Shown here piece by piece: positions 1 to 64,000 of a stretch of 64,000 bases of DNA. Each line of letters begins with the position of its first letter. Within the stretch, counting starts at the first letter, position 1. Both the position numbers and the translations under genes were made by a program. The notes beneath the pieces were generated by a model, which saw nothing but the letters and a program-made list of their open reading frames with translations, made no database searches and had not been told where the DNA came from. Source of the stretch: Escherichia phage FFH2; the sequence record KJ190158; one strand, given 5' to 3'.

Positions 1-479
1 CTGCTGAGCGTATTGACTGGATCTGCAAACAGGTCAGATATTATATCCACACGCATCACGTTGACACCGTGGTTATGGAAGGGCTTTCCTTTGGATCACG
101 CGGGGATGCCACACGTGAACTGGCTGGGTTGTTTTACGGTCTTGAAATTATGCTTTGGGATGCCTTAGCTGATTGTGAAAATGACGGCCTGTTTAAGGTC
201 CACACAGTGACACCAACAACTGCCAAAAAGTTTGCTCGTAGTCATCTTCCTGAAGAACTTGCTTTTGAGGAGAAGAAAAAGCTTGACAAAAAGACAGGTA
301 AAGAGCATACTGTGAAGAAACCTGTTACAATGGATAAAAAGTTGATGGTTAAGGCCTGCGAAGTATCTGAACCTGGGTTCCTAGACGGGATCAATTTGGT
401 ACAAGGTAAGGCCGATCTCGCAGATGCTTATTGGATAGGCAGGGCTCATCTGGAGGGATTATCGCAAAGCGTAAAATAA
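1..479 (+). CDS. RuvC-like Holliday-junction resolvase, 5' end outside window
   Basis: The frame is open from nt 3 to the stop at 477-479. HHVDTVVMEGLSFGS resembles the RuvC catalytic Glu after a beta strand. The C-terminal GKADLADAYWIGRAH resembles the RuvC D-x-x-DA-x-x-IA motif. Confidence 0.6.
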   Translation, partial: AERIDWICKQVRYYIHTHHVDTVVMEGLSFGSRGDATRELAGLFYGLEIMLWDALADCENDGLFKVHTVTPTTAKKFARSHLPEELAFEEKKKLDKKTGKEHTVKKPVTMDKKLMVKACEVSEPGFLDGINLVQGKADLADAYWIGRAHLEGLSQSVK

Positions 480-1036
480 GAAAGAAAGCTGTCAAAGCCC
501 CAGTTCATAACGGGTGGTTAAAAGATTCTAAGGACATAGCCAACTTTCGAAAAGAATTGTCAGAGGAGCAGGATGGTCTTGATCCGATCTTGTGCGAGCC
601 ACTTCGTAAGCCTTGTTTAGATCATGATCATCTGACTGGTCGTTGCAGGGGTGTTTTGTCTCAATGCACTAATACCTTTGAGGGGTATGTGCTTAAATAC
701 TGGATGAAATACTGTAACGAGTATACAGATTGCAGTTTATCAGAGGCGTTGCGCCGGATGGCTGACTATTTGGAGAAAGACTACAGCGACTTCCCGCTCC
801 ACAAAAACTACAGAGATGATATGACAAAGTTCTTGAGGAGATGCTCTAAAGCTACGATTATTGCACGAGCAGAATCAGATCTCAATCTTGTCATTGATCC
901 GGAGTGCACCAAGCATGAGGCTATTGAGTTCTACATGCAAGAGTTTATAAAGAAAACTGAGGAGAGAGATTTCTATGGGGATGAAAAAGGTATTCAATCC
1001 TTGCGACTCGGTCCTGATCAGGATGAAATACCGTAA
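431..1036 (+). CDS. Endonuclease VII-family nuclease
   Basis: CLDHDHLTGRCRGVLSQCTNTFEG fits the DHDHxTGxxRGxLCxxCN signature of the T4 endonuclease VII family. There is no in-frame ATG before residue 92. The TTG at 431 overlaps the upstream gene by 49 nt, so the start is uncertain. Confidence 0.7.
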   Translation: MDRQGSSGGIIAKRKIRKKAVKAPVHNGWLKDSKDIANFRKELSEEQDGLDPILCEPLRKPCLDHDHLTGRCRGVLSQCTNTFEGYVLKYWMKYCNEYTDCSLSEALRRMADYLEKDYSDFPLHKNYRDDMTKFLRRCSKATIIARAESDLNLVIDPECTKHEAIEFYMQEFIKKTEERDFYGDEKGIQSLRLGPDQDEIP

Positions 1037-1196
1037 CTGGAAAGGTGTTGTTGCAGATCGCTGCGTTACTGAGCCTAATTTATGGTTTGGCTCTACAGAG
1101 TATCATAAAGAAGAGCAGTGGTTGATGCGTGCCTTCGATGTAGACAAGGGCGAATATCGTGACTTCGCTTTAAAAGACATTCTTCAGTTTTACTAA
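975..1196 (+). CDS. hypothetical protein (start uncertain: ATG 975, 981 or 1023)
   Basis: Co-oriented ORF filling the gap between neighbours. No recognisable motif. Confidence 0.4.
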   Translation: MGMKKVFNPCDSVLIRMKYRNWKGVVADRCVTEPNLWFGSTEYHKEEQWLMRAFDVDKGEYRDFALKDILQFY

Positions 1197-1208
1197 GGAA
1201 TCTTAACG

Positions 1209-2192
1209 ATGATGACAAAGTTAACTCTTGAGCAAATTTTAACACTAAAGCAACAGGGATACACTAATAGACAAATTGCTCGTGAATTTTTAGGCCGTGA
1301 GTCACGTGAGAGCTGGATCCGACTGCAGCTTAAACGTGCACAAGAGAATATGTCAGAGATTGTAGGAGAAGCAACGGAGCGCTTCCTTGAAGAGCACAAA
1401 GGTGCTAAAGTTTGGGTGTATGATACAGAGACATCTCCAACAAACGGCTGGTTCTTTGGGCACTATAAGACCAACATTCAAACCTGCGGTATTGAAATTA
1501 TGCCATATATGCTAACTTTCGCAGGTAAGTGGTTAGACAGTCCTAGTGTGGTTGACTGCGCTCTTCCTGATTATAAAATGTGGAGCGAAGATATTCACAA
1601 TGATCTTGAATTGATTCAGGACTTGTGGTATTATCTTGATAAATGCGATGTAGCAGTAGCCCACAATTCAGGTTTTGACTGTGGGTGGGCCAACCAACGA
1701 TTTGCATTTCACGGGTTGCCTCCAACAAGCTCCTACAAAGAGGTTGACACCCTTAAAATGATCAAGAAGGCATTCCGTTTGAATGCAAACACTTTAGAGT
1801 ATGCATGCAAATACTTCCAACTGGCCCGACAGAAACTGATTGACCACACATTTGAAATGTGGATCAAGTGTGTCCATGGCGATCTTGAGGCATTTAAACA
1901 GATGCGGGAGTATAATGTTGGTGATATCCTGTCTCTGGAAGGCTTGTATTTGCTGGCTCGCCCGTTTGCTAAGCAGCACCCAAACATGTCATTGTACTAC
2001 CAGGACGAGGAGCCAAAGGTTCGTTGCCCACGCTGTGGTGGAGAACACCTTCACGAGGAAGAAGCTTTGGCGTATACTCAGCTGAGTGCATTTAAAACAT
2101 ACCGCTGCGAAGGTTGTGGATCTGTTGTTCGTGATCGTAACAACATCCGTACCAGAGAAGAGATGAAAAACACCCTGATTCAGATAATCTAA
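1209..2192 (+). CDS. DEDD-family 3'-5' exonuclease (RNase H-like fold) with N-terminal HTH and C-terminal zinc ribbon
   Basis: VWVYDTETSP (ExoI DxE), VAHNSGFDCGW (ExoII) and YNVGDILSLEGLY (ExoIII Yx3D). The N-terminal QGYTNRQIAREF is HTH-like. The C terminus has CPRCGG...CEGCG. Confidence 0.7.
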   Translation: MMTKLTLEQILTLKQQGYTNRQIAREFLGRESRESWIRLQLKRAQENMSEIVGEATERFLEEHKGAKVWVYDTETSPTNGWFFGHYKTNIQTCGIEIMPYMLTFAGKWLDSPSVVDCALPDYKMWSEDIHNDLELIQDLWYYLDKCDVAVAHNSGFDCGWANQRFAFHGLPPTSSYKEVDTLKMIKKAFRLNANTLEYACKYFQLARQKLIDHTFEMWIKCVHGDLEAFKQMREYNVGDILSLEGLYLLARPFAKQHPNMSLYYQDEEPKVRCPRCGGEHLHEEEALAYTQLSAFKTYRCEGCGSVVRDRNNIRTREEMKNTLIQII

Positions 2193-2200
2193 CAAGTAGA

Positions 2201-2228
2201 GGGAGGCTTGCGCCTCCCTTTTCCTTTT
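2201..2228 (+). terminator. rho-independent terminator after the exonuclease gene
   Basis: GGGAGGC-ttgc-GCCTCCC stem-loop followed by TTTTCCTTTT. Confidence 0.7.
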
Positions 2229-2237
2229 GGAGGCACT

Positions 2238-3056
2238 TTGAGCAAGAAAGAGTCTAACGACAAATACTACACAAACCCTGAGTATGCAGAATATCTTGTT
2301 GGTAGAGTAAAAGACAAGTATGGGAATTGTGCATACGTTGAGCCTTCTGCTGGAAGGGGTTCTTTTTCAAAACTATTTTCAGAGATACTGTCGTACGATC
2401 TAGTACCAGATCCTGAATTTGAAGGACCAACACCGTGCATTCAGGCAAACTTCTTGGAGGTGCATCCCAAGGCAGATGTCTTCATAGGTAACCCACCATT
2501 TGGCAAGAATTCATCTTTAGCTTGCAAATTCTTTAACCATTGTGCATCGTTGCTAGATCTTGGCGGGGCTATAGCCTTCATCTTGCCACGGACATTTGAA
2601 AAAATATTTTTTGCAAACAAACTGGACATGTCTATGCACCTTGTCTACAGCGAAAGGTGCCCTAAGAACTCGTTTTTACTTAATGGCAAACCTTATGACG
2701 TGCCATGTGTTTTCCAAATTTGGGAGAAAAAGGCGTGCAATAGGGATCCTGTAGAGATTGGAGAGAATAGGTTATTTTCTTTTAGCACACCAGATGACTA
2801 CGACTTCTGTGTAAGACGTGTTGGGTATAATGCTGGAAAAGTATTGGGTGATGATGACCCAAAATCTAAAGAATCTACATATTTCATAAAATCTTTAGTT
2901 GACGGTGTTGACAGAGTGTTTGCTGAATGCTATTCTTCTTTTCAAGAAGAAGCAGGTAAGACTGCTGGAATGAAGAGTATAGGCAAGAAAGAACTACAAT
3001 ACATTTTGGAGACCCGGTATGATCAAAAGTATAGACTTGACCAAAGAACTTACTGA
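2238..3056 (+). CDS. DNA N6-adenine methyltransferase (motif I before motif IV, NPPF type)
   Basis: VEPSAGRGSF (SAM-binding motif I) followed by FIGNPPFG (motif IV). The start is placed at TTG 2238, with GGAGG 5 nt upstream, because the longer ORF start at 2208 lies inside the terminator hairpin. Confidence 0.75.
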   Translation: MSKKESNDKYYTNPEYAEYLVGRVKDKYGNCAYVEPSAGRGSFSKLFSEILSYDLVPDPEFEGPTPCIQANFLEVHPKADVFIGNPPFGKNSSLACKFFNHCASLLDLGGAIAFILPRTFEKIFFANKLDMSMHLVYSERCPKNSFLLNGKPYDVPCVFQIWEKKACNRDPVEIGENRLFSFSTPDDYDFCVRRVGYNAGKVLGDDDPKSKESTYFIKSLVDGVDRVFAECYSSFQEEAGKTAGMKSIGKKELQYILETRYDQKYRLDQRTY

Positions 3057-3477
3057 TGCAAAAGCTTTTGGTGAGACAGCAGTACAAAGGGGGCAGGCGA
3101 TGGGACTGGCACTACCTTTCGTCTTAAAAGAGCACTTTACAGATTTTCAACTTATCAAGGGTGATAAGGGAATGCTTATCCTGGAGCATAAGTTGAGTAA
3201 GAAACGCTATAAAGTTGTTTTTAATTCTAAAGCTCCAACAAAACTGGGATTCAGAACTTACAATCTTAACCCATCCTACACTAAGGGTGTTGGAAGGGTA
3301 GAACAACAGCATTTCAGTGCCAGAGCTTCTTTAGCCCCTTTGATGCTAAATTTCTCAGGGGTGGCTTTAGGATACCTTGATAAGAAAAGAGTTCTTCATG
3401 TCCGTTTCACAGACTTTGTAACGCTCTTAGCTAACAACGAGGTTGATGAAAAGGGACGTGTAAAAACAAACTTCTAA
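3019..3477 (+). CDS. hypothetical protein
   Basis: 152-aa ORF with GGAGA upstream of the ATG. It overlaps the methyltransferase 3' end. No recognisable motif. Confidence 0.55.
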   Translation: MIKSIDLTKELTDAKAFGETAVQRGQAMGLALPFVLKEHFTDFQLIKGDKGMLILEHKLSKKRYKVVFNSKAPTKLGFRTYNLNPSYTKGVGRVEQQHFSARASLAPLMLNFSGVALGYLDKKRVLHVRFTDFVTLLANNEVDEKGRVKTNF

Positions 3478-3504
3478 TAACGCATAGTATGATTGGAGAC
3501 CGAA

Positions 3505-3696
3505 ATGACACTAAAGTTAACAATTCCAGACAGCTTTTCAGAAAACTTTATCCCAGAAATGATGAGTAAGATGCGATCATTGCTTGATCAGATTGAGGAG
3601 GCTGTTTGGGAAGACGATGCTGTAGTGGCTAACGAGCTGGTAGATAAGTGTAAAAGTATTATTGATGCAGTTGAAGAATACCACGGAGGTTTTTGA
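3505..3696 (+). CDS. hypothetical acidic protein (63 aa)
   Basis: ATG 3505 is preceded by GGAGAC. The stop overlaps the next start (TGATG). Confidence 0.55.
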   Translation: MTLKLTIPDSFSENFIPEMMSKMRSLLDQIEEAVWEDDAVVANELVDKCKSIIDAVEEYHGGF

Positions 3697-4310
3697 TGGA
3701 TATTATTGTTCTTAACGCCCCACCCAGCAGTGGTAAGGATCACATTGCAGATCTCTTGTTGGAAGCTATTCCTAACTCACACCACCGCGAGGTTAAGGAG
3801 ATGCTCTTTAGTGTGGCAATTAAGGCAGCTGGTGTAACTCCTCAACTCTGGAATGCACTTTATGACCGCCACTACAAAGAAGAGCCTTGCCCTTTCTTAA
3901 TGATAGACGGCAAGCATGTTTCTCCGCGAGAATGGATGATCCATTGTAGTGAAAATCTGATTAAACCTATCTTTGGTGAAGATGCTTTCGGTAAAGCCGC
4001 AGTCGCATCTTTGAAGAAAGATTTCCCTAAAGGTAAAGGGGTTGTTGTTTACTCCGATGGTGGATTCAAAGAGGAGCTGGCATGCCTTAGCGAGTACGCA
4101 TACAGCACAGGTGGAGATCTGTTGTTGTTCCGTATTCACCGTGTCGGATATGACTGGGGAAATGATTCCAGAACCTATCTAAGTCTGGAAAAGAACGGAA
4201 TAAAAGGAATTGAGTTTGATGTTGTAAACCCTGAAGGTGCACCTTGGGAATGTGCATCGGAGATTGTGTGCAAGTATATTGATGCTAAAGAGGCCCAAGA
4301 AGAATGTTAA
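3696..4310 (+). CDS. P-loop kinase, probable deoxynucleoside monophosphate kinase
   Basis: The N-terminal IIVLNAPPSSGKDHIADLL P-loop is arranged as in T4 gp1 and T5 dNMP kinases. GGAGG SD upstream. The gene sits in the nucleotide-metabolism cluster. Confidence 0.5.
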   Translation: MDIIVLNAPPSSGKDHIADLLLEAIPNSHHREVKEMLFSVAIKAAGVTPQLWNALYDRHYKEEPCPFLMIDGKHVSPREWMIHCSENLIKPIFGEDAFGKAAVASLKKDFPKGKGVVVYSDGGFKEELACLSEYAYSTGGDLLLFRIHRVGYDWGNDSRTYLSLEKNGIKGIEFDVVNPEGAPWECASEIVCKYIDAKEAQEEC

Positions 4311-4897
4311 TCGGAATTGATGTAGATTTGACACTGGTAGATTCAGGAACAGCATGGTGGGAGTGGTTGGAGCGTTTGTATGGTCCAGCCAGTAAGACAG
4401 TCGCTAAACCTTCTAATGGACTGATGTATTACGATCTGTCAAAGTATTGGCCTGATCGCCCCAAAGAAAACATCATAGGGCCTTTTGATTTCTGGAGTGA
4501 CCCATTCCTCTACGACTTTCTTAAGCCTGAAGAGGGGGCTATTGAGGTTATGAAAGATTTGGTGGCTCGTGGTCACAAGCTTGCATTTATCTCGGTATGC
4601 AAGAAAGGTCACCTTGCATCTAAATCAAGGTTCTTAAAGCGTTGGACCAGTGATTTTATGGATCTGGACGATCACACCCAGGGTCACGGCTTCTACGCCA
4701 CACATTTCAAAGGAAATGTGGCTGTAGATGTTATAATTGACGACAGGCATGAATACCTTAACCAATTCGCTTCACGACCTGAAGTTATTAAAATCCTAAA
4801 AGATACGCCTTATGAGCAATTCGAGGAGTTAAAGGTCAGTGTTGACTATACCGCTAATAGTTGGTATAAAATAGGAAAGTTTTTAGAAGGTATTTGA
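4304..4897 (+). CDS. HAD-superfamily phosphatase, 5'(3')-deoxyribonucleotidase-like
   Basis: N-terminal GIDVDLTLVD (DxDxT nucleophile motif) and a later VIIDDRHEYL (DD motif). Size and context match phage deoxyribonucleotidases. Confidence 0.55.
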   Translation: MLIGIDVDLTLVDSGTAWWEWLERLYGPASKTVAKPSNGLMYYDLSKYWPDRPKENIIGPFDFWSDPFLYDFLKPEEGAIEVMKDLVARGHKLAFISVCKKGHLASKSRFLKRWTSDFMDLDDHTQGHGFYATHFKGNVAVDVIIDDRHEYLNQFASRPEVIKILKDTPYEQFEELKVSVDYTANSWYKIGKFLEGI

Positions 4898-4898
4898 A

Positions 4899-5099
4899 AT
4901 GGGCAGATGTTCTAAAGGTGGCGATCCTGTAGTCAGATACGGTGACTGGCTGGAGGTATATGATCTGGGGGGTAAGCTAGTGTATGCCTCCAGGATCACC
5001 CAAGATATGTGCTCTGATATGTTTAACAGATACCTTGCATTTAAGGCCAATATAAACCCAGACGAAATTTCCAAAATTAAAACAAGGAGAGCTAAATAA
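4899..5099 (+). CDS. hypothetical protein
   Basis: 66-aa ORF between two enzymes, with an AGAAGG SD. Its stop overlaps the thyX start. Confidence 0.5.
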   Translation: MGRCSKGGDPVVRYGDWLEVYDLGGKLVYASRITQDMCSDMFNRYLAFKANINPDEISKIKTRRAK

Positions 5100-6082
5100 T
5101 GCTAAAACTGTGCACTGCAAAGATCATTGCTGACAGCATTTCCGAGAAAGGTAAGCGTATCACCACTTTTGAACTAGAGTATCCTCGAATTATTCACTCA
5201 GAGCTTATGACGCACCGAGTATTCAGCCGAAACGCCATGTCTTCCCGTGCAGTGCCTGTCGGCAAGATGCTGCAGCAGATTGTGGAGAATCCGGCAATGC
5301 CAGTTCGCTTCGGTGTAAATAAGCGAGGGATGGAAGATGGTGGGGAACACGATCAAAAGATCCGTGTAGAGTACACTGACATGGAGCTAACCCCTGAAGA
5401 GTTTTGGAAAGAAGCTGCAAAAAACGCCGCTTGGCATGCAGAGAAGTTCGCCCTTGCTGGTTACCATAAACAAGTATGTAACCGCTTAGTGGAGCCGTTT
5501 CAGCGCATGAAAACAGTTGTAACAAGCACAGAGTGGAATAATTTTTTCCATCTCCGTTGCTGGCACGATGCGGATCCTACGATTCAGATGTTGGCTAATT
5601 GTATGTGGGAAGCTCTTGTGAATAGCACTCCTGAAATCCTTAAACCAGGTCAATGGCACACTCCATATGTAGAGCACGTTTATTTGGACGGAGAGTTTAA
5701 CTACGCTGTACGTGACACAGAAGGAAAGCTCTGCATTCTTGATACTAAAGAAGCTCTGTCTATTAGTGCTAGTTGCTGTGCACAAGTATCTTATCGAAAT
5801 ATTGACAGCACGTTTGAAAAGGCAGACAGTGTGGCTAAAAAATTGATTGGTGGGGATCGTATTCATGCAAGCCCTTACGAACACCAGGCAACACCTATGG
5901 ATCATGATAACGCAATGGAACGTTTAAACTACTACCTATCTTCATGTGAAATCACACAAGACATTAGTACTTGGCAGGAAGGTGTAACCCATCAAGACCG
6001 TGATGGTAAATTCTGGTCTGCCAACTTTTGTGGGTGGGTTCAGCACAGACAACTGCTTAATAACCACTTCGTGAAAGGTTAA
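5099..6082 (+). CDS. thyX: FAD-dependent thymidylate synthase ThyX
   Basis: HSELMTHRVFSRNAMSSRAVP matches the ThyX signature RHRxxSxxxxSxR. AAGGAG SD upstream. Confidence 0.9.
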   Translation: MLKLCTAKIIADSISEKGKRITTFELEYPRIIHSELMTHRVFSRNAMSSRAVPVGKMLQQIVENPAMPVRFGVNKRGMEDGGEHDQKIRVEYTDMELTPEEFWKEAAKNAAWHAEKFALAGYHKQVCNRLVEPFQRMKTVVTSTEWNNFFHLRCWHDADPTIQMLANCMWEALVNSTPEILKPGQWHTPYVEHVYLDGEFNYAVRDTEGKLCILDTKEALSISASCCAQVSYRNIDSTFEKADSVAKKLIGGDRIHASPYEHQATPMDHDNAMERLNYYLSSCEITQDISTWQEGVTHQDRDGKFWSANFCGWVQHRQLLNNHFVKG

Positions 6083-6111
6083 TCCTATCACAGCGATAGG
6101 TAACTTTTGTG

Positions 6112-6140
6112 TTGACTAATAGTATCAGATAATCTATAAT
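6112..6140 (+). promoter_or_regulatory. sigma70-type promoter
   Basis: TTGACT-17 nt-TATAAT. A GGCTCAC...GTGAGCC hairpin (6144-6164) follows, then an SD and ATG 6181. Confidence 0.7.
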
Positions 6141-6180
6141 AATGGCTCACTTTGTTGGTGAGCCAGAAATGGAGACAGAT

Positions 6181-6642
6181 ATGAGTAATGTTATGATTCC
6201 TAAAAAGACATTTATTTCAGTTACTTTAGATTTCCTAGCTACCGTCCCTGGGTTTAACGTTCGCACACGAAACGGTCTCCGAGCTGCACTCTTCGCCGTA
6301 GGGTTTGATTTAAAAAATATTGATGTTCTTCGTGGAAAAAACGTTAGATGCAAAAATAAGCCAACCCATTATCGAAAGGCAGATGTATTTGCTGGTGTCA
6401 TGCGTGCAGACTTTAGATACCCACAAATGTATAACGGTGTAGATATTTTAGATGTAGATAAAGCACCTGGTGAGGCAATGCTTGTTCAAGATCTTCCGTA
6501 TGATATCCCTGTAGAGGATCGTGTTAATGTAAGAAAGTATACAAAACAATCTGAAAAGGCTGAAGATATTCATATTGTTGATGAACCTTTCAATTTTGAA
6601 GATCTGCATCGCCTAGAAAAATTATTCGGTATTGAAAGCTAA
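6181..6642 (+). CDS. hypothetical protein
   Basis: The start is set at ATG 6181 (GGAGACAGAT upstream). The longer ORF from 6142 would begin at the predicted transcription start and run through the 5' hairpin. Confidence 0.55.
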   Translation: MSNVMIPKKTFISVTLDFLATVPGFNVRTRNGLRAALFAVGFDLKNIDVLRGKNVRCKNKPTHYRKADVFAGVMRADFRYPQMYNGVDILDVDKAPGEAMLVQDLPYDIPVEDRVNVRKYTKQSEKAEDIHIVDEPFNFEDLHRLEKLFGIES

Positions 6643-6652
6643 GGTGGTGAAG

Positions 6653-6883
6653 ATGAGTCATAACTCCAAGTGGAAGGATCTTGGTTTTGCAAGTCGGGCA
6701 GAATATGTTGGCTGGCTTTGGTTCAACGGCCTGACAAACGATATTAAAATGTATGATGATGTTTATTATGACGAGTATACAGGTAAAATTATAAATATCT
6801 CTGTAGAAGAGGATACCTTTGTCCAGCAAGATACTGATACCTGCCTTGATAAATACGTTAATGAAGCGGAGGAAGCAAATTGA
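6653..6883 (+). CDS. hypothetical protein
   Basis: ATG 6653 is preceded by AAGGTGGTGAAG. The stop overlaps the nrdA TTG start. Confidence 0.5.
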   Translation: MSHNSKWKDLGFASRAEYVGWLWFNGLTNDIKMYDDVYYDEYTGKIINISVEEDTFVQQDTDTCLDKYVNEAEEAN

Positions 6884-9195
6884 TCACCAAGGTAATTAAA
6901 AGCAACGGATGTGAAGTGGCATTCGATCCAGAACGTTTAAATAAGGCAGCTATTTTCGGTGACGACGGTAACGGCAATTGGTCACACATTGCACTGGATG
7001 CATACAAACGACTGTATGATGGATGTACAACCAAAGAAGTTAACCAAGCTATCATAGACTCCTGTGTTAGCCGTAAAGACGAAGCACATTCCCGTATGGC
7101 TGGTCGTGTTCTTATTGGTCAGATTTATAAAGAGGCTTTTGGAGGGTTTACAAAGATCCCTTCCTTACCATCATTCTACAATACCATGGTTGAGAAAGGG
7201 TATTGGGAGGATATGGGCTATAGCTTTACCGAGCTAAACACTTTAGACGCTGTTATTGACCACAGTAAAGATCTCGGTTATGGCTATGCAGTCCTTAAAC
7301 AGTTTCGCGACAAATACGGGATCAAGGATACTCTTAAAGACACCTTGTTTGAATCTCCCCAGATGATGTTTATGGGGATAGCAATGGCTGTCATGAAGAA
7401 TATGCCGAAAGAACGTCGTATCAACGATGTTGTAAAATTATACACTTATCTGTCCGACTTAAAGATCAATGCCCCGACACCGTACTTAAACGGGCTGCGC
7501 ACAGGTAAGACAGGGTATGCATCTTGTTGTGTAATAAAAGCTGATGATACAGCAAAATCTATTGGTGTGGCACGTGAAGTTGCGTACACAATGACGGTTA
7601 ACCAAGCAGGTATCGGCTACTATTTATCATCAAGATCTGCAGGCGATGGTGTTCGTGGTAACACTATTAAACACATGGGTAAGATTCCATATTATCGAGG
7701 TATTGATGCTGGGGTTAAGGAGAACAGACAACAATCACGTGGCGGTTCTGCAACAGTATCATTCCTTGCACTAGACCCGCAGATTGATGAGCTAATCCGT
7801 TTGAGAAACCCTATGACTGTTGCTTCAAAAAGAATCAACACCATGGACTACTCTATAGGTATTAATAGGTCGTTTATCAACCGTGTGGCTAAGAATTTAG
7901 ATTGGATGCTTGTTTCTTATAAGCACGCGCCTCAACTGCATGAAGGTATCTTCACCATGTCTATGGAGGAGTTTGATGCAGAGGTTGATCGTATCGCTAA
8001 AGATGACAGTATTCCTAAAACATGGATCCGAGCTAGAGATCTTGCTGTTGAACTGCTCACGCAGCGTATTGAGGTTGGAAGGCTGTTCGTATACTGGACA
8101 GACGAGATGAATAGACATACACCTTTTAAAGATGTGATCTATTCAAGTAACCTGTGTGCAGAAATAGCCCTCCCGACAAAAGGCTATTCAGATATGCGTA
8201 ATATCTTCAAGCACGATGTTGATGATGGCGAAGTTGCATTGTGCTTCCTGTCATCACTTGTAGCTGGAAGGGTTACCCCAGAGGAGTATGAGGATGTTGC
8301 ATATTACACGGTGCTTATGATTGACAATGTTATGGAAATCATGACATATCCGTATGAAAATATGGAGAGCACTGTTAAAAAACGCAGATCCATCGGAGTT
8401 GGCCTTACCAATGTTGCACATTTTATTGCCAGCCACAAGGTTACTTACGGATCTCCTGAAAGTAAACAGCTTGTTCACGATCTTGCAGAACTTCACAGCT
8501 ACAGCTTGCATAAGGCAAGTTTACGGTTGGCAAAAGAGCGTGGTGTCTGCGAGTGGATGCATAAAACAAAATATCCAGAAGGTTGGTTACCAATCGACAC
8601 CTATAACAAAGAGGTCGATAGCGTGGTGAAAGATCCTTCTCTTAAACAGGATTGGGAAGGGTTACGTAAAGAAATCATTGAAAATGGTGGGCTACGTAAT
8701 AGCGTTCTTGAAGCATATATGCCTAATGAAAGCTCTTCGCTGGCAACAAACACCACTAATGGGGTTTATCCTGTCCGTGAGCACATTATCTTTAAAAAAT
8801 CGCCACAAGGGCAGGTGCTGTTTATCGTTCCTGACTATGATGAGTTGAAAGAGTATTACACCTCGGCTTGGGACGTTGATACTAACGACATGATCGATAT
8901 GTATGCTGTGATTCAAAAATTCACAGGTCAGGCAATCAGCGCGGATTTATACATAGACTACACCAAGTTGAAAGATGGTAAAATTTCAATGAAGGAGCAG
9001 CTAGGGTATCTTATCCGTGCCACTAAATTCGGGATGAAGACATGGTATTATTTAAACTCCAGGGTTGGTGCTGGTGACTCCTTGGCAGAGGAACTTCATG
9101 CCAAGAAACAGGCTGAAGATGAAACCAGAAAGAACTATCCTTTGATTGCAGATAGTTCAGTTGAAGATCCGTATTGCGAAAGTTGTGCACTATAA
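6880..9195 (+). CDS. nrdA: Class Ia ribonucleotide reductase large subunit
   Basis: N-terminal ATP cone (VIKSNGCEVAFDPERLNKA), active-site SNLCAEIALPT, and a C-terminal redox tail CESCAL. TTG start with a GAGGAAG SD. Confidence 0.95.
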   Translation: MITKVIKSNGCEVAFDPERLNKAAIFGDDGNGNWSHIALDAYKRLYDGCTTKEVNQAIIDSCVSRKDEAHSRMAGRVLIGQIYKEAFGGFTKIPSLPSFYNTMVEKGYWEDMGYSFTELNTLDAVIDHSKDLGYGYAVLKQFRDKYGIKDTLKDTLFESPQMMFMGIAMAVMKNMPKERRINDVVKLYTYLSDLKINAPTPYLNGLRTGKTGYASCCVIKADDTAKSIGVAREVAYTMTVNQAGIGYYLSSRSAGDGVRGNTIKHMGKIPYYRGIDAGVKENRQQSRGGSATVSFLALDPQIDELIRLRNPMTVASKRINTMDYSIGINRSFINRVAKNLDWMLVSYKHAPQLHEGIFTMSMEEFDAEVDRIAKDDSIPKTWIRARDLAVELLTQRIEVGRLFVYWTDEMNRHTPFKDVIYSSNLCAEIALPTKGYSDMRNIFKHDVDDGEVALCFLSSLVAGRVTPEEYEDVAYYTVLMIDNVMEIMTYPYENMESTVKKRRSIGVGLTNVAHFIASHKVTYGSPESKQLVHDLAELHSYSLHKASLRLAKERGVCEWMHKTKYPEGWLPIDTYNKEVDSVVKDPSLKQDWEGLRKEIIENGGLRNSVLEAYMPNESSSLATNTTNGVYPVREHIIFKKSPQGQVLFIVPDYDELKEYYTSAWDVDTNDMIDMYAVIQKFTGQAISADLYIDYTKLKDGKISMKEQLGYLIRATKFGMKTWYYLNSRVGAGDSLAEELHAKKQAEDETRKNYPLIADSSVEDPYCESCAL

Positions 9196-9234
9196 TTTTA
9201 AAGGGGCTTCGGCCCCATTTTAGAGGTTAGAATA

Positions 9235-10323
9235 ATGGCTGTATTTAATGCTGAGAACACCGCTCATAAAACTGGTGACTATCCGCTGTTTCTAGGACAG
9301 CAAATGGGTATGTACGACTCTATCAACAAAAAATATCCACAACTGTTTGAACTATACAAAAAACAAAAAGAACAAGACTGGGCAGAGGATGAAGTGGATT
9401 TGTCGCAATCTATTTCAGATTTTGTAACATGCTCCAAGTCAACTTATGATGTGATGGTGCAGACCTTGATGTGGCAATGGGAGGCTGATAGCGTTGCGGC
9501 AAGATCGATCATCTGCCTCTTTTCACCATTCATCACTAATAGTGAGCTTTTCACTCTATTGATGAAACAGTCAGAGATTGAAGTTCTTCACGCACTAACT
9601 TACTCAGAGATTGTTAGACAATGCCTCCCCAATGCCCGTGAGATTATAGAAGAGATTCAGGAAAACCAAAACGTTCTGAGCAGATCTGGCGTTATTGTCA
9701 AATACATGCAAGAGCTTGAGGTTATTGGTGCAAAATACCGACTGGATCCTTCTAGTGTTAAAGAAGATATTGTGCGGAAATGCATTCTTAGAGCGCTTTT
9801 TGCACTTTTAGCCCTGGAAAGTATTGAGTTTATTGCAAGTTTTGCATGCACTTTCGCAGTAGCTGAACAGGGTATTTTTGTTCAGGTGGCGCAGCTTGTT
9901 CAAAAAATCATGCTTGACGAAATGCTACACTCGAAAGGTGATTTTGCCATCATTGATATCCTGCTTAATGATCCGGCATGGGAGAAAAGCTTCCTTGAGA
10001 TAAAAGGGGAGTTAAAAGAGATTCTTGATGAAGTACGAACCAAAGAGTACGGTTGGAGTGACTATATTTTCAGCGAAGGAAGAGCGATTATAGGTCTTAA
10101 CTCACCGTTGCTTAAAGAATGGGTTGACTATAACTGCTCACCAATTTATGATTACTATGGCATCGACAAAGACTTTGTGCCGCCAACAAAGGACCCTCTA
10201 CCGTTTATGCAGGTGTGGATGAAACCTTCATTGCAACAGACGGCGAACCAAGAAATGTCGAACACTGACTACCGCGTCAACACAACTGTTAACGACGCTG
10301 AAGAAGAAATTTGGGAGTTTTAA
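9235..10323 (+). CDS. nrdB: Class Ia ribonucleotide reductase small subunit
   Basis: Ferritin-like R2 with E-x-x-H iron-ligand motifs (EIEVLHALTYSE, LDEMLHSKGD). The acidic-aromatic C terminus EEEIWEF is typical of the R1-docking tail. Adjacent to nrdA. Confidence 0.9.
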   Translation: MAVFNAENTAHKTGDYPLFLGQQMGMYDSINKKYPQLFELYKKQKEQDWAEDEVDLSQSISDFVTCSKSTYDVMVQTLMWQWEADSVAARSIICLFSPFITNSELFTLLMKQSEIEVLHALTYSEIVRQCLPNAREIIEEIQENQNVLSRSGVIVKYMQELEVIGAKYRLDPSSVKEDIVRKCILRALFALLALESIEFIASFACTFAVAEQGIFVQVAQLVQKIMLDEMLHSKGDFAIIDILLNDPAWEKSFLEIKGELKEILDEVRTKEYGWSDYIFSEGRAIIGLNSPLLKEWVDYNCSPIYDYYGIDKDFVPPTKDPLPFMQVWMKPSLQQTANQEMSNTDYRVNTTVNDAEEEIWEF

Positions 10324-10326
10324 TAT

Positions 10327-10605
10327 ATGAGCTGTGAAAAATCTTTTTTCTTTATTATTTACGGTAAAGATAACTGCCCACATTGTGTAAGAGCAAAAGA
10401 ATTTGCAGTCAGTAAGGGTCTGCCTTTTGTATATAAGACACTTGGCGAGGGTTACACAAAAGAAGAGCTTATTGAGAAGTGCAGTCCAATCGTACCCAGA
10501 ACGTTGCCGCAGATCTTCTTAGAAAGTAATCTTGAAAGTGTCCATATAGGCGGTGCCGACGATTTCATCTCTTTTGTTAAAAATGGTTTTGGAGAGAAAA
10601 AGTGA
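10327..10605 (+). CDS. Glutaredoxin/NrdC-like redoxin
   Basis: YGKDNCPHCVRAKEF has a CPHC active site. TLPQIF...IGG is the glutaredoxin-fold cis-Pro and GG region. The gene sits between nrdB and nrdD. Confidence 0.8.
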   Translation: MSCEKSFFFIIYGKDNCPHCVRAKEFAVSKGLPFVYKTLGEGYTKEELIEKCSPIVPRTLPQIFLESNLESVHIGGADDFISFVKNGFGEKK

Positions 10606-11462
10606 AAGTTGTAAAACGGGACGGTAGAGAAGAGTTCTATAACGGAATTAAGGTGATCAAGGCGGCAGAGTCCGCCTTACTTGAGTCTGGACATACTGAA
10701 GAAGAAGCTTACCGGATCGCCTGCGCGGTTAATGAAGTTGTTGCTAACAATCTACCAACCGACCAGTGCACGATCTCTGTAAAAAATATCCATATCCTTG
10801 TTGAAGACGCTCTTATGGATATGGGTTTAAAATGTGCAGCCAGAGAATACATCCAGTATAGGCAGACAAGAGATAATAACAGAGAGGCAGGTGGAAAACT
10901 GCTTGCAGATATTAGTGGCTTCTTGGATCGCACTTGTGATGAATTTACAAAAGAAAACGCAAATAAGCCTACCAATCATGTACACACTCATCGTGACCTG
11001 CTTGCAGGCATCCTTAGCAAACACCTTGCATCAACACAGATCCTGACAGACCGTGTCTCAGAAGAGCACAATAAAGGCTTCATCCATGTGCATGATCTTG
11101 ACTACTTGATCAGTCCGTTAACAAACTGTTGTTTGGTAAATTATCCAGATATGTTGGAAAACGGATTCAACATTGGTAACGCCCATGTCAGTAAGCCGAA
11201 GTCAATAGGGGTTGCAACAACAATCCTTAGCCAAATCTCTAGTGCAGTAGCTAGTGCTCAATATGGAGGTCAGACTATGAGCCATATTGATCATTATCTG
11301 GCACAGTATGCTGAAGCGACCTATGAGAAGAACCTTAAATTTTGCCAGGAACATTGGTTGCCAGATGCTGAGACTGTTGCAATGCAAATGACAGATAAAG
11401 ACGTATTTGACAGCATGCAGACTTTGCTCTATCAAATCAATACGTTAACCTCTGTCAACGGT
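10602..11462 (+). CDS. nrdD: Anaerobic ribonucleoside-triphosphate reductase, exon 1
   Basis: ATP cone (KVVKRDGREEFYN) and colinearity with E. coli NrdD up to ...YQINTLTSVNG (E. coli ...YEVNTLHTANG). The frame hits a stop immediately after the proposed 5' splice site. Confidence 0.9.
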
Positions 11463-12260
11463 TAACAAACTGGCCGTTGTAAAACTCTCCTAACCTCATA
11501 AGAGGGGTCGGTAAATCCGGCTAACGGGGAACGCTAAGGCGAAAGCTATGCCAATCCCGTGACTAGTTCTTACAGGAGTTGGAACGGTTGTAACGACTAA
11601 CGAAAGGCAGAGATGCTTGACAAACATTTCTGAACCAAGTAGTGTAGAGGTTAGTTGAAATACTAACTTCGAAATGGAGAGGCTCTATGAAAAAGATCAT
11701 TCTTAATGGTGAAGAATCAAACTATGTGATTGATGAGGTTGGAAACGTATACGGAAAACGTGGAATGCTACACCCAATATTGTGGGGAGGTTATGGAAAA
11801 GGTAACAAGCATGTTAAACGCCGTTATATGTACTCTTTCAACCACAAAGGTAAAAAGATTCGAATCCAAACCTCAAGGATTGTTGCCTTGTATTGTTTGC
11901 CAGATGTCCCAGAAGACCCTGAAAACTGGGAAGTGAATCATAAAGACGGCAATACATTGAATGATCATCCGTCTAACCTAGAGTGGGTTTTGCCGGAAGA
12001 TAATAAGAGACATGCTTTCCGAACAGGGCTTTGCCCAGGCAAGTGCTATAGGAAAGTGCAGGCATACAAAGGGAAAACCTTGGTGGGTGAATATCCTTCA
12101 CTCTATGCCTGTGCAAAAGCCTTAAATTTGAACGTAGGTAACGTTCATAGGGCTATCGAAGGAAATGCCGAAGGTAAGCATCTCACAATAAAGGGTTATT
12201 ATCTTATTGAAGTAGAGTAAGAGATAGTCTGGCCCTGTGGAAACACAGGGGAGGAGACAG
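11463..12260 (+). mobile_element. Group I intron in nrdD carrying an HNH homing-endonuclease ORF
   Basis: The exon end CAACGGU can pair with the intron GCCGUUG (11475-11481) to form P1 with a U.G wobble at the splice site. The intron ends in G (12260). P7 candidates are GACUA (about 11565) and UAGUC (12225-12229). Joining 11462 to 12261 gives NTLTSVNG|QTPFITLSLGLDTS, matching E. coli NTLHTANGQTPFVTFGFGLGTS without a gap. Confidence 0.85.
11687..12220 (+). CDS. HNH homing endonuclease (intron-encoded)
   Basis: VNHKDGNTLNDHPSNLEWV is an HNH motif. A C-terminal NUMOD1-like HTH is present (YPSLYACAKALNLNVGNVHRAI). The ORF lies entirely inside the nrdD intron. Confidence 0.85.
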   Translation: MKKIILNGEESNYVIDEVGNVYGKRGMLHPILWGGYGKGNKHVKRRYMYSFNHKGKKIRIQTSRIVALYCLPDVPEDPENWEVNHKDGNTLNDHPSNLEWVLPEDNKRHAFRTGLCPGKCYRKVQAYKGKTLVGEYPSLYACAKALNLNVGNVHRAIEGNAEGKHLTIKGYYLIEVE

Positions 12261-13523
12261 CAGACTCCATTCATCACATTAAGTTTAGGACTGGATACCT
12301 CGGTCTTTGGTAGAATGATTACCAAAAATTACTTGAAAGTCCACAAAATGGGTCTTGGTGAAGAACGTATCACACCTGTGTTCCCTAAAGTGCTGTTCTT
12401 CCTAGAAGAGGGTGTCAACATGAACCCTGGAGATCCTAACTATGATTTGAAAAGATTGGCTCTGGAATGCTCTGCAGAGCGGATTTATCCTGACTTTGTT
12501 TCTGTTCCACTAAATCGTAAAGTGACAGGCTCGACAGATGGTAAAGTAACGAGCATGGGTTGCCGGAGTTTTCTTAGCAAATACAATGACTTGGAAACAG
12601 GCGAGGAGAAATACCTTGGCAGATTTAACTTAGGCGTTGTTAGCCTTAACCTGCCAATGATTGCGGCAAAAGCTAAAACGGAAGGTGTTGATTTCTTTGC
12701 AGTTCTTGACGAATACTTGGATCTTGCATACGAGGCTCACCTTGTAAGGGTTAACCGTCTAAAAGGAACAAAGGCAGGGCAGAACCCTATCATGTGGTGT
12801 GAAGGCGCTCTTGCTCGCCTGGATCCTGAAGAGAGTATTGATAAACTCTTCTATGACGGGTACGCTTCCATCAGTATTGGGTATATTGGTGTGTATGAAA
12901 CCTGTCAGATTTTGGGCAGAGAGGGTGACAAGGCTTTAGCTCTTGGAATCCTTCAGCACATGAAAGATGCTTGTGAGCGATATAAGAAGGAAAGTGGACT
13001 AGCATTTAGCTTGTACGGCACCCCTTCTGAGAGTTTATGCTATAAAGCTGCAACCTGTCTGGATCGTGAATATCCAGAAGTGTTGAAGCACGAGCATGAA
13101 TACCTCACCAACAGTTTCCATCAGCCAGTATGGATCAATAGTTCACCTTTTGATAAGTGGAAGTATGAAGAAGGTTTTGCTATGATCTCTTCTGGTGGCA
13201 ACATTGGATATATAGAGACACCTAACCTGAAAAACAACCTGGATGCTTTAGAGGCTCTTGTTGACTTCGGGTATAAACACATTATGTATTTTGGTATTAA
13301 CCAACCTGTGGATAAATGTCTCAAGTGTGGTTTCTCTGGTGAGTTCAGTGCAACAGCTAAAGGCTTTGTATGCCCAGAGTGTGGAAACCATGAAGAGGGA
13401 ACGATCAGTGTAATTCGACGTGTGTCCGGATACCTTTCCAGTCCTAACTCCCGTCCTTACAATAAAGGTAAGCAAGCGGAAGTTATCGAGCGAGTTAAGC
13501 ACTATGGAAGTTGTAGTTGCTGA
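12261..13523 (+). CDS. nrdD: Anaerobic ribonucleoside-triphosphate reductase, exon 2
   Basis: Colinear with the E. coli NrdD C-terminal half. It has a Zn ribbon (CLKCGFSGEF...CPECGN) and the glycyl-radical motif RRVSGYLS. Confidence 0.9.
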   Translation, partial: QTPFITLSLGLDTSVFGRMITKNYLKVHKMGLGEERITPVFPKVLFFLEEGVNMNPGDPNYDLKRLALECSAERIYPDFVSVPLNRKVTGSTDGKVTSMGCRSFLSKYNDLETGEEKYLGRFNLGVVSLNLPMIAAKAKTEGVDFFAVLDEYLDLAYEAHLVRVNRLKGTKAGQNPIMWCEGALARLDPEESIDKLFYDGYASISIGYIGVYETCQILGREGDKALALGILQHMKDACERYKKESGLAFSLYGTPSESLCYKAATCLDREYPEVLKHEHEYLTNSFHQPVWINSSPFDKWKYEEGFAMISSGGNIGYIETPNLKNNLDALEALVDFGYKHIMYFGINQPVDKCLKCGFSGEFSATAKGFVCPECGNHEEGTISVIRRVSGYLSSPNSRPYNKGKQAEVIERVKHYGSCSC

Positions 13524-13526
13524 TAC

Positions 13527-13556
13527 TTGACAAAAGCTACAAGGATGTGGCATATT
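13527..13556 (+). promoter_or_regulatory. sigma70-like promoter
   Basis: TTGACA-18 nt-CATATT immediately after the nrdD stop. Confidence 0.45.
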
Positions 13557-13586
13557 ATTGACACACAGTGAGCTAGGAGGTACAGT

Positions 13587-13703
13587 ATGTCTACAGGTAT
13601 TTATAAAATTTGCAAGTGTGGTTGTCGTTGCAATCTTCGTTGGTGCAAGGCACTGGACGATTTTATTTGGCATTGCCCTAAATGTGATGCGGAGTATCTA
13701 TGA
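13587..13703 (+). CDS. Cys-rich mini-protein (38 aa), zinc-ribbon-like
   Basis: MSTGIYKICKCGCRCNLRWCKALDDFIWHCPKCDAEYL. It has a strong SD (TAGGAGG) 7 nt upstream and is below the ORF-track cutoff. Its stop overlaps the nrdG start (ATGA). Confidence 0.5.
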   Translation: MSTGIYKICKCGCRCNLRWCKALDDFIWHCPKCDAEYL

Positions 13704-14173
13704 ACATTGCCGGATACACAGAAATATCTTACACCGAAGGACCAGGTATTAGAACTGCCTTATGGGTATCTGGGTGCCCACACGCTTGCCCTGGTTGCTT
13801 TAATCAGGCATTTTGGTCAAAAGATAAGGGGAGAGAGTTTACTGAAGAAGATTTGCAAAAAATCTTGTCAGATTTAGATAACCCGTCTGTGTGCGGTATC
13901 TCTCTGCTGGGTGGAGAACCATTAGCATACTATAATGAGCCAGATATTATTAGCCTGATGGAGAAAATTAAGGAAAAATTTGGTGACAAGAAAACTATTC
14001 TTGTATATACTGGGTTCACATTTGACCATATCTCTAGTGATGTTCTTAAACTGGCTGATATCATCATTGACGGTAAGTATGTAAAAGATTTACCAACCAA
14101 GAAACCGTTCCGAGGTAGCGATAACCAAAGAATGTTTAAAAAAGTAGCAGGCGGTTGGGTTCAGGTAGACTAG
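13700..14173 (+). CDS. nrdG: Anaerobic RNR activating enzyme (radical SAM)
   Basis: SGCPHACPGCFNQ is a CxxxCxxC cluster, and the protein is colinear with E. coli NrdG (GISLLGGEPL, IIIDGKYV, RGSDNQR). Confidence 0.9.
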   Translation: MNIAGYTEISYTEGPGIRTALWVSGCPHACPGCFNQAFWSKDKGREFTEEDLQKILSDLDNPSVCGISLLGGEPLAYYNEPDIISLMEKIKEKFGDKKTILVYTGFTFDHISSDVLKLADIIIDGKYVKDLPTKKPFRGSDNQRMFKKVAGGWVQVD

Positions 14174-14176
14174 TTG

Positions 14177-14206
14177 TTGACAAAGCTTTGTTTAGATAGG
14201 TATAAT
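14177..14206 (+). promoter_or_regulatory. sigma70-type promoter
   Basis: TTGACA-18 nt-TATAAT. Confidence 0.65.
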
Positions 14207-14237
14207 TATCGTAAAATGAAAGAAGAGGGGGTGCCAA

Positions 14238-14351
14238 ATGGCTAAAAAAGCCTTGAAGAAGGCGTACAAAAAAGAGATTGCGCTTGAGCTTAAGAAAAAA
14301 CACAAGCGTGAAAAGAAATATCATGAGGATGAAGAGGGGGTGCAACAGTGA
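14238..14351 (+). CDS. small highly basic protein (37 aa)
   Basis: MAKKALKKAYKKEIALELKKKHKREKKYHEDEEGVQQ with an AGAGGGGG SD. Below the ORF-track cutoff. Overlaps the next start. Confidence 0.4.
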   Translation: MAKKALKKAYKKEIALELKKKHKREKKYHEDEEGVQQ

Positions 14352-14698
14352 CACAAGAACGTATCGATTTGGCTAATAAGTTTGTAGATCTCATTTTGCC
14401 ACGGTTAGTTACTCAACATGCAGATGCTATTTCTACTAATCTTGATGGCTTACGTCTAATGCTGAATCGCACAGATGACCCTCGTATTCGGGCTGATTTA
14501 GAAGCCTCTGCCAACAAACTGGAAAAGTTCTTGCAAGTGGACACGCAAGAAGCCTTGCACAAGATCATGGTGGAAGGTTTCTCTAAAGAATTTACCGTTA
14601 AAGAGCTTAAGGAGCTGATCCACCAAGAAGAGATGAATATCCGAGTTCAGGCTGTTGCAAGCAGCATGGAAGCGGCTATTGAAAAACTGTTGCAGTAA
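14348..14698 (+). CDS. hypothetical protein
   Basis: 116-aa ORF with a GTG start preceded by the same GAAGAGGGGGTGC box as the upstream mini-ORF. Confidence 0.55.
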   Translation: MTQERIDLANKFVDLILPRLVTQHADAISTNLDGLRLMLNRTDDPRIRADLEASANKLEKFLQVDTQEALHKIMVEGFSKEFTVKELKELIHQEEMNIRVQAVASSMEAAIEKLLQ

Positions 14699-14736
14699 AA
14701 GTACTTGGCACATCTCAATCTGAAAGGAGTCCCAAC

Positions 14737-15525
14737 ATGGGTCGAGCTAAAGAAACAAAACGCATGCGTGATGAAGCTAGAGAGGCTCGCAAATCTGATC
14801 GCCTGCGTAAGGCTGCTGAGAAATTTGCTGACGAAAGAGAGCACACTGCTCCAGCTCTCCGACCAATGAATAAGAAGCAGCAAAAGTATCTTGATTATCT
14901 AGGGTCACGTAAGATTATTATTGTAAACGGTGTGTTTGGATCCGGTAAGACGTTCATGGCATCTGCATATGCAGGTGATCTTCTGCGTAAGAACGAGATT
15001 GATAAGATCATTGTTGCACGTCCTTACGTTCAGACAGGAAAGACTTCAGGATTTAAACCTGGAAATGCAATGCAGAAACTGTGGCCCTATCTTCGAAGCA
15101 TGATGGACACGATTTGTCGTCGTGTTGGCAAAGGTGCTTTTGCCGCAATGCTGGGAGACGGTCAGAACAGCCGTATCGAGATTTGTGAGGTTGAAAGCAT
15201 TCGTGGTCGTAGTTTCGATGAGCGATGCTTTGTCCTGATTGACGAGGCACAGCAAACTAACCCTGAAGAAATGTTGTCAATTATCACAAGGATCTCTGAT
15301 CAGGCCACCCTTGTAATTATGGGCGATAATAGCCAACGTGACATCCCTGGTAAATCTGGCCTTGCATGGGTGACGGATTTCTTTACTCGTCATCCAGATC
15401 CTGAGGTTGGAATGATCAGCTTTGATAGTCCAGACGATGTTGTTCGTTCCGGGTTGGGTCGTCAGATTGCACTCAATCTTATTGAGGATCGTGCAAATCA
15501 TATTTGGACCCCTGTTTCCGAGTAA
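14737..15525 (+). CDS. phoH: PhoH-like ATPase
   Basis: Walker A (VNGVFGSGKTFMA), Walker B (FVLIDEAQQT) and IMGDNSQRDIP, typical of the PhoH family. Confidence 0.9.
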   Translation: MGRAKETKRMRDEAREARKSDRLRKAAEKFADEREHTAPALRPMNKKQQKYLDYLGSRKIIIVNGVFGSGKTFMASAYAGDLLRKNEIDKIIVARPYVQTGKTSGFKPGNAMQKLWPYLRSMMDTICRRVGKGAFAAMLGDGQNSRIEICEVESIRGRSFDERCFVLIDEAQQTNPEEMLSIITRISDQATLVIMGDNSQRDIPGKSGLAWVTDFFTRHPDPEVGMISFDSPDDVVRSGLGRQIALNLIEDRANHIWTPVSE

Positions 15526-15569
15526 TACAGAAGGGTGGTTATTCCACCCTTAGATATCTAAAACAGCTG

Positions 15570-15598
15570 TTGACAAACAGGTAAGATTTAGATATTAT
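15570..15598 (+). promoter_or_regulatory. sigma70-type promoter
   Basis: TTGACA-17 nt-TATTAT. An AGGGTGG...CCACCCT hairpin precedes it, after phoH. Confidence 0.6.
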
Positions 15599-15628
15599 TA
15601 CCGGACAAGACAAGGAGAAGGAGATAGT

Positions 15629-15940
15629 ATGGCTACAATACAAGAGAGGCTGAATAAAATATACTGCCTGTTTGTCTATAACGGCGAGACAATTTTGGCA
15701 TATAAAGGATCCAAGAATGTATGGATCAAGGACAGTGGTGGTAATATAATCAACTTAGCGTTGCTACGTGAGCGCCGACACAGATTCTTTATCGAGTCTC
15801 GGATTATTGAAAGCAACACCTGCTACAGAACAGGCGATAAAGTGATTGTTGACAATGATACGTGGTATGTGGTAGACTGGCAATCATTGAGCTGTGATGC
15901 TTCTGACAATCGTAAGTATTCCCTAGTGATTGCTAAATAA
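15629..15940 (+). CDS. hypothetical protein
   Basis: 103-aa ORF with an AAGGAGAAGGAG SD. Confidence 0.6.
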   Translation: MATIQERLNKIYCLFVYNGETILAYKGSKNVWIKDSGGNIINLALLRERRHRFFIESRIIESNTCYRTGDKVIVDNDTWYVVDWQSLSCDASDNRKYSLVIAK

Positions 15941-16000
15941 AGGTAAATGTGAATCAGGTTTAAATAAATAGCTTTCAACTTCCAATATTAAGGATTTCTC

Positions 16001-17050
16001 ATGAATTTAACACCTCGCAGCACCATGGTACACGGCATGAAAGAAAAACAGAACGGTTTCGAACCTATGAGTAATAAAATGTTTGGTATGCCGGGTGGTA
16101 TTATGGAAACATACAGCTACCCAACACCTGTTGTTGACCACGTTCTTTATATCGACGATTTGGAAGACTTACAAGATCATATGTCTCGTCTGCAGACGAT
16201 CCGTATGGCTCAGCCGGAAGAAAGCATTCGGGTGATCATCAATAGCCCTGGGGGTTGCGTGCACATTGCAATGGCTTATCTGCAGGCATTCCGCGAGTCT
16301 CAGGCAAGCGTTGTTGCACATGCCGAAGGGATGTGTTGCTCTGCTGGAACAATCTTATGGCTTGGTTGCAAAGAACGTACTGTGGCTCCGGACACAGAAT
16401 TTATGTTCCACTACTATCAAGGTGGCACTTATGGTAACGGTGTGAACATGAATACTCAGGTCAGCTACTGGAAAAAACGTTTTGAACGCCTGATCGAAAA
16501 ATACTACGGTGGGGTGCTGACAGAAGATGAGATCGCATCCATCACAGCTGGTGGCGAAGTGTGGTTGGACGGAGAAGAGCTGGCAGCACGCACTGGAGCT
16601 ATTATTCTGGATGAAGGCAACATACAACGCATCCAGAACGGACAAAAACCGAAAAAGCTTCTGGCAAAAGGTGATGAGGAAGGCGTGTTAGGTGAAGCAG
16701 GTCTTCCGGAGATTCACCAGTGCACATCTTTAGATGAGTTAGTTCATGCTGTTGAATCTGCAAAAGCGGGCGGTTCGAAAGGTGATGTTCACACCGTGTT
16801 CCTGAACCTGCAGATGGAAAGTGGCGAGACCGTCAGAATTGCCCTGGGTGAAATTACTTCAGAAGATCTGCAGAGATTCTCTGTCGTTGAACTTCAGGAT
16901 ATTCTGTCTCAATTGAAGACTACTCTGAACGGCGGTGAAGAGGTTAAGGTGAAAGATAAGACTCGCAAGCGTCTGGTGGATAATATTATTAAAACAGCAA
17001 AAGAGCTCAATGAAAAAATCCTGGGTGCAGGAATTGTCGAAGAAGTTTAA
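16001..17050 (+). CDS. ClpP-family (S14) serine protease with a ~140-aa C-terminal extension
   Basis: VIINSPGGCV, GMCCSAGTILW (catalytic Ser context) and FMFHYYQGG (His) follow the ClpP order. The acidic, Lys-rich C-terminal region has no ClpP counterpart. Confidence 0.75.
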   Translation: MNLTPRSTMVHGMKEKQNGFEPMSNKMFGMPGGIMETYSYPTPVVDHVLYIDDLEDLQDHMSRLQTIRMAQPEESIRVIINSPGGCVHIAMAYLQAFRESQASVVAHAEGMCCSAGTILWLGCKERTVAPDTEFMFHYYQGGTYGNGVNMNTQVSYWKKRFERLIEKYYGGVLTEDEIASITAGGEVWLDGEELAARTGAIILDEGNIQRIQNGQKPKKLLAKGDEEGVLGEAGLPEIHQCTSLDELVHAVESAKAGGSKGDVHTVFLNLQMESGETVRIALGEITSEDLQRFSVVELQDILSQLKTTLNGGEEVKVKDKTRKRLVDNIIKTAKELNEKILGAGIVEEV

Positions 17051-17063
17051 ACATTAATTCTAA

Positions 17064-17086
17064 AGCCCTCTTCGGAGGGCTTTTAT
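17064..17086 (+). terminator. rho-independent terminator
   Basis: AGCCCTC-ttcg-GAGGGCT followed by TTT. Confidence 0.7.
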
Positions 17087-17101
17087 GATCTGGAGATTTG
17101 C

Positions 17102-17635
17102 ATGACTTGTGCTAGAAAACCTGATGAACAACGTAACGCCTACGATGAGTATGTGACACCGGAGTGGTGTGCAGAAGGGCTGTATGACCTTATTCCGTTC
17201 CCAGAAGACTGGACCTACTTAGAGCCTTGCAGGAATAGTGCCTCAGGTGTGTTCTACTCCCGTATGCCGTTAGGATCTGCATGGGGAGAAATCCAAGAAG
17301 GTGTTGACTATCTGAATACAGAATACAACCATGTTGACTGTATTATCACCAACCCACCATACAGCTTGGCTCGTGAGTTTGTAGACAAGGCGTTGAAAGA
17401 TGCTGACGTAGTTATTATGCTTTTACGTCTTAATTTTCTGGAAAGCAAAGCCAGATTTGAATGGTGGCTTGATAATGCACCTACCACTGTGATCACAATA
17501 TCTAAGCGTCCATCATTTCAATCAAATGGTAGAACTGACGGGCAAGCATATGCATATTTTGTATGGGACAAGAAAAACCGTCTAGACTTGCCGCCATTTA
17601 TGTGGTTGGCACCACCAGAGGCAGATTTGAAATGA
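17102..17635 (+). CDS. DNA N6-adenine methyltransferase (small, NPPY type)
   Basis: IITNPPYSLAREF is motif IV (NPPY). An upstream DEYVTPEW and LEPCRNSASGVF resemble the SAM pocket. Confidence 0.75.
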   Translation: MTCARKPDEQRNAYDEYVTPEWCAEGLYDLIPFPEDWTYLEPCRNSASGVFYSRMPLGSAWGEIQEGVDYLNTEYNHVDCIITNPPYSLAREFVDKALKDADVVIMLLRLNFLESKARFEWWLDNAPTTVITISKRPSFQSNGRTDGQAYAYFVWDKKNRLDLPPFMWLAPPEADLK

Positions 17636-17916
17636 AAATGAGTGCTAAGGACAAGTTGCACCAGTTAGCGCTAAAACGTCCTGTAACGCTCCCTGACGAG
17701 CTTAACTCCATTTATGATGCGATTGTAGGGGAGATACAAAATAAAGCGTTAGCAGGCTTTCTGGGATGCGGATTTTCGATAAATCTACCCTCGCATCTCT
17801 CAGATTACTTCCCGCACATTGTTGGGGATTTGAGGGCAGGAGGTCTGCAGGTGGATGTTGTTGGCATCTCTCCGGAGAAAAATAACACAGTTGCCTACTT
17901 GACAGTGACCTGGTAG
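17632..17916 (+). CDS. hypothetical protein
   Basis: The start is set at ATG 17632, overlapping the methyltransferase stop (ATGA). The longer ORF from 17563 would overlap the methyltransferase by 70 nt. Confidence 0.5.
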   Translation: MKMSAKDKLHQLALKRPVTLPDELNSIYDAIVGEIQNKALAGFLGCGFSINLPSHLSDYFPHIVGDLRAGGLQVDVVGISPEKNNTVAYLTVTW

Positions 17917-17951
17917 TAGTGTATTTTGTTTTCAACAAGAGGGGGTCATTT

Positions 17952-18191
17952 ATGTACAAGTCATTCTCAATCTACTCAAGACAGGCGAAACACTACACAG
18001 AGATCCTGATCACTCAGAAAAAGTCTGTAGAAGGTGAGTGGGAGTATCACCATAAAATGTTGCGTCCAGATTGGGTTTTTGATAGACTTATTGCTATGAT
18101 CCCTCTTGGAGAAGTATACCCTCTGACAGGTCATAGGGATGCTTGGGATTTAATTGATTACATAGATTCATTTAAGGAGCCCAGTGTATGA
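17952..18191 (+). CDS. hypothetical protein
   Basis: ATG 17952 is preceded by AAGAGGGGG. Confidence 0.5.
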   Translation: MYKSFSIYSRQAKHYTEILITQKKSVEGEWEYHHKMLRPDWVFDRLIAMIPLGEVYPLTGHRDAWDLIDYIDSFKEPSV

Positions 18192-18586
18192 AGATTGAGA
18201 TCACTAAAGAAGGTAAGAAAGTGTCTGGAGACTATGCAACAGTAATTCGAGATTTAATGTTTGAAACCACCAAGTTCGGCACATCTAAAGTTGGTCAAAC
18301 TGTTAGTGTGCAAGGCAATATCACCACAGGGGAGAAGATAATCATCGTGATCAAAGGACAAGATCCTGTGGAAGGAACAGTGGGCCGAGGAGGCTACCTG
18401 TGCATTTCTGAAGAACCGCGCATGCTGGTTGCTGATAACTCCACAGGTAAAAAGCGGGTATGTAACACGGACGAGGTGATGATTATCTATCCAGTCAATC
18501 CAGATGATCCGGCAACATGGATTGTGGGAAATGAAATCTTCTCTTTAGAAGAGTTATCCTTTCCAGCTCCGCGCTCTGTTCAGTAA
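18188..18586 (+). CDS. hypothetical protein
   Basis: 132-aa ORF whose start overlaps the upstream stop (ATGA). Confidence 0.55.
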   Translation: MKIEITKEGKKVSGDYATVIRDLMFETTKFGTSKVGQTVSVQGNITTGEKIIIVIKGQDPVEGTVGRGGYLCISEEPRMLVADNSTGKKRVCNTDEVMIIYPVNPDDPATWIVGNEIFSLEELSFPAPRSVQ

Positions 18587-18625
18587 TAATTTATCTTACC
18601 AGGGACGGTAGAAGTAGGAGGTAGC

Positions 18626-18859
18626 ATGAAAGTTAAATTTCTTACAGATTTAGGGTACCCTTCCTTGGTTGACTGCATTGGTAAAATTGTGGAAGCAAAA
18701 CGGCTATCTGCAAACGATAATGTTGTCATGGTTAAGGGAAAAGATTTATTAGCTGCAGGTGCAGAGTCTGGCAGGATCTCTCCTGACTATACATATTACT
18801 TATCTTTAAGTAATCTACCAGAACGAGGCGGCAAAGGCCTTGAAGTTGTGGAGGAGTGA
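18626..18859 (+). CDS. small paralogue family A member (MKVKxL...VEVVEE)
   Basis: MKVKFLTD...KGKDLLAAGAE...LEVVEE. It shares its N-terminal, central G-x-D-L-x-AAGA and C-terminal motifs with 22289-22513 and 22503-22757. Confidence 0.65.
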   Translation: MKVKFLTDLGYPSLVDCIGKIVEAKRLSANDNVVMVKGKDLLAAGAESGRISPDYTYYLSLSNLPERGGKGLEVVEE

Positions 18860-18864
18860 CAGGT

Positions 18865-19401
18865 ATGCTTCTGATTAACTGGGAAGACCTCTATGGGGAC
18901 AAAGACCCTGTTGCGTTTGTTGATCGTAGATGGAGATACACTGAAGAACAACTGGCTGCAAAAAATTTAACTGCGAAACGCAGAAAGATCATCCAGTGCA
19001 AGTACAAATACGCACAATTTGCTGCAAAAGTGTCTCCACAAATCGAGAGTTTTGTACTTAAATTGTATGACGAATACCTCAAGTTCAAATTGGATTTTGT
19101 ACAGGTGTACCGTGCACAGGTACGCCCAGATACCAACATATGTAGATGGAAGGTTGTTTGTGACGGTAAAGATTTGCCGCTCAGCTTGACAATTGAGTGG
19201 CGTTATGGGTATCATGAGTGTGGTCTGTATGATACTTGGGATGTCATTGTAGATCCTGCTAAGTACCTGAACACAGAGGAGCTGGAATATATCAATAAGG
19301 TTATTCTCGATATGTTTTTCAGATACACCCGTGAAAACTCTGAGAAAGAACGGGATGATTTTCTTGACACCATCAGCAACCATCTGCAGTATACAATTTA
19401 A
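18865..19401 (+). CDS. hypothetical protein
   Basis: ATG 18865 is preceded by GGAGGAG. Confidence 0.55.
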   Translation: MLLINWEDLYGDKDPVAFVDRRWRYTEEQLAAKNLTAKRRKIIQCKYKYAQFAAKVSPQIESFVLKLYDEYLKFKLDFVQVYRAQVRPDTNICRWKVVCDGKDLPLSLTIEWRYGYHECGLYDTWDVIVDPAKYLNTEELEYINKVILDMFFRYTRENSEKERDDFLDTISNHLQYTI

Positions 19402-19419
19402 CCTACAAAGGGAGGGCTA

Positions 19420-19644
19420 ATGAGTATAAATGTTGTGCTAATAGGCTACCTGGTAATAGCCGTTATAACAGCGGTATTCTTGACAGGTATATGCATCGTG
19501 TCTAGACGAAAGGTGAAGTTTGATGATTTTATCACCATCATCACTGCTGCACCTTTTTGGCCTATTGTTATCTTCATCGTAATAATGTGCCTAGTTGATT
19601 ACTACAAGAATATTCGTAAGGAGAAAAAGGAGAGTAGGGATTGA
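19420..19644 (+). CDS. small membrane protein (2 predicted TM helices)
   Basis: Two hydrophobic stretches (VVLIGYLVIAVITAVFLTGICIV and ITAAPFWPIVIFIVIMCLV). GGGAGGG SD. Confidence 0.6.
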   Translation: MSINVVLIGYLVIAVITAVFLTGICIVSRRKVKFDDFITIITAAPFWPIVIFIVIMCLVDYYKNIRKEKKESRD

Positions 19645-19875
19645 GACCGCACCTAAAACTGTTTATACTGTTCTTAAAGAGATTGCGTTCTACGCAGATC
19701 TTAGCCAGGCACCTTTATGGGAAAAGAGCATGTATTTAAAATGGTGCGTTAATTTAGGGAGACCTTCCAGTGTTTCAAGCCATGTTTATTGAGATGCTAT
19801 CTGGGGTATTGTTACTGGTAGCCATCTTAGGTGGTGCAGTTCTGATGTATAACTATCTTGAAAAAGGAGACAGCA

Positions 19876-20061
19876 ATGGCAAAAAATAAATCTTTAGAGC
19901 AGGCTGAAAACCTTCTCCACGAGCTGGTAAAGGAGTGGAAAGTTGAATACTCAGATTTTAATGCACGAGAGGGTGAAGATTATTGGCCTACGGAGCGCTC
20001 AGAGGGCGAATGGTATCAAGATTTTATAGAGTGGTTATATCAGACGTGCGATGAGGGGTGA
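19876..20061 (+). CDS. hypothetical acidic protein
   Basis: ATG 19876 is preceded by AAAGGAGA. Confidence 0.5.
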   Translation: MAKNKSLEQAENLLHELVKEWKVEYSDFNAREGEDYWPTERSEGEWYQDFIEWLYQTCDEG

Positions 20062-20063
20062 CG

Positions 20064-20519
20064 ATGTTTGTTAAATATGTAAAAACGTGCCTCAACAGTC
20101 TTGGCAGAGAGCATTGGTACACCTTACTTGAAAAAGGAGAAATTTTAACAAAATCTGGAAAGATAACTTTGATACCCTTGGACGATAAAGACCCGTCACT
20201 CCTTGTCATAGATGATTACGTTACAGGTGTGTCGTACGAGGTCTCTGTGGAGAGGTTAATACGCAGAGCTGGCGGCCCTTGTGATCAAAGAGAGTATGTT
20301 TTCGATTCCGTTACAGAGAGGGATCATCCGTCTTTAATGTTCAGGATGGTAATCAGGGATATGAGGTCATCTATAGATAGGATCGTAAAGGACATTAAGG
20401 AACCTTTTAGGGTAAAAGTTAAGAAGTTTTTTGATTCTAAGATTAACATACTTGCTGTTGTGCTAGGCGTAATTCAACTTCTGTTAATTTTGCACTATTT
20501 TGAACTGTTGTTTAAGTAG
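20064..20519 (+). CDS. hypothetical protein with C-terminal TM helix
   Basis: ATG 20064 is preceded by GAGGGG. The C terminus is hydrophobic (ILAVVLGVIQLLLILHYF). Confidence 0.55.
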   Translation: MFVKYVKTCLNSLGREHWYTLLEKGEILTKSGKITLIPLDDKDPSLLVIDDYVTGVSYEVSVERLIRRAGGPCDQREYVFDSVTERDHPSLMFRMVIRDMRSSIDRIVKDIKEPFRVKVKKFFDSKINILAVVLGVIQLLLILHYFELLFK

Positions 20520-20579
20520 TGTGCAACAAGGCACAAAGGATGTGCCATAATTAAACAAATTAAGAAAGAGGTAGAGAGA

Positions 20580-20927
20580 ATGTCAAAGATTAAATCGATA
20601 TTAATGTGGGTAGCTGTTGTGGCTTTTGTAGGATACTGGACTTGGGAAACTGAATTAAAAGATATCGGATATACCAGTCTTGAGAGCAAGGCATGCATTG
20701 GCATAACCGATGCATTCAGGCAAAATGCTATGGATCACGAATGTGTCGATGCAGATATAGATGAGAAACTGTCTAAGGACAAGGATTTTTACCATGGTCA
20801 TGCCTTGCTTGATAGTGGTGACACTGTAGAATTCTGGTCGTGGTTCCGTGAAGATGGAACAATAAAGACAGCAGTAAAGATTTCCAACAAAGAGTTAATG
20901 CTGTTGCAGCAGAAGGAGGTGCAATGA
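20580..20927 (+). CDS. hypothetical protein with N-terminal signal-anchor
   Basis: The N-terminal ILMWVAVVAFVGYW is hydrophobic. AGAGGTAGAGAG SD. Confidence 0.55.
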   Translation: MSKIKSILMWVAVVAFVGYWTWETELKDIGYTSLESKACIGITDAFRQNAMDHECVDADIDEKLSKDKDFYHGHALLDSGDTVEFWSWFREDGTIKTAVKISNKELMLLQQKEVQ

Positions 20928-21211
20928 TTTGGATATCCTACACTGATGGCACCATGCTGTATACTGCAGGTACTAGGTATGAAGTTCAGGAGGACGATAA
21001 AAAATTTATCGTAAAAACATTTGACAAGGACGACAACCTTTTGTTAGAATTGACTTACAAGGTTGGGGAGGTATCTAGCATCCAATTGGATTGCGGTCAT
21101 AAAGATAACCCGCTCAAGAAACCTGGGGTAGGTAAAGCTTCAGAAGAACGCCTGTCTCGTATTGCAGAAAGCGTTTCTGCACAAAAATCTAAGAAGAGGA
21201 TTAGAAAATGA
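20924..21211 (+). CDS. hypothetical protein
   Basis: The start overlaps the upstream stop. GGAGG SD. Confidence 0.55.
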   Translation: MIWISYTDGTMLYTAGTRYEVQEDDKKFIVKTFDKDDNLLLELTYKVGEVSSIQLDCGHKDNPLKKPGVGKASEERLSRIAESVSAQKSKKRIRK

Positions 21212-21408
21212 GTGACAAAATTCTTAAATTTAATACCTACTATGAGAATGATTTGAACGATCTGTATTATATAGTGCGTAGCGAAAACCCAAATGTAGTA
21301 CTGTTTTGCCGAGAACCTTTCAAAAAAGAGGAGATTGAATCTACCATGGATGTGGATCAGATTTCACACCTGCTGCTCCTTGGATCATTAAAAGAGGCAG
21401 TATTCTAA
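21208..21408 (+). CDS. hypothetical protein
   Basis: The start overlaps the upstream stop (ATGA). Confidence 0.5.
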   Translation: MSDKILKFNTYYENDLNDLYYIVRSENPNVVLFCREPFKKEEIESTMDVDQISHLLLLGSLKEAVF

Positions 21409-21427
21409 ACCAGGATGGAGGGTTTTT

Positions 21428-21613
21428 ATGAAGCACTATTGTCTGTCTGGTAGAATGGGTGCAGATTGTGATTGGGTTTTCTTAAAACTTGTCAGCATTC
21501 GAGAGTCCATTTCAGAGGAAGAGCAAGAAAGTGAGCTAATGTCCTGGATCAACCATTACGGTAACACTTTTCGGCATGTTAAGGTAGAAGAGTTGCCAAG
21601 TGAGGCTGATTGA
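21428..21613 (+). CDS. hypothetical protein
   Basis: 61-aa ORF with a GGATGGAGGG SD. Confidence 0.5.
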   Translation: MKHYCLSGRMGADCDWVFLKLVSIRESISEEEQESELMSWINHYGNTFRHVKVEELPSEAD

Positions 21614-21615
21614 CT

Positions 21616-21705
21616 ATGATTGCATCAATATTAACGTTTATGGGTGGCGTGGCATTCGGATTCATTGTTTGCCTGTTTATAGTGATTATGTCTATGCGAG
21701 GCTGA
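21616..21705 (+). CDS. hydrophobic micro-protein (29 aa)
   Basis: MIASILTFMGGVAFGFIVCLFIVIMSMRG exactly fills the gap between neighbours. Below the ORF-track cutoff. Confidence 0.4.
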   Translation: MIASILTFMGGVAFGFIVCLFIVIMSMRG

Positions 21706-21708
21706 ATT

Positions 21709-22005
21709 ATGAAACTTTTTGAGTGGTTTAAAAAGTTTAAATATAAAGCTGTAGCCATCGTGCCGTGGTCCATTCAGTGGGTTGATGAAGGTGGTCTACC
21801 AATACCTGGTGACAAAGATACTGGGTACTGGATTATGATGGAGAACGGGTTTGGAAAGCGAAAGTATACGTGCACAAACTCTACTCGATCTGCGCTTAAT
21901 AGAGTGCCTGGTTACAAACTTATGGTTGTGTGGAAAATGTCAGGCGTGCCTCCAGCTAATGCTCAATTTCTTACTGACAATCCGACCACGGTAGAGGAAG
22001 ATTGA
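21709..22005 (+). CDS. hypothetical protein
   Basis: 98-aa ORF in the co-oriented array. Confidence 0.55.
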   Translation: MKLFEWFKKFKYKAVAIVPWSIQWVDEGGLPIPGDKDTGYWIMMENGFGKRKYTCTNSTRSALNRVPGYKLMVVWKMSGVPPANAQFLTDNPTTVEED

Positions 22006-22007
22006 TA

Positions 22008-22289
22008 ATGAAAAAGATTAACAGTGGTGAAGTTGAGTTTAAACTTGTCGGGAAAGGCACTTACTGGGAAGTTCGTCAAAAGGTATATTTGTTCGGTCTT
22101 ATTCCCTATTGGTCTAAATTCTACTGGGGAGCTAACGAGTGGGGAAGATACGCCACCAAATCAATGGCACTTATTGGTATAGCAGAGTACATTGCAGCCA
22201 GAGATAGGGTTGGAGACACTTATTACTATACTGCGGACGATATTCGTAACAGTGTTTACGTCCCACAACCACCTGATGGAGACCGTTGA
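22008..22289 (+). CDS. hypothetical protein
   Basis: ATG 22008. The stop overlaps the next start. Confidence 0.55.
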   Translation: MKKINSGEVEFKLVGKGTYWEVRQKVYLFGLIPYWSKFYWGANEWGRYATKSMALIGIAEYIAARDRVGDTYYYTADDIRNSVYVPQPPDGDR

Positions 22290-22513
22290 TGAAAGTTAAA
22301 GTTTTAGATTCAAGCTTCTATATTGGTCAGGAGCCTTTAGTAGGAAAAGTGTTTACTGCTGTCCCTAACGAAGATTACCCTGACCTTTTAAAAATAAAAG
22401 GAGCAGATCTTATTGCCGCTGGTGCATCTCAGGAATGCTTTGACAGTCAGTGGACCTACAACTTTGCCCTAGGTGAGGATGTAGAGGTAGTGGAGGACGA
22501 TCATGAAGGTTAA
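22289..22513 (+). CDS. small paralogue family A member
   Basis: MKVKVLDSSFYIGQEPLVGKV...KGADLIAAGAS...GEDVEVVED. Confidence 0.65.
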   Translation: MKVKVLDSSFYIGQEPLVGKVFTAVPNEDYPDLLKIKGADLIAAGASQECFDSQWTYNFALGEDVEVVEDDHEG

Positions 22514-22757
22514 AATTCTTGATTCTAACGTCTACTTGGGACAATCCTTCCTGAATGGAAAGGTCGTTCCTGCGGTATACTTTGAAGGGTTGCCGTGGGA
22601 TGATCCTGTGCGGCAACATCACAGTTATGTAGGCCACAACGTGGTGTTTATCTTGGGATCAGACCTGATCACCGCTGGTGCACCTGAATATTATTTCGGG
22701 GAAGAGTCCTACTATGCCTTTGGGGTAGGGTCAGATGCAGATATTGTAGAGCTGTGA
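22503..22757 (+). CDS. small paralogue family A member
   Basis: MKVKILDSNVYLGQSFLNGKV...GSDLITAGAP...GVGSDADIVEL. Confidence 0.65.
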   Translation: MKVKILDSNVYLGQSFLNGKVVPAVYFEGLPWDDPVRQHHSYVGHNVVFILGSDLITAGAPEYYFGEESYYAFGVGSDADIVEL

Positions 22758-22769
22758 TGGGTAACCGTT

Positions 22770-23168
22770 GTGAAAAATAAACTGTTTAAAGTTACAATGA
22801 AAATTCGCGGGGCTTGGAGCGTAAAGCAAGGGCGTATTCCAGAATTTGAGAAAGACTTCTACGTAGTCTCCACCTCGGAGGAGGCTGCATGCTGGCAGGC
22901 TGGCTATGCCTATGCAAGAACCTGGTACGAAGGGTACCAGACTGGGGGCTATGACGGAGAAATTATCAGCAAGGGTGTAGAAGAAATTAATGTGTTGACA
23001 AGTGAAAAAGTTTTTGTTATAGTGCATCCAGATTCCAGAGTGAAGCATTACTGGAATGCCAGAACAAAAACTTGGACACCGTTTGCAGATTCTGCTACGC
23101 CACTTTTAAACCAGAAAGCTCTTGACTCTGCCCCAAGTTATGGGGTTGTTGAAGAAAAGCTAAACTGA
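22770..23168 (+). CDS. hypothetical protein, paralogue of 24975-25370
   Basis: It shares FV..HP.S....YW......WTP....AT.L with the 131-aa protein at 24975. The start is uncertain (GTG 22770 or ATG 22797). Confidence 0.55.
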   Translation: MKNKLFKVTMKIRGAWSVKQGRIPEFEKDFYVVSTSEEAACWQAGYAYARTWYEGYQTGGYDGEIISKGVEEINVLTSEKVFVIVHPDSRVKHYWNARTKTWTPFADSATPLLNQKALDSAPSYGVVEEKLN

Positions 23169-23185
23169 AACAGTGAGGTGTCACC

Positions 23186-23476
23186 ATGATGGATTTAATT
23201 CTAAATATTGATAACGCAGGAGAGTTTAAAGACGATGGTGTAACAAGCATGGACAAACCCTGCTCTGCTAAGGTTGACTCAAAATGGACCTACAAGTTTG
23301 ACGGAGAGATCTTCGCAAATGATGAGAAGGTTGTAGATGCTGCAGCCATTTTAAACGCTCTAGGGTACGACCCTGTGAATTCTTTGATCAAGGATCCTGT
23401 TGAGTTTGCAGAGTATGTTCGAAAAATGGCAGATCTTGCTGTGGATATTTTAAAAACTATCGACAACAAGCTGTAA
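23186..23476 (+). CDS. hypothetical acidic protein
   Basis: 96-aa ORF with a GTGAGGTG SD. Confidence 0.55.
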   Translation: MMDLILNIDNAGEFKDDGVTSMDKPCSAKVDSKWTYKFDGEIFANDEKVVDAAAILNALGYDPVNSLIKDPVEFAEYVRKMADLAVDILKTIDNKL

Positions 23477-23482
23477 AAACTG

Positions 23483-23511
23483 TTGACACAACGCTTCAGA
23501 TTTAGTATCAT
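23483..23511 (+). promoter_or_regulatory. sigma70-type promoter in front of the HPF-like gene
   Basis: TTGACA-17 nt-TATCAT, followed by an AGAGGG-tttggtt-CCCTCT hairpin (23521-23539) and an AAGGA SD. Confidence 0.65.
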
Positions 23512-23558
23512 TGTTTTCAAAGAGGGTTTGGTTCCCTCTTCTTTAAAAGGAACACGTT

Positions 23559-23876
23559 ATGCAAATTGAAATCACTGGCAACGTAGAAATCACTGAAGGT
23601 ATGGTGTCTTTCATTTCCCACAAAATGTCTAAGCTGGAGCGTTTGCACCCCTCTGCCAACTATGCACGTGTGAGTGTAAAAGTTGAAAATGATCACCAGG
23701 AAGTTATGGCGCTCATTTTTGACAATTCTGGAAAAGAAGTTATTGCCAGGGCTAAAGGTAGTGATGCTTACGAGGCAACTGACCGTATGGTAGATGTTGC
23801 AGCACGTCAGCTGGCTAAATGCGGTGGAAAGAAAGGTAAGGGGAAAGGCAAAGTAAAGATTGACTTTGGAGAATGA
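23559..23876 (+). CDS. hpf: Ribosome hibernation promoting factor / RaiA (S30EA) family protein
   Basis: MQIEITGNVEITEGMVSFISHKMSKLERL...VSVKVEN...GSDAYEATDRMVDVAARQLAK aligns along its length with E. coli HPF (MQLNITGNNVEITEALREFVTAKFAKLEQY...VVLKVEK...GQDMYAAIDGLIDKLARQLTK). It is the short form, with a basic KGKGKGK tail. Confidence 0.8.
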   Translation: MQIEITGNVEITEGMVSFISHKMSKLERLHPSANYARVSVKVENDHQEVMALIFDNSGKEVIARAKGSDAYEATDRMVDVAARQLAKCGGKKGKGKGKVKIDFGE

Positions 23877-23885
23877 GGTGCTACA

Positions 23886-23987
23886 ATGGGCGTGATTAAG
23901 AAACTAGTCCCAAATGTAGAGATTGCATGCTTTGAAATTATGTTTGCAATCGCAGTTGTAGTTAATGTGTTAGGTTACGGCTATTAA
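23886..23987 (+). CDS. hydrophobic micro-protein (33 aa)
   Basis: MGVIKKLVPNVEIACFEIMFAIAVVVNVLGYGY with a GAGGTG SD. Below the ORF-track cutoff. Confidence 0.4.
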   Translation: MGVIKKLVPNVEIACFEIMFAIAVVVNVLGYGY

Positions 23988-24013
23988 TATCAAATAATTG
24001 AGGAGACCTCTAA

Positions 24014-24283
24014 ATGAAAATTAAATTATTCAAAACTGAGCTGGCAGACAAAAACTGTGGACTGGTTGAAGGCATGATTGTCGAAGCACGACCAGTTGAC
24101 TATATGAAGGTGGTTCGTGATGCCCTGGGTGAAGGTTTTGATCTGATGGAGCCAGCTCTGCGAGAAGATGTTATCGAGATGGCTAAAAAGCACACACCTG
24201 AAGGAATGGTGGTGTTTGTTGCACCAGGTAACGGAGAAGAGTTGATTGTAACTCCGGATGTGTATGAGATTGTAGAGGAATAA
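24014..24283 (+). CDS. small paralogue family A-related protein
   Basis: MKIKLFKTE...VVFVAPGNGEELIVTPDVYEIVEE. GAGGAGA SD. Confidence 0.6.
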   Translation: MKIKLFKTELADKNCGLVEGMIVEARPVDYMKVVRDALGEGFDLMEPALREDVIEMAKKHTPEGMVVFVAPGNGEELIVTPDVYEIVEE

Positions 24284-24374
24284 TCCTGCTTGGATTAGCA
24301 TACTTCCTCGACAAGGAAGGTTTGTAATTATTTGTGGGAAAGGAATCCCAATCTCTTACCATAGGTGATACTAT

Positions 24375-24638
24375 ATGATTGTTTATTTTAAAACTTCAGG
24401 TGGATACCCTGATTCTCAAAGCTTGATCGGAAAAACGTGCACAGCATACTCACCTCTTGATGAGGAGGTAGGCGATATTCTACGAAATATGTATCGGATT
24501 GATCCCCAAGAAGCCTTTGATCAAAACCTTGTATTTGTCAAGGGCTCAGACATGAAGTCTTTGGGAGCATTCCCTGAAGCAGATGATGATGCCGTTTATT
24601 CGTTCATGACCCCTTTTGAAGCTATGGTTGTCGGGTGA
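24375..24638 (+). CDS. small paralogue family A member
   Basis: ...SLIGKTCTAY...LVFVKGSDMKSLGAFPE... Confidence 0.6.
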   Translation: MIVYFKTSGGYPDSQSLIGKTCTAYSPLDEEVGDILRNMYRIDPQEAFDQNLVFVKGSDMKSLGAFPEADDDAVYSFMTPFEAMVVG

Positions 24639-24642
24639 TAAT

Positions 24643-24975
24643 ATGAAAGTACGCTTTATTGGTGAAACAATTCCTGTGCATCTCCGGTCGCCTGAAGATT
24701 CTGCAGATCTTGCATCTCAGAAGGCGAGAGGTTATGATAAGAAAGTAATCTCAACCGATGTAGAACTTGAGGCTACTAGTCTACCTGACCCTGCTGCATT
24801 CTTTAATCATTATGGATACTATTTCAGCAATCTGATGAATATCGGTGAGCTTGTGTTTATTAGTGGTGGAGAAATTGTTAGCAAGCTTGGCGGCGATCCG
24901 GATGTCTTTCATGAAACCTGTCCTTTTGCATTTGTGGTAGGTTCAGATGTGGAAGTTATTGAGGAGGTGCGGTAA
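24643..24975 (+). CDS. small paralogue family A member
   Basis: MKVRFIGE...LVFISGGEIVSKLGGDP...FVVGSDVEVIEEVR. The start is set at ATG 24643, after the upstream stop. Confidence 0.6.
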   Translation: MKVRFIGETIPVHLRSPEDSADLASQKARGYDKKVISTDVELEATSLPDPAAFFNHYGYYFSNLMNIGELVFISGGEIVSKLGGDPDVFHETCPFAFVVGSDVEVIEEVR

Positions 24976-25370
24976 TGGTAAGCCTATACCGTGTTGAGTA
25001 TAGCTCAGATACTGTGTACAACGTAAGAAGCAAAGATCGCAGCGACAGAGTGCAAGAAATGTATGTTCTTGCCGACAGTCCGTTATCTGCAGCGTTCAAG
25101 GCAGGGGCTCTTGCATCTCGTTGGAAATTTGAAGGCGGATCTTTCTATGAAGAAACCCTTGAAGATTCTGTTGTTATTTCTTCTGTAGAGGTTTCAGATG
25201 ACTACGAAGGGAAAAAGTTCGTAATGCGGCACCCACACAGCAACATTGCGTACTACTGGGATGTTCTGAACAACGAGTGGACCCCAGATCTTCAGAAGGC
25301 TACTGTGCTAACACCGTTTTTGGCAGATAAGTTCCCACCAGAAGGTAATTTATCCGCACTGTTTCAGTAA
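24975..25370 (+). CDS. hypothetical protein, paralogue of 22770-23168
   Basis: FVMRHPHSNIAYYWDVLNNEWTPDLQKATVLTP compares with FVIVHPDSRVKHYWNARTKTWTPFADSATPLLN. Confidence 0.6.
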   Translation: MVSLYRVEYSSDTVYNVRSKDRSDRVQEMYVLADSPLSAAFKAGALASRWKFEGGSFYEETLEDSVVISSVEVSDDYEGKKFVMRHPHSNIAYYWDVLNNEWTPDLQKATVLTPFLADKFPPEGNLSALFQ

Positions 25371-25378
25371 TTTTCTTG

Positions 25379-25417
25379 CACACAGGTGTTGACAACACCA
25401 ACCCTGTGTGAAATAAT
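25379..25417 (+). promoter_or_regulatory. sigma70-like promoter with its -35 box inside an 8-bp inverted repeat
   Basis: CACACAGG-tgTTGACAacaccaac-CCTGTGTG, then AATAAT 17 nt after the -35 box. Confidence 0.5.
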
Positions 25418-25449
25418 ACCTTCATCTTAACAAGACGGGAGACTGATTG

Positions 25450-25707
25450 ATGAAGATTAAACTGAAAAACCTTGAAATGGCAGAGATTCAGGATGGTGTT
25501 GATTTCCGCTCTAAAGATGGTGACATCTTAGAGGTAAATCTTCCAACCTACGAGCTGATTAAAGGTTTTGGCAACGTTCAGGAAGAGGATATTCCAGAAA
25601 TTCTTATGATGTTGATTCTTGACGGAACTGTGTTTGTAGGTGAAGGTGAGAACGCTATTGCAATCCCAGGCCATTTTTATGAAGTAGTTGACGAAGAGGT
25701 GCTGTAA
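25450..25707 (+). CDS. small paralogue family A-related protein
   Basis: MKIKLKNLE...TVFVGEGENAIAIPGHFYEVVDEEVL. Confidence 0.6.
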   Translation: MKIKLKNLEMAEIQDGVDFRSKDGDILEVNLPTYELIKGFGNVQEEDIPEILMMLILDGTVFVGEGENAIAIPGHFYEVVDEEVL

Positions 25708-26058
25708 ATGAAAGTAGAAATTACCGGTTTTGATGTGAATGTGGTTCCGGAAGATATTTTAGCTAAACTTCCAGAAGGTTTTGGTAACGGCGTTGTGGTG
25801 GATGCTGTTCCTCCTACCAAAGACATTCTGCTGCAGTATGGTGTAGCAGAGGAAGATGTCGATAAAGTTCTTACAATGATGGCAATCGATCGTGTTGTCG
25901 TTGTTAAAGGTCTCGATAATTTTGAGAGTGATCCACTGATTATTCGTGGAGATGACTACAAAATCATCGATAATGAAGGCCAAGAGTTCTATGAGCCTTG
26001 TGCAGAAGATATTCTTAACTTATTACTGGAAGCAGGCACCGAAGAGGAGGACGAATAA
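25708..26058 (+). CDS. small paralogue family A-related protein
   Basis: MKVEITGFD...VVVVKGLDNFESDPLIIRGDDYKIIDNE... Confidence 0.6.
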   Translation: MKVEITGFDVNVVPEDILAKLPEGFGNGVVVDAVPPTKDILLQYGVAEEDVDKVLTMMAIDRVVVVKGLDNFESDPLIIRGDDYKIIDNEGQEFYEPCAEDILNLLLEAGTEEEDE

Positions 26059-26387
26059 TGAAGATTGACCCGTTACTGAAGGCTCGTGCAGAAAAAGCGT
26101 ACACCATTAAGTTGACCAACTTGGTTCCTACTTGTCATCCGGATGTAGGTTGGCCCGAAGGTTTGGTGGAGGGAACTGTAACAGCTGCATACCTTCCTAA
26201 CATCAAATACCTCATGGAAATCTTGGAGCTGGATGAGGAAACGGCAGAAGAGTTCCAGTTGGACATGAAACAAAGTGGGACTCTGGTTATTCACGGGTGG
26301 TATAATACTAAAGATGCAGAAGACCCTCTGGTAACTTCTAATCTGGCATATGAAATCTTAGGGCCTTTGAACCTGGAGGAAGACTAA
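26058..26387 (+). CDS. small paralogue family A-related protein
   Basis: ...TLVIHGWYNTKDAEDPLVTSNLAYEILGP... The start overlaps the upstream stop. Confidence 0.55.
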   Translation: MKIDPLLKARAEKAYTIKLTNLVPTCHPDVGWPEGLVEGTVTAAYLPNIKYLMEILELDEETAEEFQLDMKQSGTLVIHGWYNTKDAEDPLVTSNLAYEILGPLNLEED

Positions 26388-26674
26388 TGAAAGATCTGGT
26401 TAAGATTAAGATTAAAGATACCAATGGAGAACTCAGTCATTTTGGAATTAATGATGGTGACGAGCTGATCGCACACCTGCCTACCAAGGAGGTTGTAAGC
26501 AAAGCAGTTGCCGGAGAAGAAGCTGCAATGCAGGCTGCAGGTGTGGATGAAAACTATGTAGCTATGTGCATGTGCCGAGATCAGGTTGTTCTGTATAAAG
26601 CGTATCGACCAAACGGAGCCACGGAGTGGCTTGTATTCCGACCCGAAGGATATGAAATCTTAGAGGCACTATGA
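26387..26674 (+). CDS. small paralogue family A-related protein
   Basis: MKDLVKIKIKD...VVLYKAYRPNGATEWLVFRPEGYEILEAL. Confidence 0.55.
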   Translation: MKDLVKIKIKDTNGELSHFGINDGDELIAHLPTKEVVSKAVAGEEAAMQAAGVDENYVAMCMCRDQVVLYKAYRPNGATEWLVFRPEGYEILEAL

Positions 26675-26754
26675 TAAATCTTGCCAAGGTTGCAACGGCA
26701 CTGTTAATTATTTGCTGGTCAGTAACCTTAACACTGTGTCTTGTATTTCAGTGA
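26671..26754 (+). CDS. hydrophobic micro-protein (27 aa)
   Basis: MINLAKVATALLIICWSVTLTLCLVFQ. The start overlaps the upstream stop (ATGA). Below the ORF-track cutoff. Confidence 0.35.
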   Translation: MINLAKVATALLIICWSVTLTLCLVFQ

Positions 26755-26763
26755 GGTGCTTGT

Positions 26764-27027
26764 ATGAACATCCTGATGTGGGTTATAGCAGTGGCGTTTG
26801 TTGCATGTTTTTGCTGCTGGGTTGCGGTGAGGATTTCTGTAGCTACCCTTCGGAAGTTGGGGTTCTCAGAATGGGATATTAATATCCTTTCTTTTCGCAA
26901 TGAAACAATCTCAGCCGCCCTGCTTTGTAAGAAATTTAAGTGGGAACCTTGTGAGGTCATGAGCTATCTAAGAACAGGCGATATCCCTGAAAGATTTAAA
27001 AAAGTTCTTGACGGCAAGGATAAATGA
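26764..27027 (+). CDS. small membrane protein
   Basis: The N-terminal ILMWVIAVAFVACFCCWVAV is hydrophobic. GTGAGGTG SD. Confidence 0.55.
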   Translation: MNILMWVIAVAFVACFCCWVAVRISVATLRKLGFSEWDINILSFRNETISAALLCKKFKWEPCEVMSYLRTGDIPERFKKVLDGKDK

Positions 27028-27055
27028 CAGTATAGTGACTAACAAGAGGTGAGGG

Positions 27056-27196
27056 GTGACTGATTTTACTGAAGCTTTAATGATGGCCTTGTCTGTTTTA
27101 GCGCTATCGGTGTGTTTTGGGGCGTTATTCACATCTCTGGTTAAAGTTTTACATACAGTATTATTACCCAAGGAGCGCAGTAATGACGAAGATTGA
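27056..27196 (+). CDS. hydrophobic micro-protein (~46 aa, GTG start)
   Basis: GAGGTGAGGG sits upstream of the GTG. ALMMALSVLALSVCFGALFTSLV is a TM-like segment. The ORF overlaps the next start. Confidence 0.3.
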   Translation: MTDFTEALMMALSVLALSVCFGALFTSLVKVLHTVLLPKERSNDED

Positions 27197-27434
27197 CTTG
27201 AATGCTGGTGATCATGTTGTTGTCAAATGCATTGGAGATTATCTTGGATTCACAATCGGCAATACTTACGAGGCGGTAGTGGCGAAGGTTTATCATGATA
27301 AAGTCCTCAGTCTTGTATTTGACTGTGATGATGACGGAGATGACCGTTACGTCTGTGAGGTGCTGGCTCGTGACGATAGTGAAGACCAGAAATTCCTGGT
27401 TATTGAACTGAACGGTATTTTTGTAGAACGTTAA
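27183..27434 (+). CDS. hypothetical protein
   Basis: ATG 27183 is preceded by AAGGAG. The longer ORF from 27117 lacks an SD. Confidence 0.55.
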   Translation: MTKIDLNAGDHVVVKCIGDYLGFTIGNTYEAVVAKVYHDKVLSLVFDCDDDGDDRYVCEVLARDDSEDQKFLVIELNGIFVER

Positions 27435-27462
27435 TTTAAAACAACATAAGGAGACTCTTACT

Positions 27463-27768
27463 ATGGCTAAATCTAAAGTTGAACTGTTCACCTCTCTTCC
27501 TTCTGACACTGCAGAGCGTGATCGCCTTCGCAAAACAATCGAAGAACTGGTGGAACTCCAACTTCAGATTAAAGATCTGAAAGATGCCATTAAGGATATC
27601 ATTCTCGTTGAGAAGCAGGATCACCTGTATTCTCCTAAATTCATCAAATCTCTGGTTGCTACCGAGTTTGATATTCGCTATGAGGCTGAAAAACGTCGAG
27701 CTAAAATCGAAGAAGAGGTTGAGCACATGTCCGAGGCAGACATTCTGTTCAAACGCTCTGTAGAATAA
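27463..27768 (+). CDS. hypothetical coiled-coil protein
   Basis: 101-aa ORF with an AAGGAGA SD. The heptad-rich pattern weakly resembles GapR/DUF2312-type DNA-binding proteins, but I would not rely on that. Confidence 0.6.
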   Translation: MAKSKVELFTSLPSDTAERDRLRKTIEELVELQLQIKDLKDAIKDIILVEKQDHLYSPKFIKSLVATEFDIRYEAEKRRAKIEEEVEHMSEADILFKRSVE

Positions 27769-27774
27769 TGACAA

Positions 27775-27800
27775 AGAGGGGGGCTTGGGCCCCTCTTTTT
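27775..27800 (+). terminator. rho-independent terminator
   Basis: AGAGGGG...CCCCTCT stem followed by TTTTT. Confidence 0.75.
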
Positions 27801-27823
27801 ACTATCTATGGAGGAGATTTAAG

Positions 27824-28156
27824 ATGGGTATACCGATCACTGTAAAAGAATTGAATGAACGTGATGCAGGTGGTCTATGGCCTGCACGAAAAATACGCTG
27901 CATCCGTATGAAAGAGAACCTTGAGCATCTTGAGCAACAGAAACGGATTGAGGTTGGCGATATTTTCGAAGTATTTTATTCTGATCGCCGTAACTGGGAA
28001 ACCATTCAACCTTCCGGTTTTGTTCTTGCTAAGCTTGACACTGGAGAAGTGATTGTTCCTGGGTTGGATATTGTCTTCGAAATTATACAGGAGTGGGATC
28101 CGGACAAGATTAGATACGAAGAGCTATTCGGTGAAGGTATTATCAAACCTGTGTGA
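27824..28156 (+). CDS. hypothetical protein
   Basis: ATG 27824 is preceded by GGAGGAG. Confidence 0.55.
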   Translation: MGIPITVKELNERDAGGLWPARKIRCIRMKENLEHLEQQKRIEVGDIFEVFYSDRRNWETIQPSGFVLAKLDTGEVIVPGLDIVFEIIQEWDPDKIRYEELFGEGIIKPV

Positions 28157-28164
28157 GGTGGATT

Positions 28165-28464
28165 ATGTCTACAAAGGCGGCTAAATACTCCTATATGCCA
28201 TCAACCTCTGCAGAGGTAGACTTTAGTTTCGATGTGTTTCCACTGTTTGAGGTGGTTCTGGCATACCCAACAATACTATCTACTCCTGAATCACTTGTGC
28301 CTGTTAAGTTGCAGAACGCTATGCATTACATGCACTACAACAACAAATGTAGGCACAGATGGTGTCAGGACGAGGAAAAAGATTTGGATAGTTTGAGAGA
28401 TTTTGACAGTCACCTTTTGACACCTTTCAGCTACTCCAACCTTGATAAGCCCTCGTGGGTATAG
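28165..28464 (+). CDS. hypothetical protein
   Basis: ATG 28165 is preceded by GTGAGGTGG. Confidence 0.5.
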   Translation: MSTKAAKYSYMPSTSAEVDFSFDVFPLFEVVLAYPTILSTPESLVPVKLQNAMHYMHYNNKCRHRWCQDEEKDLDSLRDFDSHLLTPFSYSNLDKPSWV

Positions 28465-28488
28465 CAAAATATCAAATTTAAGACACCT

Positions 28489-28515
28489 AGGACGCTCTGT
28501 GGCGTCCTTTTCTTT
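28489..28515 (+). terminator. rho-independent terminator
   Basis: AGGACGC-tctgtg-GCGTCCT followed by TTTTCTTT. Confidence 0.75.
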
Positions 28516-28738
28516 ATCTGGTGCACGATTGCATACCTTGGGTAGTTAATCTCATTACAGAGCGTTTAAGAGCTCCCTACAAACAACTCCATATTTCGAG
28601 CGTAGCGAGAACGCACGTCCGTTTTGACCCAAATCACCATACGCTCGGATTTTAACCAAACCCTCGCGGCGTTTCTGTGGACACATTACCGATCCAGTGA
28701 TAGTATCCACACATAGTTTGTAGAATATGGAGTACACA

Positions 28739-28828
28739 ATGAGAACATTGTCCGAAGTTTTAGTGGTGATCCTGATGATCATTACGTCCATAGCGGCTGT
28801 TGCCGGAATACTCACGGGTGGAACATGA
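28739..28828 (+). CDS. hydrophobic micro-protein (29 aa)
   Basis: MRTLSEVLVVILMIITSIAAVAGILTGGT. The stop overlaps the next start (ATGA). Below the ORF-track cutoff. Confidence 0.4.
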   Translation: MRTLSEVLVVILMIITSIAAVAGILTGGT

Positions 28829-29037
28829 TCAACACACATGCATCTGAAGAGACATCCGAAGGAGTTACCATCTGTCCCTTGGCTGAGCCAGTGAAAGAGG
28901 AAAACTTCGATTCTGAAGATTATCCATCTCCGTCCCAGGTAGATCCTGAGGCTGATGACCTAACGTGGGAAGACATCGTAGATATCTGGTTCTCTATTAT
29001 GCCTGAGCACGAAGAGTTCAGGGGTGGTAGACTATGA
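28825..29037 (+). CDS. hypothetical very acidic protein (70 aa)
   Basis: Rich in D and E (EENFDSEDYPSPSQVDPEADDLTWEDIVD). Confidence 0.5.
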   Translation: MINTHASEETSEGVTICPLAEPVKEENFDSEDYPSPSQVDPEADDLTWEDIVDIWFSIMPEHEEFRGGRL

Positions 29038-29156
29038 AGCACCGAGCCCACACAGGTTCCTCATACTAAAGCATGGCCTGAAGAGGCAAACGTGCATAAT
29101 TCCTGCGCATTTGGACGTATAATCCTGTTCACACTCTCATTTCCAGAGGAGATTTT

Positions 29157-29372
29157 ATGAAGATAGAAATATTTGGTGGAGCTGACAACACTCGTGGCCT
29201 GATTTACCTTGAATTTGATGAATCATACCTGCCAGAGGTGTTAAATATAGACTCTGTTGCTGAGGCTTTGGGAGTAAACCCTAAAGAACTCCACTCTTGT
29301 GCTGAGATCGATGGTTGGGAAGAGACCATGAACATTGATTTCAGTGAAGTAGAGGATGAACCGCTGGACTGA
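29157..29372 (+). CDS. hypothetical acidic protein, last plus-strand gene
   Basis: MKIEIFGG...EVEDEPLD with an AGAGGAGA SD. Confidence 0.55.
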   Translation: MKIEIFGGADNTRGLIYLEFDESYLPEVLNIDSVAEALGVNPKELHSCAEIDGWEETMNIDFSEVEDEPLD

Positions 29373-29499
29373 CACACAATTAGCTGCCCGGCTAAAGTGC
29401 TGGAAGCACCTATAACACATCTTTCAACTAAATTTCCTACCACCACAATCACTTACCTCCCACACATGACTGTTTGCTTGTTTAGTGAGCAGTCATGCC

Positions 29500-29527
29500 T
29501 TGACATTCTTGCCTATCCTGATAAAAT
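29500..29527 (+). promoter_or_regulatory. sigma70-like promoter firing into the ORF-free region
   Basis: TTGACA-16 nt-TAAAAT, just after a CATGACTG...CAGTCATG hairpin (29465-29497). There is no ORF downstream for about 2.3 kb. Confidence 0.5.
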
Positions 29528-30842
29528 TAAGTTCTTCTCTTTTCTTTTACCGAGTAATTCGGGTTTTCTGTTCTCTTCGGTTTGAAGGGGTATAGAGATA
29601 CACCTGAGTGAACAGGGTGAACAACCGAACATTTGGCTATGGCATTAGCATGGCGAAGCGGACGGGTGACGAAAGAGGGGCCGGAGGACACCAGTCACTG
29701 CCATATGATATATGGGTGATAACCTGAAGAGTCTGAATAAGTGTTTAAGTACCAGTCAGAGGAAAAGGTGAATGGTAGCCGAAGGGGGAGGGGGGTTTCT
29801 TGTATCTTTAATTTGTATATTATGTATACACTTGTAAACCAATCTCATCTGAATTTGTTTACCACACAAAGTGGATAGGGACAAATATTACCTATTAAAC
29901 TTGAATTATTTATAGAAATACCACAACACCACTTAAGTCTTTGATTTTACACACAAATCCTACAGATATTCACCCTCCATATTTAACATACCTGTAACAT
30001 ATTCCATACCCTACCTGACCGATCAATTCACCCAACTACATCCCCATATTTTCCCTGTCTGTACTACCCCTGCCCCGCCGGGAGTCCCGTCATATCTGGC
30101 TTTCCAGCAAATATCACACCCACAAATATCATTGCCTGAAGAGGGTTTCATCCCATAATACATGCCTTACCTGAAGAGCGCTTCATACACCACGTAAATT
30201 TTTTAATTGACCCCCTCCCCGCCGCCGGAGAGGTTGGCTTTTCCCACACAGACCTGAAGAGTCAGCCAGAAATATCTGAACAGGTCCAGCTATGCCACGA
30301 TTTTGTGCTTGTCCTACAGGAGTGCCTCCCTGTCAGGAGCCGGTAGCGACTGGAGTGCTGCCAGGCGGACGAAATGGGAATCATTCTCATTCTTATAACA
30401 ATTCTCAAATATCGAGGCAGTGAGGCAAATTAATAGGTGAGGCCGTTCACACAATGGCACAACATTTGCAACCTATCTTGTGGGAGTGAATGAGAATACC
30501 TATCATTGTGAGAATAGTTATCATTACGGGCAATTTAACATAATACCCATTATGCGCACCACTGGCGATCCATACAGGGATTGATAACATGGGTTACTGT
30601 TTACACACATAACAATTATATTTCTTACTATTTGTGTGGGATATAGTTAGCAGCCGATAGATTAGATATTGACCTGTAGACTTCCAACCGTCCAGACGTC
30701 TAAACGCCCACACAACAAGGGTTATACATACACAACTGAATGTAAACAGGGCCGCAAAAATGCTACCATACAAGCTTGTAAATTTTTCATGCAGCACTTG
30801 ACAAAGAGGAGGAAAACTTGTCTGACACTTTAGACACAATAG

Positions 30843-31168
30843 TGACATAATATGACATAATGGTGACACTGAACATAATTGACATGCCTGACTGTTTACA
30901 TAGCTAACTATTCATACAGAAATGATAAGCCATGCCATTCGTTTGCATGATAATAATTAACTTGTTTACAATAGATGACATAATATAAAAGCAGGGCAAC
31001 TATTAGAAGATCTATAGTTGCCTTGCTTGTTATGTCATGATTAACTAAATACAAGGCAACTATGATCTGATTAATAGTTTGCAGACAAACTATCACGGGG
31101 GTGATGGTTACTGCTTTTATATTATGTCGCGACTCCGTCGCGCCATGCCATTCGTTTGCATAGTTGCC
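30843..31168. repeat. cluster of three short repeat families (TGACATAAT, GGCAACTAT half-sites, 20-mer GCCATGCCATTCGTTTGCAT)
   Basis: TGACATAAT at 30843, 30853 and 30976, plus inverted near-copies at 31029 and 31121. GGCAACTAT/ATAGTTGCC at 30995, 31014, 31055, 31074, 31086 and 31160. The 20-mer at 30929-30948 and 31142-31161. Confidence 0.8.
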
Positions 31169-31778
31169 TTATTGTTACAGATAAAATAATTGTATTGTTA
31201 ATTATTTCTTATCTTTCTCTTAGTCATCTAATGATTCCAGTCAGTATAGTAATGTACAGTAAACATTAGACGACTAAAGATTTCTCTGTTTATTATAACT
31301 TACCGTGACAATTTCAGGCTGTTTACGAAAAATGTTGACACCTGGGCCGATTTATGTTATGCAGTTTACACGAATAATTATTTTATGCAGGTATTGACTA
31401 TTCCGTTATTCTATGGTTGGAATAAATACTTAGCAGACTATAGAATGGTGAGCGTACGTAAATTCTGAGATCTGGCGGCTATAGTTATACTCGATTTTTC
31501 ACGTAGAACACGCTTTTGTTAGTGTGTAAGTGTATGACTTATAAAGATTTTTAGTTGTTGACAAGATATTGAAGATGTGCATCAGGTTAAATTTTGTGCA
31601 ATAGCGGCATTACGTGCAATTTTGAGAGAGAAAACGGGTAAAAATGGCCTTGCTATCACACAATGAAAAATTATGCAATAGTTATTTTACATGTATGTTT
31701 GTACAGTGTGTGGGATTGATGGCTAGTCAATTATTCCACTTGCCAGGCTGGGCCGTTTGTGGTAGGAGAAATACAGAC

Positions 31779-31806
31779 AAAAAGAAAGGGGCCTTTTAAA
31801 GCCCCT
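31779..31806 (-). terminator. rho-independent terminator ending the minus-strand small-gene block
   Basis: Minus strand: GGGGC-tttaaaag-GCCCC followed by TTTCTTTTT. Confidence 0.75.
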
Positions 31807-31824
31807 GATAGTTTAGTTAAGAAA

Positions 31825-32244
31825 TTATAATGATTCGTATATTTCATAGATTCGATTTGCCAGGTCGTTACGGTAGCGGAATTTTTCCTCACGTTTGATC
31901 ATCAGATCTTTAAAGCCATATTCTTTAAGCACTTCATTAACTTTATGGCGGCATACCTTCATATTATCCTGTGCGTCACCAATAAACCTGTTGCTATGGT
32001 GCATGGCTTTAATTTCTTCTTCCAGGACCAGAGCAACTATGCGGACCGGATCAAGCTGATAGGCGGTAACATCCATGCGGCATTGTAAACGACTTTTTAC
32101 GTCTGCCACCGGATATACTGCAACCTCTTCCCCGTCAACATTGACAATAATTAGTTTACCATCGATTTCGAATCCTTTCGCCGCCGGACCGTGACAAAAA
32201 GCGTTATCAAAGCTATATGCCGGATTATTAGATTTAATGTTCAT
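31825..32244 (-). CDS. hypothetical protein
   Basis: 139-aa ORF with an AAGAGGTAAAA SD and its own promoter upstream. Confidence 0.6.
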   Translation of the reverse strand: MNIKSNNPAYSFDNAFCHGPAAKGFEIDGKLIIVNVDGEEVAVYPVADVKSRLQCRMDVTAYQLDPVRIVALVLEEEIKAMHHSNRFIGDAQDNMKVCRHKVNEVLKEYGFKDLMIKREEKFRYRNDLANRIYEIYESL

Positions 32245-32293
32245 GGTGTTTTTACCTCTTAGTTAATTTTCTTACAACTTCCCTTCAAAAAAG

Positions 32294-32322
32294 AATATAG
32301 CAAAACTGCCGATCCTTGTCAA
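32294..32322 (-). promoter_or_regulatory. sigma70-type promoter
   Basis: Minus strand: TTGACA-17 nt-TATATT. Confidence 0.65.
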
Positions 32323-32390
32323 CCAAGGATAGCATAATTTTTATGTGATCAAGGGGCTTTATTGCCCCCCTGATCGTGCAACTTGTTGTA

Positions 32391-32654
32391 TTATTTGTTG
32401 CTCATCCAGTTTTCCCAAGCTGCCTGATAATCTGCCTCACTGCGGCGGATCTCTTCTTGTTCTTCAAGCCGGATCTCTTCTTCCAGGTACCCCAGGATAT
32501 CGGCTTTTTTGGTCTGGCGTAACATCCAATCATCTTTTTTACGAGTAAAGATCTTATAAGCTTTCTCGCAAACCTCTTTTTTGCTACCTTTTTGGACTTC
32601 AAGAACACGATAAGCCATATATTGAACTAGTTTGAGCTGGTCAAGACGTTTCAT
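32391..32654 (-). CDS. hypothetical protein
   Basis: 87-aa ORF with an AAAGAGGAAAA SD preceded by a GGGCC-aaaa-GGCCC hairpin. Confidence 0.6.
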   Translation of the reverse strand: MKRLDQLKLVQYMAYRVLEVQKGSKKEVCEKAYKIFTRKKDDWMLRQTKKADILGYLEEEIRLEEQEEIRRSEADYQAAWENWMSNK

Positions 32655-32714
32655 AGTGTTTTCCTCTTTGTGCGGTTCTGATTAGTGGGCCTTTTGGCCC
32701 GTGTCATTATCTTA

Positions 32715-32987
32715 TTACTTATGGCGGCAGAATTCAAGCGTTTTTAATTGATAATCTTCCTCAGCCTGGAGTACTACCGCCTCGATCATTTCGTTGGCAT
32801 TGTTAAAGCCATAACCTTTAGCGAACTCATCCGCGCCACCTTCGTGATCATGTTCTGCGTTCATCGCTTCCACAAAATGGAATTCCAAATTGTTGAGGTA
32901 GGGGCTTGATGTTCCGTCCTCTTTTTCGATGAGATCCCAGATAGCATTAAAACGTGATTCGACTTCTTGATTAATCCAGCTTGACAT
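32715..32987 (-). CDS. hypothetical acidic protein
   Basis: 90-aa ORF with a GAGAGGAAAA SD preceded by a GGGCA...TGCCC hairpin and a TTGACA-17-TAACAT promoter. Confidence 0.6.
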   Translation of the reverse strand: MSSWINQEVESRFNAIWDLIEKEDGTSSPYLNNLEFHFVEAMNAEHDHEGGADEFAKGYGFNNANEMIEAVVLQAEEDYQLKTLEFCRHK

Positions 32988-33095
32988 AATGTTTTCCTCT
33001 CTTCTGGTTGTTGTGTGGGCACTTTTGCCCCTTCAAGATAAATGTTACCCCACCCCCTGGCAGATGTCAACGGTTTTTATAGTTCTTATATGACA

Positions 33096-33138
33096 GGCAG
33101 GCCCGGTGATTGTCTCCCCCCGTCGCCAGGTGCCTGCC
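33096..33138 (-). repeat. GC-rich structured element, copy 3 (see 42421 and 42556)
   Basis: Minus strand: GGCAGGCacctggcgacgGGGGGAGACAATCACCGGGCCTGCC. The outer arms GGCAGGC and GCCTGCC are complementary. The core GGGAGACAAYCACCGGG is shared with the 42.4-kb copies. Confidence 0.7.
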
Positions 33139-33151
33139 GTTGAATAAGTAT

Positions 33152-33184
33152 AACAAAAAACAGGACCATTGCAAGCCCTGTTTT
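33152..33184 (-). terminator. rho-independent terminator
   Basis: Minus strand: AACAGG-gcttgcaatggt-CCTGTT followed by TTTTGTT. Confidence 0.65.
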
Positions 33185-33198
33185 CTAGTCAATAAGGA

Positions 33199-33390
33199 TT
33201 ATATTTTTTCGCCTATGTAGTCCGGTCGGTTTTTCTCTGTCATGCGCTTTAGCAATTCTTGCATGTTACTTATGGCTTGTAGTGTATCCCCTTCCAGGCT
33301 TGAATCAACATAATCAGGATCGTCTATGACCTTTCTATGATTATGATAACGCAGTACCGCTAATACCTTTCTAACTTGTTCGATATTCAT
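33199..33390 (-). CDS. hypothetical protein
   Basis: 63-aa ORF, last gene of a 4-gene mini-operon (33824 to 33199). Confidence 0.5.
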   Translation of the reverse strand: MNIEQVRKVLAVLRYHNHRKVIDDPDYVDSSLEGDTLQAISNMQELLKRMTEKNRPDYIGEKI

Positions 33391-33402
33391 TTTTACCGCT
33401 CT

Positions 33403-33537
33403 TTAAAACAAGGTGCCAACCGTTTCCAATAGATCACTGACTACCAGGACAATACTGATCAGCACATACCTAACCATAAGGGGAAAGAGCGCCAGCGATC
33501 CCGCCACAATCCCCAAGGTGATGATTATCTTTCTCAT
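33403..33537 (-). CDS. hydrophobic micro-protein (44 aa)
   Basis: MRKIIITLGIVAGSLALFPLMVRYVLISIVLVVSDLLETVGTLF exactly fills the gap between neighbours. Below the ORF-track cutoff. Confidence 0.45.
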   Translation of the reverse strand: MRKIIITLGIVAGSLALFPLMVRYVLISIVLVVSDLLETVGTLF

Positions 33538-33539
33538 GG

Positions 33540-33824
33540 TTAACGGTTTACGTAAGCTTTACCGTTTACGGTGATGGGCAGATCTTCCAGGTCTGGATCT
33601 TCCTTAAGGTCGCGAGCAAGCTCACCGCACCGGATACCCTCGAATCCGTAGTACTCTGTCGTGCCGTCCTGGAAAGTTTTAGCGGCAAGGCATAAGCGAT
33701 AAGTAACCCCGATTTGATTGACGGCATGAATATCCGTTAGATTAACCTCTTTTGCCAGCTCTTTAGCCATTACAGGCGCATTAAGTCCAACAACCAGGGC
33801 AACCACTGCGATCATCTTTTTCAT
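33540..33824 (-). CDS. secreted/periplasmic small protein
   Basis: The N-terminal MKKMIAVVALVVGLNAPVMA looks like a Sec signal peptide with an AxA-type cleavage site. Confidence 0.6.
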   Translation of the reverse strand: MKKMIAVVALVVGLNAPVMAKELAKEVNLTDIHAVNQIGVTYRLCLAAKTFQDGTTEYYGFEGIRCGELARDLKEDPDLEDLPITVNGKAYVNR

Positions 33825-33915
33825 TGTGTCTATCCTCTTTCTGCTACGTTTAAGGCGGCGGTAACCGCCTGTTTATGCTTTGTTGGTTAATTTTCGGGTA
33901 TCGGTATAAATTAAA

Positions 33916-34131
33916 CTATGCTGTACGCTCAACTATAACAACGGTTTGGGGGATCTCCCCTTCCACCACTAGTAAGGCCTTTTTCTGCGTGATAGATATC
34001 TTTACCCGTTGCAGCGTGGCGGTGAAGTCTTTCATTTCGTCACGTGGTGTTTTAGTGCAATGCCAGATTTCAGGCTTGCCGATCTGTAAGTTGCGTAAAA
34101 ATTCTGTTTTTCCTGTTTTGTTAGTGATCAT
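33916..34131 (-). CDS. hypothetical protein
   Basis: 71-aa ORF on the same strand as all supported neighbours. The overlapping plus-strand ORF 33875-34267 lacks an SD. Confidence 0.5.
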   Translation of the reverse strand: MITNKTGKTEFLRNLQIGKPEIWHCTKTPRDEMKDFTATLQRVKISITQKKALLVVEGEIPQTVVIVERTA

Positions 34132-34140
34132 TTGTCAACC

Positions 34141-34245
34141 TCACCCGATACCGTTGGAAGACAAGATCACATTAGCCATGGTTGCAATCAGGCCAATACC
34201 TAAGGCAATAACCAGGATCACAGCATCAATTAATTTTTGTTTCAT
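34141..34245 (-). CDS. hydrophobic micro-protein (34 aa)
   Basis: MKQKLIDAVILVIALGIGLIATMANVILSSNGIG with an AGAAGAGAATAAA SD after a GGGGCCG...CGGCCCC hairpin. Confidence 0.4.
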   Translation of the reverse strand: MKQKLIDAVILVIALGIGLIATMANVILSSNGIG

Positions 34246-34322
34246 GGTGTTTATTCTCTTCTGTTAGTAACCTTATTCATGGGGCCGTAGCAGCGGCCCC
34301 AGGGTAAGGCGGCTATATGCTT

Positions 34323-34568
34323 TTAGTGTTTCATTCCAACCATCGCGGCACGGATCGCCGTAGTGCTGTACTTGAAGCCGTCCGGGGTCTTATCTTGTCC
34401 GGTTAGCTCCAGAAAAAGCATCATATCCCGCGCCGCATCATTACGATTAGCATTGGCGTTAATAAAGCCTTGGGCCAACCGGTACAATGACTCATCGTTA
34501 TTAATCCAAAGGCTTACATTCCAATGAGTTTTGTTTTTGTAACCGTTATAACCTTTATTGCTTTTCAT
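34323..34568 (-). CDS. hypothetical protein
   Basis: 81 aa, YNGYKNKTHWNVSLWINNDESLY... I recall this N-terminal pattern as recurrent in phage and plasmid proteins of unknown function, but that is unverified. Confidence 0.6.
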   Translation of the reverse strand: MKSNKGYNGYKNKTHWNVSLWINNDESLYRLAQGFINANANRNDAARDMMLFLELTGQDKTPDGFKYSTTAIRAAMVGMKH

Positions 34569-34659
34569 GGTGTTTACCTCTTCTTTGTTCCAGGTGGCGG
34601 ATCATTCTACCACCTTATGTATTATGCTTTGTTAGATGGTTGTTTGTTGTCAAACTATT

Positions 34660-34839
34660 TTAACGATAATCATCATATGCTTTATTGACCTGGCGAATAT
34701 AACATTCAAAAGCTAGATCAATAGATTTATATTCACGGATATATTCACCGTAGGAAACCACATACATTTCTATAGCTTCCTCATATGCGAGTAGAATAGA
34801 ATCTAAGCCTACGATCTCAGTCTTTGCAATAATAGCCAT
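34660..34839 (-). CDS. hypothetical protein (59 aa)
   Basis: MAIIAKTEIVGLDSILLAYEEAIEMYVVSYGEYIREYKSIDLAFECYIRQVNKAYDDYR with an AAAGAGGATAAAA SD. A TTGACA-16-TAATAT promoter and a GGGGC...GCCCC hairpin lie upstream. One residue under the ORF-track cutoff. Confidence 0.55.
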   Translation of the reverse strand: MAIIAKTEIVGLDSILLAYEEAIEMYVVSYGEYIREYKSIDLAFECYIRQVNKAYDDYR

Positions 34840-34914
34840 GATTTTTATCCTCTTTGTGGTTGGTGGGGCTTGTTGCCCCCTTTGATTTATATATTACAGT
34901 CTTATATGGTCATG

Positions 34915-35148
34915 TCAACTATTTTCAAAAAATTTTTCTGCTGTGATATTCTTCCCGGTAGGGTTCGCTACTTTCAAAATTTTATCATGCACTGGACGCC
35001 CAAAAGAATAAGCGCCGTACACAGTAAACCAATAATCGCCGTCAGGTTGTACTATTACCGCCGCATATGGTACGCCTTTTTCGTTTTTGCTGACAAAATA
35101 GATCACATTGCCATTAATAGCCTCAGCGCGTTTAATTTGTTCCATCAT
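34915..35148 (-). CDS. hypothetical protein
   Basis: 77-aa ORF with an AAGAGAGGTAAA SD after a GGGGCC-gaaaa-GGCCCC hairpin. Confidence 0.55.
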   Translation of the reverse strand: MMEQIKRAEAINGNVIYFVSKNEKGVPYAAVIVQPDGDYWFTVYGAYSFGRPVHDKILKVANPTGKNITAEKFFENS

Positions 35149-35202
35149 GATGATTTACCTCTCTTTATTTTCATAATTGGGGCCTTTTCGGCCCCGCCAG
35201 GT

Positions 35203-35487
35203 TTATTTATTGATAGCGTGCAGTGGGAAAGGTACGCCAGGTTGATAAATAACCTTTACAACCTCATCAGGACAAAAGAAGTTGCAGAACTCACCGCAAT
35301 ATGCCTCATCCTCTTTCAACTCTTCATCAACATACTCAAAAAAGTAGTCGATGCTTGGATAATCCTGGCCGGGATTATAGTCAACCATCGTTAATAATAA
35401 CTCTTGATCATTCCGTAGGATGTGCATACCCGCTTTTAAGTATTTTGCTTCCATTTCTACTACATCGCCAGCGGTAACAATAGCCAT
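35203..35487 (-). CDS. hypothetical acidic protein
   Basis: 94-aa ORF with a TAGGAG SD. Confidence 0.55.
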   Translation of the reverse strand: MAIVTAGDVVEMEAKYLKAGMHILRNDQELLLTMVDYNPGQDYPSIDYFFEYVDEELKEDEAYCGEFCNFFCPDEVVKVIYQPGVPFPLHAINK

Positions 35488-35620
35488 GATTTTAACTCCT
35501 ATCTATCTGGTCAACGATTGGGGGCCTCCCCCTCGACAACTCTTATTATCCATATTGTCGGGAATGATGCAAGTACTTCTTTAAAAATTTTTTAAGCGCC
35601 CCGTATGCCGTTGTAACGCC

Positions 35621-35654
35621 AAAATAATAAAGGCCATGCGGTTGCATGGCCTTT
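35621..35654 (-). terminator. rho-independent terminator
   Basis: Minus strand: AAAGGCCATGC-aacc-GCATGGCCTTT followed by ATTATTTT. Confidence 0.75.
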
Positions 35655-35689
35655 ATGTGATTATATTGCTGCAGGCCCTGCTAGGGGCC

Positions 35690-36040
35690 TTATTTTGCAT
35701 TCTTGCCTGTATTGCCGCCACGGTACCAGCGTCTGCGGTGAAAATGGTAATAATCACCCTCGGCATTAAACATCAGATGATTTTCAATAACCAGCTTACG
35801 AAGGTAGGCCGGATCTTGTTCCATTCTTGCCAGATTCCAGCGGCTGTTACGTAAGCGTATAAATTCCATATTCAGGCCGTTGATTGCAGTATGGATGTCA
35901 AAGTAACCACCTTTGAGACGTTCACGCATGGCGTTAAGCTCAACACAATATACAGATTTCTCACAAATCAAGGTATTAGCTATGGCGCGGACCTGGGCAA
36001 GGGGGTTAAGCTCATTAAGGTAATATAGTTTTATTTTCAT
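35690..36040 (-). CDS. hypothetical protein
   Basis: 116-aa ORF translationally coupled to the upstream gene. Confidence 0.55.
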   Translation of the reverse strand: MKIKLYYLNELNPLAQVRAIANTLICEKSVYCVELNAMRERLKGGYFDIHTAINGLNMEFIRLRNSRWNLARMEQDPAYLRKLVIENHLMFNAEGDYYHFHRRRWYRGGNTGKNAK

Positions 36041-36057
36041 AAAATCACCTGCTGAAA

Positions 36058-36366
36058 TTAGTTTGAGAAAACATCGTTCACAATAGCGATCACAATGCCG
36101 CCCACCTTGTCACGGTCAACAACGCACAAATCACCATAGATCATGCGGTAGTCTGGATGATCTTTCACAGAATAGTCAATAAGTGTTTTCTTGTCGTCCA
36201 GCTTCGTAACTTCCATTCTCATAACGATATGAGAATCATCAAAGGCATTATTCCGAAAAGTCATAGCCTGACCGCCAGGGCACCCGGTGATCTCCACTTC
36301 CACACCATCTACGATCTGACCATCAAAGAAATAAAGATTATTAGCCTGGATAAACATGTCTATCAC
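36058..36366 (-). CDS. hypothetical protein
   Basis: 102-aa ORF with an AAGGAG SD, downstream of promoter cassette copy 1. Confidence 0.55.
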   Translation of the reverse strand: MIDMFIQANNLYFFDGQIVDGVEVEITGCPGGQAMTFRNNAFDDSHIVMRMEVTKLDDKKTLIDYSVKDHPDYRMIYGDLCVVDRDKVGGIVIAIVNDVFSN

Positions 36367-36403
36367 TCCTTGTTAACTGCGTGGTCTTTTAACAGGGTTT
36401 AAA

Positions 36404-36450
36404 TTTACTTTATTGATGGCCCTGAAGTCAAGGCCATCTAAAAATAAATT
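36404..36450 (-). promoter_or_regulatory. 47-bp promoter cassette, copy 1 (-35 box inside a 7-bp inverted repeat)
   Basis: Minus strand: AAATTTATTTTTA-GATGGCC-TTGACTTCA-GGGCCATC-AATAAAG-TAAATT. It begins right after the upstream stop codon. Near-identical copies lie at 40146 and 40765. Confidence 0.7.
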
Positions 36451-36651
36451 TTACAGGCCTACAATCTCTTTGATTCGTTTAACCGCCGCCTCAGCGCCTT
36501 GGGGGTAAAAATTATGGTAACCAATCACGCGAGTGATACTAATCGCCGTTTGATGATCTTCATAGTCGCCCTTGAAGATTTCTTGACCGTCAATCAGCAC
36601 GGCAATTTTTTCTTCTTTTTTGAAGTTAATAACGCGGATATTGTTGCTCAT
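36451..36651 (-). CDS. hypothetical protein
   Basis: 66-aa ORF with an AAAGGAGAAA SD after a GGGGAaacaTCCCC hairpin. A TTGCAA-17-ATAATA promoter lies upstream. Confidence 0.55.
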   Translation of the reverse strand: MSNNIRVINFKKEEKIAVLIDGQEIFKGDYEDHQTAISITRVIGYHNFYPQGAEAAVKRIKEIVGL

Positions 36652-36893
36652 TTTTGTTTCTCCTTTCTGGTTTTTGTGTTGGTGGGGATGTTTCCCCGTT
36701 GATTGTTATTATCCATATTGCGGACCAGATTGCAACACCCTGGAAGAAAAATTTTTTGAAAAAGTTAAGCCCCCATGATCGGGGGCGTTATCAGTTACTT
36801 ATAGCAATAAAGTACATTCCTACCCCTAACAATATTTCAAGGGCGATGATCTCAAGCCATACCATAACACGGCGCACCTTATCAGCGCATGGC

Positions 36894-37019
36894 TTATCCT
36901 TGGTTGTCATCGTCTCCCCCTTCCCTCCTGTTAGTAGTGACGTGGTTTACAATGGCCCCCAGGAGTCCTATCACCACGCACACCACAAGAAAAATTATCT
37001 CCGCTGTTGTTCGATCCAT
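36894..37019 (-). CDS. hydrophobic micro-protein (41 aa)
   Basis: MDRTTAEIIFLVVCVVIGLLGAIVNHVTTNRREGGDDDNQG with GAGGA 11 nt upstream. It overlaps the 3' end of 36931-37152 in another frame. Confidence 0.4.
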   Translation of the reverse strand: MDRTTAEIIFLVVCVVIGLLGAIVNHVTTNRREGGDDDNQG

Positions 37020-37152
37020 TGTTATAAAATTCCTCAAGATCAGGCCTGAAAATAAAGCGTTCGTTATTGAATCCGTCACGCCAGGCGGCTGGCTTCAAAT
37101 CTTCACTAAAGGGATTAATTAACGTGACGTTATTTAAACGGCTGGTCCACAT
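36931..37152 (-). CDS. hypothetical protein (3' part doubtful)
   Basis: ATG 37152 is preceded by GAGAGGAATAGAAAAT. The last ~29 codons overlap a better-looking TM ORF and read as low-complexity sequence. Confidence 0.4.
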   Translation of the reverse strand: MWTSRLNNVTLINPFSEDLKPAAWRDGFNNERFIFRPDLEEFYNNGSNNSGDNFSCGVRGDRTPGGHCKPRHY

Positions 37153-37501
37153 ATTTTCTATTCCTCTCAAATAGGCGATCCGCCTCAGTTAAACATATCT
37201 CATGGGCTTGGTCTCTGGTTTTAGCCTCATCAAAAACCTGTTGTGCCAGGCTGCAGCGTAGGGAGACTGGAAGATCACTATAATAGGCGTTGACAAACGT
37301 TTGTGCGTCATACAGGTCGGAAAACACTTTACCCTTTCTATTATCGCCCTTGTCAACAATTGCAAGGATAACCAATACAATAGTTGCAACCACTCCCAGG
37401 AAAATAGATATAACAAACCATAGAAAAGCGGATCTACCTATCTTGCCAGCGATCCAGGCGTTGAACAAGGCAACTACTACAGCCAAAATAATAAATTCCA
37501 T
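37130..37501 (-). CDS. membrane protein (2 TM helices plus soluble C-terminal domain)
   Basis: The start is set at the internal ATG 37501 (AAAGAGGTACATAGA upstream, after a GGCGGC...GCCGCC hairpin). MEFIILAVVVALFNAWIAGKIGRSAFLWFVISIFLGVVATIVLVILAIV. Confidence 0.6.
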   Translation of the reverse strand: MEFIILAVVVALFNAWIAGKIGRSAFLWFVISIFLGVVATIVLVILAIVDKGDNRKGKVFSDLYDAQTFVNAYYSDLPVSLRCSLAQQVFDEAKTRDQAHEICLTEADRLFERNRKYVDQPFK

Positions 37502-37565
37502 TCTATGTACCTCTTTTGCAGTTCTGTTTAACAATAAGGCGGCAAATATGCCGCCTGTTACCTGA

Positions 37566-37946
37566 TTAAAAATTATCGCCGTAAATCTTTCCGCTTTCTG
37601 CCCACACCACCACGCGGGGCATGTTATCCCATACATCTTGTTTCAGATTTAACGCGTGCAATTCTTCGGTGGTGCTCATACCAGGCACGGGCTGATTGTA
37701 TACTGCAAAACGACCACCTGCATAATCATAGGCCAGGGTTAAATCACACTGAATCATCTTTTTGATCATGGCGTTGAGCATAGCGTTAGCCGCATACTGG
37801 TCACGTTTTAAAGGCAACTCTTTGATTAGTTTGCGATAGTTTTCAATGTGATCGCACACTGTTTCACGTGGAAGATCTTTCATATCCTCGCGAAAGGTAA
37901 CCAGGTTAAACATAACGGTGTCAATAGCTTTAGTAGTGTTTTTCAT
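37566..37946 (-). CDS. hypothetical protein
   Basis: 126-aa ORF. Upstream are a TTGCAA-17-TATATT promoter, a GGGGGCAAGACGTTTGCCCC hairpin and an AAAGAGGAAAA SD. Confidence 0.6.
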   Translation of the reverse strand: MKNTTKAIDTVMFNLVTFREDMKDLPRETVCDHIENYRKLIKELPLKRDQYAANAMLNAMIKKMIQCDLTLAYDYAGGRFAVYNQPVPGMSTTEELHALNLKQDVWDNMPRVVVWAESGKIYGDNF

Positions 37947-38035
37947 AATGTTTTCCTCTTTGTTTTGTGTGGGGCAAACGTCTTGCCCCCTTGAGTTTTA
38001 ATATAGCAGGTTTTTAGATTATTGCAACACTTTAT

Positions 38036-38659
38036 TTATGAAAAACTCATCTCTCCATATTCATCTACATCAAACCGCCAATCATTGGCCTCAATAAGGC
38101 CGATCAGGTTTTCGGTAGTGAACTGCTCTAGATAGGCCTCCTCCAGGTCTACGTAAACCTTGCGGGATAGCTCCCGTACCGTCTCGGTGATCAGCTCTTC
38201 CAGGTCTTCCACTTTGTTTTCTTGTTTGGCGGTCAGATCTAGCCAGGTGGTATCAATGTATCCGCTTACAGTGTTTTCATGGCTGTAATGGCTGTACTTG
38301 TCGCGTTCAATACTGGCTGATAACTCGCCATCGTGCATTGTGCCGAACAAGTGACGAATTGATCGGAACTTGGTCAGGGCCTTTACTTTACGCAAGAATT
38401 TTTCTAAATCCACGTTTTCAGCACTGATTGACGCGCCGTCACCCTGGCACCAAAAGCCGGACCAATGTACATCGGTATCTTCAAGGCCGTACTCTGGAAA
38501 AACTTGTTCTTTATAATATTCAATTACACTTTCTGCGAAAAAATCCTCTCCGCTGTGTTCTTCTCTTTCGCGGACCATTTCAATAGCTTTTTCTTTTTGT
38601 TCGTCGGTCAGCACGTCGAAAGATAAATTGCAACCTGTGGTAATGTTAACGGTGGTCAT
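38036..38659 (-). CDS. hypothetical acidic protein (207 aa)
   Basis: Contains HWSGFWCQGDGASI and YSHYSHENTV motifs. It has its own promoter, hairpin and SD. Function unknown. Confidence 0.6.
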   Translation of the reverse strand: MTTVNITTGCNLSFDVLTDEQKEKAIEMVREREEHSGEDFFAESVIEYYKEQVFPEYGLEDTDVHWSGFWCQGDGASISAENVDLEKFLRKVKALTKFRSIRHLFGTMHDGELSASIERDKYSHYSHENTVSGYIDTTWLDLTAKQENKVEDLEELITETVRELSRKVYVDLEEAYLEQFTTENLIGLIEANDWRFDVDEYGEMSFS

Positions 38660-38716
38660 GATATTTTCTCCTGTTTTCTTTGTTAGTGGCGGGAAGTTTT
38701 CCCGCCTGTGTGTTTA

Positions 38717-38744
38717 ATTATACTTATTGAGATTTACTTGTCAA
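38717..38744 (-). promoter_or_regulatory. sigma70-type promoter
   Basis: Minus strand: TTGACA-16 nt-TATAAT, followed 10 nt later by the hairpin GGCGGGAAaactTTCCCGCC (38688-38706). Confidence 0.7.
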
Positions 38745-38994
38745 CACTATTTTTTAAATTATTGTGGCGCAAAATGTTTAAAATCTCTTCAACGTCATCA
38801 ACACGGCGGCAATTTTTAAACGCTACCAATTGCCCCATGATTTTAATCACTGGGCGGCCTTGCCAGTGCCCCTGGAGAAAGCGCGCCTTGACTTTATCGG
38901 TGGGACTATCACGCCACCAAATGGCCTTGTTATTGCAGTAGTAAAAATTATTCAGGACAATATCAACTTTATCAAAATTTTTTAATTTACGCAT
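38734..38994 (-). CDS. hypothetical protein
   Basis: 86-aa ORF with an AAGGAAGGAG SD and a TTGACA-17-TATACT promoter upstream. Confidence 0.55.
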   Translation of the reverse strand: MRKLKNFDKVDIVLNNFYYCNNKAIWWRDSPTDKVKARFLQGHWQGRPVIKIMGQLVAFKNCRRVDDVEEILNILRHNNLKNSVDK

Positions 38995-39204
38995 AGTGTT
39001 TACTCCTTCCTTCTTGCTTTGATGTGGTTAGTATATCCGGACTATTCCAAGGTGTCAAGCTTTAAATAAAATCACTGTCAATGATATTTTTAACACCATA
39101 AAACGGCCCTAGGCGATGTTTTCAGGTTAATAAAGGGGATTGCATAGGTAGGGGCTTTTGTGGCGTTTGTGGGGCCAACCAGGGGCGCTATTCGTAGGAT
39201 AGAA

Positions 39205-39231
39205 ATAAAAAGCCCCGCACAATGGCGGGGC
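39205..39231 (-). terminator. rho-independent terminator
   Basis: Minus strand: GCCCCGC-cattgt-GCGGGGC followed by TTTTTATTT. Confidence 0.75.
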
Positions 39232-39239
39232 GTTGGTTG

Positions 39240-39437
39240 CTATTTGTCTTTGTGGCGGTATCGTTCCGCCTGTCGTTCACGTTCCAAAAGCAGGCCCGGT
39301 AATTTGCGATCATAGTGATTTCTCCAGATCTTCCCGAACCTTTTCGGTTTATTCAGTTTATTGTTACGCTGGCGGCGTTCCGGCAGCTCTTCGGAATCGT
39401 GGGGGCGCTTTACAATTTTTTCGAAATTAATTTTCAT
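39240..39437 (-). CDS. small basic protein (65 aa)
   Basis: ATG 39437 is preceded by AAAGGGGG. Rich in Arg and Lys. Confidence 0.5.
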   Translation of the reverse strand: MKINFEKIVKRPHDSEELPERRQRNNKLNKPKRFGKIWRNHYDRKLPGLLLERERQAERYRHKDK

Positions 39438-39798
39438 AAACGCCCCCTTTACTGATCTCAATATTTGCCTGAATCGCCCGGATACGACGTTTTATAGTCT
39501 CCTGATCCTTGCAATCATATCCCCAAAAGTCTACGATTTTTGCGCCGCCAGCCTTTAAGCGGTATAATGTTTCTTGCATCTTGTAAGCTGGGATCGGTCT
39601 CGGTGTTACCTGGTCCCCTTTCCCATCCTTGTACTTGATAATGTAGTCTTCGTTGTCGTTGAATACCCAAAATGGGTATTCTGTAAGCGCGTTGCTCTCT
39701 TTTTCGTTTTTGGATTGGATCTTGTTTACAATTAAAGCCGTAGCAATAGCGCCAATAATAAAACTTGCCCCGCTGATCATGTTACTTTCTCCTTTCAT
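39427..39798 (-). CDS. membrane-anchored protein
   Basis: The N-terminal ISGASFIIGAIATALIV looks like a TM anchor, followed by a soluble domain. Confidence 0.55.
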   Translation of the reverse strand: MKGESNMISGASFIIGAIATALIVNKIQSKNEKESNALTEYPFWVFNDNEDYIIKYKDGKGDQVTPRPIPAYKMQETLYRLKAGGAKIVDFWGYDCKDQETIKRRIRAIQANIEISKGGVYEN

Positions 39799-39856
39799 TG
39801 TGCTGATAAACTATCTTTATAGATGGCCCTGCCACCAGGACCACCGAAAAAACAGT

Positions 39857-40102
39857 TTATTTGACGATACCGACAAAACAGATCCCGCCTTCCCCTATAT
39901 AGGCAATATCGGTAATTTTATAATTTGTCAAGATCCGCGTGTTCAGATCATTAATAAAATCGGTCATCGCGTTGGTGTAGTTGTCTTCCGTGTCTAAGGC
40001 ATAATCCCAGGTGTAAACCTTTTTACGTCCGAAGCCTTTTACCATGATACGGGCGCTTTTGGTGTTGGTAGGGGCATAATATTTGGTAATTAGTGCGGCC
40101 AT
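39857..40102 (-). CDS. hypothetical protein
   Basis: 81-aa ORF with a TAGAGGAG SD, downstream of promoter cassette copy 2. Confidence 0.55.
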   Translation of the reverse strand: MAALITKYYAPTNTKSARIMVKGFGRKKVYTWDYALDTEDNYTNAMTDFINDLNTRILTNYKITDIAYIGEGGICFVGIVK

Positions 40103-40145
40103 TGTTTTAACTCCTCTATATTAGTTCAGTGTTAACAGTGTAAAG

Positions 40146-40192
40146 TTTACTTTATTGATGGCCCTGGAGTCAAGGCCATCTAAAAATAAATT
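40146..40192 (-). promoter_or_regulatory. 47-bp promoter cassette, copy 2
   Basis: Minus strand: AAATTTATTTTTA-GATGGCC-TTGACTCCA-GGGCCATC-AATAAAG-TAAACT. Confidence 0.7.
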
Positions 40193-40533
40193 TACTCGTT
40201 TTCTTCCAGTTCTGCAAGCTCTTCTTTCACTTCTTCAAGCTCTGTCTGTAATTCTTGGTATTCTTCATCGTCCTCAATATCCAGGCTGTCGATGTAGTCG
40301 CTAAATCCGCAGCGGTAAGCGATAGGATCTAGCTCCTTGAGGATACGCGACGGAAGAAAAGAAATGTTTCCGATCATAATTTCGCCGTAGATCTCGTCTA
40401 ACCATTCATCATAGTTTTCGTCGTACTTGTCCTCGTCGATTTCAAAGTTATCGATCTTATTCTCAAGGTCTGCGATCTGTTTTTTCAGCGCGGCGATCTG
40501 CATGGCTTTTTCTGCGGCGGTCATAGTAGTCAT
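40192..40533 (-). CDS. highly acidic coiled-coil protein (113 aa)
   Basis: About one third of residues are D or E (IDEDKYDENYDEWLDE..., DIEDDEEYQELQTELEEVKEELAELEENE). It has its own TTGACA-16-TATACT promoter and hairpin. Confidence 0.6.
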   Translation of the reverse strand: MTTMTAAEKAMQIAALKKQIADLENKIDNFEIDEDKYDENYDEWLDEIYGEIMIGNISFLPSRILKELDPIAYRCGFSDYIDSLDIEDDEEYQELQTELEEVKEELAELEENE

Positions 40534-40611
40534 GGTGTTTTCTCCTTTTGTGTGTTCTGGGAAGTTTTCCCGTTTATGTGTTTAGTATACTGATCTAAGT
40601 TAGCTTGTCAA

Positions 40612-40731
40612 TTAAAAGTTTAAGAAAAATTTTGCGATACCGTTGGCGCTACCCATCAACATTTGCGCCAGGATGTAACCAATGATGCAAACGATAATAG
40701 TTACCTTTGTGTGCTGGCGTGTAGTACTCAT
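40612..40731 (-). CDS. hydrophobic micro-protein (39 aa)
   Basis: MSTTRQHTKVTIIVCIIGYILAQMLMGSANGIAKFFLNF with an AAAGGAGG SD, downstream of promoter cassette copy 3. Confidence 0.45.
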   Translation of the reverse strand: MSTTRQHTKVTIIVCIIGYILAQMLMGSANGIAKFFLNF

Positions 40732-40764
40732 CTTCAAGCCTCCTTTTAGCTTAACTGGGATTAG

Positions 40765-40810
40765 TTTACTTTATTGATGGCCCTGGCGTCAAGACCATCT
40801 AAAAATAAAC
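40765..40810 (-). promoter_or_regulatory. 47-bp promoter cassette, copy 3
   Basis: Minus strand: AAGTTTATTTTTA-GATGGTC-TTGACGCCA-GGGCCATC-AATAAAG-TAAACT. Confidence 0.65.
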
Positions 40811-41206
40811 TTAGTAAGTTTTCAGTACTTTCCCGTCCAATCTGTCAAGCTGGATCTCGATAGCTGCAGAAAACCTATTATAAACCACATCGCCCATGGA
40901 GTCCAGCCAATCTATGACGTTATACACCTGCTCTTTATTCTTGCAAGTCCGGATCCGTTTCATTACGTAAGACGGATCAATATTAGTGCTCTCGTTGTTG
41001 TGGTCATGCGCCTGGCCTGCTGCATTAGTTATAGATTTTACAACCACCTGAAAGGGCTTTAAGGTGCCTTTTGCGTTCATCTCACGCGCTTTTGCGGCGC
41101 GGTTGTTATATGTTACACAACGGCGGCAAATGTTGACCAAATGCATATCAATAATTTTTTCATCGTTTGCCAGTTCGTTCATGATGCGGCGTACGTTCTT
41201 ATTCAT
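40811..41206 (-). CDS. hypothetical protein
   Basis: 131-aa ORF. Upstream are a TTGACA-TAAACT promoter and the hairpin GGCGGGAATGTTTCCCGCC (41225-41243). Confidence 0.6.
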   Translation of the reverse strand: MNKNVRRIMNELANDEKIIDMHLVNICRRCVTYNNRAAKAREMNAKGTLKPFQVVVKSITNAAGQAHDHNNESTNIDPSYVMKRIRTCKNKEQVYNVIDWLDSMGDVVYNRFSAAIEIQLDRLDGKVLKTY

Positions 41207-41292
41207 GATCTTTTTCCTTTGTGTTGGCGGGAAACATTCCCGCCTTTTGTGCCCAGTTTACTTTAATTTTGCAGCGTGTCAATAATTTTTTT

Positions 41293-41691
41293 TTATTCGT
41301 GGGCGCATGTCACAATGTGCTTTTTATACCCCAGGTGGGCAGCAAGTGCTGACAAAAACTCATCTTCATAGATCCAGCCGTTGGCAGTGATCCCCATAGC
41401 ATTTAACGCGCTTTCAAGTGCTGCATTGGCCTTATCATAACCGTGACCGCTCGCCTTGCCACCAGTATAACCGTACTTGTTGTTCTTGCTGTCGTGCATC
41501 CAAAAGACGCAATAATGAGTGTTACCGCTGGAGGCGGCATAGTACCGGATCTCCGCTACTTCGTGCAAATTATTATCATCGTCCAGGCCAACCAGATTAT
41601 AAGCCTTGTAAAATCCACGATCACGGCGGCAGTTCTTGACATCAGAAAAAGAGAAGTCGGCATTGTCAAAATTAAAGGTTGTGGTTTTCAT
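41293..41691 (-). CDS. hypothetical protein
   Basis: 132 aa, containing GGKASGHGYDKANAALESAL. A TTGACA-17-TATACT promoter lies upstream. Confidence 0.6.
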   Translation of the reverse strand: MKTTTFNFDNADFSFSDVKNCRRDRGFYKAYNLVGLDDDNNLHEVAEIRYYAASSGNTHYCVFWMHDSKNNKYGYTGGKASGHGYDKANAALESALNAMGITANGWIYEDEFLSALAAHLGYKKHIVTCAHE

Positions 41692-41755
41692 GATTTTATC
41701 CTCTTAGTGTCTTTTGTGATTTCAGTATATTTTGTGTCGGGGCGTATGTCAATAC

Positions 41756-41953
41756 TTATTTTTTATTAAACCAGTGATTGATCTGACCTTTTGTCAGGGC
41801 GCAACGATTAAGTTGGTGCCGGGTATAGCTCTGACCGCGACGGAATTTATAAAGGCCTTGCCCGTTGTTGATGGTTACGTCCACCTGGCAAACCATTTGA
41901 TCGGTGACCACCTGGCGAGCGTTGCGACGTACTTTGATTCCGTAGGCGTTCAT
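41756..41953 (-). CDS. small basic protein
   Basis: 65-aa ORF with an AGAGAGGATAAAA SD and a TTGACA-17-TATTCT promoter. Confidence 0.5.
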   Translation of the reverse strand: MNAYGIKVRRNARQVVTDQMVCQVDVTINNGQGLYKFRRGQSYTRHQLNRCALTKGQINHWFNKK

Positions 41954-42038
41954 GATTTTTTATCCTCTCTGTTAATTAGTGTGGTGTTGTTCACCTTGCG
42001 AGGATAAGAATAACAAGAACTGTCCGAGCTGTCAACTA

Positions 42039-42215
42039 TTAGTTAAAATTATTTTTTGGGCGGAATTCTCCAGCCGCCGCCCCTGCCAGGTTAACCATCA
42101 TTTTTTCGTACTCTTCTTTATATTCCAACGCTCCCGCTATAGCCTTTTCAACCAGGGCGATAGCCTCAGCGTCATTAATAGCTACATTTTCCAGGGGGAT
42201 CATATTACCTTTCAT
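42039..42215 (-). CDS. hypothetical protein (58 aa)
   Basis: MKGNMIPLENVAINDAEAIALVEKAIAGALEYKEEYEKMMVNLAGAAAGEFRPKNNFN with a strong SD (GAAGAGGAGG). Below the ORF-track cutoff. It is the first gene of the small-gene island. Confidence 0.55.
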   Translation of the reverse strand: MKGNMIPLENVAINDAEAIALVEKAIAGALEYKEEYEKMMVNLAGAAAGEFRPKNNFN

Positions 42216-42374
42216 TTTTGTACCTCCTCTTCAATTGTTACCTATCCTATAGCATAGGCCCACCAGGTTTACAAGCCTTCATTCTCTCCTACCTGGTCAG
42301 TTAGGTCCTGCCAGGCTGGCCCCACTAGGTTGCAGCGGTTAGTGCATCAGGTTAGAAAAATTTTTTGAAAAGTG

Positions 42375-42403
42375 TTGACAGCGGCCCCGCCAGGTGGCAC
42401 AAT
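42375..42403 (+). promoter_or_regulatory. plus-strand sigma70-like promoter P1 in the ORF-free island
   Basis: GAAAAATTTTTTGAAAA (UP-like), then TTGACA-17 nt-CACAAT. It is oriented opposite to all flanking genes. Confidence 0.5.
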
Positions 42404-42420
42404 ATACCTATCGAAAGGAC

Positions 42421-42493
42421 GGCAGGCACCGGTGACGGGGGAGACAACCACCGGGGATGGGCGCTGCATAAAATGAGAACGGTTATCATTATC
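42421..42493 (+). repeat. GC-rich structured element copy 1 plus Fur-box-like motif
   Basis: GGCAGGCACCGGTGACGGGGGAGACAACCACCGGGG... contains the CCGGTG/CACCGG stem. It is followed by GAGAACGGTTATCATTATC (42475-42493). Confidence 0.7.
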
Positions 42494-42518
42494 ATTTAAA
42501 AATTTATGCAAAAAATCC

Positions 42519-42546
42519 TTGCTTTCTTTGTCCTGTGTGATACTAT
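42519..42546 (+). promoter_or_regulatory. plus-strand sigma70-like promoter P2 (extended -10)
   Basis: TTGCTT-16 nt-TGaTACTAT. Confidence 0.45.
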
Positions 42547-42555
42547 AATAACAAG

Positions 42556-42629
42556 CCGGGGCAACAGGGGCCGGGAGACAATCACCGGGCCTGCCCGTTA
42601 TTCTGCAAACGAGAATGATTATCATTCAA
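42556..42629 (+). repeat. GC-rich structured element copy 2 plus Fur-box-like motif
   Basis: CCGGGGCAACAGGGGCCGGGAGACAATCACCGGGCCTGCCCG followed by GAGAATGATTATCATTCAA (42611-42629). Confidence 0.7.
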
Positions 42630-42742
42630 AATTCTAAATGAGAACTCCTCGCATTTAATAAATTTAATTAGCACGCTAATTACACTCCGTAACAATTTAC
42701 TATAAAATAGTATCCACTAAAATATTCCCATATAGAAATTTT

Positions 42743-43200
42743 AAAAATCCATTTCTGAAAACGAAAAATCGATTTCGTCCCTAAAAATTTCAGGCCTAGA
42801 TCCGGAACGATTTCCAGAAAATCCGATTCAGAAAACGAAAAACAGATCGAGTACTGAGAAATTTATCGAGAAAAATTTTCAGAAAATCCAAGCCCTGAAA
42901 TGAAAAGTAGATCGAGTACCTGGAAAGCTGCACCGCAACTTCAAGATAGTGGTTAGATTGTTACCATAGAAGGTCAAGGGTAAGTGGAGGAAGTTCTAGT
43001 AGAGGGAGGTTAGCATGTGTGGGAAATCTATAATGGTGGCCTGGAATATAGTGCAAACGATAGGATGAGTTATTCAGCTTGTCGCGCCTACTCTGAAAAA
43101 TCCATTTTAGTTTTCGATCCATTTTCTGATTTTCTAAGAATTTTAAAATATCCGGCCCGGTGAAATATCAAAAGGAGGAAATCCATTTTAGAAATCCCCC
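42743..43200. repeat. A/T-rich iteron field: three tandem ~65-73-nt units plus inverted copies of (A/G)GAAAATCC
   Basis: Units start at 42743, 42816 and 42881 (AGAAAATCCnnTTCnGAAAAYGAAAAnnAGATCGAGTAC...). Further AAATCCATTTT copies lie at 43095, 43177 and 43190, with inverted copies at 43115-43135. Confidence 0.75.
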
Positions 43201-43231
43201 TTATACTTGATATGCCAGGAATTTTCAAGTA

Positions 43232-43561
43232 TCAGCTGTCTTTGTTTTTAGGTTTGTACATGCGCAGAGGTATGGTCTTTGTAACATTCCATTTCCTCAA
43301 CCCTTCCCAGCTCCAGTTGTGGGCGTGATACCCGGTTATGCATGCACTGCTGGCGTGATCATAAGCATAAGAGAACGCTATGTGCACCAGGTGGGGCCAG
43401 TCCTTCCACGGCTGTGGACCGTAAGCCTTTCTCCAACACCGACACAAACTAATTGTCTCAAGAATAGGGAGAATAACAATTCCATATACCACCACCAGAA
43501 TGGTCAGTGCAATGATTGTCAGGAACACATACCCTGCAGTTGAAATGATGATCTCTGTCAT
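43232..43561 (-). CDS. membrane protein
   Basis: The N-terminal IIISTAGYVFLTIIALTILVVVYGIVILPIL is hydrophobic. Last gene of the 64-to-43-kb minus-strand block. Confidence 0.55.
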   Translation of the reverse strand: MTEIIISTAGYVFLTIIALTILVVVYGIVILPILETISLCRCWRKAYGPQPWKDWPHLVHIAFSYAYDHASSACITGYHAHNWSWEGLRKWNVTKTIPLRMYKPKNKDS

Positions 43562-43761
43562 TTGTCGTCCCCTTTCTTACGAATATAGATGTGAGAGCCT
43601 GCCTGTATATAAATTTCTCGACCATCCTCTGCAAAGATATGAAATACACGATCACCTTCGTACTCGATACGAGATATCTTCATAATGGTCTTTCCACCTG
43701 GGATACGGATCTCGTCCCCCACAGCGATGTTCCATGCAGATTTAAGCTTAAACATCTGCAC
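43558..43761 (-). CDS. hypothetical protein
   Basis: 67-aa ORF overlapping its neighbours by a few nt, consistent with translational coupling. Confidence 0.5.
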   Translation of the reverse strand: MQMFKLKSAWNIAVGDEIRIPGGKTIMKISRIEYEGDRVFHIFAEDGREIYIQAGSHIYIRKKGDDK

Positions 43762-43993
43762 CCTCCTTTGGGAACTTGAACTCTGGCATAGCCATATACG
43801 CTACAACAGGGTTGTGATCAAAGTAGAACTGACCGTTAATTATCCCGGTTTTGTCCACATAGTTACCAGATCCTGCAAGAACAACCTCGCAAGCTCCGAA
43901 ATCCACATTGCCATTCTCATCTGCCATGGCTACAATATACTTTCCTAGAGGCATGTTTTTAACGCCGTCTACAAATGTCCACCCTTTGTTCAT
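43748..43993 (-). CDS. hypothetical protein
   Basis: 81-aa ORF with an AGGAGA SD. Confidence 0.55.
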   Translation of the reverse strand: MNKGWTFVDGVKNMPLGKYIVAMADENGNVDFGACEVVLAGSGNYVDKTGIINGQFYFDHNPVVAYMAMPEFKFPKEGADV

Positions 43994-44014
43994 AACTTTA
44001 TCTCCTGGACTTTC

Positions 44015-44347
44015 TTAAGGTAACCAGTAAACAATTTCGCCTTTCAGTTCCATGTCGTTACCGACATAGATTTTCCAGCCATCCATTTTAGCCACTGCAG
44101 GAGTGAAGTCCGAAGAACCACTAACCTCTTTCCAAGTCCCGTAGTCAGGTTGCCAGATATAGAATCCACCTTCCTTGTCCCATGCTCCATATACCACATC
44201 GAGCAGGTTGCCCATTGCAACAATAGTAGGCCGTGGGAACAATGCATCTACAGATGCGCCACAATATCTAGTATCTTTTAAATTGCACTCCCAAAAGATG
44301 TCTGCCAGTGTGGCGGCGATAGCTTTACGTCTTTCTAATGTTACCAT
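44015..44347 (-). CDS. hypothetical protein
   Basis: 110-aa ORF in the co-oriented array. Confidence 0.55.
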   Translation of the reverse strand: MVTLERRKAIAATLADIFWECNLKDTRYCGASVDALFPRPTIVAMGNLLDVVYGAWDKEGGFYIWQPDYGTWKEVSGSSDFTPAVAKMDGWKIYVGNDMELKGEIVYWLP

Positions 44348-44354
44348 ATCATAC

Positions 44355-44546
44355 TCACTTGTTGTTGATAAGTTCTAAAACTTTCTGTCTTACTTTGTCA
44401 AGGTCTGTGGATTCAAAAACTGTACGATATCCCCAACTTTGCCCATAGGAGTGACTGCAATCCCCGTAGCACCATTGCTCAATTTGATAGTATTCAAGGA
44501 ACGGGTGCTGTCTAACTATGATACCATCCCGGTTAAAAATTACCAT
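44355..44546 (-). CDS. hypothetical protein
   Basis: 63-aa ORF in the co-oriented array. Confidence 0.5.
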   Translation of the reverse strand: MVIFNRDGIIVRQHPFLEYYQIEQWCYGDCSHSYGQSWGYRTVFESTDLDKVRQKVLELINNK

Positions 44547-44609
44547 AATACATCACTCTCTGTTAGTTTATGCATATATTATACACTGCAGTTTTCAGAT
44601 GTCAATCTT

Positions 44610-44804
44610 TTACAGGTTACTCCAGTATAATCGGCATTTACATTTTGGGCAATAAGGTTCTTTTATGTAATAACCATCAGTCTTTGGAACACTTTTTGGT
44701 GCAGTTTTAAGATTGTACCTGGTAAAACATCGGAAGCAGGTTACCTCTCCCACCTGTTGATCGTTGATCCACTCACCAGAGTAAAGCTCTTTCTTGTTTC
44801 TCAT
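44610..44804 (-). CDS. zinc-ribbon protein (64 aa)
   Basis: ATG 44804 is preceded by GGGAGAG. CFRCFTRY...CPKCKC form two Cys pairs. Confidence 0.5.
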   Translation of the reverse strand: MRNKKELYSGEWINDQQVGEVTCFRCFTRYNLKTAPKSVPKTDGYYIKEPYCPKCKCRLYWSNL

Positions 44805-44830
44805 AATTCTCTCCCAAATCCTCTGCAATC

Positions 44831-45001
44831 TTATACCAAAATCTCCAGCCAGAAAGCACACGGGAACACTTTGAGGATTGAATCTTTACTTGGCTCGGAA
44901 GTTCTTTTTCCGTATGGTAGGTAGAAATACCCTCCTGCAGACTCTAACACAGCCCCTTCGGTTGTATCTATCACAGCCAGAATTAAGATTTTAGTCTCCA
45001 T
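44831..45001 (-). CDS. hypothetical protein (56 aa)
   Basis: METKILILAVIDTTEGAVLESAGGYFYLPYGKRTSEPSKDSILKVFPCAFWLEILV with a GAGAGAGGGAG SD. The TTGACA-17-TATAGT promoter (45024-45057) overlaps the macro gene stop. Below the ORF-track cutoff. Confidence 0.5.
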   Translation of the reverse strand: METKILILAVIDTTEGAVLESAGGYFYLPYGKRTSEPSKDSILKVFPCAFWLEILV

Positions 45002-45054
45002 AGTGCTCCCTCTCTCAATCGTTGTGGTGACTATACCATCTCAAAAACCAGCTG

Positions 45055-45513
45055 TCAACACTTTTTGTACTCCACCACGATAATATCCATATCAAAAGTG
45101 GCAAGGTTAATAACGTCCTCTACGTGCTCCCACTTCAAACCGCCTATGCCGCACCCGATCTTAGGGATGTAGAATGGTAAAGTCGATCCACTGAATACCT
45201 CATTGACTAGCTCAAAGCCTTTCAGGATTGAGAAATATTCAGCATTAGGTCCTGGGTAGAACTGAGTATACAGATTGATTCCGTAGACAATACCTCTCGG
45301 AGATAAGTGCTCCCATCGGGAGAACGCACCCAGTTTACTTAGGCAACCATGTCTGGTCTCTTTGTCAGCTGCCAATGCTTGAGGGAACTCACGGGCAATC
45401 TGTTTTGCTATCCCCTTGCCCATTGTGTGGAAGCAGTTACAACCGTGGATCAGGTGACCAGCACCACTCTTAAAAAGGGAGATTAAATCTCCCTCTACAG
45501 TATCAATAATCAC
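45055..45513 (-). CDS. Macro domain (ADP-ribose binding / ADP-ribosylhydrolase) protein
   Basis: VEGDLISLFKSGAGHLIHGCNCFHTMGKGIAKQIAREFP and PKIGCGIGGLKWEHV match the macrodomain GD...N...G.GIA and IG.G.GG motifs. The start is set at GTG 45513 (GAGGAG 11 nt upstream). Confidence 0.75.
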   Translation of the reverse strand: MIIDTVEGDLISLFKSGAGHLIHGCNCFHTMGKGIAKQIAREFPQALAADKETRHGCLSKLGAFSRWEHLSPRGIVYGINLYTQFYPGPNAEYFSILKGFELVNEVFSGSTLPFYIPKIGCGIGGLKWEHVEDVINLATFDMDIIVVEYKKC

Positions 45514-45928
45514 GGTATGCCAGCTCCTCTTCCACAATTTCAAAAAACTCATCCCAACCTTGTGGCATATTTGAGTTACCGAAGTGGCTTTCATAGTAAA
45601 GGTTCTTACCGCTAGGAAGGTAGAAATCTGTTACCTCATAAAATCCACAATCGTCGCACTCACCTTCTTCAAACTTGGCCTTAACCTTAATACCGAGGAA
45701 GGTGAAAAGTTTATGGACATCTTCAGTTTCGAACTCCCAGGGAATGTTGTTTTCCGCATCGGTGTAGAACTGGATCAGCAGACCATTGTCCAGTTTACCA
45801 AAATACTCTGTGAAGTAACTTCCTTCCCAGAAATCTTTATGACAAATAATATCCATGCGTTTGCCCATAATAATGGTGTGAGCGTTTTGGGCATCGTCAC
45901 GAATCAGTTTTGGCATTTCATAGATCAT
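45503..45928 (-). CDS. hypothetical protein
   Basis: 141-aa ORF that overlaps the macro gene start by 11 nt. Confidence 0.55.
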   Translation of the reverse strand: MIYEMPKLIRDDAQNAHTIIMGKRMDIICHKDFWEGSYFTEYFGKLDNGLLIQFYTDAENNIPWEFETEDVHKLFTFLGIKVKAKFEEGECDDCGFYEVTDFYLPSGKNLYYESHFGNSNMPQGWDEFFEIVEEELAYRDY

Positions 45929-45996
45929 CTTAGTTCTCCGGGTTCAACAGGTGGTGGCGCTACAGGAAGATCATAAAACATAGCTATCACAGTCTC

Positions 45997-46194
45997 TTAC
46001 ACAGGAATTGCTTCAAACAGGCCGTTATCTATACCGTCCTTCAGATAGAGATTATATTCTATGTCGGTATCTGTGTAAAGGGCAGCATCCAGCATTCTAT
46101 CTGTGAGTCCATCCATTGGGTGGAGAAACCACCACCCACGCCAGTCAAAGTAACAGCCTGGTGCATCTTCTCTTACACGGATTCGATAAATCAT
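45997..46194 (-). CDS. hypothetical protein
   Basis: 65-aa ORF with a CAGGAGG SD. Confidence 0.5.
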   Translation of the reverse strand: MIYRIRVREDAPGCYFDWRGWWFLHPMDGLTDRMLDAALYTDTDIEYNLYLKDGIDNGLFEAIPV

Positions 46195-46290
46195 GGGCAG
46201 TGGCCTCCTGTTAGTTATACATCCCAGTTTTCTTCGTTCATCACGTCCTCCCGTTCTATGAAGTTATAATTGCACACCTTTCAACCTGTG

Positions 46291-46707
46291 TCAACAGAAA
46301 ACTTCAACAAATTCTTCCACAGTTTTAATGTCGTGGGAAAAAGGTTTACGGCTATAACGGGCAATAGCACTATCAACCACCGCCCGGTACTCTAAATCTT
46401 CAGAGTATTTCATGAAGCATTGTAGCGTCTCTGGACAGATAGCTAAATAGCTCCACCACCCCTCTTCAGATTGGTAGTCGAATCCCATACTCTCCAACCA
46501 TGAAGCGTACACACCTGCACCCTCTAGCCAGTGGGTATTTTCATCAAGAAATTTATTCACCGACATGTGTGCTTCCAGGCACTCGTCAAGCTCTTTTCCG
46601 TTAACCAGCCATGCACTGACTGTGGCGCATCCGAGGTCTACAGATTGAGTTGACAGGTTGTATTGGTCATAGTTCTCAGGTTTAACAATGATATCTTCTA
46701 ATGTCAT
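46291..46707 (-). CDS. hypothetical protein
   Basis: 138-aa ORF with an AAGGAGA SD right after a terminator. Confidence 0.55.
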   Translation of the reverse strand: MTLEDIIVKPENYDQYNLSTQSVDLGCATVSAWLVNGKELDECLEAHMSVNKFLDENTHWLEGAGVYASWLESMGFDYQSEEGWWSYLAICPETLQCFMKYSEDLEYRAVVDSAIARYSRKPFSHDIKTVEEFVEVFC

Positions 46708-46723
46708 TTTTCAGATCTCCTTA

Positions 46724-46754
46724 TACAAAAATGCCCCACCCTTTCGGGCAGGGC
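46724..46754 (-). terminator. rho-independent terminator (same 22-nt stem-loop as at 58453)
   Basis: Minus strand: GCCCTGCCC-gaaa-GGGTGGGGC followed by ATTTTT. Confidence 0.75.
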
Positions 46755-46769
46755 TATGTTAACTAGATG

Positions 46770-47996
46770 TTAAAACGGTATGTCATCATCAAAGGCGTAC
46801 TGTGCTGGATTCTGATCCATCGGGTCATCTTCCTCATCATTTACAGGAGGAGCGTCTACAGTGTTTTGCTGTGGAGCTGCTTCCTGTTTGGCAGCCTGAG
46901 GTTCTTGATGGTCAGTTGACCCAGCACCGTTCTTGATCCAATCGTACAACGGCTCAGCCAGATTAGTCAAGACATCTTTTGCTTCTGCAGTAATTGCCAC
47001 TGCAAAATCATCAACTTTCGTTTTCTTGTCAATACGGCGACAAGCGTTCAACACCGCATTACCGACACTGGCACCTACTTCATCTTCAGTTCGGTTGGTG
47101 GCTTGAGCATACTCTTTCTTAAGCTCAATGGTGACTACGTGCAGTGTTTTAGCCACTCCCAGTGGGTCGTCTACCTTAAACCCGCGATCCAGGATGATCT
47201 GCAACGCATTGATGCTATGCCCCGTTTCCACACCGATAGGGTCGTAAGAGGATTTACGCTTGCCACCAGATCCTTGAGTGCCGTTCTCTGCCTTAGGGGG
47301 ATAGGCCTTGAAACCACTGATAATGTTTCCGGTGTCTTTGTCAACAATGGCTGCAACACGACCACCTACCACCAGGTCTTTAAGCTGCTCATCAGTTACA
47401 ACCATAGCACCTTCGCCAATCTTGTGGTCATTAACAGTAACCACGTTGCCAACAATCTGAGTCACATCACCATAGATGCGTAAAACGTCCTGATTGGCAT
47501 TCTGCTGAGGTTTCTGCTTCTGGCCTTGTGATTGTGCACCTTGTTGCTGTTTTTGCTGCTGAGTCGCTGCTGGAGCCTCTCCTGCACCCAGCTTAACCAT
47601 CTTAGCCAGTGAGCCCTTGTAATAGGTCTTACCGTTATGCTCGTTTGCCTTCAAAGGGATATTTACGATCCATCCTGGCGTTACGGTTTCCCACTTGTCA
47701 TCAATCTTAACAGAGACAGAGTCTTGATGACCTGGTTTAAGCAGCTTATCACCCATGCTGATCCAGACTTCTTCACCACCTTGAAGCAGGTTATCAGAGG
47801 AATCCAGTTCAGAAATCAGTAAAGAGATGGTGTGGCTGGATTCAATTTTCTTACCTTGCCACACAGTGGTTTTAATACCTGTTGTAGGATCAGCACCTTT
47901 AATAGGCTTGATGCTAACACGTTTAATCATGCCGTGAGCTAGTAAAACAGTTTCACGCGGATTCATTGGGTTAGCGAATTGTTGAATAACGCTCAT
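46770..47996 (-). CDS. single-stranded DNA-binding protein (atypical, 408 aa)
   Basis: The C terminus ...AQYAFDDDIPF has the same last six residues as E. coli SSB. A Gln/Gly-rich linker (QQQKQQQGAQSQGQKQKPQQ) separates beta-rich domains. The gene lies in the replication module. Confidence 0.7.
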   Translation of the reverse strand: MSVIQQFANPMNPRETVLLAHGMIKRVSIKPIKGADPTTGIKTTVWQGKKIESSHTISLLISELDSSDNLLQGGEEVWISMGDKLLKPGHQDSVSVKIDDKWETVTPGWIVNIPLKANEHNGKTYYKGSLAKMVKLGAGEAPAATQQQKQQQGAQSQGQKQKPQQNANQDVLRIYGDVTQIVGNVVTVNDHKIGEGAMVVTDEQLKDLVVGGRVAAIVDKDTGNIISGFKAYPPKAENGTQGSGGKRKSSYDPIGVETGHSINALQIILDRGFKVDDPLGVAKTLHVVTIELKKEYAQATNRTEDEVGASVGNAVLNACRRIDKKTKVDDFAVAITAEAKDVLTNLAEPLYDWIKNGAGSTDHQEPQAAKQEAAPQQNTVDAPPVNDEEDDPMDQNPAQYAFDDDIPF

Positions 47997-48361
47997 TATT
48001 TGTCTCCTTGTTCTTCGTTAGTGCTTGCCGTGTGTGCGAACCCTGCTTGAATTAATTTGTCCTGAACTTGAGCCAACAGGCCCATTGCAAAACTTGTGGT
48101 CCCAGAGAGGGCCATCAGCATATCCCGTTGTTGAGCTACCCAACCTAAGGCATAGTCCAAACGACGATATTTTTCTTCTTCACGCAGAGCCTGAAATAAT
48201 TGTTCAGCCTCCGGTTGTTGTGTGAGCTCCTGAAGTCTTCCCATGAAAGAAGAAAGCACTAGCAAAAGAGACACTTGATCTTTACTTAACCCTAAGAAAA
48301 ATTCTTGAGGTTGTTCTTGCTCGTTCATCGCAACCGACTCTTGATCGTTCATTTGTTCCAT
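47996..48361 (-). CDS. hypothetical protein
   Basis: 121-aa ORF whose stop overlaps the SSB start. Confidence 0.55.
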   Translation of the reverse strand: MEQMNDQESVAMNEQEQPQEFFLGLSKDQVSLLLVLSSFMGRLQELTQQPEAEQLFQALREEEKYRRLDYALGWVAQQRDMLMALSGTTSFAMGLLAQVQDKLIQAGFAHTASTNEEQGDK

Positions 48362-48444
48362 TATGGAATCTCCGATTTTATTTGAACAACATAGAAGGAG
48401 ACACTATTTTAGCATCCCCTTCTGTAAATTACAATAGGTATTTG

Positions 48445-48690
48445 TTAGCCAATCACTTCGAAAGTTCCCCAATTCCCGTCCAGCAGGCAGGTGATCGGAT
48501 CCCCATCGTCGTCAAAGATTTCAAAGTTTTCAGCATCCAGGATGTGGCCCTCGAACACAATACTTTCGTCGCCACCACCAGAGATAACAGCGTATTCCTT
48601 ACCTTGAGTCAAGTTTTGACACCCTTTGCCACCAAAACCTACTTCAACACAACGTACTTTCTGTCCTGCGCGAGCAACTACTTCAGTCAT
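48445..48690 (-). CDS. hypothetical protein
   Basis: 81-aa ORF with an AGGAGA SD. Confidence 0.55.
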   Translation of the reverse strand: MTEVVARAGQKVRCVEVGFGGKGCQNLTQGKEYAVISGGGDESIVFEGHILDAENFEIFDDDGDPITCLLDGNWGTFEVIG

Positions 48691-48707
48691 CTTAAGGTCT
48701 CCTGATA

Positions 48708-49028
48708 TTAATCGTCAAGTTCAAAATAGATTTTAACAGCTTCATCGAAGATTGGAATCCCGATGTTGTTGATAAGCTGCCAAACTACCATATCTTTACC
48801 TGGATCTGGGAGAATGTCAACCTTTCTCCATGCGCTGTATACCCAGTTCGGACCGCCTTCTGCACTAACTGGCAGATTTTCACCAGCCTCCTGTAGATAC
48901 TTATACAGCAAAAGATATTCTGGATACTCCAGAACACTGTCCTCTGTAGTATATAGCAGTTCACGGTATACTTTTAAGAACCCTGCTGGGGTGATGTTTT
49001 CAGTCTTCATTTGCTGCTTCTCCTGCAT
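48708..49028 (-). CDS. hypothetical protein
   Basis: 106-aa ORF in the co-oriented array. Confidence 0.55.
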   Translation of the reverse strand: MQEKQQMKTENITPAGFLKVYRELLYTTEDSVLEYPEYLLLYKYLQEAGENLPVSAEGGPNWVYSAWRKVDILPDPGKDMVVWQLINNIGIPIFDEAVKIYFELDD

Positions 49029-49389
49029 TCATCAGATCTGCCATAGCGTCACCCACGAAGAGAACAACCACATCGTTTACCGCGTCAGCATCATCTTTGT
49101 TGACGTTGCTGAATTTAGGACACACAGCAATAATCATATAGACACCGTTACCCACCTGAACTGTCCGTGTGGTGCACATCATGGCGGTATTTGTGCCTTC
49201 TTTGAAGGCGAAGCCTTGAAGACGCTCCTCTAGAGTGTTACCGGTAGACTTCAGAAGCGCCAGCTCGTCCAAGGCATAGATGATATCTCCGGAAGTTAGT
49301 GTTGCCTTGCCATCAGACACCATAATCACTCCATCAGCACCGTCAAGCTTAGAGGCTTCAAAGATATCAATATCCCAAATATTTTTCAT
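49000..49389 (-). CDS. hypothetical protein
   Basis: 129-aa ORF whose start overlaps the upstream stop. Confidence 0.55.
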   Translation of the reverse strand: MKNIWDIDIFEASKLDGADGVIMVSDGKATLTSGDIIYALDELALLKSTGNTLEERLQGFAFKEGTNTAMMCTTRTVQVGNGVYMIIAVCPKFSNVNKDDADAVNDVVVLFVGDAMADLMNAGEAANED

Positions 49390-49661
49390 TACGCTTCCTC
49401 GTCGTCTAAGTAATCATCAAGAGAGGTGAAGATTTCACCGAAGTATTCTAAGATTTCTAGCTCACGTGTGGTGCAGCAAACATAATCGCCTTGGTCGTCC
49501 TTAATAGTGGCCTCTTTACCCAGAATATCTACTTCAAGTTCATCGTTCAACAGGACGGCCCCTGTGTAAACTTTGTCAGCTGTGCAGTCCCGAAAAGCAG
49601 AGTCCTTCTCCAGATAGTCTGGCTTAACCTTGGCTTTAATTCGTTGGTATTGTTTGGTCAT
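49389..49661 (-). CDS. hypothetical protein, paralogue of 49725-49979
   Basis: ATG 49661 is preceded by AAAGGGGA. KVKPDYLEKDSAFRDCTADKVY...KDDQGDYVCCT compares with LKPECVANDRAFKDCTVGAIY...KDDEGDSVWCT. Confidence 0.55.
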   Translation of the reverse strand: MTKQYQRIKAKVKPDYLEKDSAFRDCTADKVYTGAVLLNDELEVDILGKEATIKDDQGDYVCCTTRELEILEYFGEIFTSLDDYLDDEEA

Positions 49662-49683
49662 TGTTGTGGTCCCCTTTCGTTTT

Positions 49684-49721
49684 GATAGGACCATTGTATT
49701 AGGTCCTATCGCTGTTGTCAA
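49684..49721 (-). promoter_or_regulatory. sigma70-type promoter with its -10 box in the loop of a 9-bp inverted repeat
   Basis: Minus strand: TTGACA-acagc-GATAGGACC-taaTACAAT-GGTCCTATC. The spacer is 17 nt. Confidence 0.6.
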
Positions 49722-49724
49722 GTA

Positions 49725-49979
49725 TTAATGTTCAGGTTTTACAAAAACGACTTCATTAACAGTGCACCAGACAGAGTCTCCTTCATCATCTTTAAAGGTA
49801 AGGCACTGTGCTGAGTTTTCCAGCTCATCGATCTCTTCTTGTGATAAAGGGGCCCCTTCTTCCAGAAGGGCTTTTACCAGAGGGTTCTCACAAAACTCTG
49901 CTTCATAAATTGCACCGACTGTGCAATCTTTAAAAGCTCGGTCATTTGCAACGCATTCTGGCTTCAAAGTAATTTTCAT
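49725..49979 (-). CDS. hypothetical protein
   Basis: 84-aa ORF with an AAGGAGA SD. Confidence 0.55.
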   Translation of the reverse strand: MKITLKPECVANDRAFKDCTVGAIYEAEFCENPLVKALLEEGAPLSQEEIDELENSAQCLTFKDDEGDSVWCTVNEVVFVKPEH

Positions 49980-50055
49980 CTTGGCAGTCTCCTTAGTTAT
50001 TTAAAAATCACCGATCTGTTTGTGTGAAGCATCTTATATCTAATCTTACTTCTTG

Positions 50056-50427
50056 TCAATGGCTATTTTCAATCAGCCACACAGGGTCGAGGTAAATTTG
50101 TTGGCGTGTTGCCCAATGACAAACTTCATTGTACATCTGAATCTCTTTGTCCGTCAGTTCACGAATAGGCTCATCTATACCCTCATTTTTGTGGTAATCC
50201 CAGTCGGCATCGATTTCCCACAGCCATGACTTGTTGTCACCACGCTTACGCACACAGAAGTCACCGGGACGGCCTGCCAATGCATTTAAGAACTCGTTCT
50301 CCGCTCGCTCTTGGAGAATACTAAGGAGCAAAACGTTAGAACATGACCGTAGAATATGCTTCAGCTCACAATCATCAATCTCAACTTCAATACGTTGTTT
50401 GACTGTGTGGGTACCTTTTACTAACAT
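50056..50427 (-). CDS. hypothetical protein
   Basis: ATG 50427 is preceded by TAGAGGAGGTAGG. Confidence 0.55.
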   Translation of the reverse strand: MLVKGTHTVKQRIEVEIDDCELKHILRSCSNVLLLSILQERAENEFLNALAGRPGDFCVRKRGDNKSWLWEIDADWDYHKNEGIDEPIRELTDKEIQMYNEVCHWATRQQIYLDPVWLIENSH

Positions 50428-50437
50428 CCTACCTCCT

Positions 50438-50632
50438 CTAAACGAACTCTGCAAGGGTTGTGTTGTTCACTGCACCGCAGTAAATGGAGTATCCCAGCCC
50501 ATTAGAGTGCAGAAACCACGGCGTTCCGAAATTATCTTTCACGTAGACATCGCCGTTGCTTGTAAAGGGCCAATATTCTTCGCCAAGGGTAAAATACCTA
50601 CTCATACCTTCAGCAAGATACTTTACTTTCAT
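50438..50632 (-). CDS. small paralogue family B member
   Basis: ...GEEYWPFTSNGDVYVKDNFGTPWFLHSNG... shares the G..Y....(I/V)KD..G..W(F/Y)L pattern with the next two genes. Confidence 0.55.
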   Translation of the reverse strand: MKVKYLAEGMSRYFTLGEEYWPFTSNGDVYVKDNFGTPWFLHSNGLGYSIYCGAVNNTTLAEFV

Positions 50633-50856
50633 AGGTCCTCTTCTACAGCTACAAACTTGGCAAGCAGGGTGGTTCCGTAGATATGATACTCACCGTTTGC
50701 CAGATGGGAGATAAACCAGGCAATCCCTTCCTCGTCTTTAATCATCTTGTTTGCACGATTTTTATCGTAATAAACCTCGTAGGTCTTTCCTTCTTTAAAG
50801 AATGACAGGTCTGTCATCTTTTCTTCTACAAAAGTAGCTTTAACCAAAGTTGTCAT
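50629..50856 (-). CDS. small paralogue family B member
   Basis: ...EGKTYEVYYDKNRANKMIKDEEGIAWFISHLANG... Confidence 0.55.
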   Translation of the reverse strand: MTTLVKATFVEEKMTDLSFFKEGKTYEVYYDKNRANKMIKDEEGIAWFISHLANGEYHIYGTTLLAKFVAVEEDL

Positions 50857-51137
50857 TGATCGGTCTCCTTCTTGTTAAGTCTGAATACTGCAATAATAAC
50901 ATTCCCAAGGTGCAGTGTCAAATCATTTCCAAGATACCACAACATTCCACGGTCATCTTTGATGAAAGGGTAACAATCTGGTGCCTTCCAGACATTGTAC
51001 ACTTTCCCAACCTGAAAGAAATCAGGCCCTGTTGGGATTTTGGTACCAGGCCACACTTGAGATACCTGAACACACTCCACCTGCATAATAACAGGGATAG
51101 TCATAGATGTAAATGTTTTTGTTGGTTCTACTACCAT
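50853..51137 (-). CDS. small paralogue family B member
   Basis: ATG 51137 is preceded by AAAGAGGAGA. ...VGKVYNVWKAPDCYPFIKDDRGMLWYLGNDL... Confidence 0.5.
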   Translation of the reverse strand: MVVEPTKTFTSMTIPVIMQVECVQVSQVWPGTKIPTGPDFFQVGKVYNVWKAPDCYPFIKDDRGMLWYLGNDLTLHLGNVIIAVFRLNKKETDQ

Positions 51138-51186
51138 AAAAGTCTCCTCTTTGCTCAACAACACTTCCATGTGTTGATAGTTTACA

Positions 51187-51540
51187 TTAGTGACAATCAC
51201 CCCAATTACGACCACACAAGTATTCACCTGTGATCTGGAACGGGACTCCCATCATTTTAGAAGCTTGCCAGAAGCAATGTACCACCATTTCGCCCACAGG
51301 ACTCCAGATAAGTTCAAGCTTTCCGTCATCGTTCAAGATAGGATCGTACACCGTGTTTCCGTCTCTGTCAACCACTTCGTTTCCGTCCTCATCCTTGCGT
51401 GCCTTTTTGTACTTATGACCGTCGAACACATGAAGTTTGGCCTCCTGCTCTGCCTTAAATGCTTCCAGTTCTTCGATTGTGTCGAAGGTGTACACAGTCT
51501 TATACTTCGGTGTGTCAGGGACTTGAAGCTGATATTCATC
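51187..51540 (-). CDS. DNA polymerase (family A, T7 gp5-like), exon 2
   Basis: It begins DEYQLQV..., completing motif C (YYH|DE). It ends ...GRNWGDCH, like the T7 polymerase C terminus ...GPNWAICH. Confidence 0.85.
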   Translation of the reverse strand, partial: DEYQLQVPDTPKYKTVYTFDTIEELEAFKAEQEAKLHVFDGHKYKKARKDEDGNEVVDRDGNTVYDPILNDDGKLELIWSPVGEMVVHCFWQASKMMGVPFQITGEYLCGRNWGDCH

Positions 51541-52383
51541 CATCTGTTCAGGTAGGTCGTTAAGCTACCCCGCACCATTACGTGCATAGCCATACAGTTT
51601 CCTGTATGGATCGGACTACCTCACTGCCTTGGTAACAAGGCACCTCCCATTTCGACCGCACTTGCTGGCCTACTCTACTCGCTTCTTCACACCAACCTAT
51701 GTTGGAGCTATGCTTTCGATAGTCTCTGAACGTTACTACCAGGTGTAGTTTTTAGAGATATGTTTCCACTGTCTTCTTTGCTTTATAGCCCTGACGGTCT
51801 CATAAGGATATCCAAGATCCCTAATCTCGCATTGTCGTAGACCACTCTGCAACAGTTCGCAAATCTCTATTACCTCATCTTCTGTCAGCACAGCGTTAGC
51901 ATTATACTCACCAACTGGCCTTACTCTGAGGTCATTATCATAGGCGTGCTTGATATTTCCACCAGGGGTGGTCCATTCTAGGTTCCAGTATGCATTGTTG
52001 TACTTATTCCCATCCTTATGGTTCACCCATGTGAGTCTTTCAGGATCTGGGTTTGATACAAAGCATTCAGCAACCAGGTGGTGGACACCTTTTGTGCACT
52101 GCTTCCCCTCGATTAGCATGGTTACGCAAAGGTAACCTCTACCATTATCAAAACAAAACATTGTTGTATGATCACGTTTCGATAAAGGTATTGTTCCATC
52201 ATCAAACACGGTATACCCGTGATAATCAGCTGTTCTAGCCATTTTAACTACACCCCTTTAGTCTTCGCTGCGGATTAGCATATTGAGCTTTTACCATACT
52301 CAGGTGTAAAAGTCAACTTAGCTTCCCCGTCAATTAAAGAGGTTATTCGACATAGATTACTCTATGAAGCCACAATGTTATTT
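51541..52383 (-). mobile_element. Group I intron in the DNA polymerase gene carrying an HNH ORF
   Basis: Minus strand: exon 1 ends ...UACCAU, which can pair with the intron UGUGG (U.G at the splice site). The intron ends ...ACAGAUG. P7 candidates are GACUA (5' part) and UAGUC (3' part). About 135 nt and 195 nt of GC-rich noncoding flanks surround the HNH ORF. Splicing restores the HDE of pol A motif C. Confidence 0.8.
51736..52242 (-). CDS. HNH homing endonuclease (intron-encoded)
   Basis: WVNHKDGNKYNNAYWNLEWTT is an HNH motif. The C terminus has an HTH-like region (LRQCEIRDLGYPYETVRAIKQRR). Confidence 0.85.
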   Translation of the reverse strand: MARTADYHGYTVFDDGTIPLSKRDHTTMFCFDNGRGYLCVTMLIEGKQCTKGVHHLVAECFVSNPDPERLTWVNHKDGNKYNNAYWNLEWTTPGGNIKHAYDNDLRVRPVGEYNANAVLTEDEVIEICELLQSGLRQCEIRDLGYPYETVRAIKQRRQWKHISKNYTW

Positions 52384-54807
52384 ATGGTAATAAATAATAC
52401 GACGAACACCTTCATCGTACCACCCACGCTTCACCATTTGGTGGTGCATGAGTATCCCAACTAAGTCACACAACGATGCACCACCATTTTGTTGGTATGC
52501 ATTAAGTAAAGAGTGTTTAGATCGGGTCCAGATGGCATGACCATCAAAAGAGTAGATAAACTTCTTACCCGTTGCTTCCCAGAATTTCTCCAGATCCTCT
52601 TTACGGCCCTTAAGACCAGGGTTGGCATCCCAAAGCGCATCGATTACCCTTTGTCCCAACTCTGGAGAGATGTCCAGCATATCTGCAACTTTATCTTTTT
52701 GTGCCCCGTACATAACCCCATACGTGATAGGTTTACCGTCGTTACGGGACACCTCTCTGCCTGCTACTTTTGTATATGCCTCAGCATTGTTTTGGTGTGC
52801 GTCTCCGTTACTTACAACATCATAATACAAGCCGTTGTCGAACTCAAAGGCACCCCAAGCCCCGATAAGCTGCTCTAAGTTGGACCCGTCAATACCGATC
52901 TCAAAGTATCCAGGAGGAACACCCCACAGACTACGCATCTCTTTACCCATAACCACTTTAGGAGATGGTTTAGGCATGTTTGCACAAATACTGTGTTTCT
53001 GTCTGGAAGTGTTTGTTAATCCAGAGCTTTTAGCAGGAAGCTTATGGTCAATCTTCAAACGTGGGTGATTAAGAAGACCAGTGTCAACCTTATCCTCCTT
53101 GATTGGATCAAGTACCGATCTGCGGTTTCGCAATGATAACCATAAGACGATATCTTTAGCCATCTCTCCGTTCAATTTTTCAAGATTCGGACACAGGTGT
53201 CCAAACGTATCTTTCAGTTGCGGAGAAGTAATAAGTGCCCTAGCTTTTCTACGTATTTTCCCGAATACTTCCTTTTTAATCCTTTCGGAGTTAGGAAAGC
53301 TTCGGAACTTGTGCACTGTTGTCTGAAACTTAGCATCAGTTTTGTTCCAGAAGTTGATAATTAGGTCACAATACTCTGACTCTAAAAGCTCGTCCATGTA
53401 TGCATATACTCGTGCATCAACATCTGCATCAGGTAGAGCTTTCTTCTTGCTGTCTTTAGTTACATCCTTAGTTCTCCACATTGTCGGAAGCCAACCAGCA
53501 CTGATCAGGTATCGCTTAATGTCGTCCTGATTGCTGATTTTCATAGGTATCTTGCAGTCAGGCATTCGCTTCTGCTGCAGATCGCTTATTGCCTGATCCA
53601 TCAGCTCTTTAGGCAAAGGTTGTGGTGTGGAGGTGCCCTTAATATAGCCTCTCAAGAAATCAGCCATCTTATCGTGGTCTTTGCAGCCCATCTCTTCACA
53701 CCATTTTATCCCCATTTTACTGACATCTCCTGTGGAGGTAAATGCTCGCTTAGGTGGGGCTTTGAACTCTAAAGCGCTCATGTCTACAGGATAGCCAAGC
53801 TTATCTTTTAACCATTTCCAACCATTATTGGAGATTGTCCCATCTTGGTTAAACGGCTTTTCAGGGAACTTGGGCCGCTGAGACATTGACAGCTCTTTTA
53901 AAGGTAGTTGTGGTTCAACACGATCAGCTATTTCTTTCATCCACGCATCGCAACGGTCACGTAAAGCAATAGCCCCGTCTATGTCGAAATACACACCCTG
54001 ACGGGCCTGCAGCTCCATCAGGAAGTGCTGCAGCATGCCTCGACGTAGTGCGTTCTTCCAGGTGATCTTCTTGAACCCTTTCGGCTTCTCTTTGGCTGGA
54101 TCGTACATAAAGTTCTGCATGTCAGATTTGCCGTAGAATACACCTTTTGATTCCGCTACCAGCTCTTTCCAGAGCAGCTCCTGGATGATAACGTCCTCGA
54201 ATACACGATCCACATACTTCCACAACGGAAGATCGCGCCAGTCATCAATTTGAACTTTCTGGTTACCAAGGGCGTAGCCCCATGCCATAAGGCCGTGAGG
54301 ACCAACAGGCTGCATTTTCTTAGTAACCGGGTTGAATACAGAGTCCGGACAACCTTTTGGTAAAGGGCGATCAGGCCACAAGATTCGGCTCATCGCCAAC
54401 GTATCAAACAGGTTAACCTGGTGGTCGTTGATAGTCCCCATACATTTAGGATCACGGAACATATCAAAATGAATACCGGATAATCTCTCCATCAGCATAA
54501 AGTCATAACTGTAGCAGTTATGGCAGTTCAAAGCTGTTGGTGACCAGTCGGAATTGCCTGTAAGCCAACCCTCCAACTCCGAAAAATCTGCTATGCGAAC
54601 TTCAAAATCCTTATAAAGAGTTTTCTTTGCCAGAATAAAGTTCTTAGCCTTCTCTATATCCTCCTCGGAGTAGTGTGTGCGGTCATTTAGAGGAAGGAAC
54701 AGCATAAAACGGTTCTTATTCAGCTCTTTAAACAGGCCGCAATGATAATAAAGATCTGGGTCTTCCAAAAGCCCTGAGGCCTCCAGATCGAAGCACCAAT
54801 TACTCAT
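52384..54807 (-). CDS. DNA polymerase (family A, T7 gp5-like), exon 1
   Basis: N-terminal 3'-5' exonuclease motif WCFDLEASGL (DxE). Polymerase motifs follow (DGSNLEQL region, KPITYGVMYG motif B-like). As a plain ORF it stops one codon after ...IIYYH, inside motif C. Confidence 0.9.
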
Positions 54808-55538
54808 ACTGTCTCCTCCTGTGTCTTCTCAGCATTCTTTCTTGCAGCTATTGCATCGTCCCTGTTCTTGAAATACCCAAGGCATTTCCTTTTACCATCT
54901 ACATGAATTCTGGCTACCCATCTTTCATGGGTTTTATCCCAATTCACCCCTGAGCAACCGCTGGTGTTATTATACTGCACGGCTCTTCCACTCTTGTGCG
55001 AAAAACCATTATCTTCGAAGAACTTTCTTGCCCACTCTGCCTCTTCAAAAGTTCTGTACTGGCCTAGCCAGACCCTTTCACCTACAGAGTCTGTGCCTTG
55101 AGCTACCCATGCCCCTCTTTCTTCAGAATAGTGCACCCCGACCCTGCCAGATTTGTTGTTGCTACGAGGTATCTTGCAACTTTTCTTTTTGTTATCTGTA
55201 GGTTCGAGTAGTTGCAAATTATGAATACTGTTGTCAGCCACACCACCTGTTTCCCTTATCTCCTTGATGTGGTCAACCTCATACCCTTCCGGTACAGGAC
55301 CGTTAAACATTTCCCAGATTATAACGTGGGCACCTTTAGTGCAATGCTTTCCTAGACTAACCACAGGCCTGCCATCAGCATCTTGCCCCTTGTCAGCTCT
55401 GGAGCCTGCTGAAGTTTTAACATATCCTACACCGCTGCCTGCCAGAATGTCTATCTTCCAAAAAAGATTTTGACCGTCATACTCCAATATTTCTGACCAC
55501 AAGTGATTAGCTACACAGTGATCTCTGAACTCGTTCAT
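54804..55538 (-). CDS. free-standing HNH endonuclease with two AP2 DNA-binding domains
   Basis: EVDHIKEI...NSIHNLQLLEPTDNKKKS is an HNH motif. Two AP2-like repeats follow (SGRVGVHYSEERGAWVAQ...LGQYRTFEEAEWARK and SGCSGVNWDKTHERWVARI...LGYFKNRDDAIAARK). Confidence 0.8.
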   Translation of the reverse strand: MNEFRDHCVANHLWSEILEYDGQNLFWKIDILAGSGVGYVKTSAGSRADKGQDADGRPVVSLGKHCTKGAHVIIWEMFNGPVPEGYEVDHIKEIRETGGVADNSIHNLQLLEPTDNKKKSCKIPRSNNKSGRVGVHYSEERGAWVAQGTDSVGERVWLGQYRTFEEAEWARKFFEDNGFSHKSGRAVQYNNTSGCSGVNWDKTHERWVARIHVDGKRKCLGYFKNRDDAIAARKNAEKTQEETV

Positions 55539-55596
55539 AAAGTGTTCTCCTTAAAGGGGAGGCGGTTGTACTACCCCTCCCACTCTTTGTTAAACA

Positions 55597-57675
55597 TTAA
55601 AAAGGTGTTTCATCATCCTCAAAACCAGGGACCGGATCAGAGGATGGATCATCGTATTGGAGGTCTTCCTGCGTGTCAATAGGCTTGACAGTGGGTGTTA
55701 CAACCTTATCAGCCACAACCTTGCCCATAGGTGTTTCTACAACTGCATGCTCTTGATCCTCAAACATAGCCTGAGGTCTCCAAACAACCTCCCCACCTTC
55801 TCCGTCTGTAAACATTTGCATTTCTTTGTCCCAGTACCAATTACTGGCATCATGGAACTTACCTGTGTGCGGGTCCATAACTAAAGTGTCAGCAATACCT
55901 AAAGTTTTTGCTGGACGGTTCTTAAGACCTACCAGACGGACACGTCCACGAGAACGATCCACCATTTCTTCGGCCTCGACACCTATGACTACCCAACTCA
56001 ACTGTTCAAGCCCAGCCGATCCTCGCAAATTCTCTTTTCGCACAGGATACCAGAAAGGTAACGGGTTACCATCTTTGTCCTTAGGAGGCACAATCTCTGT
56101 ACGTTTGAGGTGAGCGATCACCAAGATAAACACGTTAAACTGCTTACAAAACGCAGCCAGTTGGGTCATAGCCATGTCCAGTTCTTTTCGCTCATCCTTA
56201 ACATTAAGCCCTGAAATTACCATGGACAGGTGATCCAGCACAATATAACGACAATAGTACAGGCAAACCATTTGCTTAAGCTTGGTAATCAACTCGTCCA
56301 CCGGAATAGACCCGAAATGTTTGAACACTTTGATTTTTCCAGCTTTTGCCCATGATTGGTGAATCTCTGCGTGTTCTTGATCAGTTAAAAACTGGCTAGG
56401 ATCTTCAACAAACTCTTTAACATCAAACCCTAACTGGTTTGCATACAAGGAGTTAATTGCTTCCTCTGGATCCTCCTCAAGATGGATCATGCATAGACGA
56501 TCATCCTCTTCATAGTCATCGGCCTTCGGGCATGTCGGGTCCATTAAGTATCTTGCAATACAGTGTTCCAGTTTTTTAGCCACGGTTGTTTTACCGCCGC
56601 CTGATGGACCTGTAAGCATTACGAGTGTCCCTTTGTGCAAGCCTTTTAGCATTTTTTGCAGTTTTGGGAACTCTGCACTGATATCTACCCCGTTGGAAGT
56701 CTTTTTCCGCAAAGACTCGATAGAGAAGTCTTCTAAATCCGACACAGCATCAGGCACATATTTAACAGGGTGCCGGAACATGTTGACAATATCTTCCAGC
56801 TTTTTAGCCTTCAGCATGTCTCGGATATCTTTTACACCGTCAGGGTCATTTACTTCACCAGGGTATTCTACGTGGTAAACGTTATCAGCCATCAAAAATG
56901 CTGCGATATTGTGCGTGGCCTCAACACCTTTAATGACGTGTTTTTGCTTCTCTACCTCGTTAGCTGCATCGTTATCCATTGCCAGCACAACTGTTCCATA
57001 GCTACGGATAAACTTCTCATTGTTTGCAAAAGTATCTACTGCGTTTGCACATCCACAGTTAATTCCAACAAAAGGCAGGCAGGGTTTTCCTGCCAGATCA
57101 CCACCGTTGATAACTGCGTCGATCCCGTCCTGGACCTCTTTAGCCCACTGCTTCACCTTTGCCGGGGCTTTAGCGTTGGTGAGAATCCCTTTTACTTGTA
57201 TCTGATATGCAGCCTGCCATGCTGCAATAACATCACCTTCTCCCTCACAAACGTTAATCTGCTTACGGTTGTTGGAAGATGCACACAGCTTTTGACCAAA
57301 CATCTGGGAGTTGGCCTTTACGATGCCAACAACGGAGAAATGGCCCCTTTGCTCTTTAGGAATAGTCCAGTCACGCTTTTTGAAACCAGACAGATTTCCG
57401 TAGCGGTCGTAATATGGGAAATATGTTGCAGTGACTGTCACACCGTCTTCTTGGGACAATGCTGATCGCACACCAAAATATTGTGCAGCCATCAGACCGA
57501 TATTTTGTTGTGGGACAGGGACAATTTTAGTATTTTCTAAAACAGTCTCTACAGTTTCAACTTCTTTTTCATCACGATAGTCTCGTTTCACACTTCCCCC
57601 ACTTTTATACTTAGTTGCTTTCGGGTTTGGCTCACCGAAACGGTTGTATGCAGATGCCATAAATTTACTTCCCAT
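55597..57675 (-). CDS. bifunctional primase-helicase (T7 gp4-like) without an N-terminal zinc ribbon
   Basis: TOPRIM (NVCEGEGDVIAA ... VLAMDNDAAN), Walker A (LTGPSGGGKTT) and Walker B (YIVLDHLS). Acidic C-terminal tail ...GFEDDETPF. There is no Cys in the first ~128 residues. Confidence 0.9.
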   Translation of the reverse strand: MGSKFMASAYNRFGEPNPKATKYKSGGSVKRDYRDEKEVETVETVLENTKIVPVPQQNIGLMAAQYFGVRSALSQEDGVTVTATYFPYYDRYGNLSGFKKRDWTIPKEQRGHFSVVGIVKANSQMFGQKLCASSNNRKQINVCEGEGDVIAAWQAAYQIQVKGILTNAKAPAKVKQWAKEVQDGIDAVINGGDLAGKPCLPFVGINCGCANAVDTFANNEKFIRSYGTVVLAMDNDAANEVEKQKHVIKGVEATHNIAAFLMADNVYHVEYPGEVNDPDGVKDIRDMLKAKKLEDIVNMFRHPVKYVPDAVSDLEDFSIESLRKKTSNGVDISAEFPKLQKMLKGLHKGTLVMLTGPSGGGKTTVAKKLEHCIARYLMDPTCPKADDYEEDDRLCMIHLEEDPEEAINSLYANQLGFDVKEFVEDPSQFLTDQEHAEIHQSWAKAGKIKVFKHFGSIPVDELITKLKQMVCLYYCRYIVLDHLSMVISGLNVKDERKELDMAMTQLAAFCKQFNVFILVIAHLKRTEIVPPKDKDGNPLPFWYPVRKENLRGSAGLEQLSWVVIGVEAEEMVDRSRGRVRLVGLKNRPAKTLGIADTLVMDPHTGKFHDASNWYWDKEMQMFTDGEGGEVVWRPQAMFEDQEHAVVETPMGKVVADKVVTPTVKPIDTQEDLQYDDPSSDPVPGFEDDETPF

Positions 57676-58429
57676 TAATTCTGCTCCTTACTACAGGCTC
57701 GTTTGCTAAGAATACGGCTTTTGCCCAGCCACGTGGTGTGAGGCTTCGGATCATCTTCGTTCTTGCACTCTTTCCACCCAGCTTGGCGTGTTGCATGGAA
57801 TACCCGCTAACCGCGTCAACTATTTGCGGGACAGGTTTTGTGGCCGGGATTATAAATCCATTACCTATCCAGCCGCAAGTTATTTTTGGATAGGCATCAC
57901 GTGGAGCTATAAATTCAGGAAACCAGGGGTTTACATCATCCTCCGGTAAATACCCGCCATAGTCAGAAGGGTGAAAACGGTAATCAGGTTTGCGCCACAG
58001 TGTGGACATAACACCCACAGGATTCTCTACATGCCACGGGCAATCGTAAATCTCTCCCAACTCTTCTGCAACCCGAGCATCCTTTACAGCATTAATCTGG
58101 ATCAGCGGGTCCTTAGCCAGCTTCTTCTTAAAGTGTGCAGCACCTGACACCGCTAAGTGGGTGCACGGAGGAAATGCAAGAACAAAGTCCGGAGCGGGGT
58201 ACATGCAGAAAGTTTCCTGAGGGAACCATGGATCAATCCAATAATCTACATAGTGAATATTTGGATGATCGGTGATCACCTCTGCATAACTGCCGTGGTC
58301 AGCACCTTCTGCATTAAAGCACAGGCACAGGTACCCAGCTTTTGCCCAGTCAATAACTGCACCACCAGACCCGTCAAATAGGCTCCACACAACACCTTTG
58401 TGGTAGTGTTCTTTGTAGATGAATTTCAA
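57665..58429 (-). CDS. DNA (cytosine-5) methyltransferase-like enzyme
   Basis: LFDGSGG (motif I FxGxG), FPPCTHLAVSG (motif IV PC), HVENPVG (motif VI ENV-like) and IRSLTPRGWAKAV (R-x-L-T-P-R). The start is set at TTG 58429 (AGGAGA upstream) because the longer ORF starts inside the terminator. Confidence 0.7.
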   Translation of the reverse strand: MKFIYKEHYHKGVVWSLFDGSGGAVIDWAKAGYLCLCFNAEGADHGSYAEVITDHPNIHYVDYWIDPWFPQETFCMYPAPDFVLAFPPCTHLAVSGAAHFKKKLAKDPLIQINAVKDARVAEELGEIYDCPWHVENPVGVMSTLWRKPDYRFHPSDYGGYLPEDDVNPWFPEFIAPRDAYPKITCGWIGNGFIIPATKPVPQIVDAVSGYSMQHAKLGGKSARTKMIRSLTPRGWAKAVFLANEPVVRSRINGK

Positions 58430-58445
58430 TTTGCTGTCTCCTAAT

Positions 58446-58474
58446 GCAAAAAGCCCCACCCTTTCGGGCAGGGC
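58446..58474 (-). terminator. rho-independent terminator (same stem-loop as at 46733)
   Basis: Minus strand: GCCCTGCCC-gaaa-GGGTGGGGC followed by TTTTT. Confidence 0.75.
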
Positions 58475-58480
58475 CTAATG

Positions 58481-58963
58481 TTAAACCCGGATACCTATTG
58501 TATACTCGGTGGATACCAATGTCAAATCTAAATTTAAAATTTCTTGCATCTCATAGTATGCGTCCAGGGTGAGATACATTTCCCCATCCTTTTCTACATA
58601 TTTGTCCAAGTGCTTGAGGCATTTCGGATAACTATCAAGTGCAGCTTTCAGGCACTCAAACTCTGTGCTGTTGATGAACCCTTCCATCTTGGCTACCCGT
58701 TCTGGGGTAACGATAGCACTGTAGTGAGATTTAGCTTCCTGAATGCAATGCGTCCAAGCATCAACCTTCTCTTCGAAAAGCCCGAAGAACTTCTTTTTGG
58801 TGAGCTTCAGATTCTTCAAGTGCTTAAGCACTCGGTTGCCGATTACAGCCACATCACGAAACTTAAGGATCACCTTGTCGATATCCTCGCGGCCTATTTT
58901 CACAAAGCAGGCTTCGCACATTTCAGGGGCTGCGTAACCTACTTTCCACATAAAATCTGACAT
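58481..58963 (-). CDS. hypothetical protein
   Basis: 160-aa ORF with an AAGGAGAAGG SD. Confidence 0.6.
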   Translation of the reverse strand: MSDFMWKVGYAAPEMCEACFVKIGREDIDKVILKFRDVAVIGNRVLKHLKNLKLTKKKFFGLFEEKVDAWTHCIQEAKSHYSAIVTPERVAKMEGFINSTEFECLKAALDSYPKCLKHLDKYVEKDGEMYLTLDAYYEMQEILNLDLTLVSTEYTIGIRV

Positions 58964-58975
58964 ACCGCCTTCTCC

Positions 58976-59371
58976 TTATTCCTTAAAAGCTATGATATCA
59001 TAGGAACTTGCAGATGATTCTGGTGAAGAATGACTCCAGTCCAGGTCATCAGAATAGTCAGCGTACTGTGCGCCACTACGCAGTTTGTATTTTACCCACT
59101 TACCTGGTGCAGGGTTTTCACCACCTTCCCATACTTCCCAGCCTTCTGGCAGGCCGTCCTGAGCGTAGTCATCCACCTCACTAATGATCTTAGGGTTTGG
59201 CACCAAGATCCCCGCAGGCTCTTCCTTCCGGATAAGTGTCCACACAGCGTAGGTGTCTGAGCAGGCGCATGATAGTAAAGTATATCCACTATTCAGAACT
59301 TCTGCAAGCTCTTTTTCAGCATCTTCCAATTTGGTTAAGTGGTATTGGATAATCTTCACACCTGTAATCAT
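58976..59371 (-). CDS. hypothetical protein
   Basis: 131-aa ORF whose start overlaps the upstream stop. Confidence 0.55.
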   Translation of the reverse strand: MITGVKIIQYHLTKLEDAEKELAEVLNSGYTLLSCACSDTYAVWTLIRKEEPAGILVPNPKIISEVDDYAQDGLPEGWEVWEGGENPAPGKWVKYKLRSGAQYADYSDDLDWSHSSPESSASSYDIIAFKE

Positions 59372-59676
59372 CAGAAACCTCCCACTTCTTCAGCAAATGC
59401 AGCTGCTGTCGTCGCTGCATCCAGATATGACTCTAGTTCACGGGCTGCACGTTTGTAAATTGAGTGGCGCATATCGTTTGGCAGTTGGTGGAAGTCCACC
59501 TCTTCACCGTTGTGGTAAACATGCACATCAGTGATTTGTCTAAATCCATAATAGTCAACATCAGAATCACGGCACTCTGGGTCTGGCAACTGGACAACTG
59601 CCTGAGCTTCCACAGTGAACATATCGTCAAGTTCGAAATCGATTTCAAAAGTGTATGGTTTATAACGTTTCATCAT
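59371..59676 (-). CDS. hypothetical protein
   Basis: 101-aa ORF in the co-oriented array. Confidence 0.55.
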   Translation of the reverse strand: MMKRYKPYTFEIDFELDDMFTVEAQAVVQLPDPECRDSDVDYYGFRQITDVHVYHNGEEVDFHQLPNDMRHSIYKRAARELESYLDAATTAAAFAEEVGGF

Positions 59677-59689
59677 TTGATTGTACTCT

Positions 59690-61015
59690 TTATTGATCAG
59701 ACTTATCTTTCGTAATTAAGGTCGGAGTAAGTTTGTAATAGCGGAAGCCACCACCACCTTGCCAGTTTACAGACTTAGAAATACCCCCTTGATCTTCACC
59801 ATCGATCACTTTTTCCAAGCGCGGAATAATATGGGTATGACAATGATCACCTAGCTCGATTGAGATCCAACGTCTTTTCATCTTGTGAGCTACAGCAGCA
59901 GTAGTTCCCGAACCACCGAATGAATCCAATACCAAATCGCCTTCTAGCGTACACATTTCGAAAATCCGCTTCAAAAGAGCTTCTGGTTTTTTCCCATTTT
60001 TGAAACTAACGCCGCCTTCATTTGCTATTCCATTCCAACTAATGTCTGTCCAAACATCAGTTATTAGTTCTGCAGGTTGCATCTCACCGTCAATTTCCAA
60101 AAGTCTATTGGAGTAAAAGACCATTTGCCTACCATTTGCGATATAAAATCCTTCAACATCCTCATTTGGATGTACATAAACCTTATTCCTATCTCTCTTT
60201 GACTTCTCGATAGTTTCTTTTCTCTTTATTTTAGCTCCACCACCAATTGCAACAGATTGAAATACACGTTCTGCATTATCAATTGCGAATTGTGCTAATT
60301 CATCATCGAATGTATCAGGCAGTTTTTTCTTGGCTTCTTTTGCATCTTTATAGCCATTGGCCTTTGCAAACGCATCGGCAATACCGCACCACGTCCAATT
60401 TTTATAATGGTCGTCCGGGTTTAATAAGTATTTGTTATACCCTGTATCATACCCTTTAGGTATATAGATTTTGTTAAGCGGTTTCTGGGTGCGATCTTTT
60501 GCATATACAAGCAAAAAGTTTGCTGTGGAGAAAACTGTAGCTCCTGTTGCCTTAAATCCTGAAGGGGAGTTTGTGGTCATCGATATGGTATTTAACTGAT
60601 TTGCACGACCAAAAATCTCGTCCATCAAAACTTTTAAATACGCCATTTCGCAATCATCTAAGTGAACGAATATTACCCCATCATCACTTAGAAGATTACG
60701 AATTATTTCTAACCTATCCCTCATTAAGCCCAGCCAAATGGAATGCTCCAGGCTATCATCGTAGTGCTCAAAAGCCCTTCCGGTATTGAATGGTGGGTCG
60801 ATGTAAACACACTTCACTTTGCCTGTATACTCTTGCTCTAGCGCCTTCAATGCTAATAAGTTATCTCCAAAAATCAGTTTATTATCAAAAATATCGTTTT
60901 CGGTCACTTTCTGGCTGCGGTAAGACTTGCTCGAATCTTCTAACAAAATGTGCGGCTCTAGCTTTTTGCGCTCGTTTTTACCTATCCAGGTAAGTTCTAA
61001 TTTAGTTTTGCTCAT
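59690..61015 (-). CDS. DNA methyltransferase, N6/N4 class (beta-type, type III Mod-like), orphan
   Basis: VKCVYIDPPFNTG (motif IV DPPF) lies upstream of VLDSFGGSGTTAAVAHKMKRRWISIE (motif I). No Res or other endonuclease partner is nearby. Confidence 0.85.
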   Translation of the reverse strand: MSKTKLELTWIGKNERKKLEPHILLEDSSKSYRSQKVTENDIFDNKLIFGDNLLALKALEQEYTGKVKCVYIDPPFNTGRAFEHYDDSLEHSIWLGLMRDRLEIIRNLLSDDGVIFVHLDDCEMAYLKVLMDEIFGRANQLNTISMTTNSPSGFKATGATVFSTANFLLVYAKDRTQKPLNKIYIPKGYDTGYNKYLLNPDDHYKNWTWCGIADAFAKANGYKDAKEAKKKLPDTFDDELAQFAIDNAERVFQSVAIGGGAKIKRKETIEKSKRDRNKVYVHPNEDVEGFYIANGRQMVFYSNRLLEIDGEMQPAELITDVWTDISWNGIANEGGVSFKNGKKPEALLKRIFEMCTLEGDLVLDSFGGSGTTAAVAHKMKRRWISIELGDHCHTHIIPRLEKVIDGEDQGGISKSVNWQGGGGFRYYKLTPTLITKDKSDQ

Positions 61016-61076
61016 CGTTTGGTGCTCTCCTTAGTTTTTGTGGGGAGGAGTGCCTCCCCTTTATACTCACATCTTA

Positions 61077-61418
61077 CTACTCAAGGTCTTCAGAGTCAAG
61101 CTCAAAAAGAATCAAACTGTGCATGCCTGCAGAGAGATCAACACACCCTGCAACAATAAGGGTCTGATAGTAAGGTTCAGCACCCTCAATGTCTTCGTTA
61201 AAATCTACAACAAGATAGTCACCTTTGTTAAAGGTGTATTTGTCCGATGTAAACGCAAAACCTGCCCAGTCCCCGACTGCAGGATCTTTATCAGTCACCT
61301 TTGTTAGCAGCAGGTCTTTTTCACGAGATCTTTTAGTAAAATCGTGAATCACAACATCCTTCTCTTCAGGAGTTGGATTGCCACACACGTAGTTAACTAT
61401 ATTTCTCCACAAACTCAT
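61077..61418 (-). CDS. hypothetical protein
   Basis: 113-aa ORF whose start overlaps the helicase stop. Confidence 0.55.
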   Translation of the reverse strand: MSLWRNIVNYVCGNPTPEEKDVVIHDFTKRSREKDLLLTKVTDKDPAVGDWAGFAFTSDKYTFNKGDYLVVDFNEDIEGAEPYYQTLIVAGCVDLSAGMHSLILFELDSEDLE

Positions 61419-62785
61419 ACGTCCCCCTCTTCTGCTCTGGTTTCAAAATCTTTCCTGACAATTTTGTCTAAGTCAGGGAATGTTGTATTGTAAAACTCTA
61501 CGACTCGCGGGTCAACAATAATGTCAACTTCTCTTAGTGGACGCAACAAGTTTATTCCTTGTATTGTCTTAACTCTACTCAAAGCGACATACGTCATCCC
61601 AGGAGAGAAAGCTCCGTTCTTTCCAAGGTCTAGGTTGTAACAATCTAGCGTAAGTCCTTGACTTTTATGAGATGTTACGGCGTACCCAGATTTCAGAGGA
61701 AGTTGCTTGTATGACCCAATCACTACCCTCTCTATAAACTTCTCCATCTTCCTTTCTGCAATGTTGTATCTTTGAGAGGGCTTATACTCGTTATTCTCCC
61801 ACAACCTCTGCTCTATGTCAACCTGTGTTCCATCTTCAAGCTCTACCACCACCGCCTTGTTCTTAAATTTAACAATTGTGGCACGTGTTCCGTTAACATA
61901 ATAAGGTACTTTGTGCGTCGGGTCAACATCGTTGGCGGTTATCATAACTTTCATGCCAATTTTCAACTTCATCTCCTGCTCAACTGGCAGGGTGGAGGGA
62001 AACTTACCCTTCATTTCACCAGTGTATACCTTCTCTGGGGCGTTGATGGCATCATAGAACCTTCTGTTTACTTCCTCTGCTTGTTTGTTGGTGGCGCAAA
62101 TTGTGAGAGCATCTGTTGGTACACCACCTTTGTAACAGCGAGCATTAAGTTCTGCTACAACCTCTTTTATGCGACGACCCTCACGAACACAGTTGAGCAT
62201 TGTGGCAAATCGAATAGACTCCTGTCGGAACTGATCTATTAGGGCTATGTTGTGGAGGTCAAGCTCTTTCCAAGATTCGGTGTAGCAACACAGGTCCGTA
62301 TGGTAGAAGTTGAAGTAGGCTTCCTTCTCCATAGAAGAGACAACAGGAGGTGCCTGGTAAAAATCGCCAAACAATATGACCTGTATGCCTCCGAAAGGTT
62401 TGTCATTTTTTCGAAGGAAGCGGAGTTTCCTATCCATCTCTATAAACTTATCAGCACGGATCATAGAGATTTCATCGATAATTAGGATGGTAAATGCCTT
62501 GCTTTTCAAAGGCTTTGCTGTTTTTGCCCTTATTGCGGTCCAGTCCGACTCCATGCTCACACCTGCTGCAAGATCGAATGTTCGGTGTGCTGTTGCTCCA
62601 TTAACGTTTAAAGCGGCTACCCCTGTCGGGGCAACCGTTATGCAAGAGTCTCCATACATTGACTGGATCATGTTGATGAGATACGTCTTCCCACAACCTG
62701 CAGGTCCTGAAACGAAGACATTCTCACCGCTCATGATTGCAATGAGGGCAGCATCTGTGCCTACGTCATACTGCCCTTTTTCCAT
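61415..62785 (-). CDS. SF1B helicase (Pif1/RecD/Dda-like)
   Basis: Walker A (VSGPAGCGKTYL), Walker B (ILIIDEISMI), and the C-terminal TSHKSQGLT and YVALSRVK motifs typical of the Pif1/RecD family. Confidence 0.85.
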   Translation of the reverse strand: MEKGQYDVGTDAALIAIMSGENVFVSGPAGCGKTYLINMIQSMYGDSCITVAPTGVAALNVNGATAHRTFDLAAGVSMESDWTAIRAKTAKPLKSKAFTILIIDEISMIRADKFIEMDRKLRFLRKNDKPFGGIQVILFGDFYQAPPVVSSMEKEAYFNFYHTDLCCYTESWKELDLHNIALIDQFRQESIRFATMLNCVREGRRIKEVVAELNARCYKGGVPTDALTICATNKQAEEVNRRFYDAINAPEKVYTGEMKGKFPSTLPVEQEMKLKIGMKVMITANDVDPTHKVPYYVNGTRATIVKFKNKAVVVELEDGTQVDIEQRLWENNEYKPSQRYNIAERKMEKFIERVVIGSYKQLPLKSGYAVTSHKSQGLTLDCYNLDLGKNGAFSPGMTYVALSRVKTIQGINLLRPLREVDIIVDPRVVEFYNTTFPDLDKIVRKDFETRAEEGDV

Positions 62786-63990
62786 TACGCCTCCTCGTAG
62801 ATAATGTCGATGATGTTACCATCACGGTCAACTACGTATTCAATCGGATCGCCATCTTTGCGTGATTCCGGTGCTGCTACGATTTCGTAGCGGCATGCAC
62901 GGCACTTAGCACTGTTGTGTTGGTATGGCACACTAACCACATCCGCAGGGTCAACCATAACCATCATTACAGTGCCATAGCCCGCTGCATACTCTTTGCT
63001 GGCGCAGTGCAGGCCATAAGAACACGCAGCTTCCGGATCATCTTCTACAAAGTTACGAGGCATGGACACAAAAGCACCCTGGTATTGTGGAACTTTACCG
63101 CTGTGCCAATCCACCCACCTGCTCCCGTTAAACTGAACCCCCTTATAGCAAATGATTCGACCATCTTCTGCAACCTGGATGTCATTAGCCTGCATGAAAT
63201 CGTAGAGCATGTTCACAGATTTTGCAGACGGGTTGCGTAGCAGACGGACAAGGAATTTAACATATCGGTCGTCCAGTGTTCCATCTACATAATCTTCCTC
63301 AATTTTCTTTGCAATGGTGGATCGCATCTCTACACCGTAGTAGTAGAGCTTACCATCTTTCATGATCAGGTTGTCTGCAAGTGTGGTGAACTCATTCTTG
63401 CGTTCCAGCCAGACAAGGATTTCACCAATTGCCTCGTCATATTCCTGAACAGAGATATGATCGAAGACTTTCTGGTAAACTTCCTCACTTTCGCTGCGGC
63501 GAATTTCAAAAATGCCTTCGTTGCAGGTGATCTGGAGGAGTTCCCCGCAAATAACTACCAAAGGCTCGATGCTTCGAGTCTGTTGCTGAGACACACTGCT
63601 CACCACCTCCAGCACCGGATCTTTGACTTCTACTAAAGGTTCTTCTGACTTGATTGCCACTCCAGTGAACCCCACACCGTGAACAACACACAGTGGGTAT
63701 ACCACACCCCAACGTTTAACGGAACCTTCCCCTAAGTCTAAGATCATGGCGTACTTACCGTTATCTTCCAGCCCATATCGAAATAAACGGGCCTCTTCAC
63801 GGGTTTCAAAATCCTCACGGGTGTAGCAGACGCTGTCACGGTCAGGATCGAACAGCTCTGGGGCACCTACTGCCAGTGTCCAGGTTGTGTCACCTTTCTC
63901 AATGGCACATGTGAAACCCTTCTTCTCAAGTTCTGCACGGCGGTCGCGTGCTTCTTTACGAGTTTTGAAATGTTCGTAGATGAAAATCAT
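62785..63990 (-). CDS. hypothetical protein (401 aa)
   Basis: GGAGA SD. Two N-terminal repeats (REEARDRRAELEKKGFTCAIEKG... and REEARLFRYGLEDNGKYAMILDLG...). The C-terminal region has CSYGLHCAS and KCRACRYEIV. Function unknown. Confidence 0.6.
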   Translation of the reverse strand: MIFIYEHFKTRKEARDRRAELEKKGFTCAIEKGDTTWTLAVGAPELFDPDRDSVCYTREDFETREEARLFRYGLEDNGKYAMILDLGEGSVKRWGVVYPLCVVHGVGFTGVAIKSEEPLVEVKDPVLEVVSSVSQQQTRSIEPLVVICGELLQITCNEGIFEIRRSESEEVYQKVFDHISVQEYDEAIGEILVWLERKNEFTTLADNLIMKDGKLYYYGVEMRSTIAKKIEEDYVDGTLDDRYVKFLVRLLRNPSAKSVNMLYDFMQANDIQVAEDGRIICYKGVQFNGSRWVDWHSGKVPQYQGAFVSMPRNFVEDDPEAACSYGLHCASKEYAAGYGTVMMVMVDPADVVSVPYQHNSAKCRACRYEIVAAPESRKDGDPIEYVVDRDGNIIDIIYEEA

Positions 63991-64000
63991 CTTGGTCTCC

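Follow-up and report, generated by a model that had tools for sequence, protein, structure and literature searches.

Escherichia phage FFH2 raises the question of why a single phage should carry several genes for DNA methyltransferases, and of what its own DNA gains from them. The stretch analysed here, hereafter the window, comprises 64,000 nucleotides of sequence record KJ190158, and a first-pass annotation made from the letters alone had read four of its genes as orphan enzymes of three chemistries, whose heavy self-methylation would protect the phage broadly against restriction and would also create marks that its nucleases or its packaging machinery could read. Our analysis points to a more limited answer: the four are probably genuine stand-alone methyltransferases, each marking its own short motif, and the protection they confer would be narrow and site specific rather than broad. 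The genes are listed in Table 1, together with a segment that the window shares with an island found in E. coli.

Table 1. Positions in the window of the four methyltransferase genes and of the segment shared with an E. coli island
Feature	Position	Strand	Description
MTase 1	2238-3056	+	272 aa, gamma-class TaqI-like NPPF N6-adenine methyltransferase; orthologue of bas51_0200; putative source of GTm6AC
MTase 2	17102-17635	+	177 aa, NPPY N6-adenine methyltransferase that acts like Dam (Gm6ATC); orthologue of bas51_0176; trigger of retrons Asa1 and Squ1
MTase 3	57665-58429	-	254 aa, compact, C5-cytosine methyltransferase-like; orthologue of bas51_0074, annotated 'Dcm-like'
MTase 4	59690-61015	-	441 aa, beta-class DPPF homologue of Type III Mod, without the C-terminal ∼127 aa and without Res; orthologue of bas51_0070
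Segment shared with the E. coli SNF2-Mod-Res island	59681-61028	-	5' 1.33 kb of mod, no more; frameshifting deletion at the 3' end

The window comes from a Vequintavirus (rV5-like) phage of E. coli and is collinear with the BASEL phage Bas51/WalterGehring (MZ501111), to which it aligns in five blocks at 93–98% nucleotide identity; its first 12 kb and last 10 kb are matched at 95–99% nucleotide identity by more than 100 Vequintavirus genomes. The two phages are distinct isolates, separated by indels that lie mostly at homing-endonuclease ORFs, and they share the four methyltransferase genes with order and context kept. The four ORFs described in the first pass are present with their motifs, and in the 140.7 kb Bas51 record the same four genes, without any further one, carry a methyltransferase annotation. 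At the protein level the enzymes are 97.8–100% identical to their Bas51 counterparts (266 of 272 residues for MTase 1, 177 of 177 for MTase 2, 252 of 254 for MTase 3 and 432 of 441 for MTase 4), with MTases 1, 3 and 4 differing by 6, 2 and 9 residues, respectively. MTases 1–3, each found in about 115–119 Vequintavirus records, are conserved across the genus, while MTase 4, found in ∼86 phage records at an identity of at least 80% versus ∼115–119 records for the other three, is present in only part of it. A piece of ∼750 bp between 54000 and 64000 that many relatives lack is not the Dcm-like gene, which is present in 114 records; the variable piece in this region is the homing-endonuclease ORF at 54804–55538.

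Two of the four genes begin with TTG codons, in agreement with the Bas51 annotation: MTase 1 starts at 2238, 4 nt past a GGAGG, with a terminator-like hairpin (2200–2228) immediately upstream, and MTase 3 starts at 58429, preceded by AGGAG. The translations contain GNPPFG in MTase 1, TNPPYS in MTase 2, and LFDGSGG, FPPC and VENP in MTase 3; MTase 4 has the motif order of the beta class, with IDPPFN towards its N-terminus and FGGSGTT towards its C-terminus. All four proteins match PHROG families with E-values of 2e-61 to 2e-128, and the Pfam threshold is passed by MTase 4 only (PF01555, 1.7e-41). The three chemistries counted in the first pass survive as three architectures (gamma twice, beta and C5), but the predicted chemistries are two, m6A in three enzymes and m5C in one, because a beta-class enzyme that resembles Type III Mod and carries DPPF is expected to methylate N6-adenine.

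All four genes lie inside blocks of replication and nucleotide-metabolism genes, and their immediate neighbours are ORFs of 67–205 aa and a DnaQ-like exonuclease subunit. Pfam, PHROGs and PADLOC scans of these immediate neighbours found no restriction nuclease, as the first-pass annotation had maintained, with the proviso that restriction endonucleases are hard to recognise and that small ORFs such as those at 3019–3477 and 58481–58963 might escape such scans. The 456-aa helicase encoded upstream of MTase 4 is a RecD-like SF1 enzyme and not a Res subunit.

Methylation calling on virion DNA, which had been proposed as a check on self-methylation, has already been published for the near-identical Bas51, where GATC and GTAC are methylated (PMC12548924). 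That nanopore analysis covered 6mA calls only, and in wild-type Bas51 it placed them at 1405 GATC adenines, 509 GTAC adenines and 576 other adenines (PMC12548924). The reassembled Bas51 genome holds 703 GATC sites (1406 adenines) and 258 GTAC sites (516 adenines), and since the called counts approach these totals, both motifs are essentially fully methylated (GTAC to ∼99%). The self-methylation expected from the genes is thus borne out.

The same data tie one of the two marks to one of the genes. In a 2025 study, Bas51 mutants that escaped the retrons Asa1 and Squ1 had the substitutions D69G, D79G and T83P in an N6 adenine methyltransferase (PMC12548924). Among the three annotated adenine methyltransferases of Bas51, bas51_0176 alone carries D69, D79 and T83 together, and the retron trigger is therefore the orthologue of MTase 2. 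In the T83P mutant, 6mA was called at 35 GATC adenines, 511 GTAC adenines and 349 other adenines (PMC12548924). The GATC methylation of Bas51 depends on the MTase 2 orthologue even in a dam+ host: with host Dam alone, 35 of the 1406 GATC adenines were counted as methylated in this mutant. Loss-of-function mutants of the GATC enzyme grow to 1–4e10 PFU/ml on a retron-free strain, compared with 4.6–6.4e10 for the wild type (PMC12548924), and the enzyme is dispensable for plaquing. It is toxic if expressed alone (PMC12548924), and it is also a liability to the phage in that it sets off retrons Asa1 and Squ1, a point that the first-pass annotation had missed.

Judged by its sequence, MTase 2 is best described as a minimal gamma-type enzyme. 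The protein matches phrog_799 (5e-67), its motifs run in the order X, I, IV (YVTPE, LEPC..SG, TNPPYS) with these positions invariant in the family alignment, and the family profile aligns to motifs X–IV of M.TaqI at 7e-5; at 177 aa, it is too small to hold a separate target-recognition domain. A Pfam search at E-values up to 0.1 returned no match to PF02086, the alpha-class Dam family, and the phage Dam models stayed below threshold (PF05869, 19.2 bits against a cut-off of 28.1; TIGR01712, 16.1 against 97). MTase 2 acts like Dam yet falls outside the classical Dam family. Like the Dam enzymes of T4/T2 and P1 and the T1-type Dam (PF05869/TIGR01712), it marks phage DNA with Gm6ATC and has no partner nuclease; unlike these phage orphan enzymes it is not alpha-class, having instead a gamma/TaqI-like motif order in a protein of 177 aa.

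MTase 4 has a close counterpart in the host. The protein matches the PADLOC model MTase_III (PDLC03636, 4.5e-203) over model positions 2–444 of 575, and its sequence matches in the PDB are the Mod subunits of H. pylori (6k0w) and EcoP15I. A mod gene that is ∼94% identical to it in nucleotide sequence (93.7–94.6%) occurs in 24–29 of 5426 complete E. coli genomes, and MTase 4, whose gene is 94.5% identical to E. coli mod in nucleotide sequence, shares 95.2% of its amino acids with the N-terminal 438 residues of this 568-aa E. coli Mod, the target-recognition region included; codons aligned on the basis of the proteins differ at 46 synonymous and 18 nonsynonymous positions. In E. coli 2014C-3011 the gene belongs to an island beside tRNA-Sec that encodes an HTH protein, an SNF2 helicase, Abi_2, a hypothetical protein, Mod (568 aa) and Res (ResIII). 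In the phage, an 11-nt net deletion at the 3' end shifts the frame onto a TAA; past the deletion, homology to E. coli mod runs for ∼18 nt more and ends at the next phage ORF, and the window has no further match to the island beyond the mod segment.

The bacterial loci retain what the phage gene has lost. Mod is intact, at 535–665 aa, in 14 of 15 loci examined, with the gene split into two ORFs in the remaining one (L064); an ORF of 884–994 aa lies downstream of Mod in all 15, giving an REase_III match in each of the three that were tested, and a DrmD-like SNF2 helicase is usually encoded upstream. In two bacterial assemblies the MTase 4 gene is the only part of the window to be matched (nucleotide identity 87.5% and 93%). 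Both encode a full-length Mod behind the same set of upstream genes, and L008, the one locus that is complete, also has a Res-sized ORF downstream. We do not equate these SNF2-Mod-Res loci with ARMADA II of E. coli O157, whose published ArmC is a YprA/DUF1998 helicase-nuclease and not a Res. The next phage relatives of MTase 4 are only ∼40% identical.

On the phage side, the ORFs flanking MTase 4 contain no detectable ResIII or REase_III. The missing C-terminus of Mod has no similarity to the 101-aa downstream ORF, which weakly matches phrog_1573 ('DNA methyltransferase'), or to the other flanking ORFs, which speaks against a split mod gene in the phage. MTase 4 has the beta-class motif order, the DPPF motif and the PF01555 domain in common with Type III Mods (EcoP15I, 6k0w and the E. 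coli island); it differs from Type III systems in having neither a Res nor an SNF2 partner and in the loss of its last ∼127 residues through the frameshift. The phage thus carries an orphan Mod and not a Type III system, and the simplest reading of the sequence comparison is that the phage recently acquired MTase 4 from its host, as a truncated mod gene. A fuller scenario, which we put forward tentatively and just short of an even chance, is that rV5-like phages captured the first 438 codons of the island mod, including those for the target-recognition domain, with the 11-nt deletion leaving a solitary enzyme that pre-methylates phage DNA and makes it invisible to that island. The truncation may in addition free the enzyme from Res and from control by the host system.

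Such a history bears on whether methylation serves defence at all, or is mainly housekeeping that keeps the phage DNA fully GATC-methylated with respect to host MutH/SeqA or times phage gene expression. The position of the genes in replication and nucleotide-metabolism modules would fit a housekeeping role, as would the recurrence of MTases 1–3 throughout the Vequintavirus records, and phage DNA that is nearly unmethylated at GATC without the phage enzyme, despite host Dam, implies that this enzyme supplies capacity and no new specificity. We nevertheless consider a mainly housekeeping function unlikely: titres fall only slightly when GATC methylation is lost, GTAC is no regulatory mark of the host, and MTase 4, as an apparently recent copy of a mod gene from a defence system, points to counter-defence.

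For the reading that we prefer, in which each stand-alone enzyme marks a motif of its own, the second fully methylated motif of Bas51 requires a source. GTAC methylation was unaffected by the T83P substitution in the MTase 2 orthologue (509 adenines in the wild type, 511 in the mutant), and E. coli K-12 is not known to have a GTAC methyltransferase; this leaves MTase 1 and MTase 4 as candidate sources of the mark. By elimination we provisionally assign GTAC to MTase 1, a compact enzyme of TaqI-like Type II character, with MTase 4 as the other possible source, because full methylation of a 4-bp palindrome is the behaviour of a Type II enzyme, because the sites of Type III Mods are asymmetric and not palindromes such as GTAC, and because M.HpyAXII is likewise a TaqI-like enzyme of the gamma class. 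The catalytic Asn of M.HpyAXII, a characterised GTm6AC enzyme, is residue 87, versus Asn85 in MTase 1 (PMC2588503).

The sequence and predicted structure of MTase 1 are in accordance with membership of the gamma class. It matches phrog_5172 (2.4e-128) and, over its full length, the PADLOC model MTase_II (PDLC03255, 1.2e-33), and its motifs occur in the order YYTNP (X), EPSAGxG (I; EPSAGRG here) and GNPPFG (IV), all invariant in the family alignment. The AlphaFold2 model (pLDDT 91.8) predicts two domains, a Rossmann catalytic domain followed by a C-terminal target-recognition domain, and across both domains 229–250 of the 272 residues align with M.BseCI, M.TaqI, CamA and MmeI. MTase 1 shares its layout with M.TaqI and M.BseCI, on whose target-recognition domains its C-terminal domain superposes; compared with the gamma-class Type II enzymes M.TaqI, M.BseCI and M.HpyAXII it is short (272 versus 331–585 aa) and has no partner nuclease. 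PDB searches with the single sequences of MTases 1–3 yielded no useful match, and structural relatives emerged only from family profiles and models. The similarity of MTase 1 to Pfam families is too low for a match that passes the threshold, and we found no close relatives of the gene at the DNA level in E. coli genomes. Bacterial homologues of MTase 1 are neighboured by ORFs of 199 aa (Poseidonibacter) and 171 aa (a metagenome contig), neither of which is related to the other or to the phage ORF at 3019–3477. Some homologues of MTase 1 carry a precomputed PF26055 label; our Pfam search returned no match to PF26055.

The catalytic domain of MTase 1 leaves room for a different substrate, since in both sequence and fold its closest solved relatives are METTL5-type RNA methyltransferases, the best matches being Ta1320, PH1948, METTL5 and ErmC'. 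JGI labels some of the homologues "predicted RNA methylase", and one of them matches Pfam RrnaAD. If MTase 1 were accordingly an RNA (METTL5/Erm-like) N6-adenine methyltransferase, the GTAC mark would have to come from MTase 4, which would place a palindromic motif with an enzyme type that recognises asymmetric sites. The alignment of the whole protein, its C-terminal domain included, with DNA enzymes, the full-length match to the PADLOC Type II methyltransferase model, and the membership of the GTm6AC enzyme M.HpyAXII in the same TaqI-like gamma class likewise speak for a DNA substrate, and we judge the RNA assignment to be quite improbable.

MTase 3 is the single candidate cytosine enzyme of the set. 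It matches phrog_757 (7e-87); P87, P88, C89, E135, N136 and P137 are invariant across 27 diverse homologues, and the glycine of motif I is nearly so. When its AlphaFold2 model (pLDDT 90.2) was searched with Foldseek, the top 50 matches were all DNMT3 catalytic domains, with E-values down to 6e-7, and the top matches are DNA enzymes: DNMT3B, DNMT3A, M.HhaI, M.MpeI and M.HaeIII. From the model, the fold can be assigned with confidence as that of a C5-cytosine methyltransferase. No Pfam family was matched at E-values up to 0.1, PF00145 included, and a few homologues carry a precomputed PF00145 match; on sequence grounds we treat MTase 3 as belonging to a divergent, compact C5 branch. Its family comprises 3530 proteins in a metagenome-scale search and occurs in ∼1500 phage records, which include the 'dcm' of T1-like phages. 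With the DNMT3 catalytic domain and the T1-like 'Dcm' (e.g. that of Tls), MTase 3 shares motifs I, IV (PC) and VI (ENV-like) as well as the overall fold; from other compact C5 enzymes it is set apart by a length of 254 aa and a minimal target-recognition region. No close relatives of the gene were found at the DNA level in E. coli genomes, and the literature searched reports no 5mC or 4mC calling for any Vequintavirus.

Going by the modelled fold, MTase 3 most likely makes 5-methylcytosine. Its unusual shortness and the missing PF00145 match could suggest something other than a plain DNA m5C enzyme, either a DNMT2-like tRNA methyltransferase or a transferase of a larger group (e.g. carboxymethyl). 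We think this very unlikely, because the top structural matches are DNA enzymes, because T1-like and many other phages have members of the family that are annotated as Dcm, and because the restriction sensitivity of the Vequintavirinae in the BASEL collection (PMC8594841) speaks against bulky hypermodification.

How far the resulting marks protect the phage can be gauged from their density and from published challenges. Only ∼2500 of the roughly 80,000 adenines of Bas51 are methylated. The BASEL restriction systems (EcoRI GAATTC, EcoRV GATATC, EcoKI and EcoP1I AGACC) are not known to recognise GATC or GTAC. The Vequintavirinae were described as "exceptionally susceptible" to restriction-modification systems, with types I, II and III tested, and as lacking "any effective protection" (PMC8594841), and ARMADA II and Druantia III still restrict these phages (PMC13463889). 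The strain on which the BASEL phages were isolated lacks Mrr, McrBC and DpnI-like methyl-dependent enzymes. The proposal that four enzymes methylate the genome so heavily as to protect it broadly, with marks that phage nucleases or packaging would read, can draw on four methyltransferases without partner nucleases and on two fully methylated 4-bp motifs in Bas51, but it is highly improbable and, for breadth, already largely refuted by this sensitivity to all three types and to ARMADA II and Druantia III and by the small share of adenines methylated, while the titres of the mutants that lack GATC methylation show packaging to be independent of at least the GATC mark and give no support to its being read by phage nucleases.

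Narrow, site-specific protection by stand-alone enzymes would probably operate as follows. The enzymes would be made while the phage copies its DNA, as we infer from the location of all four genes inside replication and nucleotide-metabolism blocks, and each would mark the freshly made copies at a short motif specific to it. MTase 2 methylates GATC, as shown for the identical Bas51 protein; GTAC, which is likewise methylated to completion in Bas51, would fall to MTase 1, and MTase 3 would most likely add 5-methylcytosine. MTase 4 would act alone, methylating adenine at the asymmetric site of the host system from which it appears to derive, and the phage could thereby escape the SNF2-Mod-Res island that a small minority of E. 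coli strains carry. The net effect would be a narrow protection against MboI/DpnII-like, RsaI/PabI-like and cognate Type III enzymes, and its cost would be a GATC enzyme that is toxic on its own and triggers retron defences.

Orphan methyltransferases are common in phages, and the presence of four methyltransferases, as first written, is already known, since the genes carry annotations in GenBank records of more than 100 genomes. A comparable set has been described in the phi92-like phage BME3, whose "four CDSs" for putative orphan methyltransferases of three classes were read as anti-restriction (PMC12210895). BME3 differs from the phage studied here in genus, such homologues as it has are only ∼47–54% identical, and MTase 4 is shared within Vequintavirus only. 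Dam-type methylation has been reported from ClaI digestion in a Certrevirus paper; in the literature searched we found no methylome paper on a Vequintavirus, and the rV5 genome paper is silent on methylation. The papers searched neither specify which gene is the retron trigger nor describe MTase 4 as truncated and host-derived, and assigning these constitutes a modest addition.

With the genes annotated and methylation calling published for a near-identical phage, the finding as first written matters little in itself. What the analysis adds is a concrete case in which a gene used against one defence is in turn detected by a second, the retrons. The rV5-like phages are a therapeutically relevant group, and sharp, cheap predictions follow for them: that MTase 1 would be the source of GTm6AC, that the C5 enzyme would be active at a motif of its own, and that MTase 4 would allow the phage to bypass the E. 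coli island.

Observed counts of 4-bp palindromes in the whole window were compared with those expected from a second-order Markov model. CTAG was the most depleted (observed/expected 0.58), followed by GTAC, with 123 sites observed and a ratio of 0.65, while GATC showed no depletion across the whole window (358 observed, observed/expected 1.08). In Bas51 (BASEL phage WalterGehring, MZ501111), a near-identical relative, both GATC and GTAC are essentially fully methylated (PMC12548924).

The window contains several further features, collected in the table below together with a bacterial gene arrangement. Since MTase 1 and MTase 3, the C5-cytosine type enzyme, each have a GC-rich hairpin with a trailing T-run just before the ribosome-binding site, these two genes may be expressed by read-through from the genes upstream or may be insulated against them. 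The GATC methyltransferase gene, MTase 2, lies 1.2 kb upstream of the putative glycosidase ORF. MTase 4, a Type III Mod homologue, lacks the C-terminal ∼127 aa; the 101-aa ORF that follows it has a weak PHROG match (1.5e-5) to the 'DNA methyltransferase' family phrog_1573 and shows no similarity to the C-terminus of bacterial Mod that is missing from MTase 4.

Features of the phage window and of a related bacterial locus
Feature	Position	Strand	Remark
GC-rich hairpin + T-run	2200-2228		directly upstream of MTase 1 ribosome-binding site
Putative glycosidase orthologue	18856-19401	+	95% aa identity to Bas51 'putative glycosidase'
244-aa ORF	54804-55538	-	'putative homing endonuclease' per Bas51 annotation
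101-aa ORF	59371-59676	-	immediately downstream of MTase 4
GC-rich hairpin + T-run	58445-58475		directly upstream of MTase 3 ribosome-binding site
SNF2-Mod-Res arrangement	L090 4129-13478		E. coli 2014C-3011; also in loci L008, L009, L012, L047, L086

The 244-aa ORF directly adjoins the DNA polymerase gene, which is a two-piece join in the Bas51 annotation. It looks like a mobile insertion, because ∼750 bp within 54000-64000, probably this ORF, are absent from many close relatives. In GenBank, dozens of phage entries bear the name 'Campylobacter phage' and list C. jejuni as host (MG0656xx, e.g. H2, H22, H45); in the regions compared they are 97–98% identical to E. coli rV5-like phages, and they are probably mislabelled or contaminant assemblies.

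Among bacterial loci with homologues of the MTase 4 gene, a recurrent gene order runs from a DrmD-like SNF2 helicase through variable inserts (Abi_2, Old-like or AbiU-like) to Type III Mod and then Type III Res. In E. coli this island is preceded by an HTH gene ('mads1' in NCBI labelling) and adjoins tRNA-Sec, with integrase remnants present. The mod genes of L007 (Catenovulum agarivorans DS-2 contig31) and L008 (a Gammaproteobacteria MAG) share 93% and 87.5% nucleotide identity, respectively, with the phage gene, and their flanks have no match in the phage. This suggests either that the two assemblies are contaminated or that the SNF2-Mod-Res island moves widely among gammaproteobacteria.

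Follow-up and report, generated by a model that had tools for sequence, protein, structure and literature searches.

The nrdD gene of Escherichia phage FFH2 raises the question of what separates its two halves, since the coding sequence appears as two open reading frames with an endonuclease gene between them. The DNA analysed was a window of 64,000 nucleotides from sequence record KJ190158, and all features described here lie on its + strand. The source genome is a Vequintavirus (rV5/FV3-like coliphage), and in most GenBank records of these phages nrdD is entered as two to three separate 'genes' together with a hypothetical protein.

The first-pass annotation took the reading frames at 10602-11465 and 12237-13523 for the halves of NrdD, and both are indeed present, the Pfam NRDD profile mapping to them with positions 1-154 and 156-562, respectively, and the Gly_radical domain being matched as well. 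Exon 1 (10602..11462, 287 codons) encodes an ATP-cone (residues 1-91) plus the N-terminal part of NrdD, and its GTG start, which overlaps the glutaredoxin stop codon, is identical to that annotated in rV5 and FV3. Exon 2 (12261..13523) consists of 420 codons and the stop, glycyl-radical domain included, while the GTG start at 12237 lies inside the insert and is an artefact of ORF calling. Joining 11462 to 12261, as had been proposed, gives ...NTLTSVNG|QTPFITLSLGLDTS in an ORF of 707 codons. The resulting nrdD of 2124 nt has the length of the uninterrupted gene in rV5, O157 typing phage 14 and ECP32. Colinearity across the junction was tested against the Pfam profile, T4 NrdD and intron-less relatives. 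The last of these comparisons, recommended in the same annotation, fits the junction exactly in rV5, typing phage 14 and ECP32, and a 600-nt spliced query yields a single ungapped match to the intron-less relatives, with identity up to 98.7%.

The insert (11463..12260, 798 nt) lies between codons Gly287 and Gln288 in phase 0, and it begins with UAA (11463-11465), an in-frame stop. Phage ribonucleotide reductase genes often contain inteins; however, an intein or other protein-level insertion, or a group II intron, has practically no likelihood here and is already refuted by the reading frame, as the insert opens with a stop and holds further stops in the nrdD frame. Additionally, a Pfam search found no intein or reverse-transcriptase domains, and it is the group I model rather than group II that the RNA fits.

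Three states of nrdD occur among the relatives: with an ORF-containing intron (26 records), with an ORF-less intron (14 records) and without an intron. The ORF-less form is 257 nt long and occupies the identical insertion site, providing a second sequence type against which the parts of the predicted ribozyme can be read.

Both splice sites of the insert follow the pattern of a group I intron. The 7-bp P1 with a U·G wobble that had been suggested is found, formed by the exon strand CAACGGU (11456..11462) and the internal guide sequence GCCGUUG (11473..11479), in which U11462, the last exon base and 5' splice site, pairs with G11473 at the end of the helix. All seven P1 pairs are kept, the first changing from C-G to A-U in ORF-less alleles as the one compensatory change in P1, and 7/7 variants retain the U·G splice-site pair. 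All intron-bearing alleles have T as the last exon base, and intron-less ones have G. At the other end, base 12260 is the predicted terminal G (omega-G) at the 3' splice site, and the ORF-less intron likewise ends in G. A weak P10 of only 2-3 bp may form between CUG (11470-11472) and CAG, the first three bases of exon 2. A register shifted by one base, in which the exon ends in G and the intron in A, mimics the intron-less GGG but was rejected, as neither of the group I boundary rules would then hold.

Between these ends, the putative core can be followed from 5' to 3'. P3 pairs CUCUCC (11485..11490) with GGAGAG (11676..11681); a C-G pair becomes G-C in ORF-less alleles, and CUCUCC has UCUGCC as its homologue in T4 sunY. 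Two extra hairpins lead from P3 to J3/4 (11494..11522), namely hairpin A (CCUC/GAGG, 11494-11505) and hairpin B (GGUCGG/CCGGCU, 11506-11522), with all pairs kept and one compensatory. P4 (ACGGGG/UCCCGU) follows around P5/P5a with a GAAA loop (11524..11560), and then the P6 hairpin (11566..11585), of which the outer three pairs were counted, one being compensatory, and the inner pairs were assigned by eye only. The GACUA and UAGUC strands named earlier as P7 candidates are present at 11595..11599 and 12225..12229, and both the Rfam alignments and the pair model place them as P7, the 3' strand standing just after J8/7 (AAGAGA).

The hairpins P7.1 (CAGAGAUG/CAUUUCUG, 11608..11632) and P7.2 (GAGGUUAGU/ACUAACUUC, 11647..11670, then GAAAU) were read from the sequence. 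P7.1 agrees in position with that of sunY and of the ORF-less intron, and the order P7.1, P7.2, GAAAU, P3' is that of T4 sunY. Judged by P7.1 and P7.2 between the P7 5' and P3 3' strands, the intron belongs to an IA2-like (phage-type) subgroup. P8 pairs GCUCUAU (11682..11688) with GUAGAGU (12212..12218), and 4/6 of its counted pairs are compensatory relative to the ORF-less intron. The last helix is the P9 hairpin CCCUGU-GGAAAC-ACAGGG (12233..12250), with one compensatory pair and two one-sided changes.

Taken over seven variants, a 54-pair model of this core is paired in 100% of 378 cells, and nine pairs change on both sides, compared with 32-49% paired and 0-3 two-sided changes in controls slid by one to three columns. 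The model was hand-built from the very sequences scored, and the variants amount to two sequence types plus a few minor ones, so that the events counted include few independent ones. P7, P4 and P5 are invariant and contribute no covariation evidence. The alignment was made from reduced constructs from which the P7.1/P7.2 region and the P8 loop had been removed; a MAFFT alignment of the ORF-containing and ORF-less introns, which mis-aligned the 3' ends, was set aside in their favour. The ORF-less intron also folds with a z of -3.7 relative to shuffled sequences.

The Rfam scan suggested by the first-pass annotation gave a divided answer. At the gathering threshold no match was found in the whole window, yet below it the window scores 27.7 bits against RF00028 (local E 7e-5; gathering score 50), and the ORF-less intron of phage AlexBoehm aligns end to end with model positions 1-253 at 29.8 bits; a match thus exists, and the gathering score is not reached. 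The low score is likely due to the 530-nt ORF in P8 and to the two extra hairpins, which shift the P3 5' strand away from its expected position in the model. In the Rfam alignment of the window, correct placement is confined to the J8/7-P7'-P9 part; at the E-value threshold, the model's 5' half fell within the HNH ORF (11963 onward), a placement discarded as an artefact of the 530-nt insertion. For the ORF-less intron, the P3 5' strand chosen by Rfam (CGCUGGC, adjoining J3/4) was rejected, as it leaves two non-pairs; CUCUGC, 34 nt upstream, pairs perfectly and covaries. The locus exemplifies how genuine phage introns go undetected by the general Rfam group I model.

These results bear on a reading in which the HNH gene has merely split nrdD, the RNA is not spliced, and a polypeptide of residues 1-287 assembles with a separately made C-terminal part into an active enzyme, as is reported for Aeh1 nrdA. 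Unspliced splits of phage ribonucleotide reductase genes have been described (PMC3653736; PMC7344957), the GTG-start ORF at 12237 does run into exon 2, and the Rfam scores are below threshold. Nevertheless, we judge this reading very improbable: a complete group I core with compensatory changes surrounds the ORF, the ends conform to the U / G rule and the reading frame is restored to the exact base, the 257-nt version without an endonuclease splits the reading frame at the identical site, and the 12237 ORF begins within P9.

The HNH homing-endonuclease ORF (11687..12220, 177 aa, I-HmuI-like) fills the P8 loop. It was said to occupy most of the intron, and it does, taking up 534/798 nt, with Pfam HNH_3 recognizing its domain at 29.3 bits (cut-off 24.8) and its product matching PHROG 59 at 1.5e-26. 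The ORF evolves under purifying selection: 26/30 of its variable sites are third codon positions, and its codon differences number 3-14 synonymous to 0-2 non-synonymous. The GGAG of its Shine-Dalgarno sequence ends 7 nt upstream of the AUG and belongs to GGAGAG, the P3 3' strand. The P8 5' strand includes the first two bases of the AUG, and the last base of the P8 3' strand is the first base of the UAA stop. A sigma-70 promoter scan inside the intron gave no candidate for this ORF.

Among carriers, the intron is 99-100% identical, whereas the flanking exons are only 89-97% identical. The same exon haplotypes are found with and without the intron in three pairs, whose only differences lie beside the insertion site: every pair differs at -1 and +3, and the EI-SP-GF/ECP32 pair at +6 as well. 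The site reads GGG|CAA in the intron-less allele and GGU|CAG in the ligated intron-bearing exons, and the rV5-type intron-less target is ...GTCAACGGG|CAAACTCC..., also given as GTCAACGGG|CAAACTCCATTC. The occurrence of the intron in close relatives is patchy and shows signs of horizontal spread.

The conservation among carriers also weighs on a different reading, that of a decayed, non-splicing intron with nrdD a pseudogene in FFH2. It could draw on the dispensability of nrdD and nrdG in some relatives (Certrevirus comparison), on the sub-threshold Rfam score and on one extra G in the 3' tail of the window's intron compared with most relatives; the FV3 intron, however, is likewise 798 nt long. 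Selection on both exons among carriers is strongly purifying, with, for instance, 126 synonymous codon differences as against 12 non-synonymous. The ribozyme parts show 99-100% conservation even though carrier exons differ by up to 10%, and every helix of the model is intact. Decay is given slightly less credence than an unspliced split.

What the analysis established directly is the exact junction, the pairing and covariation of the core, what the ORF encodes and the selective constraint on it, and a patchy occurrence of the intron against shared exon backgrounds. On this basis, the nrdD insert is very probably a phage IA2-type group I intron that is mobile and encodes an HNH homing endonuclease. 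How such an element would splice and catalyse, when its ORF would be expressed, and where and how specifically its enzyme would cleave can be predicted from the sequence. Transcription of nrdD would run through the intron, and on unspliced RNA ribosomes would stop at UAA 11463-11465. The intron would fold from P1 to P9, including P7.1, P7.2 and the additional hairpin pair that separates P3 from P4, after which free guanosine would attack behind U11462, held by GCCGUUG in the U·G pair. G12260 would then enter the G-site in P7, and exon ligation (GGU|CAG) would restore a NrdD of 707 aa, the predicted ligated exon sequence being ...GTCAACGGT|CAGACTCC..., 798 nt shorter. Folding of the ribozyme and translation of the ORF would be mutually exclusive, since the ribosome-binding site of the ORF is the P3 3' strand and its AUG lies in P8. 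In a mixed infection, the enzyme would nick or cut the intron-less nrdD (GGG|CAA) near the insertion site, and repair templated by the intron-bearing genome would insert the intron there along with no more than a few neighbouring bases (T at -1, G at +3).

The extra hairpins point beyond this locus. The two-hairpin module is absent from the T4 sunY intron and unrepresented in the Rfam model, and its closing stack, a recurrent G·U / G-C / U·G, adjoins UAA-P4. It is also found in many unrelated introns of viral contigs, where the motif UAACGGGGAA...AAUCCCGUG of the P4/P5 region is common to at least 120 loci; a strict DNA pattern for close relatives of the intron returned one locus only in these contigs. 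In distant relatives, the P3 3' strand pairs slightly better with its own partner than with others (6.06 vs 4.88 bp), a difference modest enough to count as supporting evidence only. It is conceivable, although we consider it rather unlikely, that the intron belongs to a large, mostly phage-borne IA2-like subclass with a conserved two-hairpin module from the P3 5' strand to J3/4; such a subclass, if undescribed, would explain why introns of this sort escape Rfam. Furthermore, the ORF-containing and ORF-less forms differ across the entire P7.1-P7.2-P3'-P8 block, so neither is simply an ORF deletion of the other, which would mean that these introns exchange modules.

Ever since T4, phage genes of nucleotide metabolism have been known to host mobile group I introns with homing endonucleases. 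The element is of a well-known phage kind, and the spliced gene is already annotated in sister genomes, whose GenBank records give nrdD as a two-piece join flanking the endonuclease gene; among the papers searched, none describing this intron was found. The finding is ordinary and carries little weight for biology at large. Its value for annotation lies in the exact splice junction, which permits a correct joined nrdD CDS, and the intron-less, ORF-less and ORF-containing alleles of Vequintavirus, on near-identical backgrounds, form a natural test set for homing, co-conversion and endonuclease specificity.

Among known systems, the enzyme is best compared with I-HmuI, the HNH endonuclease of the DNA-polymerase intron of Bacillus phage SPO1, which nicks DNA and is, as an intron-encoded protein, likewise housed in a phage gene for replication or nucleotide metabolism. 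I-HmuI is the best match of the HNH ORF product among solved structures (1U3E, full-length); the two proteins are similar in size (174 aa vs 177 aa) and align over residues 8-160 with the H..N..N residues of the HNH motif conserved, but the similarity is remote (E 2.7e-4), and host gene and target differ.

The intron was originally likened to the nrdD (sunY) intron of T4 with an HNH-family enzyme in place of its own, and this holds as an analogy, not as orthology. Both interrupt the same conserved block of the same gene, share an IA2-type core with P7.1 and P7.2, start with UAAC and hence an immediate in-frame stop, and are very similar in J6/7-P7 (AACGACUA), GAAAC-P3' and J8/7-P7' (AGAUAGUC); the T4 intron is also mobile by its own endonuclease (PMC2988022). 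It is inserted, however, 32 nt upstream within a Tyr codon in phase 1, whereas the FFH2 intron follows Gly287 in phase 0, and its enzyme, I-TevII, is of the GIY-YIG family (PMC2988022) rather than HNH. In T4 the ORF follows P9, within the 3' part, instead of sitting in the P8 loop, hairpins between P3 and J3/4 are absent, and the intron is 1033 nt long rather than 798 nt. By these differences in site, enzyme family and ORF position, the FFH2 intron is distinct from the T4 nrdD intron.

A parallel in enzyme type, by description, is the T4/RB3 nrdB intron with I-TevIII, a phage ribonucleotide reductase group I intron with an HNH-family endonuclease (PMC2988022), although it resides in another gene. 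In Pectobacterium phage CB7, a Certrevirus of the same subfamily, Vequintavirinae, the terminase, DNA polymerase and nrdB genes hold introns whose in vivo splicing has been demonstrated by RT-PCR (PMC7344957). From their description, these are HNH-bearing introns of the same kind, but nrdD is not reported as split. Finally, in Aeromonas phage Aeh1 an HNH endonuclease gene, mobE, likewise divides a ribonucleotide reductase gene, nrdA, with no ribozyme and no splicing (PMC3653736), whereas FFH2 nrdD contains a complete intron core.

More than 100 Vequintavirus genomes (rV5/FV3-like E. coli myophages) match this region at 95-98% identity, and the local gene order of nrdB, glutaredoxin, nrdD and nrdG is the same in rV5. 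Both ORFs that the first-pass annotation had taken for the halves of NrdD are present: ORF 10602-11465 carries an ATP-cone and positions 1-154 of the Pfam NRDD profile, while ORF 12237-13523, when translated from 12261, covers positions 156-562 and also includes the glycyl-radical domain. Joining 11462 to 12261, as proposed there, yields ...NTLTSVNG followed by QTPFITLSLG... in a frame of 707 codons, and the uninterrupted nrdD of rV5, O157 typing phage 14 and ECP32 is 2124 nt, identical in length to the spliced gene. In the recommended comparison with intron-less alleles, a 600-nt spliced-junction query aligned ungapped and in one piece at up to 98.7% identity. Intron bases 1-3 form an in-frame UAA, and the apparent start of the second ORF at 12237 sits within the intron and is thus an ORF-calling artefact. 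The nrdD of rV5 and FV3 is annotated from a GTG overlapping the glutaredoxin stop (window 10602), whereas BASEL and several other records place the start 213 nt further downstream (window 10602-10815); the upstream start is favoured by the ATP-cone match, which covers residues 1-91. Between the window and EI-SP-GF, both intron carriers, the exons differ by 126 synonymous to 12 non-synonymous codons, which indicates that carrier exons are under strong purifying selection and argues against a dead gene. The gap between nrdD and nrdG varies: in the window it spans only 176 nt (13524-13699) with two sigma-70-like promoter matches (13527-13586), in WalterGehring it holds a 993-nt "putative homing endonuclease" gene (locus L001, 4459-5451), and in rV5 three small ORFs.

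The predicted boundaries of the intron (11463-12260, plus strand) were borne out. CAACGGU (11456-11462) and GCCGUUG (11473-11479) form a 7-bp P1 whose U·G pair sits at the splice site; U11462 is the final exon base and G12260 the final intron base. A splice register shifted by one base, which mimics the GGG codon of intron-less alleles, was discarded because it violates both boundary rules (exon U, intron G). Position -1, counted from the insertion site, is T in all intron-bearing alleles and G in all intron-less alleles examined (rV5, typing phage 14, ECP32, SYGMH1); T is needed there for the U·G pair. Additionally, G at +3 gives a weak P10 its third pair (CAG with CUG at 11470-72).

In the suggested Rfam scan, the group I model (RF00028) gave no match at its gathering score of 50, and at relaxed thresholds it scored 27.7 bits on the window, where only J8/7, P7' and P9 were correctly placed because the model is unable to span the ORF. 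Fourteen relatives carry, at the same insertion site, a 257-nt ORF-less intron, which Rfam aligned to the full 253-position model with a score of 29.8 bits (also below 50) and which folds better than 200 of 200 shuffles (z = -3.7). Comparison of the ORF-containing intron with the ORF-less one, and of both with the intron of T4 sunY, yielded a model, all on the plus strand, comprising P1, P3 (11485-90/11676-81), two extra hairpins (11494-11505 and 11506-11522), P4 (11524-29/11555-60) enclosing P5/P5a, P6 (11566-85), P7 (11595-99/12225-29), P7.1 (11608-32), P7.2 (11647-70), P8 (11682-88/12212-18) and P9 (12233-38/12245-50); the GACUA/UAGUC candidates noted earlier form P7 in this model. In reduced constructs of seven distinct variants, lacking the P7.1/P7.2 region and P8 loop, the 54 modelled pairs were standard in 378 of 378 cells; the variants amount to essentially two kinds of sequence with small differences, and the model was built from these same sequences. 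Two-sided changes occurred in nine pairs (P1, P3, hairpin B, P6, four in P8, and P9), while controls slid by 1-3 columns gave 32-49% pairing and 0-3 such pairs; P4, P5 and P7 pairs were invariant. Intron length is 798 nt in the window and FV3 and 797 nt in most other carriers, which have one G fewer in the post-P9 run (12248-12252) of the unpaired 3' tail.

The HNH ORF reported at 11687-12220 encodes 177 aa that match Pfam HNH_3 above cut-off, as well as PHROG 59. Among solved structures, I-HmuI was the sole match, near full length (E 2.7e-4), with its catalytic H/N/N residues aligned. At 98.9% identity or above, the protein is found in 26 Vequintavirus records; beyond these, its nearest relatives, HNH genes of unrelated phages, reach no more than about 40% identity over comparable lengths, apart from one 64-aa fragment at 50%. 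Among carriers, 26 of 30 variable sites fall at third codon positions, with 3-14 synonymous to 0-2 non-synonymous codon differences, a synonymous excess implying that the gene is maintained by selection. The ORF occupies the P8 loop: its AUG lies within the P8 5' strand, the first base of its UAA stop is the last of the P8 3' strand, and the P3 3' strand supplies its GGAG ribosome-binding site. Ribozyme folding and ORF translation would be mutually exclusive in this arrangement, by analogy with the sequestration known for T4 intron ORFs (PMC2988022). A scan for sigma-70-like promoters upstream of the ORF within the intron found none.

The ORF-containing and ORF-less introns share about 86% identity over the first 139 nt and last 43 nt and are unalignable between (P7.1, P7.2, P3', P8; window 11602-12218 versus 2503-2576 of ORF-less locus L002), so the ORF-less form is no simple ORF deletion. 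The hairpin pair that separates the P3 5' strand from J3/4 (11494-11522) also occurs in other introns (loci L011-L129): of 33 non-redundant ORF-less viral-contig introns selected by a common UAACGGGGAA...AAUCCCGUG core, at least 19 have their P3 5' strand 31-43 nt upstream of P4 and two hairpins in the intervening stretch. Only this module and the difference across the whole P7.1-P8 block are mildly out of the ordinary.

Carriers share 99-100% identity in the ribozyme parts and 97-99% in the ORF region, whereas their flanking exons reach only 89-97%, even in the 100 nt closest to the junction. The same exon haplotype exists with and without the intron in EI-SP-GF/ECP32, FV3/SYGMH1 and WalterGehring/typing phage 14; in the 200-nt stretch examined, each pair differs at -1 (T versus G) and +3 (G versus A), and the first also at +6. 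Such differences are the footprint expected if the intron homed with co-conversion of only a very short tract; precise intron deletion would not leave them. Record rV5_ev146 (LR699804.1) carries the ORF-containing intron, absent from the rV5 reference NC_011041; it may have been acquired during laboratory evolution or by recombination.

In phita32, 241Ecol014PP, SYGMH1, JEP1 and others (loci L003, 3459-4228; L004, about 2919-3688; L007), nrdD has a further group I intron (about 760 nt), which holds a different HNH ORF of 169 aa, lies about 300 nt downstream of the first (window about 12560-12570), scores 35.3 bits by Rfam on its 3' part, and is absent from the window; Vequintavirus nrdD therefore has at least six intron configurations. 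The family-A DNA polymerase gene is also interrupted by a group I intron, some 843 nt long (51541-52383, minus strand; RF00028 26.8 bits at 52164-52393), which encloses a 168-aa HNH-like ORF (51736-52242, minus strand). With provisional boundaries drawn from match spans and the U/G rule, exon 1 closes with ...YYH at U52384 and the intron with G51541, and exon 2 resumes DEYQLQVPDT... (ORF 51187-51543). As with nrdD, relatives carry the full intron (31 records), an ORF-less form or none. Directly upstream of the polymerase gene, overlapping its start, is a free-standing 244-aa endonuclease gene with HNH and AP2 domains by Pfam (54804-55538, minus strand). About 19-23 "Campylobacter phage" records (MG0656xx, host C. 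jejuni) are 94-99% identical to E. coli Vequintavirus sequences and look mislabelled or contaminated.

The BASEL GenBank records WalterGehring and AlexBoehm already join nrdD from two pieces that flank a "putative homing endonuclease", and most others give separate fragments. Among the papers searched, none described the Vequintavirus nrdD intron; the rV5 paper describes terminase introns only, and rV5 lacks the nrdD intron. The first-pass annotation was right in both its observation and its interpretation as a group I intron with an HNH homing endonuclease; we infer catalysis by the intron and cleavage by the HNH protein. The element belongs to a very well-known type, of which it is a new example or one recorded at most in database annotation. 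In Certrevirus, a related genus, HNH-carrying introns of terminase, polymerase and nrdB genes splice by RT-PCR (PMC7344957). The suggested analogy to the T4 nrdD (sunY) intron holds for an analogous occupant of the same conserved NrdD block, but the intron is a different one: the T4 site lies within a Tyr codon 32 nt upstream, its intron encodes the GIY-YIG enzyme I-TevII after P9 (PMC2988022) rather than an HNH ORF in the P8 loop, and its P3 directly adjoins J3/4, where the Vequintavirus intron has two hairpins.

Follow-up and report, generated by a model that had tools for sequence, protein, structure and literature searches.

A conserved seven-cysteine microprotein encoded between nrdD and nrdG of rV5-like coliphages

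The 38-residue cysteine-rich ORF located between nrdD and nrdG in the window (the whole stretch of 64,000 nucleotides analysed here) is a genuine gene under strong purifying selection. The gene, hereafter the mini-ORF, occurs in a single phage clade and, through one horizontal transfer, outside it; it is a portable addition specific to this lineage and does not belong to the core of the reductase. The window originates from a coliphage of the rV5 type, genus Vequintavirus, and positions 13200–14200 are 96–98% identical to many such genomes. About 18 records labelled as 'Campylobacter phage' (MG0656xx, with C. jejuni as host) are also 96–97% identical to this region, and their naming or host looks doubtful. 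The ATG ORF translates exactly to MSTGIYKICKCGCRCNLRWCKALDDFIWHCPKCDAEYL. Cysteines are found at positions 9, 11, 13, 15, 20, 30 and 33, seven in total, rather than the eight counted in the initial annotation, whose own pattern also sums to seven. The two neighbours had been named there as nrdD and its activase gene nrdG, and Pfam domains identify both of them as such. The features of the region are collected in Table 1. Only one other short ATG-ORF in the window has a higher cysteine fraction, namely a 30-aa ORF at 55109 on the plus strand (MPLFLQNSAPRPCQICCCYEVSCNFSFCYL, 6 cysteines in 30 residues), which may be an out-of-frame artefact.

Table 1. Coordinates of the features at the nrdD–nrdG junction of the window.
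Feature	Position	Strand	Basis
nrdD, 3′ part (glycyl-radical domain, Zn ribbon), tail YGSCSC	12237..13523	+	NRDD, Gly_radical; C-terminal tail comparison
Sigma-70-like promoter consensus match, putative	13527..13556	+	TTGACA, 18 nt, CATATT, TG before the second hexamer; 10/12
Shine-Dalgarno sequence of the mini-ORF, AGGAGG	13575..13580	+	6 nt 5′ of the ATG
Mini-ORF, 38-aa, 7-Cys zinc-ribbon-like microprotein (PHROG 20137)	13587..13703	+	ATG start, translation, frame-specific pN/pS
Shine-Dalgarno sequence of nrdG, GGAG, inside mini-ORF codons Ala35-Glu36	13691..13694	+	5 nt before the nrdG ATG
ATGA overlap, mini-ORF stop TGA / nrdG start ATG	13700..13703	+	sequence
nrdG, class III RNR activase (radical SAM)	13700..14173	+	Fer4_12 E = 9e-43, Radical_SAM, phrog_626

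For the selection test, homologous sequence was taken from 17 loci, belonging to Vequintavirus isolates, to metagenomic phages of 130–140 kb that form a sister clade, and to one podophage; these loci yielded 14 distinct nucleotide sequences. In the Cys-rich frame, 11, 3 and 24 variable columns fall at codon positions 1, 2 and 3, respectively (chi-square p = 1.4e-4). The summed pN/pS of this frame over the 14 distinct sequences is 0.08, compared with 1.52 for the +1 frame and 1.23 for the +2 frame, and the view that this is a real coding ORF is thus borne out by its relatives. The pS values among lineages (0.59–0.92) are near saturation in the mini-ORF, yet all seven cysteines are invariant. 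The residues N16-L17-R18-W19, L23-D24-D25, I27-W28, P31 and E36-Y37 are invariant as well. His29 is replaced by tyrosine in several variants, and hence is not an obligatory ligand. The constraint extends over the full length of the mini-ORF, with pN/pS values of 0.09–0.20 being equal to those of the neighbouring nrdD (0.05–0.18).

The mini-ORF is preceded by the sole AGGAGG found within 10–16 kb of the window, at a distance of 6 nt from the ATG, in agreement with the earlier statement that it has the strongest Shine-Dalgarno sequence in the region. Every rV5-like lineage keeps AGGAGG or GGAG 6–8 nt before the start of the mini-ORF, regardless of which gene lies upstream. As for the promoter-like sequence that had also been assigned to the mini-ORF, a consensus match does lie at 13527–13556, but the region contains no excess of such sites (17 versus 12.5 ± 3.9 expected), and the site is best described as a putative consensus match only. 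It is seen only in relatives with nrdD directly upstream. A PhagePromoter prediction is present at the equivalent position in the Gotham record, and no promoter is annotated by the rV5 record and its authors at the equivalent site. A weak hairpin overlaps the promoter-like site, and its stem shows compensatory changes in locus L007; it was rejected as an RNA element, since its folding in the window is no better than that of shuffled sequence (z = -0.22). On the other side of nrdG, a perfect sigma-70 consensus (TTGACA, 18 nt, TATAAT, 12/12) is located at 14177–14206 just past the gene, where rV5 annotates the promoter P118. It is followed by a Lys-rich ORF of 37 aa (14238–14351), whose stop overlaps the next gene (14348–14698, 116 aa, phrog_7650), both being hypothetical in the annotation of relatives.

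As an ORF, the mini-ORF is not new; it is already catalogued and uncharacterised. The profile of PHROG 20137 matches the mini-protein at 38 of 38 positions with an E-value of 1.8e-31, and the window's mini-ORF is a member of this family with no difference from it. The exact sequence occurs in GenBank, RefSeq and UniRef under many accessions as hypothetical, for example YP_008530353.1 (phage JES2013) and AGM12497.1 (FFH2), with the UniRef name 'Uncharacterized protein, Vequintavirus', and its cluster 1 contains 46 members. The initial annotation expected such an ORF to be missed by standard cutoffs. This holds for those records that skip it (Gotham, Murica and FV3) or annotate a wrong frame, but not for the many GenBank records, RefSeq, UniRef and PHROGs in which it is listed. 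In the rV5 reference record, it is the non-conserved +1 frame that is annotated, as gp109 (75 aa; locus L006 2541–2768). In some records the mini-protein is named 'ribonucleotide reductase' or 'putative anaerobic ribonucleoside-triphosphate reductase'. Searches of Pfam and NCBIfam detected no RNR domain in it, neither of NrdD (NRDD/Gly_radical) nor of NrdG (radical SAM), and therefore these names reflect gene position alone. One metagenome-assembled (MAG) record labels it as an HTH regulator. Literature searches turned up no expression data for the mini-ORF, and no paper on the mini-protein or on class III RNR and small proteins associated with it.

An AlphaFold2 model built on an eight-sequence family alignment presents three strands (residues 16–20, 25–30 and 35–37) with medium confidence (pLDDT 68). 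Comparison of the model with the PDB using Foldseek returned almost only zinc ribbons, with Rpb9 ribbons, ZifS and the N-terminal ribbon of NUDIX as the top matches (TMq 0.68–0.72, rmsd ~1.2 Å over ~33 residues, probability at most 0.98). The E-values of these matches are at least 0.39, which is to be expected with a query of 38 residues. Weak sequence matches go to zinc ribbons only, i.e. eL43 ('IWHCPKCG'), a CPxCG μ-protein, Zn_ribbon_NUD, HVO_0758, PolD and PriA; the E-value in the PDB profile search is 0.14, and that of Zn_ribbon_NUD is 0.0029 for one member, under the Pfam threshold. The CPxC knuckle formed by Cys30 and Cys33 is invariant. The first knuckle is CxxCG in the relatives of 41–54 aa; the form in the window is one residue shorter there and has CxC, not the canonical CxxC. 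Given the seven invariant cysteines, the predicted three-stranded sheet and the fold and profile matches to zinc ribbons, the mini-protein probably binds metal, as had been suggested before, and according to the model it probably folds as a zinc ribbon.

The likeness to known zinc ribbons (Rpb9/TFIIS-type ribbons, Thermus ZifS 8yoz, NUDIX 3cng, the haloarchaeal CPxCG μ-proteins 8q5b/HVO_0758, and eL43) lies in the predicted three-stranded sheet and the CPxC knuckle. Different from these, the mini-protein has seven invariant cysteines instead of four, and its first knuckle in the window is CxC. No match to these ribbons is significant, and no common ancestry with any named family is detectable. 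A duplication of NrdD's own zinc ribbon was rejected as the origin of the mini-protein, with an hhalign probability of 8% and a likeness limited to the CPxC knuckle.

The family was searched for by an exhaustive HMMER scan over 1.84 billion cluster representatives and by a word-indexed search from the 41-aa relative P0002. Only three true relatives were obtained in the exhaustive scan: the 41-aa form, a 53–54-aa form with a Lys/Glu-rich N-terminal extension, and a singleton fusion. Four long repetitive proteins from the same scan (P0001, P0004, P0005 and P0007) were discarded as compositional noise. The singleton (P0006, from a 1473-bp ENA contig) keeps residues 1–20 of the mini-protein, up to and including CNLRWC, and continues in frame into the C-terminal portion of the 78-aa ORF found after the mini-ORF in genomes of the rV5 type. 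Either a natural deletion, with loss of the second knuckle, or an error of assembly would account for it.

The mini-ORF is present in ~120 Vequintavirus phage records, in line with the 117 records that have an NrdD at least 90% identical to that of the window, and is essentially universal in this genus. Among the metagenomic phages of the sister clade (NrdD 82–85% identical), the mini-ORF is likewise always located between nrdD and nrdG. Co-occurrence with nrdD and nrdG across taxa, as for a component of the reductase, is not what is seen: 2,427 phage records carry NrdD and 2,235 carry NrdG, compared with ~120 for the mini-ORF, and among the ~2,300 further records of phages that carry either gene no match to it was obtained. 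The nearest subfamily (phi92, tuntematon and REC; NrdD ~70% identical) has a direct overlap of nrdD with nrdG and no ORF in between. Sampled T4-like, FelixO1-like, T5-like and jumbo phages (JP4 and CBB among those lacking the mini-ORF) and Stephanstirmvirinae have no comparable Cys-rich ORF between the two genes. Degenerate-pattern scans of viral, metagenome and genome collections revealed no further context, with two hits (L029 and L032) being chance DNA matches. The one non-RNR context found across phage, viral, metagenome and genome collections is ACG-C91, an SP6-like podophage (Vectrevirus, 43.7 kb), which carries an intact copy, MSVFKICKCGCRCNLRWCKALDDVIWYCPKCNTEYL, with all seven cysteines. 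This copy (locus L005 3003–3112) is unannotated; it sits between a DUF3310 gene and the gene for an ATP-dependent DNA ligase, and its stop overlaps the ligase ATG as ATGA. No RNR genes are annotated in the ACG-C91 record.

Within the window, the stop of the mini-ORF overlaps the start of nrdG as ATGA, just as initially described. The same overlap is found in loci L001, L008, L009, L013 and L016–L019, and a GTGA is found in L012. The GCG/ACG-GAG that contains the embedded GGAG of nrdG is retained in 13 of the 14 lineages although that G is at a synonymous position, and the Murica record marks this GGAG as the RBS of nrdG. The putative translational coupling to nrdG claimed for the mini-ORF is thus common. 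It is not universal, however, because in rV5, WalterGehring and L007 the mini-ORF ends with TAA and one or two small ORFs (34 aa; 78–81 aa where present) precede nrdG, leaving the mini-ORF uncoupled from it. A frameshift fusion of the mini-ORF with NrdG was rejected, since there is neither a slippery site nor a fused homolog in the exhaustive search, and rV5-type genomes lack the overlap.

Much rearrangement is seen in the interval between nrdD and nrdG, where the mini-ORF forms a separate unit whose edges coincide with BLASTN breakpoints. The blocks shared with the query differ by genome, and comprise the Shine-Dalgarno sequence and the ORF only (query positions 96–228), the end of nrdD together with the ORF, or the ORF together with nrdG. 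The mini-ORF has been kept despite homing-endonuclease inserts upstream, small-ORF inserts downstream, and the replacement of nrdG alleles. The gap from nrdD to the Shine-Dalgarno sequence (5′ of 13575) is an insertion hot spot. GIY-YIG/T5orf172 endonucleases lie just upstream of the Shine-Dalgarno sequence in WalterGehring, WM, SophiaRose and L012; the inserts span 1460–2452 in L002, 528–1460 in L018, 255–1415 in L019 and 45–1259 in L012, and the endonucleases are free-standing, with DUF723/DUF4379 zinc fingers. The nrdD gene is itself split in the window (10602–11465 and ~12237–13523) by an insert at 11466–12236 carrying an HNH homing endonuclease ORF (11687–12220). An Rfam group I intron match at 11963–12250 ends at the junction with exon 2, and is sub-threshold (27.7 bits versus a gathering score of 50; E = 4.6e-4). 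In JES2013 and rV5, nrdD runs without interruption over 2124 nt, and the WalterGehring record has a joined CDS.

Through a comparison of the window with rV5, the pS value was found to be 0.19 for the last 300 codons of nrdD (pN 0.008), 0.24 for the mini-ORF (pN 0.021) and 0.73 for nrdG (pN 0.356). Therefore, the mini-ORF shares its history with nrdD, and nrdG has been replaced. NrdG is ~50% divergent between lineages in which NrdD is 82–99% identical and the core of the mini-protein is 82–91% identical, and the 38-aa and 41-aa forms of the mini-protein are each found with both NrdG alleles. This pattern argues against a co-evolving partnership specific to NrdG. Concerning nrdG itself, its alleles are only ~50% identical (13700–14173 of the window versus 3107–3580 of L006, as well as L008, L009 and L013), which implies that the activase gene has been repeatedly replaced while the reductase gene stays.

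The C-terminus of the window's NrdD (13506–13523) reads ...KHYGSCSC, while NrdD usually ends one residue after ...KH. Cys-bearing tails are found in many lineages with the mini-ORF, in the forms of YGSCSC or YGSCGC, VGNVD(Y/C)CPLSK and TNNGDCCSIY. Such tails are lacking from all eight lineages without the mini-ORF that were sampled, a set which is small and confounded by phylogeny. In the sister clade, L008, L009 and L013 have the mini-ORF together with an NrdD that carries no Cys tail.

What, then, does the mini-protein act on? We tentatively propose the class III reductase, on the side of NrdD rather than NrdG, with the mini-protein serving as a small binding module stabilised by metal. The metal would be held by the candidate ligands Cys9 and Cys11 (CxxC in the longer relatives) and by the CPxC knuckle of Cys30 and Cys33, leaving the invariant cysteines 13, 15 and 20 free for a second or shared metal site. 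The mini-ORF would be translated from its own strong Shine-Dalgarno sequence on the nrdD–nrdG message. Ribosomes ending the mini-ORF would stop at the start codon of nrdG, just past the embedded GGAG, and could re-initiate there. Since the stop falls on the nrdG start after this GGAG, translation of the mini-ORF probably also sets NrdG output in this phage. A link to the reductase is suggested by the match between the ~120 mini-ORF records and the NrdD set, the constant synteny, the history shared with nrdD and the clade-limited Cys tails, all being features read from genomes; the synteny inside one genus and its sister clade may reflect plain vertical inheritance. Against such a link, the mini-ORF is missing from the other sampled nrdDG loci, and an intact copy exists in ACG-C91, which has no annotated RNR. 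Taken together, the evidence neither demonstrates nor excludes a role in the class III reductase.

Alternatively, and with about the same likelihood, the mini-protein may be a portable zinc-ribbon microprotein unrelated to the reductase, which serves, for instance, in counter-defence or in taking over the host by binding a host protein or a nucleic acid, and whose gene merely resides in the nrdD–nrdG spot as a hot spot for inserted genes. The homology blocks that break exactly at the ORF edges, with several genomes matching only the Shine-Dalgarno sequence and the ORF, are in favour of this explanation, and so are the GIY-YIG/T5orf172 endonucleases and other small ORFs that occupy the same spot in relatives, the absence of the mini-ORF from all other sampled phage nrdDG loci, and its lack of co-variation with NrdG. 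The intact copy in ACG-C91, a phage without annotated RNR genes in which the same ATGA overlap is formed with another gene, points in the same direction. However, E. coli, the host of ACG-C91, encodes its own NrdDG, so that a class III reductase could still be the target of the copy. Moreover, ACG-C91 provides only one non-RNR context in all the phage, viral, metagenome and genome collections, the mini-ORF has never been lost or moved in ~120 genomes despite heavy local rearrangement, and the Cys-bearing NrdD tails are limited to the same clade.

The initial annotation had placed the mini-protein on the side of the activase, as an accessory partner for NrdG activation, a role read from the position of the gene. 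In its most explicit form, the mini-protein would be a mini-rubredoxin or iron-sulfur carrier donating an electron to NrdG for the cleavage of S-adenosylmethionine, by which the glycyl radical of NrdD is generated. Such a carrier would suit the seven invariant cysteines and the position immediately 5′ of nrdG, overlapping it in most lineages. There is also precedent in class I RNR operons, where the YfaE ferredoxin accompanies nrdAB, and the NrdI flavodoxin and NrdH redoxin accompany nrdEF. With these the mini-protein shares its small size, a possible metal-binding or redox-active nature, and a place in an RNR operon, where its expression goes together with that of the enzyme. Unlike them, it shows no relation to any of the three in sequence or fold; they serve class I enzymes and are widespread, whereas the mini-ORF is confined to one phage clade and occurs also in ACG-C91 without annotated RNR. 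The layout CxxCG ... W-x-CPxC of the longer relatives does recall the knuckle architecture of rubredoxin, but the knuckles are spaced by ~17 residues rather than ~29, and three extra invariant cysteines are present. A rubredoxin origin was rejected: hhalign against Clostridium pasteurianum rubredoxin gives a probability of 22% over 8 residues, and Pfam searches at E-values up to 10 returned no Rubredoxin or ferredoxin match for the mini-protein. A function in NrdG activation also fits poorly with the uncoupling of the mini-ORF from nrdG in the rV5-type arrangement, with the exchange of NrdG alleles of ~50% identity around an unchanged mini-ORF, with its absence from the nearest subfamily and from more than 2,000 other phage nrdDG loci (~120 mini-ORF records versus ~2,430 for NrdD and ~2,240 for NrdG), and with its presence in ACG-C91, where no nrdG is annotated. 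We therefore regard an electron carrier as unlikely.

A more specific version of the NrdD-side proposal would make the mini-protein a phage-specific third subunit of the class III RNR, in which cysteines 13, 15 and 20 share a metal site with the Cys tail of NrdD. The tail (...RVKH-YGSCSC and its variants) comes just after the glycyl-radical loop, and the subunit would protect, position or gate the radical domain. We know of no accessory subunit for class III RNR, and consider this version very unlikely to be correct.

The two remaining readings, in which the peptide has no function or is not the gene at all, are essentially excluded by the selection pattern. If the mini-ORF were a leader whose translation only delivers ribosomes to the overlapping nrdG start, as the ATGA overlap and the conserved embedded GGAG might indicate, its amino-acid sequence would not be expected under such strong purifying selection, with every cysteine invariant while synonymous sites are saturated; in addition, rV5-type genomes, in which the ORF ends with TAA and does not overlap nrdG, conserve the peptide just as well. 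Nor is it a chance frame, or a shadow of the overlapping +1 frame (13558..13752), even though rV5 RefSeq annotates the latter as a 75-aa hypothetical protein and several records annotate nothing at the position of the mini-ORF, for besides their high pN/pS the +1 frame has stop codons in ACG-C91, L007, L009 and L013–L015 and the +2 frame has stops everywhere, and both were rejected as coding.

Several corrections to existing annotation follow from this analysis, namely the baseless name of 'ribonucleotide reductase', the wrong frame in the rV5 reference and the unannotated copy in ACG-C91. An action of the mini-protein on NrdD or NrdG, if real, would give the anaerobic ribonucleotide reductase its first described accessory protein, and would offer a very small handle on the regulation of a glycyl-radical enzyme; were the mini-protein indeed a third subunit, class III RNR would gain its first known accessory subunit, a counterpart of YfaE and NrdI in class I. 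If it has no action on the reductase, it would represent a clean case of a very small phage gene that is strongly selected and moves as a cassette between unrelated phages.
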